Below, in pieces: positions 1 to 64,000 of a stretch of 64,000 bases of DNA. Position 1 is the first letter of the stretch. Every line of letters begins with the position of its first letter. The position numbers and the translations under genes are program-made. This DNA is from Diplonema japonicum (Eukaryota; Protista; Euglenozoa: Diplonemea). Where the stretch lies: the NCBI GenBank assembly GCA_964019335.1, contig OZ025698.1:248001-312000 (forward strand), read 5' to 3'. The notes under the pieces are model-generated. The model saw nothing but the letters and a program-made list of their open reading frames with translations. It was not told the origin of the DNA and made no database searches.

Positions 1-116
1 ATTTTGACTGGAAGAACATACAAATAAAAAAAAGAACAATAGAAAAAAGAAGAGAAAAAAAGCGATTCCCACCACCACAGGAGATGATACGGGGGGGTGT
101 GGTGAACGGGGTGCGC

Positions 117-854
117 ATGTATGACACCCACTGCCACCTGCCGATGGATGTGTACGATGAAGGGGTCCTGGACGGGGGGCGGAAGGTGTTGTGTGGCATC
201 CACGAGACTGACTGGGAGAGGATGCGATGTGTGGAGGAGAAGAGCGGTGGAGATGTGCGTGTTGGGTACGGGCTGCACCCATGGTGGGCTGGCGAACGGA
301 GCGAAGGCTGGCTTGCGGTGCTTGAAGCGTATCTTCAGAAAAGCCCTTCATGCATCGTGGGCGAGATCGGCCTCGACAAGCTAAAAGGACCTAAGATGGA
401 CGAGCAAGTCCAACTCTTCACGCAGCAGCTTGCCCTTGCTGTCAAATACAACAGGCCCTGTTCCATACACTGTGTCAAGGCATTCGGGGCAATCGAAGCC
501 GTTTTTTCATCCAAAACGCACCCCCTCCCCAATACACTGATCCTACACTCATGGGCAGGCTCCCCTGACACTACCAACCTTCTCCTTCGCAAGCTGAAGA
601 AGGCGTCCCCCACGTCGACTCTTTACTTCGGCTTCTCTCATCTCAACATGCGGAGCGGCGACAAGTTTGCCGCCCTAGTAAAGGCTGTCCCACGCGAGAG
701 GATCCTCATCGAGTCCGACTCGCACGACTACAAGAAGAGCTGGGAGCTGGTGTGGGAGGTTGTGCGCACTGTGGCCGAGGTACTGCAGGAGGAGCCTGAG
801 GAAGTCCTGAGAGTGACAAATGAGAATGCCGAGCGAGCTTATGGCAACATGTAG
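117..854 (+). CDS. TatD-family metal-dependent DNase
   Basis: Motifs DTHCH, GLHPW, VGEIGLD, SIHCV, ILHSW and ILIESD. ORF opens at 84; Met at 117 directly precedes DxHxH. Confidence 0.93.
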   Translation: MYDTHCHLPMDVYDEGVLDGGRKVLCGIHETDWERMRCVEEKSGGDVRVGYGLHPWWAGERSEGWLAVLEAYLQKSPSCIVGEIGLDKLKGPKMDEQVQLFTQQLALAVKYNRPCSIHCVKAFGAIEAVFSSKTHPLPNTLILHSWAGSPDTTNLLLRKLKKASPTSTLYFGFSHLNMRSGDKFAALVKAVPRERILIESDSHDYKKSWELVWEVVRTVAEVLQEEPEEVLRVTNENAERAYGNM

Positions 855-903
855 TTATATTATCCCAGGAGGCCTGTTCTTCACCTCCTACAGGAATGCA
901 CAA

Positions 904-1483
904 ATGTCTACTGCAAGAGGGTTCATAGCACACTCCCTGGACGGGAAGCACTCTGTGTTTTACCACAGCACTTTCACAACGACGTGGGAGCGGGATGAGG
1001 ATTGTTACACATCGCAGGACAAACTAAGGCTGGTGGGGTCGGTGGTACAGGTGGTCACGGAAGATGCGTTCCAGAAGCATAGATTCAAGGACCAGGCCAG
1101 CGAAGGGGTTGTTCTGCTTGCCACAGAAGACAATGAGGGACCCGAGGAAGAGTCAGACGAGCAACTGTATGCTGTCTGGAAGCAGCTCAAGGGGACTGCT
1201 TTCACTCTTATAGTGCCCGAATCGGCGAACCTCACCATTGCTGCCTTCGCACTTACTAATATCATGAAACTCCTGCAGACGTTCTACGGCCACAAGGGCG
1301 TCGAGTTCGAGGCACGCGACCTCCTCTTACGACCGGAGATATGCTCGACAGTTGTCCCTCGGGTATGGTTAGTGGTTGCACTCATTCATTCACGCACAGG
1401 TGCTCCCGAACGGTCTCATCACTGTTGTTGACTTCACTTTACTCAAACAGAACATCAAGAGGAGCGTTGACTTGTTGAAGTGA
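904..1483 (+). CDS. AP5S1: AP-5 complex sigma subunit (one 37-nt intron, 1363-1399)
   Basis: MSTARGFIAHSL..VFYHSTF, AVWKQLKGTAFTLIVPESANLTIAAFAL and, after splicing, LLLRPEICSTVVPRVLPNGLITVVD align by eye with AP5S1 (VVWLGVLSLGFALVLDAHENLLLAEGTL; LLLRADRIEGILTRFLPHGQL). Confidence 0.75.
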
Positions 1484-1583
1484 GCTGCTCGCTTTTTTTG
1501 TTCTAAATCTTTCCCGTTTTCGAAGTACCTTTTTACCGTTTCTTTCTCTTTTTGCAACAATTCACGACAGGAAAGTAGAAAAA

Positions 1584-4500
1584 ATGGCGCAGAGTTTCCG
1601 GGCGGGGGATCTCCCGCCTGTGTCCCAGATGTTCGGAGCGCAGGGTGTGGGGGGGATAGTCCCGACAGTGGACATTGAGGAAGTGTATGACAGGCTCGAG
1701 GAGCCGGTAGCGCCAGGGACTAAAATGCTGCATGAGCTGAGGATTCCCCTTGAGGATGAAGGAAAGACGATCATGAAGAACGCGCTGGATGCGTACCCTG
1801 AGACCCCCACACCCGACAGCATTACCATCCCTTGCATTGAGGTTTTGAAGCCCTATGTTCCCGGGAAAGACTACAGACCCACCAACAGCGCAGCCTTCAA
1901 GAGCGTGAAGGAAAAACTTCTGCCCACCATCAAGCATCTCCCCGCGCACCAACAACGCAGCGAAATCATGCAGTCTGTGAAGACAAACCAAATCACCGTC
2001 GTCTCGGGGCCCCTTGGGTCTGGGAAGTCGACGATAGTCCCGCAGCTCATGCTGGACATGACACCTTTCACGAAGAAAAGGATTCTCCATGTGTCCAGCT
2101 CCTCTCTCTCTGTGGTGGCTGTCACGAACAAGATCTCCTCCGACTTAGGTGTCGAGGTGGGCAGTGACATTGTGGGGTACGCGTTGTGCCTGGAGGCGAA
2201 CATTAAAAGATCATCGCAGCTGATGTGCACGACGCCCAGCATGACACTACGCATGCTGCAGACAGACAAGGACATTGCAGACGTGGGGTGCGTCATCATC
2301 GACGAGTGGGAGTCGTGCGATGTTTACAAAGAGCTGCTCTTCTGCCTGCTCAAGGCACTATTGAAGAGAAACGACTCCTTCCGTGTTGTGGTGAACTGCG
2401 ATGACGCCGATGGCAAAGAGGCTGCAGGCGCCCTCTTCCGTTCGTGCCAGGAGACCCACACCGCAGCGCACATCATGTTGGACGCTCCTATCAGCGACCA
2501 CGATGTCCGCCCGTACTACCTCGAGGAGGCCATCTCCTACGTGAGGTCGCCTGTTGAGAACCTAGACGCCATCACCACGCCTGATGCAATCGTCGCCGAA
2601 ACCTCCGCTTTGAAGTCCTCAAGCAACTGGCGCCTCTGCGAGTGGAAAGGCAAGCAGCTGAACATCATCGTCGATCTGCTGATCTCGCACTTTAAGACGC
2701 ACGAAAAATTGGAAGGTAAGGTGGTCATTTTCCTACCGTCGTGGGGCCACATGCAGGTTCTCGCAGACGAGCTCTTCACCCACAATATCATACCAATCGG
2801 CACGCCCGTTGTCCCTGTTCATGAGAACACTCTCCCCGAGATGATCCATGGCAAGACGGTGCTCTCCACCGTCTTTGGGCCTGGTGGTGCCATCCTCTTG
2901 GCAACTTCCGCCATGGTTAATGATCTCCCCCTCACTGACGTGGAGCTTGTCCTCGACTGCTGCCACGCCATGCCCTTCAACTACGACTACAAAGTGGCAA
3001 TGCACTGTGCTGATATCCAGCTCAACTCCAAGCTGGAGCTCTTCAAGAGGATGCAGCTCATCAAGAAGAGCACCGTCAGAAACAAGGCCATTTTCCACCT
3101 GATCCCCCGAGACCAGGCAGAGCACGAGTTGAAGCCGAACCCGGAGTTGCTGGTGCATGGGACCGACCTTCGTGGCCCCGTGCTGCTGGTGAAGGCCATC
3201 TCTGGCAAGCTTGACATTGAAGCCATCTTCAAGAGCACCATCCACAACCCGGAGCCCAAGGCGGTTGAACAGGCTGTAGATAGCTTAAAACACGCTGCTC
3301 TCCTCAACAGAACAGGCACCATCACACCGCTGGGTCTCTTCTGTGCGTACCTGCCTGTCGACTTTACACTTTCGAAGATGCTGTACTACGCGGTGTCCAT
3401 GCGATGCCTGGATCCCATCCTGACCCTTGCCGCCTCTCTCCTTGCCCCACCTATGTTCTCGAGCTCCTCGGAGTCTATCGAACATACGGTACAGAGCAAA
3501 GTCCTCTTCAGTCAGGAATCCGAGTCCGACCTCCTTGCCGGCTTGCATGCGTACCTGACGCTGGAGCAGATTGATGATAAGACCACGAAGGAAGCTGCTT
3601 TCTGCAAACACAACAACCTCAACCTGCGATCGATGCACGCGGTCCGAAGGCTCAGAGGTATCCTGCTGGACCTGCTGCTGGAAGTGAACTTTTTCAGAAG
3701 CGAGAACTGGGAGGAAGCTAATAAGAACATGAAGGCGACGACCATCATCAAATCGTGCGTGGCTGCAGGGTTGTACCCCAACCTCGTCATGCACTCGGGT
3801 GCTGGTGCGAATGTGAAGCTAGCTGCTTCCTTGAAGAAGAACCAAACAGAAAGCGTCGATGCACTCATTTTGCACCCCAACGCTGTGGCAAGGTCCAGGA
3901 AGAACCCGATGTCTATCTTTATGGTGTACAGCAATGCCTTCTACACCACCGATAACGAGGGCAACAAGACGGGTGCCATCTACAACGCGACGAGTATCGA
4001 GCCGCTGTCGATAGTGCTCTTCTCAGGGGCGGGTGCTGGTACCAAAGTCGCCGAGGCCAACGCAGGCACTACAGGGAAGTGCAGGGGTTGGTTCGCACCC
4101 GAGGTCTCGATGGAGTGGGCCAAGAACGGACGGGTGGCATATTTCATGAATGAGGCGCTTAAAACAAGGGACCCGTCTGTCCCACCAAGCAGCAACCTGC
4201 CCGTGCCATTCACGTGTGCAACCTACACCGAGGACAGCAAGCTAGCTGTTGTTCTCGATCAGCGGGTGAGGCTCGTCGCCGATCAAAGCATGGCTGAGCT
4301 TTCTGTCAAGATGCGCAAGGCGATCGCGGCGGTCACATCTCAGAGGGTTGTGTCTCTAAACACACCGCAGATCCACAGCATGTCGCCAGGCTTGTTCCCC
4401 GAACAGCTTATTGACATGTTGAAGCTGCTGCTTCAGAGGTGCGCAAACCCTTCCTCGACGGAGCACAAGCTGCGAGCGAAGTTCTGGGCAAGAAAGGGCC

Positions 4501-4774
4501 CTTACCAAACAAAGCTTGACCCTGTGTTTAAATTCGTTGCCAACCCTCTAGGTATAGGCGCTCCCCCGCCCATGCCAAACATGGGAGCACCGCCACCCAT
4601 TCCGGGTGGACCGCCCCCAGGGATGCCGGGTCAGTACGTGCCCCATGGAGCTGCCCATGGCTTCCCTGGTGCCCCGCAAAACATAGCGCAGCCATCGACT
4701 GCCGAGAAGGCTTTGATCGATCATTTGGCAGGGAAAGTGTTCAATTCAGGTATGTGCTGCACACATTTTGTAAT

Positions 4775-4831
<57 letters not shown>

Positions 4832-5926
4832 CTCGCGCGAGATGGAAGAAAAGCTGAAAGCAAAAGGCGCAGGCAACCCTGCCTTTGAGTTCCTGAACCA
4901 AGCGCACCCCTTCAATGGTATGCAGGCAAACATTGCATGACACTGCACAGCGTACTATGAGAACAAGTTGAGGCAGTTGGCAGAGCATGCCGACAAGGCT
5001 GGCATGGCACCTGTGAACCAGGTGGAGCAGGCAAGAGCGGAAGCGAGGAGAAAGTACTTGCAGGAGCAGGGCATGCTGCAGCAAGGCGGGCAGCAAATCC
5101 CGCAGCAGCAGTTCCAGCAGCCCCTGCACGGGGCCGACATGAACATCGGGTTCGTGCCGAAGAGGGACATGCCCGCGCAAGCGTTCCCCCCTCAGCAGCC
5201 TGACCTCAACTTCGGGAACATCTCCATGCGTCCTGGCATGGAGGGTCCCAAGCCGTCTCTCCCGCAAGCCTCCCTGCAGCACCACGACCTCCCACCATCA
5301 CAGCACCTACAACCTCTCGCCGCGCCCCTTCCCCCAGGCCCTCCGCCCCCGAGCATGCCCCCCAGACCACGCACCATCCGCAGGCCAACCACTCCCAAGA
5401 AGAAGTGCGTCCCTGAGGAAAAACTGCAGCCCAAGACGGATGAGGAGATCGCCAACATGAGTAGCGACGACCTCCTTGCTGCTGAGAAGTATGCTCACCA
5501 CACGTTGCACCACACACCACACCACCACAGGGAGCGCTTGAAATTTGAAATCGAGCAAAACAGCGAGATCTCTGGCATTGGTGACATGGTGACGGCTGTA
5601 GGCCCCCCGCCGCCTATATGTATGATGCTCTCTTCACACAACGCATCACACAACAGTAATGCCTTCGCGGCCGCCTCCTAAGGGCATGGGGCTGATAGGA
5701 CAGCCCGTTGGTCCGGGGCAAGGCGCTCCTGGAATGGACAAGGTGCTTCCCCGCCCCCCTTTTCTTTGCAAAAAAAAAAAAAAAAAAAAAGAAAAAAAAT
5801 ACAAACACGCAGGGTGCGAATCTACCTGCTGTGAAGAAGCCGTCTGTGCTGGTGGGGCCCATCCCCGCGAAGAGCGAAACGAAGGGTTCGAACCTACCGC
5901 TTATCCTTGCCAAGGTATAAATAAAG

Positions 5927-5959
<33 letters not shown>

Positions 5960-6513
5960 AGGCGCTTGGCGAAACGCTCGGGGTGCGAGTCGGGCCCACG
6001 CTGATCGTGGGGCACGAGGCACGCATTGACGTGCCGTCGTACGGGATTGAGGAGAAGGCGCTGAAGAAGGAATTCTTCGTGTGCCTGGGGAAGAAGATAG
6101 GGATCCACAAAAACGACAAGATCCAGGTGCCTGAGAAATCCTTCCTTGCAGCTAGGTTGGACACGTTGAGGAAGAAAGTGAGCGCTGGGTACAACTTGAA
6201 ACGAGCAAGAGAGGACAGTGAAGGGAGGGAAAGGATCAGGGATAGGCCCAAGAGACGAAGGTCTGGATCCCCCAGAGGCCGTGGGGGCAGGAGGGACGAC
6301 CGCAGGGGACGCAGGGGTAGGTCTGGCTCAAACGACCGCTTGGCCATTGAAGAGGGCCGTGGCCGAGGTTCCTCTCCTCAGGCACGTCGTATGAAGCGCG
6401 AACCGACTCCTGAAAAGCCCAAAGCTCCTAAAGCACCGGCTGCGAACTACAAGTGCCCCCGTTGCAAGGCCGTGGGCGAGCACTGGGTGAAAGACTGCAC
6501 GGGTAAGAAATAG
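1584..6513 (+). CDS. Degenerate DEAH/RHA-family RNA helicase-like protein with HA2/OB region, SURP (SWAP) domain, Pro/Gln-rich region, RG/RS-rich tail and C-terminal zinc knuckle; 6 introns
   Basis: LPAHQQRSEIMQSV, GPLGSGKST, IIDEWE, IFLPSW, ITPLG, SESDLLA. GT-AG introns 4750-4830, 4918-4950, 5489-5530, 5620-5656, 5743-5812 and 5915-5961 join the ORFs in frame and rebuild the SURP motif FEFLNQAHPFNAYYENKL. Ends CPRCKAVGEHWVKDC. Confidence 0.85.
4776..4829. repeat. (CA)n microsatellite inside an intron
   Basis: Uninterrupted CA run forming most of intron 4750-4830. Confidence 0.95.
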
Positions 6514-6993
6514 TGTGTTTTTTTTTTTTTTTTTACTCGAGTGAGTGTCGACGGGGAGGGGGAAGATAAAATCATCAAAGTACTAGTTTTTTTTTTTTTT
6601 TTTCATATTTGTAATGGAAGAGAAGCAAGACAGACATGAAACATGGTAAGGTGTTCAAAGAAGTTGTTTAACAAAACCCCTTTCCCCCCCTCGGAACACC
6701 TTGGTCTTTTGAAAGTTTTTGCCAAAAAAAAAAAAGTGAAAAATCCTACGGAGGGTATTTCTGAGCCCGACCGGGAAAAAAAAAAAAAAAAAAAAATGCT
6801 TCAACCCCCGTTCAACAAATATGGAATCTTAAAAAAAAGAAAAATAAAAAGAAGAGCCCTAAAATCTTTTTTTTTAGTGTTATTCTACTACTCATCGTTA
6901 AATCTCTTTTTCTTCTTCTTCTTCTTCTATAGTATCTATGTCCCCACACATTGTCTAGGGTAGAAAGGGCACGGGAGAATAAAAAAAAAGAAA

Positions 6994-7461
6994 ATGGTCA
7001 AAACGATAATGGATAAGCAGATCCCGTTCACACAGTATGGGATGATCGGCTATTTGGAGGCACATGTGGGGGAATATGAATCAGCAAAGGACCTCGAGCA
7101 AGAAGCGAATAAATTCATGGGTGGTTTCAGGGTGTACGAACAGCAGGAGTTCAGGAAGCTCAAGAGATTGAAGAGAAAGCCCGACCAAGACGGGTGGACA
7201 ACCGTAGTTCCCAAAATCAGAGGCGTAAACTCCGCCACAAGCCAAATAAAGCAAGCCACCCAACTGGCTGACTATGAACAACAGCAAGACGACAACAAAA
7301 AGAAGAAGGCCATGAAGAGCACGGACGACTTCTACGCCTTCACACAAAGCAAGAAGAAGATACGCCAGCTCATCAAAATCAAAAAGTCCCTTCTCAAGGC
7401 GCAGACTAGAAAGGGACCGGAAAAATCGATCAACCTCAGAAATTTTGCGGATAGGTGTTGA
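6994..7461 (+). CDS. RRP7: RRP7-like rRNA processing protein (C-terminal domain; 5' exons unresolved)
   Basis: KPDQDGWTTV followed by KKKK..DDFYAF matches the RRP7 C-terminal signature (PDEDGWVTV...NFYxFQ). Confidence 0.7.
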   Translation: MVKTIMDKQIPFTQYGMIGYLEAHVGEYESAKDLEQEANKFMGGFRVYEQQEFRKLKRLKRKPDQDGWTTVVPKIRGVNSATSQIKQATQLADYEQQQDDNKKKKAMKSTDDFYAFTQSKKKIRQLIKIKKSLLKAQTRKGPEKSINLRNFADRC

Positions 7462-7580
7462 AACAAAAAACCCTTTTTTTTCTTTTCTTTTCATATCAGT
7501 ATCAGTACACACAATTTAAACCCCTCCTCCTTATACTTTTTTTTTCCCCTTTAACACAACACAGGTGTGGGTAGGTTTGA

Positions 7581-10500
7581 ATGGAAGATGGTGAAGCGAG
7601 CGAACCCACACAACAAAATGACGAGGGTTCGGAGGATGTGGTGATCGAACGGCGGGTGTTGGGGCTAGCCGCGAGGGCTGCGGCAGTCGAAGCGCTGAAC
7701 TCCCGATTCCATGAGAAGCCCACCACATCTTGCTTCTGCCTATCGGAAGACAACACCCTACGTGCTAAGGCACGGGACATAACTGAACATCCCTACTTCC
7801 AGCGCGGCATCCTCATCCTCATCGTGGTGAACTCTATCACACTCGCACTCGACTCCCCTGATCTCGAGGGCTACGATGACTTGCAAGCATTTCTTTTTTC
7901 CGCTGAGCTCGTCTTCGTGTCCTGCTTCGCCTTGGAGGCCATCCTCAAAATCATTGCTTTAGGCTTCTGGGGGTCTAAGACAGCCTACGCACGCAATGTG
8001 TGGAATTGCCTCGACTTCGTCATTGTGCTTGTGGGCGTCACCAACGTCATTATGCTCATCTTCGAGGATGGCGGCTCTGCGAACATCAGCGGGATACGAT
8101 TGTTACGCATCCTGCGGCCCTTGCGCACGGTCTCGAGGGTGTCGGGCATGCGCTCCATCATCGCTACGCTGGCCTTAAGTCTGCCCATGATCGCTGATGT
8201 GTTCTTGCTGCTCTTGTTCCTCATCCTTGTCTTCGCCATTGCAGGCATCCAGTTGTGGTCCTCAACACTCCACCGCAGGTGCTACATCACTGAGGGGGAG
8301 CTCGATCCTTTTGACACAACACCCTGCAGCACCGCTGCCACAGGCAGGTCCTGCTCCAGCAATGCAACAACATGCCTCTCGGACCCTGAGGTGTACAAGG
8401 TGGAGTACATCAACTTCGACCACATGGGCACCGCACTGCTCTTTGTGTTCAGGATCGTGTCTCTCGACGATTGGCCTGAAGACCTGTGGCTGGTGCAGGA
8501 CACCTACATGCACGCCGTGTGGATCTACTTCTTCATCTTGATCCTCACCTCGTCGTACTTTGCTGTCAACCTCTTCCTTGCTGTGCTGTCGGCGATATTT
8601 ACACTGCACGAATCGGAGCAGTCTCACATCTCGGACACCCGCCTCAGCGCTGTGGTGGACCTGCTTAGGGTCAACGATGAGTTAACGATACGTCCTGAGA
8701 ATGACATCGATCTCTCTCCCAAGCAGCTCGAAGATGAGGGCTCGCTTCCGCCGTCCCCGCGTCGGCAATCGATGGCCCAAGGGGCATTATTTAGGCAGTC
8801 TGCCGCAGACCTCAGAAGACAGTCGATGGCTATTCTCGCTCAGGGTGGTGTGGGCGGTCTTCCCGAACTGCCGCGTGGTGAGAGCGTGAGGTCAGTGCAC
8901 GTCCTGTCGGCTGTGCCGCCGCAGAACACGTACAGCGTCATCATGCGTGACCAAGGGGCTCTGGTGTTGCACGCGCCACGGGGCGTTGGCAGGAGGCAAT
9001 CAATGGCACCAAATGCACTTGGTGCCCCGCCACCCCCGCTACCAACTCTCTCGCAGAAGAGCTTACTGCCGGTTGCCTCTCGTTCAAGTGCACAGAGCAA
9101 AAGTAGCAGTTTGATGGCTATCACGAACAAGGAGCCCGTGACCCCCACGCCCTCCCGCACCAGGGACTACGGTGTTGAAGTCGAGTCTGTGGGCAGCGGC
9201 AGCGAGAGTGACGGGAAGGCCTCCCTGTTGTCCGTCGGGCCTGATGTCTGCACGCCACCGATGCCGCCCAGCGAGAACCCATTGAAGAACAGACGGAGAT
9301 CAGCCGAAGTCATGGGGGCAGAAGCCTGCACCGCGTCGCATGTAGACGTCAACTGGTCGCAGGCCAGCGACGAGCACTCCGGCATCATGGCTCTGCAGGA
9401 GAGTAGCAACAGCACTGACGTTATGGAAATGTCGTCCCCGTTCGCAGAGACGAAGATCCTGATGATACCGCCTTCACCTGTGCGGCTGGCGTCGACCCAA
9501 AAAGACCATTGCAGAAAGAGCTCTGAATTTGCATTTGTAAAGAAATTAAGAAAGAAATGCAACTCGATGCCCGTCTCCCTGACGCCCAGGACACTAGAAG
9601 TAAGTAGGAAGCAACAACAATCACGCCCTGTTACTTCATGTCCTCTTGACAAAGGTGCGTTCAAGAGGTACCCTAGCTCGCAGCCTCCTGTGCCATCACA
9701 GCCTACAGTGCAGGAGCGTAAGATGCCCCAACTGATGTTCTCCAACCCACCTGAGGGCACCACGGCGACGGCTTCACACGACGGGACAGGCGACGGCATC
9801 GACAACATGGTCTCGCCACGAAGTGCGTCCGGTATGAGGCGCAGCGTGACGTGGAGGCGCAGGCGGCGTACAAACAGCTCTGTTGTGGTGGCGGGCTCCC
9901 TCATTCCCCCGCAGTGGGAGGTTGCCGTTGACATGAGCGCATTCAGCGACGTGGACCCTGTGCTCGTGGTGCAGTGCAAGACCACCGAAGACATCACACG
10001 GTGCAGGCGGATATGCATCAAAAAAGGCTACGGTGGGTTTTCTCTAACCGGTGGGTTGGCCTCGTTCAGGGAAGAGACGGGAGAGGAGTGCGGGCTCGGC
10101 TTGACAGAGACGCCAGGTACCAGCTTCCATGTCGTGACGTTATGGGAAGAAAGGAAACACACAGACGCATTCCCTGAGAACTGGGTGCAGGAGATGGAAG
10201 TGGAAGACGACCTGGAGGCCTGTGTGCAAGAGTGCATGCATATGGGGTACGGGGGGTTCAGCGTTGTGGACGGTGTGGCGAGGTTTAAGGAGCAGCGGAG
10301 CGAAGAGTGCAGAGAAGGCTTAGTGCACAGCGCGAACTCTACCTTCTATTTAATTAAGAAAGAGGGCGGGTGGCGGATAAAGGTGCGGGCGCTTGTGATG
10401 CATCCTATGTTCGAGAGGGTGATGCTGATGGTGACCATTCTGAACGTGGTAGCGCTAGGTGCAGACCACCACGGCATTGACTCGACAGGGCTGCTGGTCA

Positions 10501-13500
10501 TCGAGATCGTTAACATTGTGTGCACACTGATTTTCACAATTGAAATCGTTGTCAAGATGATCGGGCTGGGTGTGACCCTCACCTTCAGGGACCCTTACAA
10601 CCGCTTTGATGCATTCCTCGTAGTGGTCGGCGTGCCGCAGCTTATCATCAGCTTCGTCGGCTCCTCGACAGGCGGTGGCAACTTCCTGTCAATCTTCAAG
10701 ATGATGCGTGTGGCGAGAGTGCTCCGATTGGGCCGCAGATGGACACGCCTGAGAGAGACAATCCGTATTGTCCTCGAGAGTCTCACGGCGGTGGCCTACC
10801 TCTCGCTCCTTTTGCTTCTCATCCTCTTCATCTATAGCATCTTAGGGATGCAACTATTCGGTAAATCGGGGACTGAAGATAGGCTTAACTTCACGTCTTT
10901 GTGGAGGAGCCTGCTCACCGTGTTCGTAGTCGTGACGGGAGAGGGTTGGGTTAAGGTTCTCAAGAACACGATGAAGGCGGTGGGGTGGCCTGCTGCCTTC
11001 TACTTCGTGTCGTTGTTCATCATCGGGCGGTACATCATCCTCAACCTCTTCGTCGCCATCATTATAGAGAGGTTTCAGAACAAGCGGGAGGACGAGGAGC
11101 GTGTGCCGGACGACATGGATTGGGTCGAGAGCGACTCGGAGCACACGGTGTCACCACCTCCGCCGGAGTCCACTGTCGACGAGCCCACGACGCTGGACGG
11201 GAGGTCGCCTACAGAGTCGCGTGAGAAAGGTAGACGCGTGCGGTCAGTATTTGAACTGAAGCTGCAAGGAGGGACCGTGAACAGGACGAACAGCACTCCG
11301 ACAGTGCCGACCACCACGCACGACGGCACACACAGCAACGGGGGCACGCGCGTTACAATTGTCGAGCCATGCGACGAGCCCTATGATGGGCCTGTTAAGC
11401 TATCGCCTGAGTGGTTCGGGGACGTCACGTGCGGGTGCATCGAACACACGAACCCCATCAGAGTGCACCTCACACCCATTATCACAAGCCCCCTTTTTGA
11501 CAAGATCATCATCGCCATCATCGCCCTCAACCTGCTTGTGCTTGCCTTCGAGAACCCCTCCACCAAGGGCGACTTCGGCGATGCCTTCAACTGGATGGAC
11601 CTCGCGTTCACACTACTGTTCGTTCTGGAGATGGCAGCCAAACTCGCTGTGCTGGGCACGTGGAACACCAAGCACGCCTACCTGCGCGATCTGTGGAACG
11701 TGGTGGACTTTGTGGTGGTCTTGACCTCCGTGCTGGGGCAGTTCGTCCCGATATTCCGTGTGTTCAGATCTTTCAGGGTCTTCAGGCTTATCACTAGGAG
11801 CGAGAATGCCAAGGTGGTGCTGTATGCCACAGTGGGCGCCGTGCCGTCTGTTATGAACGGGCTGGTGGTGTCAGTCTTTGCCTTTGTGCTGTTTGCGATT
11901 CTTGGTGTGCAGCTGTTTAAAGGCGACATTGTTGTGTGCAGTGACTCTGTGGTGGCCCACCGTGCGCAGTGCAATGGGACCTTCGTCAACGATGCAGGGC
12001 ACGAGGAAAGGCGGGAGTGGAACTTCGACAGCGACTCGAACTTCAACAACGTGGGCGAAGCACTCTTCACACTGTTCAAGGTGTCCCTCTCCGAGTCATG
12101 GGTGGACATCATGTTCGCCGCCGTCGACTCCAACAACTACGACACAGGCCCCACCAAGGACAGCCGACCCGCCGCCGCTCTCTACTTCGTGTGCTTCTAC
12201 GTGATCGCAAACTTCCTCTGTTTGAACCTCATCATCTCGATCTTGATCAGCACCTTCTCTATTTACCACGAAGCGAGGTTTATCCAAAACCATGAGGAAG
12301 AGGAGAAGGACCTCTTCGGTGGTTGGGAGACGGACACGGCAAGGTTCGAAATGATGCGACACAGGCTGCTGACTGATGGGCAGAAACGGTGGGTGCGCTC
12401 GCAGCAACTGCTGGCGCGTGACATCCATTACACTGAGGTGCCGAAGAACAAGTTTCGAAGGCGGCTGCACAAGCTGGCCAGCTCGCCAGAGTTTGAATGG
12501 GTCGTTGCTGGGGTCATCGTAGCTAACTTGGTGCTCCTCGCGTCGCAGCACCGTGCCTCAGGGGGCACTTACAACACCATGTTCTCGGTCTGCAACAGAA
12601 TCTTCATTGGGCTGTACTGCTTGGAGTTCGTCATTAAGCTGCTAGCCTTCACGTGGAGCGGCTACTGGCAAGACGGGTGGAACCGCTTCGACTTCTTCGT
12701 GCTGTTTGTCTCGCTGATCGGCGCAGGTGTGGGCGAGAACCTCACGCTGTTCCGCGTCTTCCGTATTGGACGCGTCCTGCGGTTGTTCCACATGTCGAAG
12801 GGTTTGGCAAAGATGTTCACGGCACTGCTGTACGCCCTGCCGCCCCTCTTCAACATCGGACTCTTGCTTGTCTGTGTCTTCTTCGTGTTCGGGGTCATCG
12901 GTGTTGATGTTTTCGGGGAATTGGATCTGGAGCTCAACCCGTATCTGAATAGAAACATGAACTTCAGAAACCTCCCCGAGGCAAGCCTGTTACTATTCCA
13001 GGTATCGACAGGGGAGTTGTGGCTGAACGCGTTGAAGGGCTGCAGGGTGTCGGAACCATACTGCAAGGAAGGGGAGTGCGGGTCGGGTGGTGCGGTGCCG
13101 TACTTTGTGTTCTTCATGGTGGTGGTGTCCTTCTTGATGGTGAACCTGTTCGTGGCGGTGGTGCTGGAGGCGTTCCAAGACGCGGAACAAGTCCTCAACA
13201 ACGACTCGTTAATCTCCGCCTTCAACGAGTTCCGAAGGAAATGGTTGTCGCAAACCTACGAGCTGGACCACGACAACGACGAGATGGACGTCGACGAGTT
13301 CATTGAACTGATACGGGCAACCCCATCACCCCTGGGACCTGAGATCAACGGAGGCTTTTTGAGGCTTTTAAAAGACCTTAACATCCCAGTTGACACAAAC
13401 CTAAGGGTAGCATATCAGGACGTTGTCCACGCACTGGCGAGGAAGGTTTTCAGAATAACAAGAGAAGAAGCCTTCGAACTCGCGCACTTGTCGCATGTTC

Positions 13501-14003
13501 GTGTAACAGATGAGATGTTCACAGTAGCACACGTGTATTGTGTCCGAAAGATCGGGAGGTTGTGGAGGGAGCATGGGAGGAGGAGGCGTGATTCAAAAGG
13601 GCATCTTCCTGCTGCGCCGTTTGGGTCGATCACGTCTGGGCATGATGTGTGCGATCCTGTCACGAGGGAGCCGTCTCCTTTCCATGCTTTCACCGCGTTC
13701 AATGTCCAGCATGCTGGGGGGAAGGTTCCCTCGTTCAGGTCCATGAACGACCCTTTGGACTCATCCAATGCCAATTCTAAGAGGTTGTCTGTTTATGATT
13801 ACATACCGCACAAGAGGAGCGCGCGGAGTACTCCCAAAACTAGCAGGACACCTTCGGAGGCGAATATAACAGTTGGTGGGAAACACTGTCATGTGCCGAC
13901 GGCCTCGGATATTGAAAGCAGGCTCTCACGGTTTCTAGACGCCCCTACCCCCGTCCCCAGCCATGGCAGTCGCAGCCGATCTGGGACACTCACGCCTTGT
14001 TGA
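7581..14003 (+). CDS. Four-domain voltage-gated Ca2+/Na+ channel alpha-1 subunit, intronless
   Basis: Four 6-TM repeats with R-x-x S4 helices (IRLLRILRPLRTVSR; FKMMRVARVLRLGR; FRVFRSFRVFRLITR; FRVFRIGRVLRL). Pore loops SLDDW/TGEGW/LSESW/TGELW. C-terminal EF-hand-like region. Confidence 0.96.
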   Translation: MEDGEASEPTQQNDEGSEDVVIERRVLGLAARAAAVEALNSRFHEKPTTSCFCLSEDNTLRAKARDITEHPYFQRGILILIVVNSITLALDSPDLEGYDDLQAFLFSAELVFVSCFALEAILKIIALGFWGSKTAYARNVWNCLDFVIVLVGVTNVIMLIFEDGGSANISGIRLLRILRPLRTVSRVSGMRSIIATLALSLPMIADVFLLLLFLILVFAIAGIQLWSSTLHRRCYITEGELDPFDTTPCSTAATGRSCSSNATTCLSDPEVYKVEYINFDHMGTALLFVFRIVSLDDWPEDLWLVQDTYMHAVWIYFFILILTSSYFAVNLFLAVLSAIFTLHESEQSHISDTRLSAVVDLLRVNDELTIRPENDIDLSPKQLEDEGSLPPSPRRQSMAQGALFRQSAADLRRQSMAILAQGGVGGLPELPRGESVRSVHVLSAVPPQNTYSVIMRDQGALVLHAPRGVGRRQSMAPNALGAPPPPLPTLSQKSLLPVASRSSAQSKSSSLMAITNKEPVTPTPSRTRDYGVEVESVGSGSESDGKASLLSVGPDVCTPPMPPSENPLKNRRRSAEVMGAEACTASHVDVNWSQASDEHSGIMALQESSNSTDVMEMSSPFAETKILMIPPSPVRLASTQKDHCRKSSEFAFVKKLRKKCNSMPVSLTPRTLEVSRKQQQSRPVTSCPLDKGAFKRYPSSQPPVPSQPTVQERKMPQLMFSNPPEGTTATASHDGTGDGIDNMVSPRSASGMRRSVTWRRRRRTNSSVVVAGSLIPPQWEVAVDMSAFSDVDPVLVVQCKTTEDITRCRRICIKKGYGGFSLTGGLASFREETGEECGLGLTETPGTSFHVVTLWEERKHTDAFPENWVQEMEVEDDLEACVQECMHMGYGGFSVVDGVARFKEQRSEECREGLVHSANSTFYLIKKEGGWRIKVRALVMHPMFERVMLMVTILNVVALGADHHGIDSTGLLVIEIVNIVCTLIFTIEIVVKMIGLGVTLTFRDPYNRFDAFLVVVGVPQLIISFVGSSTGGGNFLSIFKMMRVARVLRLGRRWTRLRETIRIVLESLTAVAYLSLLLLLILFIYSILGMQLFGKSGTEDRLNFTSLWRSLLTVFVVVTGEGWVKVLKNTMKAVGWPAAFYFVSLFIIGRYIILNLFVAIIIERFQNKREDEERVPDDMDWVESDSEHTVSPPPPESTVDEPTTLDGRSPTESREKGRRVRSVFELKLQGGTVNRTNSTPTVPTTTHDGTHSNGGTRVTIVEPCDEPYDGPVKLSPEWFGDVTCGCIEHTNPIRVHLTPIITSPLFDKIIIAIIALNLLVLAFENPSTKGDFGDAFNWMDLAFTLLFVLEMAAKLAVLGTWNTKHAYLRDLWNVVDFVVVLTSVLGQFVPIFRVFRSFRVFRLITRSENAKVVLYATVGAVPSVMNGLVVSVFAFVLFAILGVQLFKGDIVVCSDSVVAHRAQCNGTFVNDAGHEERREWNFDSDSNFNNVGEALFTLFKVSLSESWVDIMFAAVDSNNYDTGPTKDSRPAAALYFVCFYVIANFLCLNLIISILISTFSIYHEARFIQNHEEEEKDLFGGWETDTARFEMMRHRLLTDGQKRWVRSQQLLARDIHYTEVPKNKFRRRLHKLASSPEFEWVVAGVIVANLVLLASQHRASGGTYNTMFSVCNRIFIGLYCLEFVIKLLAFTWSGYWQDGWNRFDFFVLFVSLIGAGVGENLTLFRVFRIGRVLRLFHMSKGLAKMFTALLYALPPLFNIGLLLVCVFFVFGVIGVDVFGELDLELNPYLNRNMNFRNLPEASLLLFQVSTGELWLNALKGCRVSEPYCKEGECGSGGAVPYFVFFMVVVSFLMVNLFVAVVLEAFQDAEQVLNNDSLISAFNEFRRKWLSQTYELDHDNDEMDVDEFIELIRATPSPLGPEINGGFLRLLKDLNIPVDTNLRVAYQDVVHALARKVFRITREEAFELAHLSHVRVTDEMFTVAHVYCVRKIGRLWREHGRRRRDSKGHLPAAPFGSITSGHDVCDPVTREPSPFHAFTAFNVQHAGGKVPSFRSMNDPLDSSNANSKRLSVYDYIPHKRSARSTPKTSRTPSEANITVGGKHCHVPTASDIESRLSRFLDAPTPVPSHGSRSRSGTLTPC

Positions 14004-14021
14004 TGATGACACTTCGTTGTG

Positions 14022-14052
<31 letters not shown>

Positions 14053-14270
14053 CTTCTCCTATGTTATGGTTCTTTTATTTTGATCCCCCCCACCTCCCCC
14101 ATCCAAAAAAATAATAATTTTTGGGAAAAAAAAAAAAAGAAGAAAAAAGAAAATAGGAGATATTTGAGCGAGAGGTAGATTTTTTTTTTCTTTTCAAAAA
14201 GAAGAAGTAAAAAAAAAGGGGGGGAAGAATGTGGTGTTATATATTTATATTTTTTTTTTGTTTCTTTTGT

Positions 14271-14543
14271 GGGCCAATTCACCTTAGTACCCGGATATCC
14301 CAGCTTGACACATTCCCTCTTGTTTGGCTATGACCCCGTGTGACACACTAGAGAAAACGGTGCCGAGGGGGGAAAGTTGTCTTTCTATCAGGGCAAATAA
14401 CCGCAACACCATTCAGCAGGCTTTCACATTAGGTTCCAGGAAAAAAAAGAAAAGAAAGTGGTGAGTGATGGGGTGTGGCGGAGACCTGTTTTTGCCCAGC
14501 GCCTCAGCGGCCTAGAGCCCCTAAAGATTTAAGTGAATTACCT
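14271..14543. mobile_element. Putative MITE, related to 33112-33345
   Basis: Imperfect terminal inverted repeats gggccaattcacctta...taagtgaattacct. Subterminal ctcagcggcctagagccccta resembles the reverse complement of the 33112 element's left end. Confidence 0.45.
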
Positions 14544-15242
14544 CGTTTTTTTTTTTTTTTTTTTTTTTCCCTTCCGTGCGTGTTGGTTTCTTCTGGTGCC
14601 TGGTGGGGGGGGGGGGGGGGGAGCTGCCCCACCCCCCTTTTTTTCCCCCTTGATTTGTGGGATAAAAAAAAACATAAAAAAAAATACACCCCACCCCTTT
14701 TAAACTCATATTGCTCCCCCCCTTTTTTTTCTCAATTTGTCGTGCAAAAACACACCTTTTTTTGTTTTGTTTTCTTTTTTTTCTCTCTCTATAGTATGAA
14801 ATGTTTTTTTTTTGTTCGTTTTATATTTATTATTATTTTAATCGGGAGAGAAAAAAGAAAAGAAAACAACAACAAAAAAAAAGTTCTCTCTTTCTTTTTT
14901 TCCCCTGTATGTCTCTCCAATAGTTCAGTGGTTGAGGGCTGTGTGTGTTTTTTTTTTCTCTTCTTTTTTCTCCTCCTTTTTCTTCCTCTTTTTTTGTTTT
15001 TTTTTATCTTCCTGCAAGAAGGGGCGAGAAAAAAAAATAATAAAATATTGCAGCGTAAGAGCGGTACAGACTGGTCACGCCCACGCTCCCCCTCCCCAAC
15101 CCCCGGCCTGTGGGAGGCCATTTGGAATAAGTGGAGCAATTTGAGACCTGTGGTTCCCCTTAGCAAAGCTGCCTTCCTTGGCTTTGAGGCACTTAAACTA
15201 GTTTAATAAAAGGCATCCCATATCAATTTGATCCCCTTCCCC

Positions 15243-15274
<32 letters not shown>

Positions 15275-15868
15275 GCGAAAGAATAATAAAAAAATACTGT
15301 ATGGCGGGTAGGGGACAGAAAAAAAAAGAAAAATCGATTACTGTTTCTTTTTCTGCGGTTTTTTTTTTTATACTCTCGAAAAGCGAAGGAAGGGAAAGAA
15401 GGGAAAAGAGGAGGGGGGGAAAAAGAAAAAGAAAAACCCCTCCACCTATGTTTCCCTGTGCCCACACAAACGTATGTCGTTTTCTTCTTTTCTTTTTTCT
15501 TTTTTTCTTCTCCCCCCTTCAAACAAGGAAAGAGAAAAAGGGAGAAAAAAAAAAGAGAAAGGAAGGAAAAAAAAAAAAAGCAGAAAAAGCAAAATTACCC
15601 CTCCCCTCCCGTCCTTTTCCTATTCCTCTCTGAGGGATCAGAACCTTTTTTTTTTTTAAAAAAAACTTTTATGTGTTTTTTTTTTTAAAACTCTATATTT
15701 CCCCCTCCCCTCCCCAACCTTTTTTTTTTTCTCTTCCATTTATATCCCTCATCCTCCGTCCCATTCTGTGTCCTTTTATTTGTCCTTTTATTACGCCTCA
15801 TAACTCTAATAATACCCGTTGTCAACTCATTTAGGGGAGAAAGAAGGGGGAAAAAAAAAGAAAAAAAA

Positions 15869-16003
15869 ATGGCCACCATAGAAGATCGAAAGCGCCACGA
15901 GGCGGCTTTGACAGCATTTGAAACAGACAAGCACCTCACATCTGAAGTTATGGACGTTATCCAATTTATTGGGGAAACAGGGTGCAATTGGTATAGGGAA
16001 GGG

Positions 16004-16041
<38 letters not shown>

Positions 16042-16534
16042 CCCTTGGAAAGATATCCAGCCAGTTATAAAGAGCAAGGTTTGCGAGGTCTTGGGGCAGG
16101 CCCCGACGGAGATGAGCGAAACTGAAAAAGAAGGCTTTGAGATGGATAAGGTACGAGTGGGGGGGGGGTGGACCACACCAAACACACAGGAATCGGCGCT
16201 AAAATCTATTCAAGAATTTCATGAATCCCCTTTCACGCTGCAACGCTTGTGTGAAGTTCTCACCGACAAGCCGACGCTTGAAGGCAGGAAGGGGAAGCTC
16301 ATGTGGGCGTTGTTGAAATTGCTTAATATCCGATCAACTCTCTCCGTGGACAAATTTTTATATGAACAGGTATAAAAAAAAAAAGAAAAAAAAAAACCAC
16401 AGCAACCCAAACAATCTGACTGTGTGTCAGTCCCGGCTGGTGTCCCTCTTGAGACAGACATACCCCTCCCTGACCCTGCTCCTGCTGTTGCCCCAACTCC
16501 CGAGACACCTGTGTCGGAAACTCCTGAAAATTAA
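15869..16534 (+). CDS. PPP4R2: Protein phosphatase 4 regulatory subunit 2; introns 15991-16038, 16151-16189, 16370-16402
   Basis: Spliced product reads IGETGCNCYPW...FHESPFTLQRLCEVLTD...KLMWALLKLLNIRST, matching the PPP4R2 PFTIQRLCELL motif. Confidence 0.82.
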
Positions 16535-17022
16535 AAAAAAAAAAAAAAAAAAGCAGGGGGAAAGAAAAAGAATAGTGTTGTCCCCCCTGTGGTTGTCCCC
16601 ATCGCAACCCGTTTTTACTCTGTCCCCCCCCCCCCCTCCTAGTTCAATTATTATACAAACAAAAGAAACGACTTAGCTAAAGGGCTCTTATGATGCATGG
16701 ATCATAAAAAAAAAGAGAAAAAAATGAAAAAGAGGGGGGGAAATAGTGGGGGGGGGGGGGGGGGGGAGGACCGGCTTAGATTTTAAATTCTCCTCTGCTA
16801 TGTATGACATAAGAGAAAAAAAAAGGAAGGAAACCTGATTCTCCCCCCTCCCTCCCCCTTTTCCCCCCCTTATCCCAGCCCCACCATCCATGTGTTTTTT
16901 TTTTAAAAAAATTTTTTTTTTCTCTTTATGCTTCGTGACAACCACAGCCAAACAACAACATTAGGAAGCAATGTTGGCGTAGAAAAGAAGTTGCTCAGAA
17001 ATCAATGATTTTTTTTTTTTTT

Positions 17023-17098
17023 GGGGACCAATGTTTCCAACCTCCCTGTGGTGGTTCCTGGTAATTGTGGTTTGGAGGAACACAAGCGAAAGGGAAAC
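17023..17098 (+). ncRNA. HDV-like self-cleaving ribozyme A (compact)
   Basis: P1 GGGGACC/GGTTCCT (G1.U wobble), P2 GTTTCC/GGAAAC, P3 ACC/GGT closing L3 TCCCTGT, P1.1 GG at 17060-61, P4 TTGTG/CACAA, J4/2 GCGAA with the catalytic-C equivalent at 17087. Confidence 0.85.
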
Positions 17099-17463
17099 TC
17101 TCGTTCTAAAGCCGTACACGTGGGGAAACCTGGGCGGGGGTGGAGAGCCCACCCTACGCGTGGCGCCAGTTAGCATCGCCCTCAACGGAGAGTCCCTTAT
17201 CCCATTACATCGAACAAGGAGGTGGCTTCACCAGGTCAGGCAAGTAGCCTCCCCGCGGCATCGTGCCAGTGAAGCAAGCCTCCCACAACTCTCCAGTTGG
17301 TGTTTAATTGCTTCTGTGGCTCCTCTCCCTATTTCAATTTCCAAGCTTTCTTTACCTCTCCACTTTTACTTTCTACGGGACCACAGGGGACTTGGGAGGC
17401 TTCGGGGCGAAGTTTCACAAGGGTGGCCGCTGTGTCACATACTGGCACCACTAAAATCGAGAC

Positions 17464-17466
<3 letters not shown>
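17023..17466 (+). mobile_element. Ribozyme-headed short non-coding element A (SINE/SIDER-like, putative)
   Basis: ~440 nt of homopolymer-free sequence starting exactly at the ribozyme G1, bounded by T-runs on both sides; no credible ORF. Confidence 0.55.
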
Positions 17467-17499
<33 letters not shown>

Positions 17500-17501
17500 C
17501 A

Positions 17502-17640
17502 GGTGGGACAAAACTAAATGTAGAACAGGCCCCTACGTGGCCAAAAGTATAGAATTGTTGCTGACCTCCTCGTGGTACCCACCGGGCAACGGATGAGTGG
17601 AAGTCCCTGCAGTATGCTCATCCGGCGAACTGGCAACAGT
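17502..17640 (+). ncRNA. HDV-like self-cleaving ribozyme B (long J1/2)
   Basis: P1 GGTGGG/CCCACC (7th pair A.A), ~45-nt J1/2, P2 ATTGTTGCTG with (C)TGGCAACAGT, P3 ACC/GGT, L3 TCCTCGT, GGGCAAC, P4 GGATGAGT/GCTCATCC, J4/2 GGCGAA (C at 17626). The core closely resembles HDV CCUCCUCG..GG...GGGCAAC...GGCGAA. Confidence 0.85.
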
Positions 17641-18024
17641 GGGCGTATGGAGCATGGTGAACAAGATATCCCGGCGTAACAAACCCCTTTGTTAATCGTG
17701 TCGATGCTTAGGGGGCTTGGATTCACCGCAACCGCGCTTTGAATTGGGCAGCAGGTCGGGCCGCGAAGCGACCCAGGTGTTGGCAACACCTCCCAAAGCG
17801 AGCTGGGGATGCATGCGCACTCTAGCTTACGGGCGTAAGATAAATGTCCCCCTCCCCGGTCGTGAGGCCTATGGGTGTGGCACGCCATGTCTGAAACGTT
17901 TAGCTCCCTTGAAGCTCACACCAGTGTGCGAGTTTAGCCCATTTTTTGGCACGTTGGCGATGGCTGTGGTGGTCGTTGCAAGAGCGCCTATAGGTAGTAT
18001 TGGACGATTCAGTTAACAGAATAG
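17502..18024 (+). mobile_element. Ribozyme-headed short non-coding element B (putative)
   Basis: ~520 nt starting at the ribozyme G1, between T-runs. The ribozyme shares sequence with the 45333/54065 elements. Confidence 0.55.
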
Positions 18025-18087
18025 TTTTTTTTTTAGAGGCAACTTCTTTGTTTTTTTTCTTTTTTTTTTTTAAAAAAAAAAAGGAAA

Positions 18088-19236
18088 ATGAGCATCACTG
18101 TGTTTGTTCGAACCCCCCTGGATGTCCATCCTGTGGAACTGACAGGAGACGAATCACTGCAATCAATGTACAAAAAATCAGCGAAAGCAGCAGGTGTGAG
18201 CAGTACCTTTCGGCTGTACTCCGAAGGTGCCGAGCTGCCGAATGACTCAGAAACACAGATTCAAAACAGCGGTCTAGTTCATGGGTGCGAAGTGCTGTTC
18301 GGAGAAGGCACCACTCTAAAGGTCCGTGTTGAAGACCTACCAACACAAAGAGAAGCTATCGAACACTGCTTATCGGAGCACCCCAACCTTCTTGTTGAAG
18401 TGGACGCATCGGGGGCCACCCGAGGCGTACTGTGCATGTCTCATGTTTTTACAAATCTGACTACCGTGCGGAACCTCAAGGTGGTGGACCCCTTGGGGGC
18501 CGTGACTTCGATTGCCGACTTCAAGCCTTGTGCCAACTGGACCTATCATTACAACACAGATACGGTCATAGGGAAGCCTCTCATTATCTCTTTCGACCTT
18601 CCAAGGGTTACCAGAATAGGTTGCGGTTTCCTGTCATCCACACACACTCCCACGTCAACCTCCCCTTTCGAAGTAAAGGTGGTTTCGGCAGACCTCTCGG
18701 GTCTCCCTAATGTGAGGCACATAGGGGATGACTGCTTTGTTGCGTCATACTCTTTGACCTCTGTTGTTCTTCCCTCGTCCCTGCATCATATCGGTCATGA
18801 GTTCCTTGCATTTTGCTGGTCTTTGAAGACGGTCGACCTTGCCCCTCTTCGGGGTGTGCAGTCCATAGGTGACGGGTTCCTTTCTAAAAGTGGGATCACC
18901 ACCGTGGACTTGGGTTTTATGACAAGTGTCACCAGCATCGGGGATGCCTTTCTTGCAAACACGCGCTTGTCCAGCATCGACCTCTCCCCACTGGGTAGTG
19001 TGGAGTCCATTGGAGATGAGTTTCTTTACGGGGCGCGCCTCACCTCCCTAGATGTGTCGCCGCTAGTGCGGGTGAAGTCCATCGGGTCTCTCTTTTTAGC
19101 GGAGTGCAAGCTTCTAAAAGCGATCGATCTGGCGCCTCTGAAAGGTGTCAAGTGTGGTTCAGGTTTGCTTGATGATTCCGGGGTCCCTGATAGTGCTGGT
19201 AGGGTTCCAAGTGCAGGGTGCTGCTGTGTTGCGTAG
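18088..19236 (+). CDS. Ubiquitin-like N-terminus + BspA-type leucine-rich repeat protein with C-terminal CCCVA (CaaX-like) motif
   Basis: MSITVFVRT...FRLYSEGAEL...IQNSGL Ubl-like segment; repeats of LxxVxSIGDxFLxxxxLxxIDL; ends GCCCVA. Confidence 0.85.
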   Translation: MSITVFVRTPLDVHPVELTGDESLQSMYKKSAKAAGVSSTFRLYSEGAELPNDSETQIQNSGLVHGCEVLFGEGTTLKVRVEDLPTQREAIEHCLSEHPNLLVEVDASGATRGVLCMSHVFTNLTTVRNLKVVDPLGAVTSIADFKPCANWTYHYNTDTVIGKPLIISFDLPRVTRIGCGFLSSTHTPTSTSPFEVKVVSADLSGLPNVRHIGDDCFVASYSLTSVVLPSSLHHIGHEFLAFCWSLKTVDLAPLRGVQSIGDGFLSKSGITTVDLGFMTSVTSIGDAFLANTRLSSIDLSPLGSVESIGDEFLYGARLTSLDVSPLVRVKSIGSLFLAECKLLKAIDLAPLKGVKCGSGLLDDSGVPDSAGRVPSAGCCCVA

Positions 19237-19607
19237 TCAGGAACACAGTGAGGTTTGCGGCTCCAACACAATACGCTATGAGACTTCCGTCTGAAGAAAG
19301 AAGTCCCCCCCCCCAAAAAAAAACTTTTTCTCAACGTGGAAAAACCTTTGACGTTTTAACCCCCTTTGTCCTCTCTTACACCCAACCAGCCACTTCACTT
19401 GGTTCCATCACGACAAGTCCAGCGACGTTCTAGCCTATGGACATGTCTCCCAGGCTTGGTTTTTTTTTTTTTTTTTTTTTTTTCCCGGGAGACTTCGGGA
19501 TTTTCGAAGGTTTTTTTTTCCCCTCTTTATCCCCCTCCCCCCTGATCACGTTAAGGGTATATATATAAAAAAAAGAAGGGGGTGAGGGGAAAAGAAAAAA
19601 AAAAAGA

Positions 19608-20819
19608 ATGCAAGAACAACTCCGTGCTGCGCGAGATGTGTTCAAAAGGCTGGGGCAGGCTGAGGACAGCTTGCGAAAACAACAGGTGACACCTCCACCA
19701 GAGAGGAACATACAAGTCTTGGCGGAGCAGCAGGGGTGGAGGTATTTGAATAACGACCACAGACTTGAAGAAGGTGAAGCAGGCATCTTGGCACGTCCAA
19801 CTAGGCTGGTCTACGAGGGGGAGGGGGAGAGGGTGGAAGAAGAAGACGTAACACCAGAAGTCACGCTGGTGCTCACAGTGCAAATTTCTTCCGGTGAAGA
19901 CGTCACATTGGTTCTGAACCCAGAGGACAGCCCACTTCGGGTGGCAGAGGACTTCATCACCAGGAATGGCCTCCCCCGTGCTGTGATTCCACCCCTCGCC
20001 GCGAAGCTTACCACTACCTTGCAAGAGGAACGGGCAAAGCTGAAGAAAAGCCAAACAACACCACAACTCCCACACCCTTCCGCGTCGCCTAAAAAGCCTG
20101 CGCCTGGTGCATTCAAAACCAAGGGGCGTAGACAGCCCCTTTCCAATATCCCTCCAAATTTTGCGTTTTCGGCAGCAACAACAACAACAACAACAACGCC
20201 GGCTCCCCGAACACCGTCACCGAAAGCCTCGCCTGTTAGAGGGGAAAGTCCTGTGAATAGGATAGGGTTGAAGGCAGGGCAGAGGTTATACACGGAGGGG
20301 GTGATGGTATTTTTTTTTTTTTTTTTTTTTGAGTGACTACTGCGCCCCTTGTAATGCGCCTGCAGTTGCTTGTACGGATTCTTAGGAAACAAAAAAAAAG
20401 AAGAAAAAAAAAAAAAAAAAAAAAAACCATACAGCATCAGAAGGCAACCGCAGAACAACGGAGGAGAATGCTAGATCTTGAAGAGCAACGCGAGGCAGCG
20501 AAATCAACGTTTAGTCCTGTGATATCTGAAGCTGCAAGAAAGATGTATGCAGATAATACAAAGGGAGAGAGAAAAAAAAAAAAGCAGTCGGCGACAGGAC
20601 ACCACATATCGAAAACGCCCCAACCCCTCACACGTCATGAAGCAGGAAGACCAAGAGATGCAGCACTGTACCTTCATGCCAAAAATATCTTCGCACTCGG
20701 ACCGCATTATGCAAACGAGAACCAGCCCCCACTCCGCCCCTGCTTATGAGACGCTTTACTTGGATGCAGAAGAGAGGTTGATGAGAGTCAACACTGACAG
20801 GGCCACTTGTTGTTCGTAA
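19608..20819 (+). CDS. Hypothetical protein with TFxPxI-type repeats; introns 20307-20434 (possibly split by a 6-nt microexon) and 20545-20587
   Basis: Splicing joins three ORFs in frame: RLYTEG..STFSPVISEAARKI..CTFMPKISSHSDRIM..AYETLYLDAEER. Confidence 0.65.
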
Positions 20820-21042
20820 GAGTTGTCCCCCTCCCCCTTTTTTTTTTCATTCTCCACATTCTTGCTTCACTACACGGAAATGGAACCAAAAGAAATAAAA
20901 TAAAAAATGTTATTTTAGAGCGTTATTTAGAATTTAGAAGTTCCCCACCTTCCCACTGTTTTTTTTTTTCTTCTCTTCTTTTTTTTTTTTCTTGCCTGTG
21001 GAAAGAAAAAAAAAGAGGGGAGAAAAAAGAAATAAAAAAGAA

Positions 21043-21502
21043 ATGTCGTTCGACAATAGGATGAAACTTTCAAAAAGACCGATGATTAAGGTGGGGAGTC
21101 AGTTTCAGGTAAAAAAAAAAATAATAATAATAAAAAAGAGAAAAACTACAAACCGACACGCGAATTTGGATTTTCCAAACGTTTTCAAAATATTTTGTCC
21201 ATCCACGGTAACCACTTTTGAAACCCACCAACCACGGCAACTTAGCGACATGTGTCACCATCCACGGTAACCTCGAAAATTATTTTTCATCATCCACGGC
21301 AACCGCGAGAATCTTTTTACCATCATCTACGGTAACCACGATGGCTTTTCCACCATCCGCGGCTTGAAAATATTTTCCACCTTCCACTGTCCTTTGCTTG
21401 ACTGGCCCACCCTTCGTCACTACTTACCTGCGGGGTGGTGGAAAGTGAAATTCAGGTTGGCATGAACGGTGTAAAATTTTCAGCCGTGTCTGTAGTTTTT
21501 CT

Positions 21503-21535
<33 letters not shown>

Positions 21536-22072
21536 CAACCACAGCAAGACCACGGCATCTTCGACCCCAACGCAGTGGTCGAGACCCCACACAGGATGAG
21601 GAGGGCGGTTGAACTGGAGTTGCCAGTCGAAAGCACCTCTCTGAAGGTGGGCAGGAAACACATTGAAACCAAGCAGGACGAGCCGGATTCAAAAGGGTTC
21701 AGCGGGTCACTATACGACCCCAGCAAGAGCGACCGGTTCCAAGCCACAATGAGGCAGTCTGCGCATGGTAATGTAATCACGGGCGAAGGCTGTGAAGAAG
21801 ACTCCTTCCAGTCCCGTGTAGGGAAGGCTACCGTCCACCAGCCTACCGGAAACTTTCTGCAGCACAACCCCGAGGAGTCATCCCCCTACGTCTCCCGCAG
21901 CAGGCATGAAAATCACGTTAAACAAAGCCGCTCTTACTGCCCATGGGCAGTCGATGACCACCATGTCGAACCAGAACAGCCTTACAAACCACTGCACCCT
22001 TCCAACATCGATCATGGAGACGTTCTCTCGGGCGGTAAAATGGAACCGAAGTACGCAGGCAGGAGGCAGTGA
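21043..22072 (+). CDS. Hypothetical protein with one 436-nt intron (21109-21544)
   Basis: ATG after a poly-A leader; 22-codon exon ending cag|gt; acceptor ccacag at 21544 is in frame with the 21575-22072 ORF. Confidence 0.6.
21138..21503. mobile_element. MITE with internal ~30-bp tandem repeats, inserted in an A-rich intron
   Basis: TIRs gagaaaaactaca..gacacg / cgtgtctgtagtttttctc; internal repeats of ccatccacggtaacc; A-runs on both flanks. Confidence 0.7.
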
Positions 22073-22270
22073 AAGGACCCCCCCCCTCTCCTTCTCTCTT
22101 TGTTGTCCATGTTTAATTCTAGATTTTTTCCTGTTTTTTTTTTTTTTGCCCCCCTCTTTTCTCCTCTCCTTAGACACATTATCCCCTCCTCTTTTCTTCT
22201 CTTTTTTTTTTTTTTAAATATTTCTTATTGTCTTTCCGTTGTTGTGTCCAACACACCATCACCAGTTGGG

Positions 22271-22690
22271 ATGGAGGAGGACATGACGGATGAAGAGCTT
22301 GCACGGGAGTTAGAAAAGTTGCGAGTCAATGTCGTGCGTCAAGTGGAGATCAATAAAGGGCTGACAGAGTTGCAGAGGAGGCAGCAGGTGATGACAGCTG
22401 CAGAGCTGCAAAAAAGGTCTCAGCAGATATGCAACAACCCTGTGCAAGATACGTGGACCTCACACCTCACAAAGGACGGGTATCCTTATGTGTATAATTC
22501 CAGGACAGGTGACAGCCACTGGGGTTATGCCCCTCCCCCCTGTGCACACTCCCCACCCCGCGCCTCGCCACCCCTCCTTCCTGTGCGTCCCACGGACGCA
22601 GCTTCGCAGCTCCTACGACAGCACGCAACACCCCAATCCGCGCGATGTCCTTCTTTGTTCCAAACAGCACCTAACATATCCTTCCTGTAG
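22271..22690 (+). CDS. Small coiled-coil + WW-domain protein
   Basis: DTWTSHLTKDGYPYVYNSRTGDSHWGYAP fits the WW consensus. Confidence 0.75.
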   Translation: MEEDMTDEELARELEKLRVNVVRQVEINKGLTELQRRQQVMTAAELQKRSQQICNNPVQDTWTSHLTKDGYPYVYNSRTGDSHWGYAPPPCAHSPPRASPPLLPVRPTDAASQLLRQHATPQSARCPSLFQTAPNISFL

Positions 22691-22779
22691 TTTATACGTA
22701 CCCAGTTTTTTTTTCTTTTTTTTTCCTTCTTTTTTTTTTCTCCTGATCATTTCCCTTTTAACATCATCTCAGGAGCACC

Positions 22780-25700
22780 ATGCCGGGCAGCACTACCGGC
22801 GACCCCAAGGAGGAAGGGGCGAAACAGGAAGACCCACTTCCCGAGGAACAGGCAAACCAAGCAGACGAACCTGTTCCTGAAGGTGAGACGAAAGAAGTTG
22901 CCGAAGACCCCGTCCCTGAGGAACAAGGGAACCAGGGGGAATCGACTCTTGTAGAAGATGAAGTGAAGCAGGAAGACCCTGTTCCTGAGGAGCCCGTGCA
23001 GCCTGCAGCTGAGCAGAGCGATGTGTTGAGCCTGCCCAAGTCGCCAGAGGAAGACGAGTTTCAAGTGCCCGAGGACGCTGCGTCTGTGCAGGACAGTGAG
23101 GACCTGGGAGGCAGTTCGTCCTCAGAGTCCGAAGACATGGGAACAATATACGAAAGAGAAGTGAAGAAAAAGAAGAAAGTGAAGCCGAACTGGGTTGCAA
23201 ACATCCTTATCGAGGGTGGCAGCAACCTCAATGTAGGGGGCTGCTGTGGCAGTGGGACCACCTTCCTCGTGGCAAGGCTCGTGACGGACAAGGGTTCGGA
23301 AAAAAGGGTCACAAAGAGATTCACACAGCTGCCGCCTTCCAAGAACGAGAACAGCTGGAGATCTAAAGCTCAGCAGGTGGACATCGAGAACTGGATGGGA
23401 CCCAACCCCAACTGGCGTGCAAGATTCCAGCTCCCCCTCGAGAACTACAGGGACACCAAGCTCCACAATCCCATCATCGCAGTCGAGGTGCACGAGCGCC
23501 GTTCCCTGGTGGATGTTAAGATTGGTGAGTACATCATCCCCGTGGCACCGCGTTACACGGATCTGTCCACAGTGCACCCTGGCGAGGTATCTGAAACAGG
23601 TTTCCTACGCCCTGGTGACGACGGGTGGGGTGACTGCATGCACGAGGCCGAAGAGATCAATGCACCGCTTGGTAGTGGCAAGATCAACATCAGACGTGTC
23701 TACTTCAAGCCGCTTTTGAAGAAGCTGCCAAAGGAGATCCCCGAGCTGTGGAGGGGCACTAAGGTGCTTCCCAACATGCATATGTGGGGCTTGAGTCTGA
23801 AGGGGACGGGCGACTTGAGGTCCGACAACTATATGCTGGAGAAGGGCGACGACTTCGACCTGAGCACGATGACAGGGAAGGTGACCAAAGTGAGGAACAG
23901 GAACCTCACTGTCCAGGTGCAGTGGGATGGCGACTCAGAGAAGCGGTGGTACAGGAGCGGGCTGGACGGGATCCACGACGTGCTGCCCGTCTCGCACAAG
24001 GCGGGGTCCGGGGACACCGCTGAGCATCTCTACGTCACAGAGTGGAACCCCATGGACCTGTTCTCCCCCAAGCAGATCCGTCATATGCTCTTCGTGCTTC
24101 GCCAGATGAACCAGCTCGTGATTCAGGGCATCACCAACCTGAGGGCCACCCGAACAAAAGACACAGAACAGCGAAAGCAAGAGTTCCATGATCTTATCCA
24201 GAAGGCCCTCCTCCCCTTACCCGGGTGGCTCAGCCTCTATTCCTTGTTCTCGGTACTTGTTGAGAACTACGACAACCTGACGAGAAGCGAGTCGCAGAGC
24301 TTCCGCCAGTCGTGGGACAACGAGGCACCCACGCTGAAGAGGGAGATCATCGCTGGGCTGTTTCACCCCAGGTTCCCTGCACGCGATAGGTACAACTTGC
24401 TGCTGACGTGCAAGATAATTGACGAGGACATCAACGAGTCGACGGAGCCCGTCGAGGCCACTACTGTCGACGTCGAGGGGGAGGAGTCCATTGCAGCACC
24501 TCTCACCAGGGCAGACTCACAGGCGTGGGAGGAGCTGAAGCGTTGGAGGGACACCAACCGCTACACGGAGGCAGGCCTTGCGTACATCAAGGGGGTTGTG
24601 CACACGTGGACGAAGAGCAACAACACACGCAACGTGAAGGACGCGCTGGACAGGCTCATCCCCAAACTGGTTGCAAGACTGCAGCCGCAGGACGAAGTCG
24701 GCAGGTCTGCTGTGCTGAACGACGTGTTCATGAACTGCGTGCTGAAGGACGCCGCTACCTTTATGTACAAAGCAGAGAAAGACTTGCAAAGCAGAACAGG
24801 GGTTCCAACAACAAAGACCGTCCAGGAAATGCAAGAGCAGAGCTCTAACGAGATGCAGAAACTGCTGGCACCGTTCGGCTCGAGTACCGACCAGGGCACG
24901 GGTCCTAAACATATGTTGGAACTCTGCAGGGCTCTGGAAGAAGTCAGTTTACTGCAAACCTCCGAGGCCATTGAGAGCGCTGTCGGTTGGAAACCGAGGC
25001 AGAGCGGCGACAAATTTGTGAAGGACATGAAAACCATGACCCGCAGGCACAAGAAGAAGCTCGTCAACGAGAAGACCTCATGCTGCACGTCGGCGTGGAG
25101 CACCGTGAAGCCCTATTTGAAGTCCCCGATGAGAAGGTCATGCGACTACATGGAGGGCAGGCTGGGGTCAGCCATCGGTGAATACTTCAGGTTCGTGAAG
25201 TTCATCGTGCACATCAACCTGTTGTGCTTCTTCATCTGGGCATACTTCGTGGTCGCACCGTGGGTGGACTGGGTCAGCAACGATGTGGTAAACAACGGCA
25301 CTGCAAACGACGTCGACGTGGACTTCGCGAAGGCATTTGGGAACATGATCGGTGTGCTGGGGCACACTGAGTACAACGCGACAAACGTGACGCATCCTTT
25401 CAGCATTGCGCGTGAGGAGGGCGATTGGTTCCTTTACGGCGCGTACCCCACTAGGCTCGACATCAACTACAGGATCGGTGCGGCGTACACAGCAGCCTGC
25501 TTCCTCACGCTCATTGCAACCTTCCTGTTCATCGCTGTGGAGATCGGAAAGCGTGTGAAGCAAGAACCATCAGGACTGTCCAAGACGAACAACAGGGAAC
25601 TCTTCAAAGCCAAGTGGAAACGTATCCTCGGCAGGGAAATCATGTTCTCGAAGTCCCGCCTGTCGCTTGTCGACCAACGCATCGACAGCGCTGACATCTC

Positions 25701-28333
25701 ATTGGACCCCATCAGCCTGGAGCAGATCGAAGACAGTGCCATGATGCAAGTCATGGAGGAGGAGAACGCCATCAATTTGCTGAGCTGGCCGATCGGCCTT
25801 AGTGACGCCGAGGGCACCAAACTTAAATTGGAAAGCTCAAGGCAATTCTGGGAGTTACAACACGCATTGATCGGCTACCAAGAAGCAGAGCTGGAACATG
25901 ACGGAGCTTGCTGCTCCGAGATGCGTGTCAGGCAGTACAAGACTTATGTAGGATGGTGGTTGTCTGTCTGCATCTTCGTAGAGTCCTTCATCCTCCTATT
26001 CTTAATCCTTGACAACCGTGAGAAGCTCAACACTGACTACAACGAATGGGTGGCGCCTATTTTGATCGCAGCCGTGAACAGTGGTACTCCTGTGATCCTC
26101 AAGAAGATCGTGCAGATTCTTGAGTACTACGAGGATAATAGGCTAACCGTGTACCACATCATCATCAGACAGTTCTGCTGCAAGATGTCTAACATGGTGT
26201 GGGTTATTCTACAGTCCATCAACACCACCAACGTCCCAGGCCAGCGCTGCACTGTGAACGACACAGCAACGCTTATATACCAGCTGGTAGCAACTGGGTT
26301 GGCTTTGGAGGTTATCTTGTTCTTCGCTTCAGGGTTGGGGCTCATGTTATTCGGGAGGGTCGTGGTGTACCCCATGGCGGTGAAGAGTATTTTCATGAAG
26401 ACCATGAATCTTAAAACCCCGAAAAAGTTTAGACCATCATCTGAAGCAGCGCTGTCGTTCACAGATGGAAAAGTTACCATTGATGATGACCTCACCGAAG
26501 AGAACAGATCTATGTATGTCAAGGTGAGTAACGTAATCGACTTGTATGAAGAACCCAAGGAGGCGGCGCTAAAACTAGACCAAGCAAAAGAAGTCCTTCT
26601 TGACAAGCAGAACTCCAACGACCACGAGAACGAAAAGGCCGCTTTCAAGCAGGTCAGAAAACTGCAACAAGAGGCGGTCAACATTAAGAAAATCGCTCTG
26701 ACGAAATCCCTGCAGGAGAAGAACCTCGACAGCGAGATGTGCATGCAGACGAAGCTGCACGCGGAACGGGACATCATCTTCCAAACTTACATGTTCACCA
26801 TGGAGGACTACAAGAAGTCCTACGACATGATAAAGCTCCTGAGACTTCTGCGAAAGATGAACAAACACATTCCTGCTGACGTTGCGATGACAACTGCAGA
26901 GTGCCTCCCATTGGACGAACTCATGTGCCCCATCAAGCCAGGGGCAGTAGGGTACCATGTCCCCCGTGACACAAAGCCGAAATGGACTACAGTTCCCGAC
27001 CTCGTCCTCCTCGATCAGTTCGGCGAGCTAAAGGACGTTGTCAGGAACCAGCTGCTTACCGACGTGGAGAAGAAGAAGATTAAACAACTGGACGAGAACC
27101 TAATAGAGAAGGTGAGCACTGTCATCACTATCCAAAACGCATACTGCAAAACTGTGAAGGAGCAGGGCCGCACCACGATGAAACAAGGAGGCGAAGTGGA
27201 TGAAGAAGATCTTGAAGCCTTCCATCTGAGGAAGCAGGACGCTGAGCTCCACATATGCGAACACAGAAGGGAACTGTACGACATGCTGAGGCTGAGGGTG
27301 TACCTCAAGCAAAAGAAAGACTACACGCAAAAGGTGAACAGGCTCCTGAAGGACCTGAACGACGCCAGAGAGAACATGCCCCCCGCAAATGGAAAATCTG
27401 AGTTCGAGCTCCCACAGCAGGTCATGTCCTTCCTGTACCTTCAGTCGCTCGTGTGGGTGGGGTCCGTCTTCTCGCCGATGATGATGGTGCAGGGCTTCCT
27501 CGCAACGTTGATTTGGTTCATCTCGCAGAGGTACTTTGTGGACTGGTTCCATGTAGGGTCCAAGTATGGCACGAAAATTAAAAAAAAAAAAAAAAAAAGG
27601 CGTCCTATCGCAATTGGGAGCTCCAGCGTGTTCTTCTACTATCTCATGGGGGTGGTACTCTTCGTGGCCATGATCCCGATTGCAGCGTTCATGGACACAA
27701 CAATGGTAATGCTAAAAGGGAAAAGAAAAAAAAAAATAAATACAGGACTGTGGGCCACACTCAGGCACAACACCGATCCACGGGTTTTGGGAGTGGGCCG
27801 GCGACTGGCCGGACCCGCTTGACAAGATCACAGCGTGGTTCTTCTCCCCGTTTGTTCTCGTGTCGATTATATGCTTGCAGGTCGGGGTTCAGATCTTGGG
27901 ATACATGAAATATTTCGGGCTCAGCAGAGACGTGGAGTCTGCTTACAAAGAGGTATTTCTTTTTTTTTTTTTTTTTATAATACAAAATCGGCAAATACAG
28001 CTCGCCGAGCAAAAGGCAGAAGGGAAGGAAACAGCTGCCTATATGCTGCGTTACACGCAAGATATTCAAAATTTCCACAGATCACAGCTGTTGCTTGAGC
28101 CCAACTTGATGCTTGACACCACCTCTGATGTTTTCGTGGGTGGTAAGGGGTCAGTGAATTTAAGTTACACCAACACATTCGAGACAACAATGTGCGGATT
28201 ACTCAAGAGATCACCTCTTGATCAGCTCGAGCAGAAAGTTTTACAAGGCGACAATGCTCATGTGCTTAAATCTGTCAAAGCTGCTAAAAACAACGCTCCG
28301 ATGATGGTTTCTTCAATTTGGGTTAACAAGTGA
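22780..28333 (+). CDS. TMC-like (transmembrane channel-like) protein with N-terminal C2-like and MIB/HERC2-like domains; introns 27564-27599, 27706-27745, 27953-28000
   Basis: MEGRLGSAIGEYFRFVKFIVHINL, FLYGAYP, EFELPQQVMSFLYLQSLVWVGSVFSPM and, after splicing, DCGP are TMC signatures. GKVTKV..VQVQWDG..WYRSGLDGIHDV is MIB/HERC2-like. Confidence 0.85.
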
Positions 28334-28999
28334 GAAGAAAAAAAAAAAGAAAAAGAAATGGTAAGGGGAAAAAAAAAAGTGTTTAACCGTCCCTCTCATC
28401 TCCCTTACGTGTTATCATTTATTTTTTTTGTGTTTTTTTTTCTCTCTTTTTTTTCTTTCTTTTTTTTTCTCTCTCTCTCGGGATCGTTCTCATAATGTCA
28501 TTGTCAAGTTTCTTGGGAAAGGGGGAGAAAAAAAAAAACAAAAAGGAAATCTCCCCCTTGCTATACATAGAACGATTGGTACGAGAGGAGGGGGGGGAAA
28601 AAAATGAAAGAAAGAAAAAAAGAAGAAAAAAAAACCAAGGAAAGAAATGAAAGAATGGTCAGTTATTTTACACTTGTCCGTGGCTTATAGGAAGTACAAA
28701 GAAAGGTGAACTCGATCATCTCCTTCAAAAGGGGGCCCATTTTCAAGTACGAGTAGTCTTAGATATTTCAAGGGCAAGTGTAGAATAATCGACCACATGA
28801 AAGAAAAACGAAAAAGAAAAAAAAACAAGAAAAAAACGAGGCGACAGGAGAAGGAAGTGAGAGAGGAGGGCGGCGCTGTATGAAAACTTGCTGCCCTTCC
28901 CCCCTTCCCTCCACCTTCCCTCCCTCCCCTTTTCTCCACCCTCCCCCACTGTGCCGACACGAGTAGGGGGACCCTTCCTTTCTCAATCTCCCCTCCACC

Positions 29000-29031
<32 letters not shown>

Positions 29032-30992
29032 GTACGCCATAGATACCAAACCCTTGGAGAATGCAAGTAGGACCTTCTCCCCTTCTTTTTCTGTTTTTTT
29101 TTTCTTTTGCATATGATTCCTTTCTCCTTTGTTTTTTTTTCTTCTTTTTCTCTTCGTCTTTCCCATTCTACACCTGTTCGCATTACTTACCATCAGGGGG
29201 GGGGGGGGGGTAGGTAGAAAAAAGAAACTGTAATGACAAGCCAGATAGAGCATTCCCGCCTTAGTTAGTCAGTCGACTTAGTGCCACTACATGTGCAACG
29301 GACTGATGAGGATGTCAGCAGCATTTGAAGCCCGATAGTTACACAGTGCAAGACCTGTTCACATCAGGAATAGTTACAGCCCACAGCCCATGGAAGGCCG
29401 TCGGTGTTATTCAGATCCGGGCACCCGTGACCTATGAGCTGCTCACAGACGCAGCTGTGGCCAATGCGAGGACAATGCGAGGGACGATGCATGGAGGTGC
29501 AGGCACACAGTGGACTGGGAAGCTAACCTGCAAGGATGGATCAAGAACAAACACGGCAAAGCCCTTGTTAAGCGGGTTTACACCACGACACCTTCAGTAT
29601 TCCGTCAGTTCTAAACATGACCGTGGCATTCCAAGACTCTCCATGCCGTGCAGTAGCAACATTGTGAAGCACACGGGGCACATGCGAAGTCATAGAGCAC
29701 CCAGCTCAAAAATCATTGGCCTGTTATTATCCGGGATTTAAACATAAGCCGGAATTCGAGACAGCTTACTATAGCACACGCTGTTTTTTTTCCGAGTTGA
29801 TGCTTCATGACACATCCTCACCGGTACCACGTATCGTGGTTGCTGTCTGCATTTACAAGATCCTGGAAGAAGGCATGGTGCCCTGACTAGCCCCAATGTG
29901 GTCAGGATGCCTATTCTAGATGGTTAACATTTATAGGAACTGAGTTCCTTGTTCTGAGCAGAGCAGCCCTTCATAACCGTCGCGAAGCTGTGGACCCGGG
30001 TGGCAAGGGCAACAGTGGTGAGAAGGCCTGAGAAGCCGGTATACTCGCCCAGGGTGCAGAACACGACGACAGACGCAGTATCGCAAAGCATCCAGAGGAC
30101 TAGCTGGTGGGCGCGAACGCGAGTGCGAGTGCGAGATGCCTGGGGTGTGACGCACTCTGCAACGTAAGGGACGGGACCAGCATCCTTCTGCAGCATACCA
30201 CTTAGCACTGCCGAGTACGGCCAACGCCGACTGCGAATGGTGGCCACGTCAGCTGGCCACGACATATATATATCGGTACACGAAACTGCATTTCAGGAAT
30301 AGGCCCTTCCACCCGGGGGAACCTCTTAGCCCCGAAATTCTCCCTTGTACCACAAGCACGGCTGAAGAAGAAATACTTCCCAGGTGTCTTGTTTGTCCTC
30401 AATTGACTGAGAGTCCTGAGGTGGGGCAAGAACGGAGGGCAAGTGTCCTAGGCAAACCTTGCGAAGAAGATCCACATGGGTGGTAGACCTAGCTGGCTGG
30501 GCAAGAAAACTCGGCAGAATCCACGGCGTTTTGGACAAGGTGCACCTAAAAGGTACAGAGAATCACCTGATTTCGACACTACCTGCTGTCACTACTGCAG
30601 GCTCCCTTCAAAAGACACCTTTTTTTGGACCAACCCAGCGTTTGCACAAAAAGTAGTCTTTTAGCCGCCTTATTATAGGACTAGAGGGTCCAAAAATCTG
30701 GCCAAAAAATGAGTGATCGGAATTCATCTCGTCAAAAATAAATAGGAAAGGACCCCCTAAAAAAGGTTTATTACACCAAAGTTCGCAGCAGAAGATGCGG
30801 AATATTTGAGACAATGCGCAGTACTGACAGCGCAGAGAAACGAGTGGTCGGACCCCTTCGTGCCTACTACAGAGCACAACAACGCAATCCACCCTACGTT
30901 CGTGCGAGAAGTTGTGTTCGCCAGGCGGTTTATGAAGCAACAAAGTCATTATTCTTGTTTTTCAACAGATCAGAAGTTAAGAAAGTGGTGGG

Positions 30993-31234
30993 GTTGTGTT
31001 GTGTTGTGTTGTGTTGTGTTGTGTTGTGTTGTGTTGTGTTGTGTTGTGTTGTGTTGTGTTGTGTTGTGTTGTGTTGTGTTGTGTTGTGTTGTGTTGTGTT
31101 GTGTTGTGTTGTGTTGTGTTGTGTTGTGTTGTGTTGTGTTGTGTTGTGTTGTGTTGTGTTGTGTTGTGTTGTGTTGTGTTGTGTTGTGTTGTGTTGTGTT
31201 GTGTTGTGTTGTGTTGTGTTGTGTTGTGTTGTGT
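30993..31234. repeat. (GTTGT)n pentanucleotide microsatellite, ~48 units
   Basis: Perfect tandem repeat. Confidence 0.98.
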
Positions 31235-31484
31235 CATATTGATGACCCCGTCACTGCTGCTCCCCAGCAGTCACGTCTCAATCAGAAGAGAGTGCAAACT
31301 TACTTCGCGCTGCTAGGTGTGGCAACCTGTATCACCTTGTTCGTACGGGGAAAAAAAAAAAAAAAAAAAAGTTCCGAATCGGGTTTCGAAATAGTTCCAT
31401 GATAGCTATGTTCTGTTCCATACGTCCCTTCCCCCTTTTCTTGTAATCTTCCTGTGGAATTAAAATAAAAAAAGGGGGAGGGGG

Positions 31485-32993
31485 ATGGACAGCAAAAGCA
31501 AACACAATGTGCAGCTTGAGGTTAAGATACCATTCTGTGAGTCCATTATGGTCGAGGCTGAAGCAGCTGAGAGCATCCAAGACGTGAAGGACAAGATTGG
31601 TACGATGTGCAAGCTGTTTAAAGACACCTTCACCTTGACCTTCGATGGAGAAGAGATAGGGGGCGACACCGACTGCAGGCTTGTCAGGGAGCTGCCTTTC
31701 GAGGACTGCAGCACGTTGCAAGTGGCATACGACGATCAATACACAGCTCGCAAAGAACTGCGAGCGGCGATGGGAAGTAGATATTTCTCCGATATCCAAG
31801 GGTTCTGCGACAGGCGTGACCACGACCTGGCGGTTTGTGAAATTGTTCCCTTGCTTGAGAAGGCAGGCTGGCTACGGAAGCACATAGCGAAGATCCTCAT
31901 TTGTGCGAACCGCAATGGCCATGAAGCAACTCTGGACTTGCTGATGTCTTATTACGCCGACACTCTGAATAGCTCCCATTTACAACACGAAACCGGCATA
32001 AGTATGGTGGGTGAAAGGGGGAAGTAAAAAAAAAGAAAAAAAAAAAAAAAAAAAAAGAAAAGAAAATCAGGCACTTCGTTGCTCCACCTTTGCGATAGGT
32101 TTGACACCACCAGTAACCCACATCTGCACGCGTCTCTCTTCGAGCTCTTAGCCCGCCACGGAGCGAACGTGAAACTGGCAAATGGGTCAGGGAGAACTGC
32201 ACTGCACATGCTGGTCGGCAACGGGACTTCGAATACAAACGCGAAACTGTGTTGTGCGATCCGCCTGCTGGAACTTGGTGCTGATGCAAACGTAGCTGAC
32301 AAGAATGGTGTGGTGAAATATATATATATTTTTTATCCACGACACACAGGCAGCACGCCTTTGCATGATGTGTTTCAAGCAGAGGTTGAGTTGGATGACT
32401 TCGCCAAGTACTTACTTCGGAATGGCCACATCACCCGTATTGGTGTTGCCATGAAGGATAAGAAAGGCCGCACACCTCTACACACTGCCGCTGGTAGTTT
32501 GTTTAGCTTGGAAACTATCGACATCTTGCTGCAGCACAAGGCAGATATCTATGGAACAGACCGTAGAGGAGCGAGGCCTTTGCACTATTTGATGGGCTCT
32601 GCAGTTGACCTGAGGGTCTTCCGGACAGCAGTGGTTCGTTTACTTGGAGGGGATGGGATCAACGTGGAGGACAACAAAGGGCAGACACCTCTACACCATG
32701 CTGCTTTGTGCACCCGCGACGATGCGGGTGAGCGTGTTCAGTTCCTCCTCAAGCTTGGTGCCAGCGTGATGGCAAGAGACAACGAGGGGAGAACACCCTT
32801 ACACCTCGTGAAAAGGCCTTGTGTTGAAAAACTGCTCATGAATGAGAAAAGCAAAATTGTTGATATATGCGATGCTTTTTTGAAACACAAACCGGTGCGC
32901 AAGAAGGCTGTGGACCCTCATACACCGCATTGCAGCAAGGTTGCCAAGCCCGCGAAGTCTCGGCAGGCTGCCAAGCACCCCAGTTGGAAGTGA
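31485..32993 (+). CDS. Ubiquitin-like domain + ankyrin repeat protein; introns 32002-32070, 32308-32349
   Basis: N-terminal ESIQDVKDKI..TLTFDGEEI..STLQV is Ubl-like; repeated GxTPLH/GRTALH ankyrin motifs; splicing joins the two ORFs in frame. Confidence 0.85.
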
Positions 32994-33111
32994 TGGTTGA
33001 TATCCTGAAAGCTCGATTTTTCTCTCTTTTTTGAAAAAAAAAAAAAAAAAAAAAAAACTCCCCCCGAAATTCCAAATTTCCAGGTTCAAACTGGGTTTTT
33101 TTAATATTATA

Positions 33112-33345
33112 GGGGTAATTCACTTAATCCAAAACCAGTTCTAGGGGTCCCGAGACGCTGAGCAGGGCTGTAAATAATAACTATTTGTTTGTGGCACAGC
33201 CGGGGATTAACCTGTAGAAGGATAACGGTTGCAAAGCCTGCCACCCTCAGGGTGCAGTTCGCTCGCTTGTGAGAGGGGGAAAGGAAAAGAAAAAAAAAAA
33301 AGAAAAAAACTGTTCTTATTTTTTGGATATTAAGTGGATTGCCCC
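33112..33345. mobile_element. MITE with ~17-bp TIRs
   Basis: ggggtaattcacttaat at the left end and attaagtggattgcccc at the right end (2 mismatches). Confidence 0.6.
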
Positions 33346-34263
33346 TTTGCACACAAATAAAGAAGGACTTGTTATTTCCTCTCCCCCCCCCCCCCCCCCC
33401 CCCTCCCCCCTCTTTTTTTTTCTTATCTCATCTTTTTGGTGAGCCGTTTGCTAACCCACAGTGAGTTTTATTGATTTGCTTGCTGTAATAACTATTTAAT
33501 CCCAACAAGAAATGACCTTCCAAGGGCCCGCATTCACCGTGATTAATGGGGGAGGACCAGCTGTGAATTAAAGAGCCTCCCGAGTGCGTGAAGTTTAAAA
33601 TTTCAGAAGAGTGGAATAAAAACAACTATTTCCCGGAAGGAAGGTTTTAAAGCAGGCCCCAGTGTCACGGTGGCCCCCATGCTACAACTTATATTCGGCA
33701 TTTCGTCAATATTCATAGACAGGACCCTAGTGTCAAAAAGAGTGTGTTAATCTGTTCAATATTTAGTCAAGGTTCTTAAGTAATGGTAACACAGGGCGGT
33801 TTAGCCAAAGTAATTATACTTGTTTGTGGTAAAAAAAAAACAAGAAACAAACACACGTAAACTATTCAATAAGTTTAATGTCACCAGCATGACGCCTATT
33901 TACTGAGCCGCATGCAACAGACACACGAAACCTGTTTCGTATTTCGTCAATGCTCATAAAGTAGACCCCCAAAATGTCAAGAAGTAACTCCCCTAACTAA
34001 GCACACGGAAACTATTCGATGCCGTTGAGATCGATAAGAGCACCCCACTGGGCAGGTCATGAAGCAACTAACGTTATTTCTTCTTTCTTTCTTTTCTTTT
34101 CTTTTTTTTTTTTTTAAAAAGGTTGTGCCATTTTTACCACCTATCCCCCCCCCCCATCCCATCCCATGGTTAAATACAACAAAAGCTCCTCAATGAGGGA
34201 AGGGAGGACGAGAAAAAAAAAAAAAAAAAAAAGAAGAAACAAAAAATAATAAAAGAAACATAA

Positions 34264-35673
34264 ATGTTCAGGGCACGAAGGCAACAAGAGTCAAAGTTGA
34301 GGTTTGGAGATGTACTCACTGCAAGGATACACAACGCAGCTACGGTAACAGCAGTGGTGGTGGCTGCTGGGGAGGACGGACGGGCGCTATGCATGGTAGA
34401 GGGAAAGCCACAGCGGCTCGGGGACGTTGAAGGGTTCAAGGACAACGCAGAATGCAAGAACTTCGCGAAGCTCATAGAGGTCAAAGACTTTGTAGAATTC
34501 ACAGTACGAGGGGCGGACAGGAGGGTGTCACGGTGGACACACCACAGCGTCACATCTGCCTTGACGACGAAACTTATTCAGCATGACGGCACAGAGCACC
34601 CTTGCGTCGGGAAAGTTCTCAACACAACGGGCTCATACACACCATTCAAGAAAGCACTGCAAAAACAGGCCCGCAACATAGCCTTCTGGCCACGGTTGGC
34701 CGATCTTTGCAGGAAGAGCAACAACCATCTGTTTGTGCACAAAAAGATTTCTGATGACAACGAGTCCCTGCAGGTTTCGCATGTATTCGCATCCCACTGC
34801 AGTCTTATCGATGTCGGCGGCCGAGCAGGCTGGTCGTTAAGCCTGTCCGACCGGACAGTGGAGAACGCCTTCAACAATGCGATGGGGCTGTCGTTCGAAC
34901 TCTACTTCAGATCCACGCAAACACCTGAGACGGACGATGAATCGAGCTCAGGAGATGATGAAGAGGCCTGCACGGCCCGCATTGTAGGGAGTCTGGTTGT
35001 TCTCTGCATTGCAGCAGATCTACCCAGCAAAATGTACACCATCAGTAGATGCATCGATGGTGAAAGACAGCACCGCCTCACCGCGTACCGAACATTCATG
35101 AAAGAAAACAAACTGGCGATCAAAACATTCGATAAAAAAATAGAACGTGGGCGCATGCAGGTGATCCTCTCAAGCGAAACGGCAAATGTGATACAATGCA
35201 CCGAGTGCGGCATGGCAGGTGTCAAGACAAAAGGTGGTCCGCACAAATGCCCGAAGAACAGGCCCGCTCCTTCAAAAGAATACTCATCGTCAGTACTACT
35301 GTCGCCTTCATCTATATTTGTCGTCAAGATTTCACCCGAAGAAAAAGAAGAAGCAGCGGGCCTTCCAAAAGGTAAAGCACTGTCCTCTCTAATGTACCTC
35401 TGCCGGAGATATGACATAGTGGTTACATCCCTGCTCTCAGAAGAGCGAAACTGCATGCGCCTTATTTTAGAGCTGCATGTTCCTTACTTCACGATGGAGC
35501 CGCGCTTTCTGCGGGAGGATCCGAAAAATAGATACAGGCACAAGTACCTGAACAGCTCCATGCAGCTTACGATTGATGTCTCGCATGGTGCCAGCGAGAC
35601 ACTCCCGATTTATTGCATAGCTTCTTTGCGCGCAATGAAAATTCTTGCTGATTTTTGCAATATAGTTCTCTAA
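34264..35673 (+). CDS. Hypothetical protein, 469 aa, intronless
   Basis: Long ORF after a poly-A leader; possible CxxC..HxC zinc finger (CTECGMAGVKTKGGPHKC). No family recognised. Confidence 0.75.
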   Translation: MFRARRQQESKLRFGDVLTARIHNAATVTAVVVAAGEDGRALCMVEGKPQRLGDVEGFKDNAECKNFAKLIEVKDFVEFTVRGADRRVSRWTHHSVTSALTTKLIQHDGTEHPCVGKVLNTTGSYTPFKKALQKQARNIAFWPRLADLCRKSNNHLFVHKKISDDNESLQVSHVFASHCSLIDVGGRAGWSLSLSDRTVENAFNNAMGLSFELYFRSTQTPETDDESSSGDDEEACTARIVGSLVVLCIAADLPSKMYTISRCIDGERQHRLTAYRTFMKENKLAIKTFDKKIERGRMQVILSSETANVIQCTECGMAGVKTKGGPHKCPKNRPAPSKEYSSSVLLSPSSIFVVKISPEEKEEAAGLPKGKALSSLMYLCRRYDIVVTSLLSEERNCMRLILELHVPYFTMEPRFLREDPKNRYRHKYLNSSMQLTIDVSHGASETLPIYCIASLRAMKILADFCNIVL

Positions 35674-35981
35674 TTGAAAAGGGTGTGTGTGTGTTGTGTG
35701 TGTGTTTCTTCTTCTTCTTTTTTTTTTTTTATATTATTTGCTGTAAACTCTATGTTAAGTGTAGGTATACTAATTCGCCAAAAAAGAGGGGACAGGAGGG
35801 GGGGGGGGGGGGAGCCGACCGTTTTTATGCTTTAAAGTTTCCCCTCCCCGAATCGTTCTATCTCTTTTCCCTTCTTCTTCTATCGTCCTCTTTCTAAAGA
35901 AATAAAACAACCCTCCCTCCACACACAAATTCAGGAAGAGAGGGGCTACACTGAAATGGTAAAAAGAGCACGGAGTATAAA

Positions 35982-38416
35982 ATGAGTGGGAAAGGGGACG
36001 GCGGCGTCAGCCTCGCACAGATAAAAAAGGTGGTGGAAGGGATGACGCAGGTGCAGCAAGCCCCGAGCACTGTGCTGTCAAGAAGATTTGTGCGGTATCT
36101 TGGAAGCACCGAGTGGGCAGACCTGACGTACGCAGCCTGCCTGGAGAGGTACAGGGAGGAGCCCAGCACCGACGTCCTCCTCTGTGTAACGCTGTTGATA
36201 CGGCAGTACCTGTCTCTTCATCCCCCTTCTGTGTCGATGCTTCACAGTATTCTCACCTTTGTGCGGGACCTTCTACGTCACGACTCTAACTCCTACGCTT
36301 GCCGATCTCTTATGCACCTTGAGAACGCGGTAATAGCGCACAGCGACTCACTCACTGGCTCCGACATGACTACATGGAAACAGCTAGTTGACGAAAGCGC
36401 GCCCACGCTGACCCCTCCCCCGGGTCAGGGGTCGATGTCCCGAACCTCTTCAAAGGGTTCTTTTCACTCCTCAATGTCCGTCGTGTCGCACAGCACCCCG
36501 AGGGCCCACAGACGCCGACGGTCAGTCGCCAACGCCCCCATCATCGCCGGCCCAGGGTGGCGAGCCATAGAATACGACGGCTTCGCAGACATTAACAGCT
36601 TCGCGGGGCACCAATGGAAGCCCTTCTCGAAAAACCGATACAAAGGCCAGGCAGAGGTGATCCCTTACGAAGTGCTCATTGCAGACGATAAAAAAGAAGC
36701 TGCTGTCCCCAAGACAAGCAGTCACGGCCTGTTTCAGTACCACTACTACTGCGAGCAGGTCCCCCTTAACATCTCGAAACCCGAAATGGAGAAGATCATG
36801 GCGACCCTGTCGTCTGTCCCTGGCGGTGTGTGTGGCATGGGGCCCACACACGCTGAGGTCGAGCTTGCTGAGAAGCTTGTCATCAAGGTCTTCTGCGACT
36901 CTTACGCCAGCCACCTGAAGACAGCGATGTCCTCAATCCGCCTCTCGACCCTCTTGTGTCTCTCCCTCCTCAAGGACCTTGTTGCCTCGCCTTACATCTG
37001 CGTGCGGAAGACGGCGTTCAACATGGTGCTGAACCTCTCCATACACATCAACCTGTTGGAGGACCAGCAGTTCTTTGCAGAAACACAACAAACAAAGTCG
37101 CACATCCCTGTGGTGCATCAGGAGGTGGTGTGGCTGCTGCAGGAGCTCATCCTTCATTTGGTGCAGTGGGACGAAGAGGACTGCGTGTGGCAGAACGCGA
37201 TGGTGTGCTGGCTGACGGTGACGAGCGACCCTGTGACGGGGTTCCCGACAGACAAGGCACTACGCGACATAGATGTCCGGGCGCTGAAGAGGTTTGCGGA
37301 ACTGCCGAGCGTTCTGGAGGACGAAACGGTTTTAGGGTCTGTAGTGAAGATGATCTACACGGCAGTGGTGATCGATGGTAAGTTGGACTCCACAAAGCTG
37401 GAACTGTTGGGCGGGTGGCGGTCGGTAGTAGATTTATTCGTCTGCGTGCACAGCTGGAGCGCACGCGTCCACTGCTTCCAGTTGATGTTCTACCACGTCA
37501 CCGAGCAGATGATGGCTCAGAACGACCTCCGAAGCGTTGTCCCCCCCGAGCAAGGCAGGCTCGTTCTCGACACCGTGCTCACCGAGTTCATAAGGGCGGA
37601 TCTTCACTGGTGCCTGCCTGCGCTCTTCAAGTACCCAACTGACTTCCAGTCGTCTCTGCTTCAGTTCATCACATCCGAAGGCCCGATCAGGGAAGGGTAC
37701 AACCGGGGTGTCGCGCAACACATTCTGCAGCACCTCCAAGGGCTTGCCCTGGAGTACGCAAGGCTGCCAAAGGTCATTAGAGAAGATATCAAGAACCTCT
37801 TCGACAGCAGCGACAGGATGTTGCTAAGTATGAAGCAGCTGTCTACGCTTGCAAGGGCCAACAGTGAGTGCAGGGCAGCGAATATAGAAAACCGTGCCCT
37901 GGCGGCACGGTGGTTATTCACCCTTACGAAGCACGCTGTTGAAGGCCAGCAGGCAGGAGCCACTTTGAAGGCCCATGTTGAGGGCATCCTCAGTGAGCTC
38001 ACTCACGAGAGGCTTCACGACATCAGGTTGCTGTACCTAAACGTGACGGGGGCGTACCTCTTACTGGTGTGATTCGTTTATCTAATTCAAAAAAAAAAAA
38101 TTTTTTTTTTTTAAATTTTTTTTTTTCCTGCAGTTGAAATCTCGTGAAAATGACTACGTTACTGTTATAGATGCTCTGCAGCAAAGTCTTCAGGTTATGG
38201 TTACGGAGAAGGAGACGCATCCGCAGGTATAATTTAATTTCTTTTTAAAAAAAAGATTATTACCCCCCCTCCCATTCCCAAGGTTCTCTTGAAAATGTTT
38301 TACATGATATTGGAATTCGTGTGCACCTTGTCACGGGATCCTCGTGCTGTACAGAGCCCGAAAGACACGATTGTCGATATGTTGATTTTGGGCTCGCTCG
38401 AGGTGTGTTTGAGGGG

Positions 38417-38447
<31 letters not shown>

Positions 38448-38812
38448 AGGTGCCTCATACACTGTTAGCAAGGATAAAGCCTGAAATACTTGTGTATATG
38501 TTCGTGGCGCTGAAGCCTTACCGTTCTGCTGGTGTCTTGACAGCAAGACACGGGCTGTTGCTGCTTGTTATTTCTCAAGTTAGTTACGATAGGTCGCTCC
38601 TCTCTAGCGTGGGCGGAAAAGACTTTTTCTGCTCTCTTCTTGCCGATGACTCTCGACGGCTGGCTCTGGCCGCCTCACTCTTCCTCATTTCCCACTTTAG
38701 TACCTCGGAACCGAAGCTGTGGCAAGCCTCCACAAGAGCGCTCCCCCAGAAAATAGAACGGCCAGTTGCCCTTGCGCAGCATGTCCTGCATCACTCTAAA
38801 ATAAAACAATAA
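35982..38812 (+). CDS. Conserved helical (armadillo-like) hypothetical protein; introns 38067-38133, 38227-38282, 38403-38449
   Basis: Splicing gives one continuous frame. VRKTAFNMVLNLSIH and VGGKDFFCSLLADD resemble, from memory, a conserved plant/protist uncharacterised family (At3g12590-like). Confidence 0.75.
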
Positions 38813-39398
38813 AGGAAGAAGAATGAAGGAAATCGCCGGCCCCCTTCTCTCCCCCCCTCCCCCCTTTTTTTTTACCCACCCACTCCGCCATCTCCTCATC
38901 CCCCCCCCTTTTTTATACTTAAGACGAGCCGTTCAGAGTGTACTTTCGTTACGGTAAGATAAGAAAAAAAATGAACAAAAACAATTTTTAAAAAAAAAAG
39001 GATGCACCACAAAGGGGGAGGGGGGTAGGGAGGATCACAAAAGGAGTTGTACATAAAGGTACGGAATAGGGAAGGGGAAGTACGAAAAAAAAAAGTGGGA
39101 AGGGGGGGGGAAGAAATATTTTTTTCAAAGAATAAAAAAAACGGGGAGGGGTAAAAGAAAAAAAAAACGCATCCCTGATCCATCCCACCACCCCAACGCA
39201 ACAACGGTTCCCCCCCCTCCCCTTTCAAAAGATTGCTCCACCCCCCCCCTTTCTTTTTTTTCTCCCTATTCCCAACGCCTATCCAAAAGATATTTCTGAT
39301 CCGGTTTTCTTTTTCTTTCTTTTTTTTTTCGTTCTGTACTTCTCAATGTAAAGAAGAGAAGGGGAAAAAAAAAAAAAGGAGGGGAGGGAGGCAAACAA

Positions 39399-40538
39399 AT
39401 GTTAAAACATGTAATACACGTAGCCCTGCTATGGGCGACAGTACAAGGGTTCTGCGCCACAGAATTGGACTGCCAACTAAACGGCGCTTGCACGAACGGG
39501 CAATGCATTTGCGACAAAGGCTGGAAGGGAGAGTGGTGCCACCGTGTCAACGAGGGTATCTCAACTGTGGTGTACCCGAAGACGAGCGACACGGCCAGCT
39601 GGGGGGCAAGCATCGCCGGAGAGCACAACGGTGAGTGGCATGGCTTCTTCAACGTAGTGTGCCAACAAGAAACCTGCGCACACACCAAGAGGGCGATGAT
39701 CGCGCACGGGACAAGCCCCACACCCAACGGTAGGTTCACCTTCAAGGACGTAGCAATCCCCCCTGAACTGGAGAATGTACACGCAGTCCACGACACTGCT
39801 GCATCGAAGTGGCTTTTATTCTACTTCGACCACTTAAAACCGATGCCGCCTACAAATTGTACTGGTGGCAGTACTGACGCAGAAGTGACGGTGACGGGGT
39901 CCAACCCCGGTCGTCTTGGTGTTGCCTCCGCACCATCACCTGACGGTCCCTGGTCGACTGCCCATCCTGTTATTAACGGCCCCACTACTAACGGGTACGG
40001 GATCAACCCTTCAGCCATGCGCTTGGCAAACGGTTCCTACCTTTTAGCGTACAGGTACAACCCTGACACGACTGGGAACATGACGGAAGCCCTTGCGCTT
40101 GCCATTTCAGACCACTATGAAGGACCTTACTCTGTTGTGAACGGGAACCTCACAGGTGGGCCGTTCGGTGTGGGTGGCAGGGCAGGCACGGCGGAGGACC
40201 CTTTCCTCTGGGCCACCCCGCGTGGCTACCACATCCTGTATCACCAGTACAATGGGTCGGTGGGCGGGCCTGCTTGCGACTATGACAACGGTCGTTGTGA
40301 CTTCCCTGGTGCGCACGCCTACTCCCCTGACCTCGTCACGTGGCACAGGTCGCCGTACCCTGCCTACACAACCACCGTCAACATGAGCGGCACGGCAACA
40401 GAGTACAACTTCCGTGAGAGGCCCGGCATCATCTTCGGTGCCGACGGCAGTCCGCAGTACCTCGTCACGGGGGTTGAGACGGGGCTGAAGAGCGGCCCCC
40501 CGTGCAGGAGCGTGTCCGTCGCGTCGGAGCTGCTTTGA
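39399..40538 (+). CDS. Secreted EGF-like + five-bladed beta-propeller glycoside hydrolase-like protein (GH43/32/68 clan-like)
   Basis: Signal peptide; DCQLNGAC..CICDKGWKGEWC; SWG, NPS, AEDPFLW and RERP motifs. Confidence 0.78.
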   Translation: MLKHVIHVALLWATVQGFCATELDCQLNGACTNGQCICDKGWKGEWCHRVNEGISTVVYPKTSDTASWGASIAGEHNGEWHGFFNVVCQQETCAHTKRAMIAHGTSPTPNGRFTFKDVAIPPELENVHAVHDTAASKWLLFYFDHLKPMPPTNCTGGSTDAEVTVTGSNPGRLGVASAPSPDGPWSTAHPVINGPTTNGYGINPSAMRLANGSYLLAYRYNPDTTGNMTEALALAISDHYEGPYSVVNGNLTGGPFGVGGRAGTAEDPFLWATPRGYHILYHQYNGSVGGPACDYDNGRCDFPGAHAYSPDLVTWHRSPYPAYTTTVNMSGTATEYNFRERPGIIFGADGSPQYLVTGVETGLKSGPPCRSVSVASELL

Positions 40539-40622
40539 GTGATAGATCGTAACAACCCCATTTCTTCTTCTTTCCTTTTTTTTTTAACGTTGGGTCTATC
40601 CCCCACCGCTCTTGAGGAACTC

Positions 40623-41399
40623 ATGATGTCGCTGGTGTTATCTGTGCTGCTGGCGGTGCAGGTGCAGGGATGTGTTCTGGAATGCGGCGGGGTGGTCAGG
40701 CCCGGTGAAGTAGCGTGGAACGAAGGTGCGAAATCATGCGAGATGTGCCTGTGCACAGCAAAGGGGCTGTTGTGCGGTGAGCTGCCTGAGGGACAAGGGC
40801 AGAGGACGTGCGCCACGGTCAAAACGTGCCCAACGAACTGTGCAGGCATCAATTGCCCACAGGAGGGTGTGTGCAAGGTGAAAAAGAACGGGTACGCAGT
40901 GTGCAAGCAGCCTTGCGAGAGCAACTGCGGCAAGATCAGGAGGCACGGCTGGAGGGGGTGGGGTGATGGGAACGACTACTGCAACAGGTGCAAGTGTAGG
41001 AACGGCAAAATGAAATGCCGTAACGAGCTGTGCCCACTGCGAACCCCGAAGTGTCTGGCGGAAGGCGATGTGTGCCTTGACCCCAACGTGCCACGCATTA
41101 TGAAAAGGAGAAACAGGAAAAATGGAAAGAACAGAATGAAAGACTGCCCCGTGGGCGCCGTTTGCGCGCCTTCCCAAGCAGTGGTGGACCCCGACTCGCC
41201 TCCTCTTTGGCACTGTTTCTCGACGGAGGCAGGCTGCTCGGCTGTGCCCTCTCCCTGCCCTGCAGACGCAACTTGTACTAACACCCCCTCCGGTCCTGCT
41301 TGCTTATATTGCTGCATCGGCACAGAAGAAGAAACGGCATCGTGGTCCGCTGACCACCGGAAATGGTGTTGTAAAACGAGCAAGGTATTTTGTGACTGA
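40623..41399 (+). CDS. Secreted cysteine-rich protein (VWC/pacifastin-like and EGF-like modules)
   Basis: Hydrophobic N-terminus; CxxCxC motifs (CEMCLC, CNRCKC); ends WSADHRKWCC. Confidence 0.75.
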   Translation: MMSLVLSVLLAVQVQGCVLECGGVVRPGEVAWNEGAKSCEMCLCTAKGLLCGELPEGQGQRTCATVKTCPTNCAGINCPQEGVCKVKKNGYAVCKQPCESNCGKIRRHGWRGWGDGNDYCNRCKCRNGKMKCRNELCPLRTPKCLAEGDVCLDPNVPRIMKRRNRKNGKNRMKDCPVGAVCAPSQAVVDPDSPPLWHCFSTEAGCSAVPSPCPADATCTNTPSGPACLYCCIGTEEETASWSADHRKWCCKTSKVFCD

Positions 41400-41685
41400 C
41401 GTATTTTCTTTTTTTTTCTTTTTTTTTCTTTTTTCCCTCTCTGCATGCACTCTCCCTCCCTCCCTCCCTCCCTCCCCTCCTTTCCTACTTGTTGCATTTA
41501 CATGCAATGAACGAAGGGGGGGGGGGGGGACAACAAAAAGAAATTGTAACACAACCAAGAAAAAAAAAAAAAAAGGCCGCCGTTTCCCCCATTCTTTATT
41601 TTTATCGTGTGGAGAAAAAAAAAAAGGGGGGAAAAAAAAAAGGCAAAAAAAAAAAAAAAAAAAAAAAAGGCAAAAAAAAAAAACA

Positions 41686-42231
41686 ATGCACAAGTCGTAT
41701 GCGATCGAGTACGTGAAGGAAATGATCTTCGCGATGCTGGACCCCTTGGCGGGGGAGTGGGACAACGTGGACAAAGACGACCTGTACCAAAAGATCATCA
41801 CGAAGTTGTTGGAGATAAGTATCGATGCAAGGCTGTTTGAGTCAGTCAGTAGCATGGCACACATGTGCAGCGAAAGTGACAAGTTTCTGGTGCTGTGGCT
41901 CCCAGGCTCAAGCCTGGAATCGGTTCGGGACACTCTCGTCGTCGATTTGCATTTCAAGGGCCGCTTCTCCCTTATCAGAGCCTCTCAAAAGTACGCCCTT
42001 TTTTATGATACCATTGAGCCAGCTTTTGTGGGGACTGCTGCTTCTCTCCATAAAAGCATTAAAATCGTGTGTGCTGAGATGGCCTATTCCTTCAAGGTTT
42101 CTGGTATGGAGCTGCCACCTTGGCGTACTGAGGCGGTTTACAAAAACTCGTACGATTTTCAGAACAAGTCAAAGGTGCAACAGGCGTCTGTATTCATAAA
42201 TGAACCAGACTCTCCGTTGTCCTCAGCGTGA
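41686..42231 (+). CDS. Hypothetical protein (~181 aa)
   Basis: ATG after a poly-A leader; coding-like composition. Confidence 0.65.
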   Translation: MHKSYAIEYVKEMIFAMLDPLAGEWDNVDKDDLYQKIITKLLEISIDARLFESVSSMAHMCSESDKFLVLWLPGSSLESVRDTLVVDLHFKGRFSLIRASQKYALFYDTIEPAFVGTAASLHKSIKIVCAEMAYSFKVSGMELPPWRTEAVYKNSYDFQNKSKVQQASVFINEPDSPLSSA

Positions 42232-42267
42232 TTTGGTGATTGAGTTGAGGTAGGGGGGGAGAGGTGT

Positions 42268-42306
<39 letters not shown>

Positions 42307-42351
42307 ATTTTCCGAGTGATGTTGTGTTGAACTTTTTATTTTTTTCCCCCC

Positions 42352-42400
<49 letters not shown>

Positions 42401-44127
42401 CCATGAATCCTTAAGCGTTTCGGGCTTCGAAACGGACGGAAAGAAATGTGAGCGAAAAAAAAAAAAAAAGTCACAACCCCTCGAAGAAAAAAAAAAAAAA
42501 ATAACTAACAAAAATATGCCAACCTGAAACCTGATTTCCAACCCTCCTTCTGACCCCTTTTTTTTATATTCCCTATTTTAAAAAAAAAAAATAAAAAATA
42601 AAAAAGAAGGGGGGGGATATAGCGCTCCTTGACCAATTTTGCAAAAAAAAAAAATAAAATAAAAAAATTAAAAAAGGGGAATGAGCTATGCTGCAGTGGC
42701 CCAAATAATATTTTGGTACCCCCTTTCTAACTCAGCATCAGTTTTATTTATTTTTTTTATTTGAAAAAAAGAAAATGATTCCTTCTTAACCTTTTTTTTT
42801 TTGTTACCCTATTCTCTTCTAGAAATTTGAGTTTTGGGGGTTGAGAAGGGGGGGGGATAAAGAAGGGGTGGGACAGGGAGAAAAAAAAAAAGAAAAAAAA
42901 GAAAGGAGTACAGCTCACTGGATACACTTTCATGGTGAAGTTGTTTTTTTTTTTTTTTAGTTTTTTTTTTTTTCAACCCTCCCCCTCACCTTTTATTTCC
43001 CCCCCATTTTTTTTTGCTGTTGCTCCACAACTGGCAGCAAAAAAAAAAAAAAGAAAAAAAAATGAGAGAGCACCCAAAATAAAATCGTGAAGGGAACGAT
43101 AACAAATTGTTCTATGTTACCTATTATTGATTTTTTTTTGTCCCCCTCCCAGTTGCTCAGATTTTCTAAGCTAGCCATTGTATATGGTTTTTTTTTCATT
43201 TTAGGTGAATCATGGCTACAATTTAAAAAAAAAAAAAAAAAGGAAGAGGCAGGAGGGGGGGAATCACCTTCTACTCCCTGTCACAAAAAAATCACTGAGA
43301 AGGGAGTGCCACAGGCTTGTCAGCCCATCCGCGCGTAGCCCCTTGGGTCTGGTATTTCCTTTCCTGTCCCCCCCCCCCCCCCCCCACTGAAATCCTAAAG
43401 CGAAATATCTTTCCTCAAGGAAAGAAGGAAACATGGGGGAGGGTATATATTTTTTTTTGTTGGGTTTTCTCGGTACCAATCTTGTTCTTAATTAATATTA
43501 TTGATGCCGCCATATCTCTCCGTTTAACAACGCTTTTTTGTTATTGAAATGGAAAAAAAAGAAAGGGGGGGGGGGGGTATGATTGGGGGAAAAAAAAAAG
43601 GATTTTTTTTTTGTCATGAAGGACACCAATTGGGTCTTCTATTTGTTTTTTTCTTTTTTTTTTTTAAATTCTATCAACAGTAGTAGCTCAATGGGAAAAA
43701 AAAAAAAAAAAAAAAAAGAAATAAATAAAAAGAAAAAAAAAACGGAATGTGGGGTATTGAAAAAGAAGAGGAACTGGATACGACGTGTACTTACTGTGAG
43801 TTTATGGATTAAACTCCTTTACTTTACTTCTCCGGGATTTCTGCCACGGTCCACTTGTTTGCACCGTTTCAATGTTCCCCTTTTGTTTAGATAAATCAAA
43901 GTTGCAAAAGGCAACCACCCAGTTTTTCTTTTTTCTTTTTTTTTTTCTTTCTTTTCTTTTTTTTTTCTCTTTTATATTCTATTAAACCGCCCCTAGTACT
44001 GAAGTAGAAGGAGGGGGGGGAAAAAAAAGAAAGAGATTTTTTTTTTCTTCTTCTTCTTCTTTTTTTCTTCTTCCCTCCTCGTGGATGTAACTGAAAGAGA
44101 GGGGGGTATAAAGTACTTTTGCCGTGG

Positions 44128-44163
<36 letters not shown>

Positions 44164-45164
44164 AATAAGAAATATTGTAAAATCTTGATGATCTAGTACA
44201 ACGGTGATATAGTTCGAAAAAAAATCCCCCCCCCCCGGCTTCTCTATTGTTCATTTTATATTTTGTTGAAACTACTTAAGTTTTCAATTTCTTCTCCTTG
44301 CTTTTTTTTTTTTTTTTTTTTTTTTCTTTTTTTTTTTTCTTTTTTCCTTTCCCTCCCACTCCCTGCAAGCCAACAGAGGCAAAAGCACAATTTTTTCCTT
44401 TTTTTTCCCTTTAACTTTTCATTTGAGCTTTTAACTCTGGAGGTACTAGGTGACGAGGGTCTAATATTTTTATTTTTTGAATGTAAACCCTAAGAAACCC
44501 GTCAATAATTGGGCAAAAAAAAAAAAAAAAAATGCACCTTTTTCTTTTTTGTTTTGTTTTGTTTTGTTTTTTTTGTGAAATGCTGAAATATAGTATAAAA
44601 CCATCACAAAAAAAAAAAAAAAAAAAAAAAAAGAGGAGGGAGAAAAAAAAAAAAAAAGAAGAAGCTTGCTCCCGAAGGCTTTTGATGAAGTGCTTTTGGT
44701 GAGGCTGTGTGATTCAAAACACTGGCTGAGAGCTAGATTTTTTTTTTTTTCCTTTCTTCAAAAGATTGTAGAGGACGAACAAGGTGCTTTTAAAGTTTTA
44801 AAAAAAACAATTCCAATTGGCGAGACACTTTCACGGGAACCTACTTCTTGTATTTTGGTTCTAAGGTGGCCTTTATTTTTCATTTCTCTCTCTTGTCTTC
44901 TTTTTTACTTGATTCGAAAGTACTATACTATGGAGGTGTCGGGCCCTTTTTTTTTCTTTTTTCTTTTTTTTCTTTTTTTTTTTTTTCCCGTCCATCATTC
45001 CTCTCTTTTATCTTCACTCCTTTCTTGGAGCAGGGCACTAGTTGGCAAGTACTCACTTAATTTAAAAAAAAAAAAAAAGAAAAAAAAAAGAAAAAAAGAA
45101 TACTTGTGCCCTCCCTATTCCTCCTCTTCTTCCCCTTCCTCATCTTCTCCCCCCCCCTTTTGCT

Positions 45165-45206
<42 letters not shown>

Positions 45207-45297
45207 ATTCAGCAGTGTAGTTTGCATTTTCTTTTTTCTTTCACTTTTTTTTTCCCTTTTTTCTTTTGGGGGTTTCACTACGGGCGTGAATAAGGTG

Positions 45298-45332
<35 letters not shown>

Positions 45333-45333
<1 letters not shown>

Positions 45334-45470
45334 GTGGTGGGGATAACATGGAAATATAAGAAAAAGATCAGATGTGTTGTTCGCTGTTGACCTCCTCGTC
45401 GGTCATCACCGGTAGCGCCCGAGTGGAAGAACATAATGCAGATGCTCAGGGTGACGAACAGGCAGCAAAC
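45333..45470 (+). ncRNA. HDV-like self-cleaving ribozyme C1
   Basis: P1 GGTGGTG/CATCACC (7 bp), long J1/2, P2 GTTCGCTGTTG with CAGGCAGCAAAC, P3 ACC/GGT, L3 TCCTCGTC, GG for P1.1, P4 GCCC-GAGT/GCTCAGGGT, J4/2 GACGAA (C at 45455). Confidence 0.82.
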
Positions 45471-45654
45471 TGCACGAGCGCAGAATCTTGGTTACCCGGG
45501 ACGCACCGGCTGGGGTTGAGCTGTACACCGCACGCATTAAGGACACGACGCGGAACGCAGAAGAAGCTACAACTCGGCCGCGGTGCGCCCCCTGTAATCA
45601 AGTAGACAGTTCTTGTGCAGGGCGCCGCCAACACCGGCCTCCTTTAACTCATAT
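45333..45654 (+). mobile_element. Ribozyme-headed dispersed repeat C, copy 1
   Basis: ~322 nt; five substitutions relative to 54065-54386; flanked by T-runs. Confidence 0.8.
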
Positions 45655-47053
45655 ATATTTTTTTTTTTTTTTTATATTCTCCCTGACTTCGGTAAACAAT
45701 CTGATTTTATGTTTACTCTTCATTTCCTTTTTTTTTTCTTTTTTTCTATCCTATAACAGATAGCAGAAGAGAAAATCATTGAGCTTGGGGAGGAGTGTAA
45801 AATTATTTTGAAAAAAAAATTCTTTTGGGAAAATTCGGGAGGAAAAGAAAAAAAAAAGAATCTTTTTTTTTTTTTGTTATATCAGCCCCATCTGCCCGCA
45901 ATGTCAAAAAAAAAAAAACTTTTTTCCCCTTCCCGTTGATTTATATAATGCTTCTCGTTAAAGGAAGGAGTCCCCCCCCCCAAAAAAAACAGTAAAAGGT
46001 CCACTGGCTACATGTGTGCTGGTGCTGAGGGGGATGGGTGGGGGGGGGGGGGGGGGATCATGTGTTTGCAAAATAGATCTATTTTTTTTCTCAGAACCAT
46101 ATTTTTAATTATTGCATTACACAAGAGAAAAAAAACCCCCCCCATCGTATTTTAAAACGAGAAGATAAACCAAAAAAAATGCTCACACAAGGGGAGAAAA
46201 AAAAAAGAATCCTTTTTTTTTCTTTCAAAAAGCGGGAGGGGGGCAAAAAAAAAAGAAAATGAAAGAAATGAAGAAAAGAGGGAAAGAAGGAAAGTATTAA
46301 AAAATTAAAAAAAAAGAAGAAGAAAAAAAAACCAGATACAAACTGTGCAACAACTGGTGGCAATGATACGCTGTCATACAGCGCAAGAAAAGAAAGCAAC
46401 AGAATAAGAAAGAGAAAAAGCCGCCCAAGAACAAATGGTTTAAAATATTTATTTCTTGATCACCTTCTCTCCTCTCCCCTTCCCGTTCTTCCCCCCCCCC
46501 TTTTTTTTCTTTTTTGTTTCTCACTTAGGCTTTAAGTGGGTATTGAGGTGTAATAATAACGTGTCATCGGTCCCTCCTTTTCCTCCTCCTCTTCCTTTTC
46601 CCCTCATAATCTGACGCAAGCTCCTTCTTCTGTGTAATCTACTTTGATGCCAGCTCAAGAAGCAATTTTCTTTTTGTTACACCCATTATTTCTTTTGTTG
46701 GGCAGTTGCTAACACTTCTCCTGATCATTTTTGTGAAGTTTTTTTTTTTCTTTTTTTTTTTCCGCGAGTCCCACCCCACCTAGTGCCTCTAGTACATTGG
46801 AAGGATGTGCAGAAAACGGGGGGGGGGGGAGAGAAAAAGAGGCACAAGACCCCCCTCCCTGGGTTTGCGGGTCTGGCCGGTTTCGTTGTCCCTTGCTGTT
46901 GTTGTTGTTGCTTTGAATTACCTCTTAATGATTGTGTAAAGACACCCCCCCCGCTCCCCCCTTTGTCTGATGAGCATAACCAATAACCAAGCGGTGACGC
47001 CCTCCCTTTTTCTTGTAACCTTCTATCTTATTTTCCTTGTTTTTCTTCCTGCT

Positions 47054-47087
<34 letters not shown>

Positions 47088-47259
47088 TTTTTTTTCTTCT
47101 TTCTTTTCTGTACTTAAACAAGCCTTCAATTTGCTTACTTCATTCTTATACCAATCTATTTCACGTGCCCCCCCCAAACTTTTTATTTTAATAGCTCACA
47201 TGTGAAGTAAAGCAAATGAAGAATTTGAGAAATGGAAAAGATGGAAAAAAAAAAAGGGG

Positions 47260-47292
<33 letters not shown>

Positions 47293-48029
47293 AGGCAAGC
47301 CGAAAAAAAAAGGGGGTGGAAGAGGGAGAGAAAAAAAAATGAGGGGAAAAGAAGAGAGAGAAAAAAAAAAGGTTTTTCCTTTGCTTCTTTATCTTACCGT
47401 CCCCTCTTGTTTTCTCTTTTTTTTTTTTTTTTTTTGCCCGGAAAGAAGGGGGTGAAAAGGAAAGAGGGGAGGGAGACCCCTTTAGTGAACATTACTTGTT
47501 GCTCCTTCCTTCCTTCCTTCCCCCCCCTCCCTTCCCGTGGAAAAGTGGGTGTGATAGTATGTAGCCTTCCTCCCTGCCTACACCCTTGAATATGATTATC
47601 TACTTTCTTTTTTTTCTTTTTTTTAACTGCCCCCCCCCCTTCCCCTTCCCACACTAGTGAATCAAGTAACAAACGTGCGATAAGCTTGGGGGTTATAAAA
47701 AAAAAAACTCCTCTGAGCTCCTCTCCCCTCCCCTCCCCTCCCCATATCCATGCCTATATTTTAAGGAAGAAGGAATTTTTTTTTATTCTACAACCTAACG
47801 ACTCTCATTTCTTATTTTTTTTACTTTTATCTTTTTTTTTTTTTCCCTCTCTCTCTCCTCTCTCTCTCTTATCTTCACAACTCTCCTCCCCCCCCTTCCT
47901 ATTTTAAAAAAAAGTTTTTTTTTTTTACCCGATCGAAAAAAAATTCAAAATTCAGGAGGGGGAAACCCCGGGCTGTGTGCGGAGGGTGTTGGTGGGGGGA
48001 AAAAAAAAAAGGAAAAAAAAAAAAGGAAA

Positions 48030-49202
48030 ATGAGCGGATATTTAACAGGCACGGCAATAAAACAGCAGGTGCACCGGCATGTTGCGAACGGGCTGACGTC
48101 CATTGCAAACGGGGCGAACTCGACCTTGGGTGTCGAATCCTGCCCGAGCGACAACACAAGCAGCCTCCCATTCCCATCCACCTGCCTGCTAAGCTGCGTC
48201 ATTGCTGTAGGCTGCTTCATATCCTGCCTCACCATCTTAAGATGGTACAACTTCCTCCTTCTTGTAGAATCGGACCACGGGACCATCACAGAGCGGACGG
48301 CAGTATACACACCGCTGACCTCCAACACACATTGGGCCATGTTCTTCGCCATGGTTTGTTTGAAATCTATCCTAGATGCCCTGATGTACGGGGTGTCGGA
48401 GATAGCAAAAAACAAAACTGCACTGGCGTACGCGAACTTCACGGATTTGGTGTTACATTCTCTGACTTCCTTGTCACTGTCGTGGGCGTTGCTGTATCAG
48501 TTTAAACACCGGTCTGGTCAGGATATTCAAATCCATTCTGACTCTGGTAGTGATTCATCTGGTGATCCAGGGCGTATGGTGTTCCGTGTGGTGACCTCAG
48601 CCGAGGCTGGGCTTCTTTATCTTGCGCTGGTTCACATTGTGGTGGCGTGGTGGGCTGTGCCCGATCTTCCTGGGGCGGATAATTATTCGAATTCTTATTG
48701 GGTTTATGTTGCCGCGCTGTGTACGCAAAGGCTGCCCTTAGTGGTGATCGGCGTCTTGCTTGTTCTGCCGTCTCTTGAAATCAAAGTTGCTCATCCCACG
48801 AACTTGTTCAATCCGAACTCTTACCCGTCCAGCAATGCGAGGTGGCTGCTAGGTGTTGGTATCCTGATTGGCCTCCCGCACACGCTGCCTGCTACAACAT
48901 GGACGAATCATATCCTGTCATCGCCTAGCCAGCGTACTCCCTGCCCTTTGTGGGTTTTTTCATGGTGTGTGTGTGTGTGTTTTTTTTTTAATGTTTTTTT
49001 CAGGTATGACATAATCTTGCTTCTCTACATCGTTACGCTGTCGTGTTACTTCAGTTTTTTGAGGCTTGAGGTGTGTGAAAAAGAAAGAAAAAAAAAAAAA
49101 AAAATGTATATTACTTCCCAGTTTAATCGGGTCAAGGAGCAGGAGTTGTACAGTTGCCACGTGGAGCACACTGAAAGAAGCAACAACAGAAGGGTTTTGT
49201 GA
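48030..49202 (+). CDS. Multi-pass membrane protein; introns 48965-49003, 49071-49121
   Basis: About seven hydrophobic segments; two in-frame GT-AG low-complexity inserts near the 3' end. Confidence 0.75.
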   Translation: MSGYLTGTAIKQQVHRHVANGLTSIANGANSTLGVESCPSDNTSSLPFPSTCLLSCVIAVGCFISCLTILRWYNFLLLVESDHGTITERTAVYTPLTSNTHWAMFFAMVCLKSILDALMYGVSEIAKNKTALAYANFTDLVLHSLTSLSLSWALLYQFKHRSGQDIQIHSDSGSDSSGDPGRMVFRVVTSAEAGLLYLALVHIVVAWWAVPDLPGADNYSNSYWVYVAALCTQRLPLVVIGVLLVLPSLEIKVAHPTNLFNPNSYPSSNARWLLGVGILIGLPHTLPATTWTNHILSSPSQRTPCPLWVFSWCVCVCFFFNVFFRYDIILLLYIVTLSCYFSFLRLEVCEKERKKKKKMYITSQFNRVKEQELYSCHVEHTERSNNRRVL

Positions 49203-49635
49203 GTGAGCAGGTTAGGAAAAAAAAAAAAAAAAAAGAAAAGAAAAAGCACAGACTGGCAGAGAAAAAAAAATGGAGGGGGGGGGGGGGGAAGAAAGAAAGA
49301 AAGAAAGAAACACGCCCCGTACGCTCAATCTTTTTTTTTTGGTCAGTTTACATGAGTACGTTAAAAGGGGGGGAAAGGGTTTTTTTAAAAATAAAAAACC
49401 GGGGCGGGGGGGGGGGGGGGGGGGAATGCTTCAAATTTGCTTCAATCAAAAATGCCCGCCCTTCTTCTTTTTTTTTCTCTCCAGTTTAATCTTTTTTTCT
49501 CTCCCCCCCCCACATTTTTTTTTACCCCCCTTTTTTTTTTCTCTCTTCAAATCCACTCTTTGTTCTTTCCGCAGTTTCTTTTTTTTTTTTTTTTTCTCTC
49601 TCCCCTTCCCGAGACACGATCTTTCTATAGGGGGA

Positions 49636-50640
49636 ATGCTCAGATCACCCGAGAAAGACAGGGAAAACCTGCAACGCAAATCCTGCGAGCTCAAGGCGCA
49701 AAAACCTAGCTTCTCCATAGTATGGAGGTCAGGAGATGACTTCGGGTGGGGAGCGGACGGCGGGTTTCAAGAAAACTTTGAAACCTTGCTCAAGGTGGAC
49801 GAGCTCCAATGGAAAATAATGTCGAGTAGAAAACAACAAGAAGAAGAAATGGAAACAGTACGCAGCAGAAGGCAAAAGCTCCGCAGCTCCATGAAAGAAA
49901 GACAAAGGAAAAGCTTCCAAAGCGCATTAGACAGAAAAGAACTGCACGCTGTGTCACGAGCATCATACTCGTCAGCATCAGCGCCCTGTGCCAGTTCGGC
50001 AAAGCAACGAACAGTTGTCTTCACACCCAACGATGAGGTACAGGATGTCTTCACACCTTCAGACCCTGTATCTGAACAGGACATCAGTTCTTCCAGCGGT
50101 AACGAACCAGCAACATTTTCTAAAAACTGGCCCGAAGATGTTTTCCTCACTACAGCTAAACCTGTCTACCCTGGTGGTGTCGCGTCAAGACCGCCGCGTG
50201 AGCCGAAAAAAACAGCAAGGCGTCCTCGAAAGCACAGTCAGCACACTACCCATACAACCACGAGGTGGCTTTCTCATCACACCCCGAGGCCTGTAACCGC
50301 ACGGCCACCATTGGGGGAACCGAGTGTGCCAGCACGGCATGTTCATGGTTCTTGTGATCGTGCACCTCCTTCGAAACCGCTTCCCTCGCTTCGTGCGCTC
50401 GCCAAGTCCTCTTCGTGGTGGTCGCTGGCATCTGTCACCTCGCTCCCTTCCACTCAGCTCAACCAGGCCTGGGCCGCTCGTAAGCGGTATGAAGGTAAGA
50501 GCTTCAACCAGTACAAACCCATTCTTGGCGGAGGTCCTTGCGCGTCGTACTATTTACACGTCATGCACACCGAAAGTGCCGACGATGTTGCTAGAGACCT
50601 CGCCGCCTTCGACAGAAAGCTTGACCTCAAGCACACGTGA
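49636..50640 (+). CDS. Hypothetical protein (coiled-coil N-terminus, low-complexity middle)
   Basis: ATG at 49636 follows a pyrimidine tract and AG; the upstream part of the ORF is homopolymer-derived. Confidence 0.65.
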   Translation: MLRSPEKDRENLQRKSCELKAQKPSFSIVWRSGDDFGWGADGGFQENFETLLKVDELQWKIMSSRKQQEEEMETVRSRRQKLRSSMKERQRKSFQSALDRKELHAVSRASYSSASAPCASSAKQRTVVFTPNDEVQDVFTPSDPVSEQDISSSSGNEPATFSKNWPEDVFLTTAKPVYPGGVASRPPREPKKTARRPRKHSQHTTHTTTRWLSHHTPRPVTARPPLGEPSVPARHVHGSCDRAPPSKPLPSLRALAKSSSWWSLASVTSLPSTQLNQAWAARKRYEGKSFNQYKPILGGGPCASYYLHVMHTESADDVARDLAAFDRKLDLKHT

Positions 50641-50666
50641 TGCGGTGCTTTTCAGCATCGTTTTTT

Positions 50667-50703
<37 letters not shown>

Positions 50704-50740
50704 CGCGGCTCGTTTTAACATTGTACAGTCTGCGGGCGAC

Positions 50741-53110
50741 ATGAGGTGTCGATGTGGGTATCTCCTCGGGCTGGTCAGCGACCCTTACGACACGCAGCTG
50801 GAGATGGAAAGGAAAAACGTGTTTATAAGCATCATCTGTATATCGCTGGCATTCGGACTGCCCGGCATGCTGTTCCACTACAACGAGGGTGAAATCGTCC
50901 TGATGTGTTCGACCCTGGCCACGTTCATCGCAGGCTTGGTGGGCATAATTGTGATGATCAAAACACGCAAGCTCAGCATGTGGGTAGTGGTCATGATAGT
51001 GATTACATTTTCAACTGCAGTAGTTTTAGTTGATATCTACGCTGCAGCTAGTTTGAAGGTGAGGCAGTGGCCGCTGTTCGTACCTCTGTGCGATGTGCTC
51101 CTTACTTGCAGATACGACGCGTTGCTGCTGTTCGTAGTGGTTTACGCCTGCTCTACGATAGTGCTGCTAGGTGCTGAGGAGACCTTTCGGTTTGGTCTTT
51201 TTAACCTCTTGGAACAGCCCACTTCCATCTGTGACTGCGCTGACCCGCCCTGCGCGGCGTTTAGTGCTGTACCGAGCGCTACAGGCATTATCTTGGTCTT
51301 CCTCCTCGACTTCCACCTCACTAAGGGTTTCACAACTGCCATGTTTGCTGAGAAGGCTAAAGTGGAGTCTTCCATTGAAACCACGCGTCAGATAGCCGCT
51401 GCCTTAGCCAAGTTCGACTTGGAAACCGCGGAGAAGCACCTCACCGAAGCCACCCTTCCCGGTGACCTTGAGATGGCTTTTAATGACATTCTGGAGAATT
51501 TGCATACCTACCGCCCTTATCTCCCCACCGCCTTGTTCCAGGACACTTCTTCGATGGGGTCGTCTGTCTGTTGTCTCGCCGCGCCTCCTGGTCCTAACGC
51601 GAGCATTGTCTTCACGGACATCAAGGGGTCTACCAACCTGTGGGAGTGCTTTCCCGACGACATGAAGACAGGCCTCGCAACGCATAACAGTGTGATCCGT
51701 TCTTGCATCACCATGTTCAACGGGTACGAGGTGAAGACCATTGGGGACTCTTTCATGGTGGCCTTCGAGTCCATGCTCGACGCCGCGCTTTTTTGCTTAA
51801 ACATACAAGAAGAGCTTTCCAAAGCCAGTTGGCCAGAGGTCCTGTGCAACCAGCAGCTGAGCCCTTCCCTCGGCGACGGCATCGTCGTCAGGGTGGGCAT
51901 GAACTACGGTGACGTCGCTGTTGAGGTCCGTGATGGGAAAACCGACTACTATGGTCCTGTAGTGAACAGAGCCGCAAGACTGGAAGGATGCTGTGTAGGT
52001 GGTGCGGTCGCCATGGAGGAGAGTATTTACACCAAGGTGTGCCAAGAGGCCGAGACAGCAGGCAGAACGGAGCTCAACGACTGCAAATCGCGCAAGGTCG
52101 TGAGGGAGCTGAAGGGCGTGGGCGCGTGCTCCGTAGTAATGATGGTCCCAGGCTCCATGCCGGAACGGGATGTGTACATGAGATTGGAACTGGCAGGGAA
52201 GAATAAAAACCTTACTGCCCCATCGGCAAGAGACAACCCTTTGAGACAGTCGTCATCGAGAGTGTCATACGCAAGTGTGTCGTCAGTGGGCGGCGGTGTG
52301 ACGGGACTGGCAAAACTAGTCCAGTGCAGCGTGGTAAGGGTACAACTACTGGTCACCACGGGCGGGAACGAGTTCACTGCTGCAAGCTGTGCACAGATCG
52401 GGCTGACAAAACTGCTGCAGTGCGCAGAAAGAACAGAGGGCTCTGTCATTGGCTTAACCAGTGCTGCCGTTGATATTGGGTGGAACCTTGCGAAGCCCTG
52501 CGCGAGACACGAAGAAGTCGCTGCACGATTTGCAAACCTTTTCTGCAGCTCCTTGCACAACCTTGCAACTATGCAACATGCCGATAGCAACACGAAGCTC
52601 GCCATCGCCACAGGCAACGTCGTGTCAACAAAACTAGGCACACGAGACCAAAGGTTCATCGCGTGCATGGGACCAACAATAGATCTGTGCTGGCACCTCA
52701 TACAAAGCTGTCTGACCTATCAGGTGGCGTGCGTCGCCGTTTCTATGCTGGAACCCCTGCACTCTTCGAGACTGGCACAAATCCATGACCTACGGCCTTT
52801 GTGTTATTTCCGGATGGCCACGCATGACGACGCCCAGATGGTTCCCGTGTACCAACTAAACATCTCGAAACGGGGGTCGTTGGCCATGTGCCTCACAGAC
52901 TGCACCGATACCGATTGGTTCTGGTCTTCTGAGTACACCGCCGCCTTCTTTGAAGGCAATTGCGACAAGATGAGGCACAAGGCTATAGAGTCCACTTCTG
53001 AGATGACTATAGACATCGTGATGGACACGATGCTGGATCCTATCAATGTGAGAACTTTCGTGCGGCACATCGCATCACCGTCGAGTCCTACAGTGACCCC
53101 GCGTACTTGA
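50741..53110 (+). CDS. Multi-TM class III adenylate cyclase with a degenerate second cyclase-like domain
   Basis: SIVFTDIKGSTNLWE, YEVKTIGDSFM, RVGMNYG and DYYGPVVNRAARLE are euglenozoan receptor-AC catalytic motifs. N-terminal TM helices. Confidence 0.9.
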   Translation: MRCRCGYLLGLVSDPYDTQLEMERKNVFISIICISLAFGLPGMLFHYNEGEIVLMCSTLATFIAGLVGIIVMIKTRKLSMWVVVMIVITFSTAVVLVDIYAAASLKVRQWPLFVPLCDVLLTCRYDALLLFVVVYACSTIVLLGAEETFRFGLFNLLEQPTSICDCADPPCAAFSAVPSATGIILVFLLDFHLTKGFTTAMFAEKAKVESSIETTRQIAAALAKFDLETAEKHLTEATLPGDLEMAFNDILENLHTYRPYLPTALFQDTSSMGSSVCCLAAPPGPNASIVFTDIKGSTNLWECFPDDMKTGLATHNSVIRSCITMFNGYEVKTIGDSFMVAFESMLDAALFCLNIQEELSKASWPEVLCNQQLSPSLGDGIVVRVGMNYGDVAVEVRDGKTDYYGPVVNRAARLEGCCVGGAVAMEESIYTKVCQEAETAGRTELNDCKSRKVVRELKGVGACSVVMMVPGSMPERDVYMRLELAGKNKNLTAPSARDNPLRQSSSRVSYASVSSVGGGVTGLAKLVQCSVVRVQLLVTTGGNEFTAASCAQIGLTKLLQCAERTEGSVIGLTSAAVDIGWNLAKPCARHEEVAARFANLFCSSLHNLATMQHADSNTKLAIATGNVVSTKLGTRDQRFIACMGPTIDLCWHLIQSCLTYQVACVAVSMLEPLHSSRLAQIHDLRPLCYFRMATHDDAQMVPVYQLNISKRGSLAMCLTDCTDTDWFWSSEYTAAFFEGNCDKMRHKAIESTSEMTIDIVMDTMLDPINVRTFVRHIASPSSPTVTPRT

Positions 53111-53168
53111 TAGATCGAGTTTTTTTTTTTTTTTTTTTTTTTTGTTACAAATATTTATCTTTCAAAAA

Positions 53169-53517
53169 ATGATTTTATAACTATATGCAACTGTGCCGAG
53201 CAAAAAACTTTCGCAGCTTTTTAAAAACCTTTTTTGCTCGTGCGAACAACAAAGACATATAGTCATAAAGAATTATTTTTTTTTTTTTTTTTTGGTCGGG
53301 AAAAGTACTCTCCAAACCTGGAGCACTTGGAGGGGTCGCAAGATTAGATCGAAACTGTGAGATCCCTAGTACTGACCATCCCCCCTCCCTTTTTAGGGCA
53401 TGCGGCTTTCGCTTTAGGAGTTTGCATGTTAATTTGAGTTTTTTTTTTTCTTTTATGATTTTATAACTATATGCAACTTGTGCCGAACAACAAAAGACAT
53501 ATAGTCATAAAAGAATT
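53169..53517. repeat. Two copies of a small inverted-repeat element (53169-53274 and 53455-53517)
   Basis: Each copy has tttataactatatg...catatagtcataaa arms; the second is internally shortened. Confidence 0.65.
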
Positions 53518-53948
53518 TCTTTTTGGACCTTTTCATCTACCGAAGATTGAGAAGAACCCGGAATAAACTTTGAACTCACCTTAATTGAAAACATTCACAA
53601 CTAGCCGAGGGGATATCAGCGTGAGTAACCAGCTCTATTATTTTATTTTTTTTGCACCTTTTTAAAAAAAAAAAAAAAGGTGACCACGGTTTGGTACCTG
53701 GCCTGTTGTCTCCCCTGTATCCTCTGATTTTTTTCTTTTTGAAAAACTTAGAATTTGCCATGGTTTGTACCTCCCTTTGAACGCGGCTCTTTAGGACGAC
53801 GCAACTGTTTGAACTGCAGAATACAGTCTAGCGTTGTCGGATAGTGGGCTTTTCTGTGTTTTGCGCGGCATTTGTGATGAATATCTATCATTTTCCCGAG
53901 GATTTTCTCCAGGTTGGGATGGTAGGTTTTTTTTTTTTTTTAAAAAAA

Positions 53949-54055
53949 GGAGTCCAGAAATGGAACATCCGTTAAAATTGGATCGATACAGAGAAGATTA
54001 GCATGTTCCCTGCGCAAGGATGACACGCATTAATCGAGAAAGTATCACCTTTTTT
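53949..54055 (+). ncRNA. U6: U6 snRNA (full length; gene or retrocopy)
   Basis: 5' GGAG..CATCC stem as in kinetoplastid U6, ACAGAGA box, AGC triad, ISL (TGTTCCCTGCGCAAGGATGACA), 3' T6. Confidence 0.95.
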
Positions 54056-54064
54056 AAAAAAAAA

Positions 54065-54202
54065 GGTGGTGGGAATAACATGGAAATATAAGAAAAACAT
54101 CAGATGTGTTGTTCACTGTTGACCTCCTCGTCGGTCATCACCGGTAGCGCCCGAGTGGAAGAACATAATGCAGATGCTCAGGGTGACAAACAGGCAGCAA
54201 AC
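54065..54202 (+). ncRNA. HDV-like self-cleaving ribozyme C2
   Basis: Same fold as C1; catalytic-C equivalent at 54187 retained (GACAAA); one P2 pair lost (G>A). Confidence 0.78.
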
Positions 54203-54386
54203 TGCACGAGCGCAGAATCTTGGTTACCCGGGACGCCCCGGCTGGGGTTGAGCTGTACACCGCACGCATTAAGGACACGACGCGGAACGCAGAAGAAGCT
54301 ACAACTCGGCCGCGGTGCGCCCCCTGTAATCAAGTAGACAGTTCTTGTGCAGGGCGCCGCCAACACCGGCCTCCTTTAACTCATAT
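54065..54386 (+). mobile_element. Ribozyme-headed dispersed repeat C, copy 2
   Basis: ~98% identical to 45333-45654. Confidence 0.8.
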
Positions 54387-54796
54387 TTTTTTTTTTTTTT
54401 TTTTTTTTATTTTTGTTGTTTCTGCAAAGATTTCGGTACCAAACCGTGGGTCACTGTTTTCAAAAATACAAATAAAGCATTAACAAGTGCTCAGAAGTGC
54501 CCTAGTCCGGCGGATTTTGATTTTTTTGTCATTTTAGAGGGTAGTGGGCAGGTTCTTTTTATTTTAGAAAAAAAGATTTCTTCTGAAAAAAAATTTTCCC
54601 CCCCACTTTTACCACGTTTTTAAGGGGTATGTGATTCGACAACCATCCGTTTGGTGCCAAATCCTTTATAATCGTAGGGGTGGTTGGAGTTCTTTTTTAA
54701 GGGCGACTTTTTAGCGAAAAATGGCAAAAGGTGGTCCTTTTTAAGGACCATATGATGGCAAGAAACGGGGAAACGGTTTCGGACACCCCACCATCG

Positions 54797-54903
54797 CTTG
54801 CACCACATGTCGACAACCCGTGATAGGCGCCGATTCAGGCTTGGGCTGTGCCCTGTTCACTCGCCGTTACTAGGAGCATCGCTGTTGCTTTCTCTTCCTG
54901 CGC
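54797..54903 (-). pseudogene. 28S rRNA 5'-region fragment
   Basis: Minus strand GCGCAGGAAGAGAAAGCAACAGCGATGCTCCTAGTAACGGCGAGTGAACAGGG matches conserved LSU GCGGAGGAAAAGAAAC...AGTAACGGCGAGTGAA. Confidence 0.88.
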
Positions 54904-55039
54904 TTTTTATTTTTTTGGGGGGGGGTTTTTCCTTAAGTATCTGAAAAATAAGGAAACAGATACGGAAACGGAAACGTGAGGGTCTACCACTGACCTTGTC
55001 TTACGGCTGACTCCAGTGACGCGCGACATATTTCCCAAC

Positions 55040-55089
55040 GACCTCAGCTGTTGAAGATCTACGCGCTGAACTTATGCATATCACTCAGC
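55040..55089 (+). pseudogene. 28S rRNA extreme 5' fragment (possibly preceded by ITS2 sequence from ~54977)
   Basis: GACCTCAG...CGCTGAACTTATGCATATCACTCAGC matches the LSU start GACCTCAG...CCCGCTGAAYTTAAGCATAT. Confidence 0.8.
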
Positions 55090-55198
55090 CTGGGGGGGGG
55101 GGGGGGGTAATTTGTTTCTTTGGGGAAGATTCTCTTCCTTCATTTGTGGGGGGGTATAATATTCGTCTTTTTCCTCCTCCCCCCCCCCCCCCCCCCCC

Positions 55199-56176
55199 TA
55201 GGGCTATGCTGGCATGGAAACGCGTTTCCATGCATTTTTTGAAAAAAAGGGAAACGGAAACGGAAACGTTTCCCTACTTTGGGGCCGTTTCCTTATTTTT
55301 TTGGGGGCAAATCACTCGGCAGAAATATACGAGACAAAGGGCCAGTGTTGGTGGCGCCCTGGGGAAATCTTCTGGGTTTCGATGAAGGATGCGATTGTGG
55401 CATCCATTTTTTGAACAGCGTCGTCAACCAGCCTTTCGCTCAGAGCTTTCCTGTCCGGTAGCTCGTACGTGGCCCCGAGCGGAAGGCGCTTCACCTTCTC
55501 AAACAGTGCCTTGAATGTTCTGTGAACAGAAAATATGAGAGGACACGAAATAGATAAACATCATACCGATGTTCGACCCTCAAAAATGGGGCCCCAGTTT
55601 CGAGAAAGAAATCCCGAACAGCCCTGTCCACGTCGTCTGGCGTGCTTGTAGCAGTTAAAAATGGCGTCATTGGCCTGTTCCCCACTTTACGCTTCTTCGT
55701 TCTCTCTGCCTCAGCCTTCGCCTCCGCTGTCGCTTTCTCCAACAGCTTCTTGTGGGGCTCCACACTATCCCCTTTGGGGACACACGTCGCTACTCCTTGG
55801 CCTTTTGTTTGGAACAGTGGGCGCGGAGTCTGCTGGTTGACGCTACTGTGAAGACCATATCACAGAAGCGGCATTTTACTGTCTTCTTCTTCCCATCCTC
55901 CGCCTGAACCTCCACCCCATCACAAAGCGCCTTCCAGAGGGTGCTTTCTCTGGACCATGTTTACTTTCGTTTTTGTAGAGACCGACGTGCGCTTTCCTTG
56001 TATACCCCAAAAGTAAGTATCTTCAAAAACCCCAAATAAATAAGGACCTTCTAAACAGTGTTTACCGAAATATACATAGCCGTTTCCATAACCATGGAAA
56101 CGCGTTTCCATGAGAATTTTGAAAACATGGAAACGGAAACGGAAACGTTTCCACGTTTCCTGCCAGCATAGCCCTA
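55199..56176 (-). mobile_element. Internally deleted hAT DNA transposon with a transposase remnant
   Basis: Perfect 16-bp TIRs TAGGGCTATGCTGGCA; subterminal GGAAAC repeats. After removing intron 55520-55566 the minus strand reads DDVDRAVRDFFLETGAPFLRVEHRTFKALFEKVKRLPLGATYELPDRKALSERLVDD (hAT N-terminal region). Confidence 0.85.
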
Positions 56177-56616
56177 GGGGGGGTCATATGGTCCTTAAAA
56201 AGGGCCACTTTTTGCCCTTTTTCAGGCTCTTCGCCAAGGGCATTTTGGGCCCTTAAAAAAACTGTAACCACCCCAAAAGTGCCCACAAATCACCCAAACC
56301 CCCGTTTCCCGATGGTTTCCGGCCCCAAAAGTGCCCAGAATCATGTTCTAATTTTGGGGCCCCCGTTTGGTACTTTCCCTATGTAATCCTAGGGGCCCCT
56401 ATTTTATGTTCCCTAGGATTACATAGGGAAAGTACCAAACGGGGCCCCCAAAATTAGAACATGATTCTGGGCACTTTTGGGGCCGGAAACCATCGGGAAA
56501 CGGGTTTGGGTGATTTGTGGGCACTTTTGGGGTGGTTACAGTTTTTTTAAGGGCCCAAAATGCCCTTGGCGAAGAGCCTGAAAAAGGGCAAATAACGACC
56601 CCCTTATGACCCCCCC
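56177..56616. mobile_element. Foldback MITE (near-perfect 440-bp palindrome)
   Basis: ~185-bp near-perfect inverted arms around a short loop near 56395-56410; termini G7TCATA...TATGAC7; TA on both flanks. A diverged partial arm lies at ~54640-54755. Confidence 0.9.
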
Positions 56617-56742
56617 TACCCCCCCGTGTTCTCGGTTGATGGGTTCACCTCCCGAACTGCTTTTCCCTCGGTCTTCCAGATGAATACGGGCAAAACTAGC
56701 GTGCTTAGGTGCAGACAGGGGAAGCTGGGGGAAAATCACACA

Positions 56743-56780
<38 letters not shown>

Positions 56781-57324
56781 ATCAACAGGCCCAGATTCAT
56801 CAGGCAACCACTTGATTAGCCGAGTCCCGCGATTTTCCCTACAGTGGAGGGTCTCGATGCTCGAAAAATAGGAGATTTTTCGCAAGCCCCACATGAAAAA
56901 AAAAGGGGGGGGTGGATAATAAAAAGGGGAGCCGCTGCTAACTCCTAAATCTATTCTCGCTTTCTTACAATCCCACTCATCATGTTTTGTTGCTACCCTT
57001 TCCAGGGTTGCCAGCCCCTCCCCCCTTTTTTTTTCACTCAGTTCACCGTAAGGGGGGATGTACCCCAGCCCTGTGTTCGGTGTCTTAATATAAATTGCTC
57101 TGCAGCAATGAACACATGAGAGCAATGGAAGAAAACAAAGAAGTTTAAAGAAAATAAGAACGTTCCCTTTTGTTTACACAAGACAAGACGAAGACTCGTT
57201 CTTGCAAAAAAAAAAAAAAAAAAAAAAAAAAAACAAAACAGTTCCGTCCCGTGTGCGCTTATTTCTTCTCAACAACAAAACAAAAAAAAAAAAAAAAAAA
57301 AATAACTATTTATTGCCAACAAAT

Positions 57325-57875
57325 AATGAGTCATTATTTAACTCGAGTTCCCGAATTTTTTGCACGAGGGCCCGCAGGGCCCGAGTGCAAAAAAACGGGT
57401 AACGAGTGTTAAATAATGGCTCATTTGGCGGCAAGTAAGTCGTTTTATTTCACTCTTCGTCATTTGAGTCACTCACTCTTCACTGCTTTCACTGCTGTTT
57501 TTTTTCACGCAGGTCAGCTTTTTGGGGATTTTCCTAAGGTAATACAGGGTAGCTATTTCGCCGTGGCATTTAAAGGGGAAGTAAGGCACTTATTCCCACT
57601 TTTAAGGGCTGGAATGGCCTCAGATGGCCAAAAATAGTCAAAATACCCCCACCCCAAAAAAATTTTTCAAGGGGTTGGGTGCATTTTTTTCCACGACAAG
57701 ACCCATTTTTTCACTCTGAAGGGCCATTATTTAACTGCAAAATCTCATTATTTAACTAGTTAAATAATGGCGATTTCGCGTTAAATAATGGCCGTTTCGC
57801 GTTAAATAATGGCCATTTCGCGTTAAATAATGAGGCCCCTAGTGAGTGAAGAAAATGACGAAGAGTGAAATAAAA
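57325..57875. mobile_element. Non-autonomous palindromic element (possibly Crypton-like)
   Basis: 100-nt hairpin 57325-57425; second inverted pair 57444-57466/57853-57875; tandem 21-bp gttaaataatggc repeats at 57759-57832. Confidence 0.55.
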
Positions 57876-58128
57876 AAAAAAAGAGAGAGAGAGAAAAAAG
57901 CTAAGGTTTGATTTTGCACCTCGCACGGGTACCCCTTTCTTTTCATTTTATCCCCCATGGATGCATATCCTCCATGTCTACTTTTCAACCAACTATCGCA
58001 TTTTTTTTTTTATTTCACGGTGGAAGGAAGAAAAGAAGGGGCAGAAAACTGGCAGTCCCAGTGACACATATTTTTTATTTGTAAGTTTATCTGAAACTGC
58101 CAAGGGGAAGAAAAAAAAAATGACTATT

Positions 58129-58249
58129 TATTAAATAAAAATCAGATTACCTGATTTTTACGAGGAATTTTTTTTTTTTTCACGAGTAATTCAAAAAAAC
58201 GAGTGAAAAAAAAAATTCCGAGTAAAAATCTGGCTGATTTTATTTAATA
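58129..58249. repeat. Imperfect palindrome with the same architecture as 57325-57425
   Basis: tattaaataaaaatcag..ttacgag..cacgag / cgagtg..cgagtaa..ctgattttatttaata. Confidence 0.7.
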
Positions 58250-58265
58250 TGATACTTTATTTAAT

Positions 58266-58347
58266 GCGCAGCTCGGCCGGTGAGCGCAAAAACGCATACC
58301 TTAAAAGCGCAGCTCGGCCGGTGAGCGCAAAAACGCATACCTTAAAA
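58266..58347. repeat. Perfect 41-bp tandem duplication
   Basis: gcgcagctcggccggtgagcgcaaaaacgcataccttaaaa x2. Confidence 0.95.
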
Positions 58348-58841
58348 GAATAGTTTAATTTTTGTAAAGTTAAATGAGGAAATTTCGGACACTGTCAGCG
58401 GCCACCAGATGCAAAAAATGAAGACGAATGCCGAAAAAGCCCGAAAATTGCTCAGAGTAAAAATCAGATTTTACTTTATTTTTACAGCACTTTTTTAAGC
58501 CAAATTCGGCCGCCGTTACTTTATTTTTATTCTTCACTTTATTTTTACTCGTGAACGATAAAGTGATTTCTGATTTTTATGGCTCTTTAGGAATTTCCTC
58601 ATGTAACTTTACAGAATTAAATAAAAAAAAAAAAAAAACCTATTCCCCCTCTCTCTCCCTCTCTTTCCTCCCTATTTTTCATAAACAGTTGTAATTTTAT
58701 AATAATTAGCCCCACCCCCCCCAAAAAAAAAGCATAGGTGACCATCAGAGGCCTTTTTATTTTCCCCTCTCTTTTTTTGTTTCCTGGAAAAAAAAACCAA
58801 AAAAAAGGGGGGGGGTGATGCGATATTAAAAAAAAAAAAAA

Positions 58842-59888
58842 ATGGAGCACTCTGTTTCAAGGTACACCTTGGGCCTCATCCTAATTGTACTGGTGGCCTT
58901 TATATGGGTTGGGGCGAGCGAGCTGATTAAAGGGGAGATTCTGACAGAAACAGGGCCGGTGTTTCTGACATATTTCAACACGGTGGGGTTCAGTCTGTGG
59001 TTGCTGGGCGGGCTCTGTGTCGAGGAGTGGAGAACTGAGGTGAAAAAATGGAGAGAATATTCCAAGCCGGTGTGGTTGTTCACACCCGTCTGGTTTCTGG
59101 CCAACGTAACCTTCAATGCCTCTTTGAAGCAAACCTCCGTTGCCTCAAGCGGAATCCTCTCCAACACAGCGGCACTATGGACATACATATTATCAGTGGT
59201 CATTCTAAAGGACCCAATCACCACCAATGGTGTGATCGCACTTTTGTTCACCTCTGCTGGGGCGGTGTGTGTAGCACTTTCCGATGATAAACAGGAAAGC
59301 GGTTCCTCTGCTTCAACAGAAACTGTTTTCGGTGATGTTCTCTGTTTGGTGTCGGCTTTTTGCTATGCGATTTACACACTGCTCCTCCGTGTGTACATGC
59401 CGGAGCATTTGAAAATGCCGGTTTTTTTCGGGTTTGTCGGGGTTTCCGTGTTGGTGGTAGGAACGCCTATTGCGTTGATCTTCATTTTAACCGGTGTTGA
59501 ACCGTTCAGCCTGTCGCCCAAGCTTCTTTTGATGCTTGGAGTGAACTCGCTAGTTGGGACAAATCTATCTGATGTGCTGTGGGCGCGTTCGGTTCTTCTC
59601 ACATCGCCCACCGTTGCCGCGCTCGGCCTGTCACTCACCATCCCAATCGGTTTGGTGGCAGATATGTTCCTCCACGGATCTACGTATACCGCACAGTACA
59701 TCTCTGGCGCGTTACTCGTTCTTGTTGGGTTTGTGGTGATTAATGTGAAACGGAATACCAACGCCGAAGAAAATCCTTCCACGCATATTCAACACAACAG
59801 TGATTGCTCCTGCGAGGAGGACGAGGAAGACGCGGAGGAGGAAGAGGAAATTGAACACGAACAGTCATCACCTATCGTTCACATATAA
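58842..59888 (+). CDS. SLC35F5/THI74-like EamA (DMT) transporter
   Basis: 10 TM; WFLANVTFNASLKQTSVASSGILS, GDVLCLVSAFCYAIY, LSDVLWARSVLLTSP, GLSLTIP. Confidence 0.88.
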   Translation: MEHSVSRYTLGLILIVLVAFIWVGASELIKGEILTETGPVFLTYFNTVGFSLWLLGGLCVEEWRTEVKKWREYSKPVWLFTPVWFLANVTFNASLKQTSVASSGILSNTAALWTYILSVVILKDPITTNGVIALLFTSAGAVCVALSDDKQESGSSASTETVFGDVLCLVSAFCYAIYTLLLRVYMPEHLKMPVFFGFVGVSVLVVGTPIALIFILTGVEPFSLSPKLLLMLGVNSLVGTNLSDVLWARSVLLTSPTVAALGLSLTIPIGLVADMFLHGSTYTAQYISGALLVLVGFVVINVKRNTNAEENPSTHIQHNSDCSCEEDEEDAEEEEEIEHEQSSPIVHI

Positions 59889-60118
59889 CTTCTCTTTCCC
59901 TTTTTTTTTTTTTTTTTCTGGACGACGTCGTTCAGAACCTTCCTTCAGTAAGCATTTAACATGACCTATCCTTTTGGCTTAAATGAAATGGAGGGGAGGG
60001 GTGAGGGGTATATATATTGTATCTTTTCTTCTTCTTTTGTTTTTTTTTTTCTTCGTACCCGTCATATCCATACCTCAGAGGGGGAGAATAAGAGGGGGGG
60101 AAAAAAAAAAAAAAAAAG

Positions 60119-61681
60119 ATGATTACCCCACGCTTCGTGTTGACGCAGGATCACAACTTTGTCATCATCACCATGAAGCTGAAACATGTGAAGATATCAG
60201 AGCTGCAGTTTGTGGTGGAGGGGAACCGTATGACCTTCCACGCGAAGCCGTATTTTTTGAGGCTGACCTTTGACCAAGAGATCATGGATGACGAAAGCGG
60301 GAAAGCATCCTTCGATGTGGAAAGGGAGGAGATGAAAGTCCTCGTCCCGAAGAAGAACAAGGGCGAGGTGTTCACAGACCTCGACTGCCTCACGAAGCTT
60401 CTAAGCACAGAAACGGAAAGGAAGAAGATGGTCCAGGAGATCGGAGATTCTGACGACGAAGAAGAGTTTGACTATGAGACGCGTCAGATTTTCCCAAACG
60501 ATGCTTGTCTGGACGAATACTACGGGTTTAATGAGGAATTTACGAACTTTTTCTCGTCCACATCGACAGAGCTCCCGTTGACCGAGGTCAGCGTGGATTC
60601 GACTCCCCACATGCAGCGAATCAACAAAATGCGGCAAGACGAAGGGGAGCAGTTCATCAAGGACGCCGACCACTACCTGACAGACTATATGGAACCCGAC
60701 GAGATCAAGCAACTTCTGTCCACCCGCCCTGTCTACTACTCCACCACCGCGTCGCCCCCTTCATGGGACGCTCTTGCACAACTCGGAATGGAACCGCAAT
60801 CACGTTCTGTTAAAGGCGGTGTTGAGGTCATGGACACCGACGATGATGAAACATCCGAAGAATCTGAATCGACATCATCCGAAGAACAAGAACCGGTGCA
60901 GCAACAACAAGATGGGGAACCATCACAGCGTGCCTTTACAAATCCCGGGGATATCGGGCGGACGGAATTTACTACCGGTGGCGGGTTGACCGGATTCATC
61001 AGCACCTCATGGTCGGCGGAGGAAACAAATCTGGACAAGGACGACGGCGTGCGCGAAGAAATGCCCCCTGCACCCGACGCAATGTCTGAGGAGATGGCCT
61101 CTTGGGAGAAGGAACAACTCCTTCGCCTTCCCAAGAAACGATACCTTGTGACCAAAGAAGAGGAAGTTATGGCAGGTCTAGTCGATCTTCTTTCTGCATA
61201 TTGCTACGACCACATTACTACTGAAGGTGAGGGGAACACAGAATCTGTCTGGACGTATACAAAACTTTCACCGTCGCTGTCTTATGTGGTGAAACTGCCG
61301 ACTCTGCGACATGCTGTGATATGCTTCTTGCGTCGTGCAGTAACATTTCCTCTTCACAGGCATCTCAACCTCGCCAAGAGATGTGTTTGGGACGTGGCGC
61401 ATTTGCTCTCCTCTGGGAGTAAGATGCAGATCGTTCGATGCCTTCTTCGGATGAAGTGGCACATCGATCACGATGACAGCAAGTACCCCCTCTCCAACTT
61501 GTACCTTGCCCCCTATGCTACTTGGGTCCAGTCCCTCTCCGTTGAAACTTTGCAGCGGTACGGTGCTTCCCTCGTTTCCATCCTTTCCGCCGTCAAGAAA
61601 TCCGATCTGGGCCTTCCTCTCGCTGAAATGGAAGCCCTTGCTGAGATTCATGGTCTTGATGATCCACCGCAAGCGGAGTAG
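60119..61681 (+). CDS. SHQ1: SHQ1 H/ACA RNP assembly factor
   Basis: MITPRF..Q, PYFLRLTF, YGFN, LVDLLSAYCYD, EGNTESVWT..KLSPSLS, RRAVTFPLHRH. Confidence 0.93.
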   Translation: MITPRFVLTQDHNFVIITMKLKHVKISELQFVVEGNRMTFHAKPYFLRLTFDQEIMDDESGKASFDVEREEMKVLVPKKNKGEVFTDLDCLTKLLSTETERKKMVQEIGDSDDEEEFDYETRQIFPNDACLDEYYGFNEEFTNFFSSTSTELPLTEVSVDSTPHMQRINKMRQDEGEQFIKDADHYLTDYMEPDEIKQLLSTRPVYYSTTASPPSWDALAQLGMEPQSRSVKGGVEVMDTDDDETSEESESTSSEEQEPVQQQQDGEPSQRAFTNPGDIGRTEFTTGGGLTGFISTSWSAEETNLDKDDGVREEMPPAPDAMSEEMASWEKEQLLRLPKKRYLVTKEEEVMAGLVDLLSAYCYDHITTEGEGNTESVWTYTKLSPSLSYVVKLPTLRHAVICFLRRAVTFPLHRHLNLAKRCVWDVAHLLSSGSKMQIVRCLLRMKWHIDHDDSKYPLSNLYLAPYATWVQSLSVETLQRYGASLVSILSAVKKSDLGLPLAEMEALAEIHGLDDPPQAE

Positions 61682-61831
61682 GCTAGCTGTCCTCGCCACT
61701 CTCACCAATAATATTTTTTTTTTTTTTTTTGTTTTCCCAATCACACTCCCCTTTCATCAGGTCAAAGAAGACGAGAAGAAAATAAACTGCGTACTGTTGG
61801 TTCTTTATGTTTTTTTATTTCTTTTTTTTCG

Positions 61832-61865
<34 letters not shown>

Positions 61866-61977
61866 TTTGTCTATGCCTAATACAACCTCGTGATATCTTT
61901 TTTAAGGAAGGGGGTTTAAGGAAGGAAACATAAAGAGAGGCAAAAAAAAAAAAAAAAATAATAACTTGTGCAACAAC

Positions 61978-63093
61978 ATGAGAAATAATTCAAGGACCCA
62001 AAGGCAGAGCAACCCGCGACAAAGCAGACGGAGAGAGGAACAGCCAGAACAGCCGAAGGAGGTAGAGTGCGGGGAGTGTGGGGGCATGACGGACAAAAAG
62101 AAGTCCCATTGTATGGTGTGCAAGCTGCCGTACGTAGCAGCGATTCCTGCAGACTTCGACTGCGGTGAGCTAGGAGAAGCACCGGAGCTAAGCACAGCAG
62201 AGGTACAGATAGCCACTGCAACTCCGAGACAAAACGAGATATATGTACCAAGTGTATCGCAACCTATAAGGGAAAAGGCACCATCTCCCGTACCAACGCC
62301 AGCACCGATACCTAGGATATTAACCCCTACACCGACACCAGTCGTAGTGTCCACTTCATCACCAAGCCCACCCCCTGTTGTGCCTCAAATAGCAAAAGCA
62401 ACCCCTGTCCCCATTGTCCCAACCTCAACATCGCAAGATTACACTGCTAATGACGATATCTATGTACCGAGCCCTGTGGTGATGCCACCGGTGCAAAGTG
62501 TTCAGACGGCAAAGATTACTCCGAGTAAACAGGTGGAGCTGTCGTTTCCAACAAGTACCCCGCCTGCCAAAAGGCCTCGTCCGGACACCGCTTCAGCTGG
62601 TGTCAAGATTCGCCCTTCTGGTCTGTGGCAGGTCCACGTGACAGGGTTTCCGCATCACATTCTCGACATCAACGAGGCGAAGCAGGTGTTCCCCAAGGCA
62701 ACGTGTACCATTGCTGACGAGCCGAATACGGGGTTTATAGATTTCAAGAACCCGTTTGAAATGCGGGAGGCGATGGAAACCCCTGTAGCGGGGCTGTGCG
62801 TGACGCGCTCGTGGAGGACCTCCAACGACACAAGGGTGTATTATGAGCTTATTGGCGCGCCTCGTCCTGACGCCTCCACTCTGCGTAAAGAGCTGCAGCC
62901 TGTCAATCTCGACACGTCTAACAGGCTCCTCACCTTCAGCACTCCTGTAGACGCGCGCATGGCGGTGGCAAAGTTCAGCAGGCGGTCTCTCGAACATTAC
63001 CCGCGCTGCACCATAGAGTTCTCCCCTTACGACAGAGACATCCCTCCCACCGATGCCGAGTGCAGTCCGTACAGCACTAGTGTTACTGTGTAA
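61978..63093 (+). CDS. Hypothetical protein: CxxC-CxxC zinc ribbon, Pro/Thr-rich linker, possible degenerate RRM-like C-terminus
   Basis: CGECGG..CMVC; VHVTGFP..GFIDF. Confidence 0.7.
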   Translation: MRNNSRTQRQSNPRQSRRREEQPEQPKEVECGECGGMTDKKKSHCMVCKLPYVAAIPADFDCGELGEAPELSTAEVQIATATPRQNEIYVPSVSQPIREKAPSPVPTPAPIPRILTPTPTPVVVSTSSPSPPPVVPQIAKATPVPIVPTSTSQDYTANDDIYVPSPVVMPPVQSVQTAKITPSKQVELSFPTSTPPAKRPRPDTASAGVKIRPSGLWQVHVTGFPHHILDINEAKQVFPKATCTIADEPNTGFIDFKNPFEMREAMETPVAGLCVTRSWRTSNDTRVYYELIGAPRPDASTLRKELQPVNLDTSNRLLTFSTPVDARMAVAKFSRRSLEHYPRCTIEFSPYDRDIPPTDAECSPYSTSVTV

Positions 63094-64000
63094 AGAAAGG
63101 CGGGGCTTTTTTTTTTTTTTTCGTAAATTCAGAAAGTCAGTTCATTTTTTTTCTTTTTTAGAGGCTGTCCTCAAGTGAGAATGTCTTTTTTTTACTTTTA
63201 TTGGTTTTCTGTTTTTCTTCTTCTTTTTATTTTCTTATTTTGTTGCTTGCTGTCTCAGCTGTTTAGGTGATGGAAGCATCCGGCACGAGCCATAAGGCCT
63301 TGCACTGTCCCTTCGACCGTCGCATGTCTTTGTCCATCATGTCGGCCGGTGATATGTTCCAGGATGTAGCAATGTCAATTTGTAGAGGTGGTGGGGCTTC
63401 CGAGCTCGGTGGTTTTCGACCACGGGTTGGTGCGTAGTAGCCCTGAGGACTGTCTGGTCTCTCGGGTGATCCTCCGCGTCGTGAGCTAACTGTGGTATTT
63501 TATTTTGTGGGCAACGCAGGCATATCGAAGCCGTAGATTACGGGGATGCCAACCGGTGCTAATGGCACTCAAAACAGAGTATGAGGTTTCCGTGGGAGGT
63601 GGGCTAAGGCCTCCACATCGGTTTCTGTTTTAAACTTGCACCACTTTCCAAGGCAGGGATGGAGAAATGGCGACACACCACGTGCACAGTGACGCAAGAG
63701 TTTGTAGACAACGGACACAGCTTGGGGATCGTGAGGGGGCGGTACCGTGCAGGGGTCGCACACAAAGATGGGAAAAGCCTGGTGGGGGTAACAGGAGTGG
63801 TGGTTGGTGATGGGAAGCTGTTGGTACCAAGCAGCGTGCTGGGGTGGGGTGTGTGCAAGGGAGAGGTTTTTGTAGTAGCAGTCGACGGCAGGAAACAAAA
63901 AGCGAGGGTTCTAGACGTGCTTGCTGAAGAAGAGCAAAACTGGGAATCGCAGCGACCAAAGAGAGATCTGTCAAAGATCAGTTTACACGATCCTGCGAGC

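What the first reader, a model, noticed from the sequence alone, without database searches (positions are those of the whole stretch)
53926..54386. Full-length U6 snRNA fused directly to a self-cleaving ribozyme element
Seen: T15-A7-[U6 53949-54055]-A9-[ribozyme G1 54065]. The sibling copy reads T-run-AA-[G1], so U6 occupies exactly the slot between the T-run and the element. The U6 5' junction (T-run, A-run, GG) mimics the element's own junction. No tRNA gene is recognisable upstream, whereas trypanosomatid U6 depends on a divergent upstream tRNA. Known: U6 commonly ends in a 2',3'-cyclic phosphate, HDV ribozyme products start with 5'-OH, and RtcB ligation of such ends underlies mammalian U6-L1 chimeric retrocopies; R2-type RTs also jump between templates. 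Inference, three alternatives: (a) a chimeric retrocopy made by ligation or template jumping; (b) the element inserted at the U-tract of a real U6 gene; (c) a U6 copy whose 3' end is generated by the ribozyme. The A9 spacer argues against simple direct ligation.
Basis: partly seen in the sequence, partly recalled or inferred. Interest (0 to 1): 0.85.

Follow-up and report, generated by a model that had tools for sequence, protein, structure and literature searches.

The report
Dead U6 copy fused to SINE
A promoter-less copy of the U6 splicing RNA sits directly in front of a short jumping element, most likely because the element's reverse transcriptase reached the end of the element RNA and carried on along a U6 RNA; this is the protist counterpart of the human U6/LINE-1 chimeras and is a by-product, not a working gene.

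Summary
Window 53927-54408 reads T15, A7, full-length U6 (53949-54055, Rfam 86.7 bits), A9, a 322-bp element starting at G 54065, then T22.

The U6 is a retrocopy, not a gene. The genome's five other U6 copies are identical to each other, share an upstream promoter block and end in T9-T17. This copy has none of that block. Its match to them starts exactly where their U6 sequence starts, it has one substitution, and its T6 is followed by A9.

The element is a young SINE-like retroposon: at least 316 exact heads, copies 98-99% identical, T-rich targets and short target-site duplications. Its first ~134 nt fit an HDV-like ribozyme fold. Its last 15 nt match the 3' end of an APE+RT LINE family with intact 2036-2071-aa frames.

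A second chimera, full-length promoter-less U2 joined with no spacer to the same element's G1, and a U2 copy joined to another ribozyme-headed element, show the process recurs. Best reading: one retrotransposition event with an end-to-end template jump. Earlier scan notes report similar U2-LINE and spliced-leader-LINE chimeras elsewhere in this genome.

This is a known kind of event in a new lineage, of moderate interest.

The parts
53927..53941 (+). Upstream T15 tract: the T-rich target, presumed left copy of the target-site duplication
   Evidence: Normal copies of the element also sit in T-rich sites.
53942..53948 (+). A7 run of extra bases at the 5' junction of the U6 retrocopy
   Evidence: It is not part of any genuine U6 gene flank.
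53949..54055 (+). Full-length U6 snRNA retrocopy (pseudogene), ending in T6, with one G-to-T substitution relative to the five gene copies
   Evidence: Rfam RF00026, 86.7 bits. Comparison with L032-L036.
54056..54064 (+). A9 spacer between the U6 U-tract and the element's first base
   Evidence: Only 3 of 316 exact-head copies have five or more A directly before G1.
54065..54386 (+). 322-bp SINE-like non-autonomous retroposon ('element A'), full length
   Evidence: At least 316 exact heads and 495 tails in the genome. Boundaries and target-site duplications come from 30 copies. This copy has 3 private substitutions.
54065..54198 (+). Predicted HDV-like ribozyme fold. P1 54065-54071 pairs with 54136-54142. 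P3 54122-54124 pairs with 54133-54135. L3 54125-54132. GG for P1.1 54143-54144. P4 about 54147-54185. Candidate catalytic C 54187. P2 54115-54120 pairs with 54193-54198.
   Evidence: Descriptor scans and shuffle controls. No Rfam hit.
54372..54386 (+). 3'-terminal 15-mer TCCTTTAACTCATAT, shared with the partner LINE family
   Evidence: In 362 kb of held sequence it occurs only at element-A tails and LINE tails.
54387..54408 (+). Downstream T22 tract: the T-rich target, presumed right copy of the target-site duplication
45333..45654 (+). Sibling copy of element A with the ordinary junction T29-AA-G1
53673..53901 (+). Context only: the upstream flank is a ~230-bp dispersed repeat, not a U6 promoter
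   Evidence: 40 matches scored out of 76 candidates; the 39 other than the locus itself are 75-88% identical.

Best explanation
This is a chimeric retrocopy made in one retrotransposition event.

An APE-type LINE reverse transcriptase, from the 2036-2071-aa family whose 3' end element A shares, nicked a T-tract and began target-primed reverse transcription on an element-A RNA. It copied that RNA to its true 5' end, G1. That end is most likely set by self-cleavage of the HDV-like ribozyme out of a longer host transcript.

Instead of finishing, the enzyme continued onto the 3' end of a U6 snRNA, copied it to its 5' end, and the cDNA was joined to the upstream T-tract.

The A9 and A7 runs are extra bases laid down at the two template 5' ends. 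They could be non-templated T added to the cDNA, a short oligo(A) tail on the U6 RNA, or a brief stop on a poly(A) tail. Their origin is not resolved.

The resulting U6 copy has no promoter and is a pseudogene.

Shown: the layout, the retrocopy status of U6, the element family and its LINE-like tail, and the recurrence of such chimeras. Inferred: the single event, the template jump, and ribozyme cleavage.
For: 1. U6 is a retrocopy. The five other U6 loci are identical to each other, share a roughly 80-bp upstream block and end in T9-T17. The window copy shares nothing upstream, its similarity starts at GGAG, and it has T6 then A9 and one substitution.

2. Element A behaves as a retroposon in this orientation. 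Its 5' end is fixed at GGTGGTGGG and its tail is ...CTCAT(AT)n. Short target-site duplications are visible (CTATTT, ATTTTA, ATTTTAT), targets are T-rich, and 0-9 extra bases sit at the 5' junction.

3. A partner LINE exists. L055 and L056 end in the same 15-mer plus a T-run, carry Exo_endo_phos and RVT_1 domains, and many copies have intact 2036-aa frames.

4. The process recurs. L068 is a promoter-less full-length U2 whose 3' end ...CTCTTCT abuts G1 of element A with no spacer, with T16 upstream and a T-run downstream. L067 is a promoter-less U2 with the same 3' end, followed by one A and a different ribozyme-headed element. The six real U2 genes share a promoter block.

5. No solo retrocopy was seen among the 6 U6 and 11 U2 hits.

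6. Divergence is equal in the two halves: 1/107 in U6 and 3/322 private changes in the element, both 0.9%.

7. Runs of five or more A at G1 are rare, 3 of 316. Two such runs at one locus fit one unusual event better than two independent ones.

8. Full-length, sense-oriented U6 placed 5' of the retroelement is the signature of known U6/L1 chimeras (PMC11838501, PMC4476161).
Against: - The target-site duplication is only T-run against T-run, so it cannot prove a single event.
- No empty site or strain polymorphism could be examined.
- The junction was not verified in reads.
- The A9 spacer has no settled origin.
- Element A targets T-tracts, and a U6 retrocopy would offer one at its 3' end, so a second independent insertion is physically plausible.
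- Ribozyme cleavage is predicted, not shown. In this copy the base next to the candidate catalytic C is mutated (GACGAA to GACAAA).
Confidence: 0.62

Rival explanations
1. Two separate insertions. A U6 RNA was first retrocopied alone into the T-tract. Later an element-A copy, which prefers T-tracts, landed in the T-run formed by the U6 U-tail plus the target.
For: Element A inserts in T-rich sites. Ordinary copies occasionally carry long A additions, for example T5-A8-G before G1 in L023. The T-run flanks cannot discriminate between one event and two.
Against: No solo U6 or U2 retrocopy was found among 6 U6 and 11 U2 hits. The U2-element A chimera has no T-tract at its junction and no spacer, so that case cannot be a second insertion. 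This model needs a rare solo retrocopy, exact adjacency, and two independent A-runs of about 1% frequency each. Divergence is equal in both halves.
Confidence: 0.14
2. RNA-level fusion before reverse transcription. The 3' end of U6 (2',3'-cyclic phosphate, or an oligoadenylated form) was ligated, RtcB-style, to the 5'-OH left by ribozyme cleavage. The fused RNA was then retrotransposed as one template.
For: An HDV-type cleavage product would carry a 5'-OH (established chemistry, my own knowledge). RNA ligation is one of the two mechanisms proposed for mammalian U6/L1 chimeras (PMC11838501). The zero-spacer U2-G1 junction in L068 is what a ligation would give.
Against: Nine A lie between the U6 U-tract and G1. 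An A7 run also sits at the U6 5' end, where no ligation is involved, which points to a property of the reverse transcriptase. U2 is not known to end in a cyclic phosphate. No chimeric RNA could be looked for.
Confidence: 0.12
3. A working or exapted U6 gene, transcribed within the host transcript, whose 3' end is cut by the downstream ribozyme.
For: The U6 body is nearly intact at 86.7 bits. It lies on the same strand as all large ORFs in the window.
Against: It has no U6 upstream block. Nothing defines its 5' end. Cleavage would leave U6-U6A9, not a normal U6 end. A G that all five genes and the Rfam consensus keep is substituted. It is a single locus. The ribozyme copy is itself mutated.
Confidence: 0.03
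4. The assembly wrongly joined a U6 locus to a repeat copy.
For: The element is highly repeated.
Against: The U6 here differs from all five genes and lacks their flanks, so it cannot be a mis-joined gene copy. Public runs from three studies hold 25-73% of the sampled words of 53300-55000. The same architecture is seen at an independent U2 locus.
Confidence: 0.03

Closest known systems
Mammalian U6/LINE-1 chimeric retrocopies (and U1-U5, 5S and U3 chimeras)
   Same: A full-length snRNA lies 5' of the retroelement and in sense orientation. It has no snRNA promoter, is inserted at the endonuclease's preferred site, and is thought to form by template switching or RNA ligation (PMC4476161, PMC11838501).
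   Different: In mammals the L1 part is 5'-truncated at variable points and carries a poly(A) tail. Here the partner is a complete non-autonomous element joined at its exact first base. Its tail is (AT)n in a T-tract. A-runs sit at both template 5' ends. The host is a euglenozoan protist.
Magnaporthe grisea chimeric retrogenes (WEIRD / Mg-SINE / MGL LINE)
   Same: These are non-mammalian LINE-mediated fusions of a cellular non-coding RNA copy to a SINE or LINE copy, including double template jumps (PMC2104539).
   Different: In the fungus, switching occurs at specific internal sites of the first template. Here it occurs at the 5' terminus, and the cellular partner is a spliceosomal snRNA.
HDV-like-ribozyme-headed non-LTR elements: R2 and its non-autonomous derivatives, and L1Tc/NARTc of trypanosomatids
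   Same: The ribozyme fold occupies the first bases of the element, so cleavage would release the element RNA from a co-transcript. A short non-autonomous partner shares the LINE's 3' end (PMC3774820, PMC3414825, PMC3383444, PMC4035085). Large J1/2 inserts are known in HDV-like ribozymes (PMC4908430).
   Different: The sequence family is different, with no Pr77 hallmark and no Rfam hit. The element inserts in T-tracts rather than at a fixed rDNA site or with a poly(A) tail. Activity is untested.
End-to-end template jumping by R2 reverse transcriptase in vitro
   Same: The jump goes from the 5' end of one RNA to the 3' end of another, often after adding a few non-templated bases.
   Different: That work was done in vitro with an RLE-type enzyme. 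Here the jump is inferred from genomic products of an APE-type LINE.

Membership tests
LINE-mediated snRNA chimeric retrocopy (U6/L1 type) | Full-length snRNA copy, sense-oriented, directly 5' of a retroelement | tested here: met
   U6 at 53949-54055, A9, then element A from 54065, all on the + strand.
LINE-mediated snRNA chimeric retrocopy (U6/L1 type) | The snRNA part lacks the gene's own flanks and promoter, and begins and ends at the RNA termini | tested here: met
   Five genuine U6 loci share an upstream block and T9-T17. The window copy shares only the 107-nt body.
LINE-mediated snRNA chimeric retrocopy (U6/L1 type) | One target-site duplication brackets the whole chimera | tested here: inconclusive
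   T15 upstream and T22 downstream. This is compatible with a duplication, but homopolymers cannot be delimited, and no empty site was available.
LINE-mediated snRNA chimeric retrocopy (U6/L1 type) | The 3' partner carries the 3' end used by an active LINE | tested here: met
   The 15-nt terminal identity with L055/L056 LINE tails, their APE+RT ORFs, and many intact frames.
LINE-mediated snRNA chimeric retrocopy (U6/L1 type) | The phenomenon recurs with other small RNAs | tested here: met
   U2-element A (L068) and U2-other element (L067). A lead for tRNA-CCA fusions failed.
HDV-like self-cleaving ribozyme | Nested double-pseudoknot core: P1 starting at G1, P3/L3, GG for P1.1, P2, P4, and a C in J4/2 | tested here: met
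   All segments can be placed. The descriptor gives 48 hits in 8 families in 362 kb, against 0-1 in ten dinucleotide shuffles and 0 in reversed sequence. P2 and P4 were placed heuristically.
HDV-like self-cleaving ribozyme | Helices supported by compensatory changes between relatives | tested here: met
   P1 differs between families but stays paired: GGTGGTG/CATCACC, GGTGGG/CCCACC, GGGGACC/GGTTCCT, GGGGCT/GGCCCT, GGGGGC/GCCTCT, GGGGTC/GGTCCT. Caveat: full pairing was a search condition, so the independent evidence is the excess over shuffles and the coincidence of G1 with element boundaries.
HDV-like self-cleaving ribozyme | Match to curated Rfam ribozyme models | tested here: not met
   No ribozyme family appears in 53000-56000 even at E <= 10. 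The ~44-nt J1/2 insert is a likely reason (inference).
HDV-like self-cleaving ribozyme | Self-cleavage 5' of G1 | not testable with these tools
   This needs an in vitro transcription and cleavage assay or 5'-OH end mapping. Indirect support: cDNA-derived junctions end exactly at G1 in the U6 and U2 chimeras.
Functional U6 snRNA gene | Species-specific upstream promoter block and a long T terminator | tested here: not met
SINE-like non-autonomous non-LTR retroposon | Short, many near-identical copies, target-site duplications, and a 3' end shared with a LINE (whether it is non-coding was not checked) | tested here: met

The most novel reading that the evidence does not exclude
The ribozyme-cleaved 5'-OH end of the element RNA could be a preferred partner for joining to the 3' ends of abundant nuclear small RNAs, either by an RtcB-type RNA ligase or by obligatory end-to-end jumping of this LINE's reverse transcriptase. 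The genome would then hold a fossil record of small-RNA 3'-end states, for example an oligoadenylated U6. It would also give in vivo proof that these HDV-like ribozymes cleave at G1 in a lineage where none has been described.
Probability: 0.15. Interest if true: 0.6.

Novelty: new member of a known kind. Interest (0 to 1): 0.35.

Why it matters
This locus shows that snRNA/retroelement chimeras, best known from mammals and one fungus, also arise in a euglenozoan protist with T-tract-seeking, ribozyme-headed LINEs.

The junctions fall exactly at the predicted ribozyme cleavage site in two independent chimeras, U6 and U2. Because a cDNA can only end where its template ends, this is indirect in vivo evidence that the element RNA really begins at G1.

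It has no bearing on U6 function. The locus is a pseudogene.

Tried and rejected
- **Rfam ribozyme families:** at a permissive threshold over 53000-56000, no ribozyme family matched.
- I used the accession RF00026 or the flanks instead.
- **Fetching more genome DNA:** This blocked a full census of 5' junctions and the recovery of empty-site paralogues.
- **Whole-element BLAST against 22 RT loci:** found no partner. The partner emerged only from reading LINE 3' ends.
- **tRNA-CCA lead:** three heads are preceded by 16 nt that look like tRNA 3' ends plus CCA. The expected T-loop motif at the right distance was absent in all three. None was among the 63 tRNA candidates scored. No held tRNA gene matches them. 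The lead is not confirmed.
- **The two other copies with A5 or more before G1 (L037, L038):** I recognised no small RNA upstream of either.
- **Alignment for formal pair counting:** the MAFFT alignment of ten ribozymes is out of register by one base in P1' for three families, so I did not use it.

Full report
**Observation.**
- T15 at 53927-53941
- A7 at 53942-53948
- U6 at 53949-54055, ending in T6
- A9 at 54056-54064
- a repeat element from G 54065 to ...CTCATAT at 54386
- T22 at 54387-54408

Rfam's U6 model matches 53952-54055 end to end at 86.7 bits, against a gathering score of 44. A second copy of the element at 45333-45654 is 98.4% identical and has the ordinary junction T29-AA-G1. ARAGORN finds no tRNA in the window.

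**The U6 is a retrocopy.** The genome (62.5 Mb, 132 contigs) holds six U6 copies.
- The other five are identical to one another.
- They share a roughly 80-bp upstream block, for example ...GTTCGGTTTCCACTG...CCCACACCGCAGAAACCCACCTTG...GTCAAGTGTCTATT directly before GGAG.
- They run into T9-T17.
- The window copy shares none of the upstream block.
- Its similarity begins exactly at GGAG.
- It has a G-to-T change (GCATGG to GCATGT) at a G that all five genes and the Rfam consensus keep.
- Its T6 is followed by A9.

Part of its upstream flank, 53673-53901, belongs to an unrelated ~230-bp dispersed repeat. This rules out an insertion into a real U6 gene.

**The element.** 'Element A' is 322 bp.
- The genome has 316 exact matches to its first 24 nt and 495 matches to its last 24 nt of unique sequence, just before the (AT)n tail, allowing one mismatch.
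- The 30 best copies differ from their consensus at 1-5 positions.
- Every copy begins at GGTGGTGGG and ends in ...CTCAT(AT)n.
- Copies sit in T-rich DNA.
- Short target-site duplications can be read in some: CTATTT in L010, ATTTTA in L017, ATTTTAT in L021.
- Extra bases lie before G1, usually one to four, and the base at -1 is A in 23 of 30 copies.

The element is therefore a retroposon in the + orientation.

Its last 15 nt, TCCTTTAACTCATAT, are identical to the 3' end of a LINE family (L055, L056, and a fragment in L017). In 362 kb of held sequence that 15-mer occurs nowhere else. The L055 frame is 2036 aa, with an APE-type endonuclease domain (633-869) and an RT domain (1231-1443). L056 is 64% identical to it. 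Many genomic copies keep open frames of 2036 aa. Element A is thus best read as a SINE-like parasite of an active LINE.

**The ribozyme.** No Rfam ribozyme family matches, but the first ~134 nt can be laid out as an HDV-type fold:
- P1: GGTGGTG (54065-71) with CATCACC (54136-42)
- P3: ACC with GGT, around the loop TCCTCGTC
- GG for P1.1
- a long P4
- a (G/A)CGAA-type J4/2 motif
- P2

A descriptor made of the P3-L3-P3' core, P1', GG, and a fully paired P1 starting with G finds 48 sites in 8 sequence families in the held 362 kb. It finds 0-1 in ten dinucleotide shuffles and 0 in reversed sequence. P1 differs between families yet remains paired: GGTGGG/CCCACC, GGGGACC/GGTTCCT, GGGGCT/GGCCCT, GGGGGC/GCCTCT, GGGGTC/GGTCCT.

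Full pairing was a search condition. The independent support is the excess over shuffles and the fact that the P1 start coincides with element boundaries that were defined separately by copy comparison. Cleavage is not shown. In this particular copy the base after the candidate catalytic C is mutated, GACGAA to GACAAA.

**Recurrence.** A search with the Rfam U2 model found six U2 genes with a common promoter block and the end ...CTCTTCTTTTTT. It also found two promoter-less full-length U2 copies.
- L068 (C28:271593-271794, minus strand) reads T16 | U2 ...CTACTCTTCT | GGTGGTGGGGAT..., which is element A with no spacer, followed by a T-run.
- L067 reads T-rich flank | U2 ...CTCTTCT | A | GGGGGCGG..., a different ribozyme-headed element.

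All three snRNA retrocopies I saw are therefore fused to G1 of a ribozyme-headed element, and none stands alone.

Earlier notes of this scan are unchecked AI leads. They report a U2-LINE chimera (probably L067) and a spliced-leader-LINE chimera in this genome. They name the organism as a diplonemid, Diplonema japonicum. I did not verify the name.

**Mechanism.** The most economical reading is a single target-primed reverse transcription event:
1. The LINE enzyme nicks a T-tract and primes on an element-A RNA.
2. It copies that RNA to its real 5' end.
3. It continues on the 3' end of a U6 RNA and copies it to its 5' end.
4. The cDNA is joined to the upstream T-tract.

Points in favour, beyond recurrence:
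- Divergence is equal in both halves: 1/107 and 3/322.
- Runs of five or more A before G1 are rare, 3 of 316. Two of them in one locus (A7 and A9) fit one unusual event better than two.
- The arrangement matches the published signature of U6/L1 chimeras, with a full-length, sense-oriented snRNA placed 5' of the retroelement (PMC11838501, PMC4476161). It also resembles fungal LINE/SINE chimeras (PMC2104539).

The origin of the A-runs is open. They could be non-templated T addition to the cDNA, an oligoadenylated U6, or a short stop on a poly(A) tail.

RNA ligation before reverse transcription remains possible. It fits the zero-spacer U2 junction, but it does not explain A9, nor A7 at the U6 5' end.

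Two successive insertions remain possible, because the element likes T-tracts, but that model needs several coincidences.

A functional, ribozyme-processed U6 and an assembly error are both unlikely.

**Limits.**
- As a result there is no read-level confirmation, no empty site, and no full census of junctions.
- A lead that three other heads are fused to tRNA-CCA ends failed its test.

**Verdict.** This is a dead by-product of retrotransposition: a known kind of event in a new lineage, with a SINE partner. Its main value is that the junctions mark the element RNA's 5' end at the predicted cleavage site.

Noticed in passing
L068 (G000:C28:271593-271794, minus strand, plus the adjacent element head at 271563-271586): A promoter-less, full-length U2 snRNA copy with an internal duplication is fused with no spacer to G1 of element A. 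It is flanked by T16 upstream and a T-run downstream. It is a second, older snRNA-SINE chimera.
   Followed up: yes
L067 (G000:C82:395031-395223, plus strand): A promoter-less, full-length U2 copy is followed by one A and then a different ribozyme-headed element (GGGGGCGGTATT...). This is probably the U2-LINE chimera already noted by the scan.
   Followed up: partly
L071 (G000:C61:450351-450479): A U2 gene with its normal promoter block is cut off after about 57 nt. It then continues into a sequence resembling the 3' tail of element A (TTGTGCAGGGCGCCACCAACAC...).
   Followed up: no
L032-L036 (U6 genes) and L061-L066 (U2 genes): U6 genes carry a B-box-like GGTTCG motif about 85 nt upstream. U2 genes carry GGTTCAATTCC about 115 nt upstream. 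One U6 gene (L033) has a same-strand tRNA-Asp 124 nt upstream. This may be tRNA-derived promoter material for the snRNA genes.
   Followed up: no
window 53680-53699 and 54435-54454: A 19-20-nt inverted repeat (GGTGACCACGGTTTGGTACC against GGTACCAAACCGTGGGTCAC) brackets the whole chimera. The left arm lies at the start of a ~230-bp dispersed repeat (53673-53901; 40 matches scored of 76 candidates, the 39 others 75-88% identical). The chimera may have landed inside a small element with terminal inverted repeats.
   Followed up: partly
window 17023-17112 and 17502-17640: Two further HDV-like folds from different families (P1 GGGGACC/GGTTCCT and GGTGGG/CCCACC) each follow a long T-run. Other first-reader notes cover them.
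   Followed up: partly
window 55087-55205: A long, near-perfect hairpin built from a G-run and a C-run (about G16 ... C16). Many microRNA models pick it up well below their thresholds.
   Followed up: no
G000:C85:71964-71998 (minus), G000:C23:717-751 (minus), G000:C11:477334-477368 (plus): Two element-A heads are preceded by A16 and by A14GA, which could be fusions to poly(A) tails. One head is preceded by internal element-A sequence (...GAACGCAGAA), which could be an A-to-A jump.
   Followed up: no
G000:C95:257859, C38:262659, C60:276630: Three element-A heads are preceded by 16 nt shaped like tRNA 3' ends plus CCA. The T-loop motif expected upstream was not found, so this stays unexplained.
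   Followed up: partly
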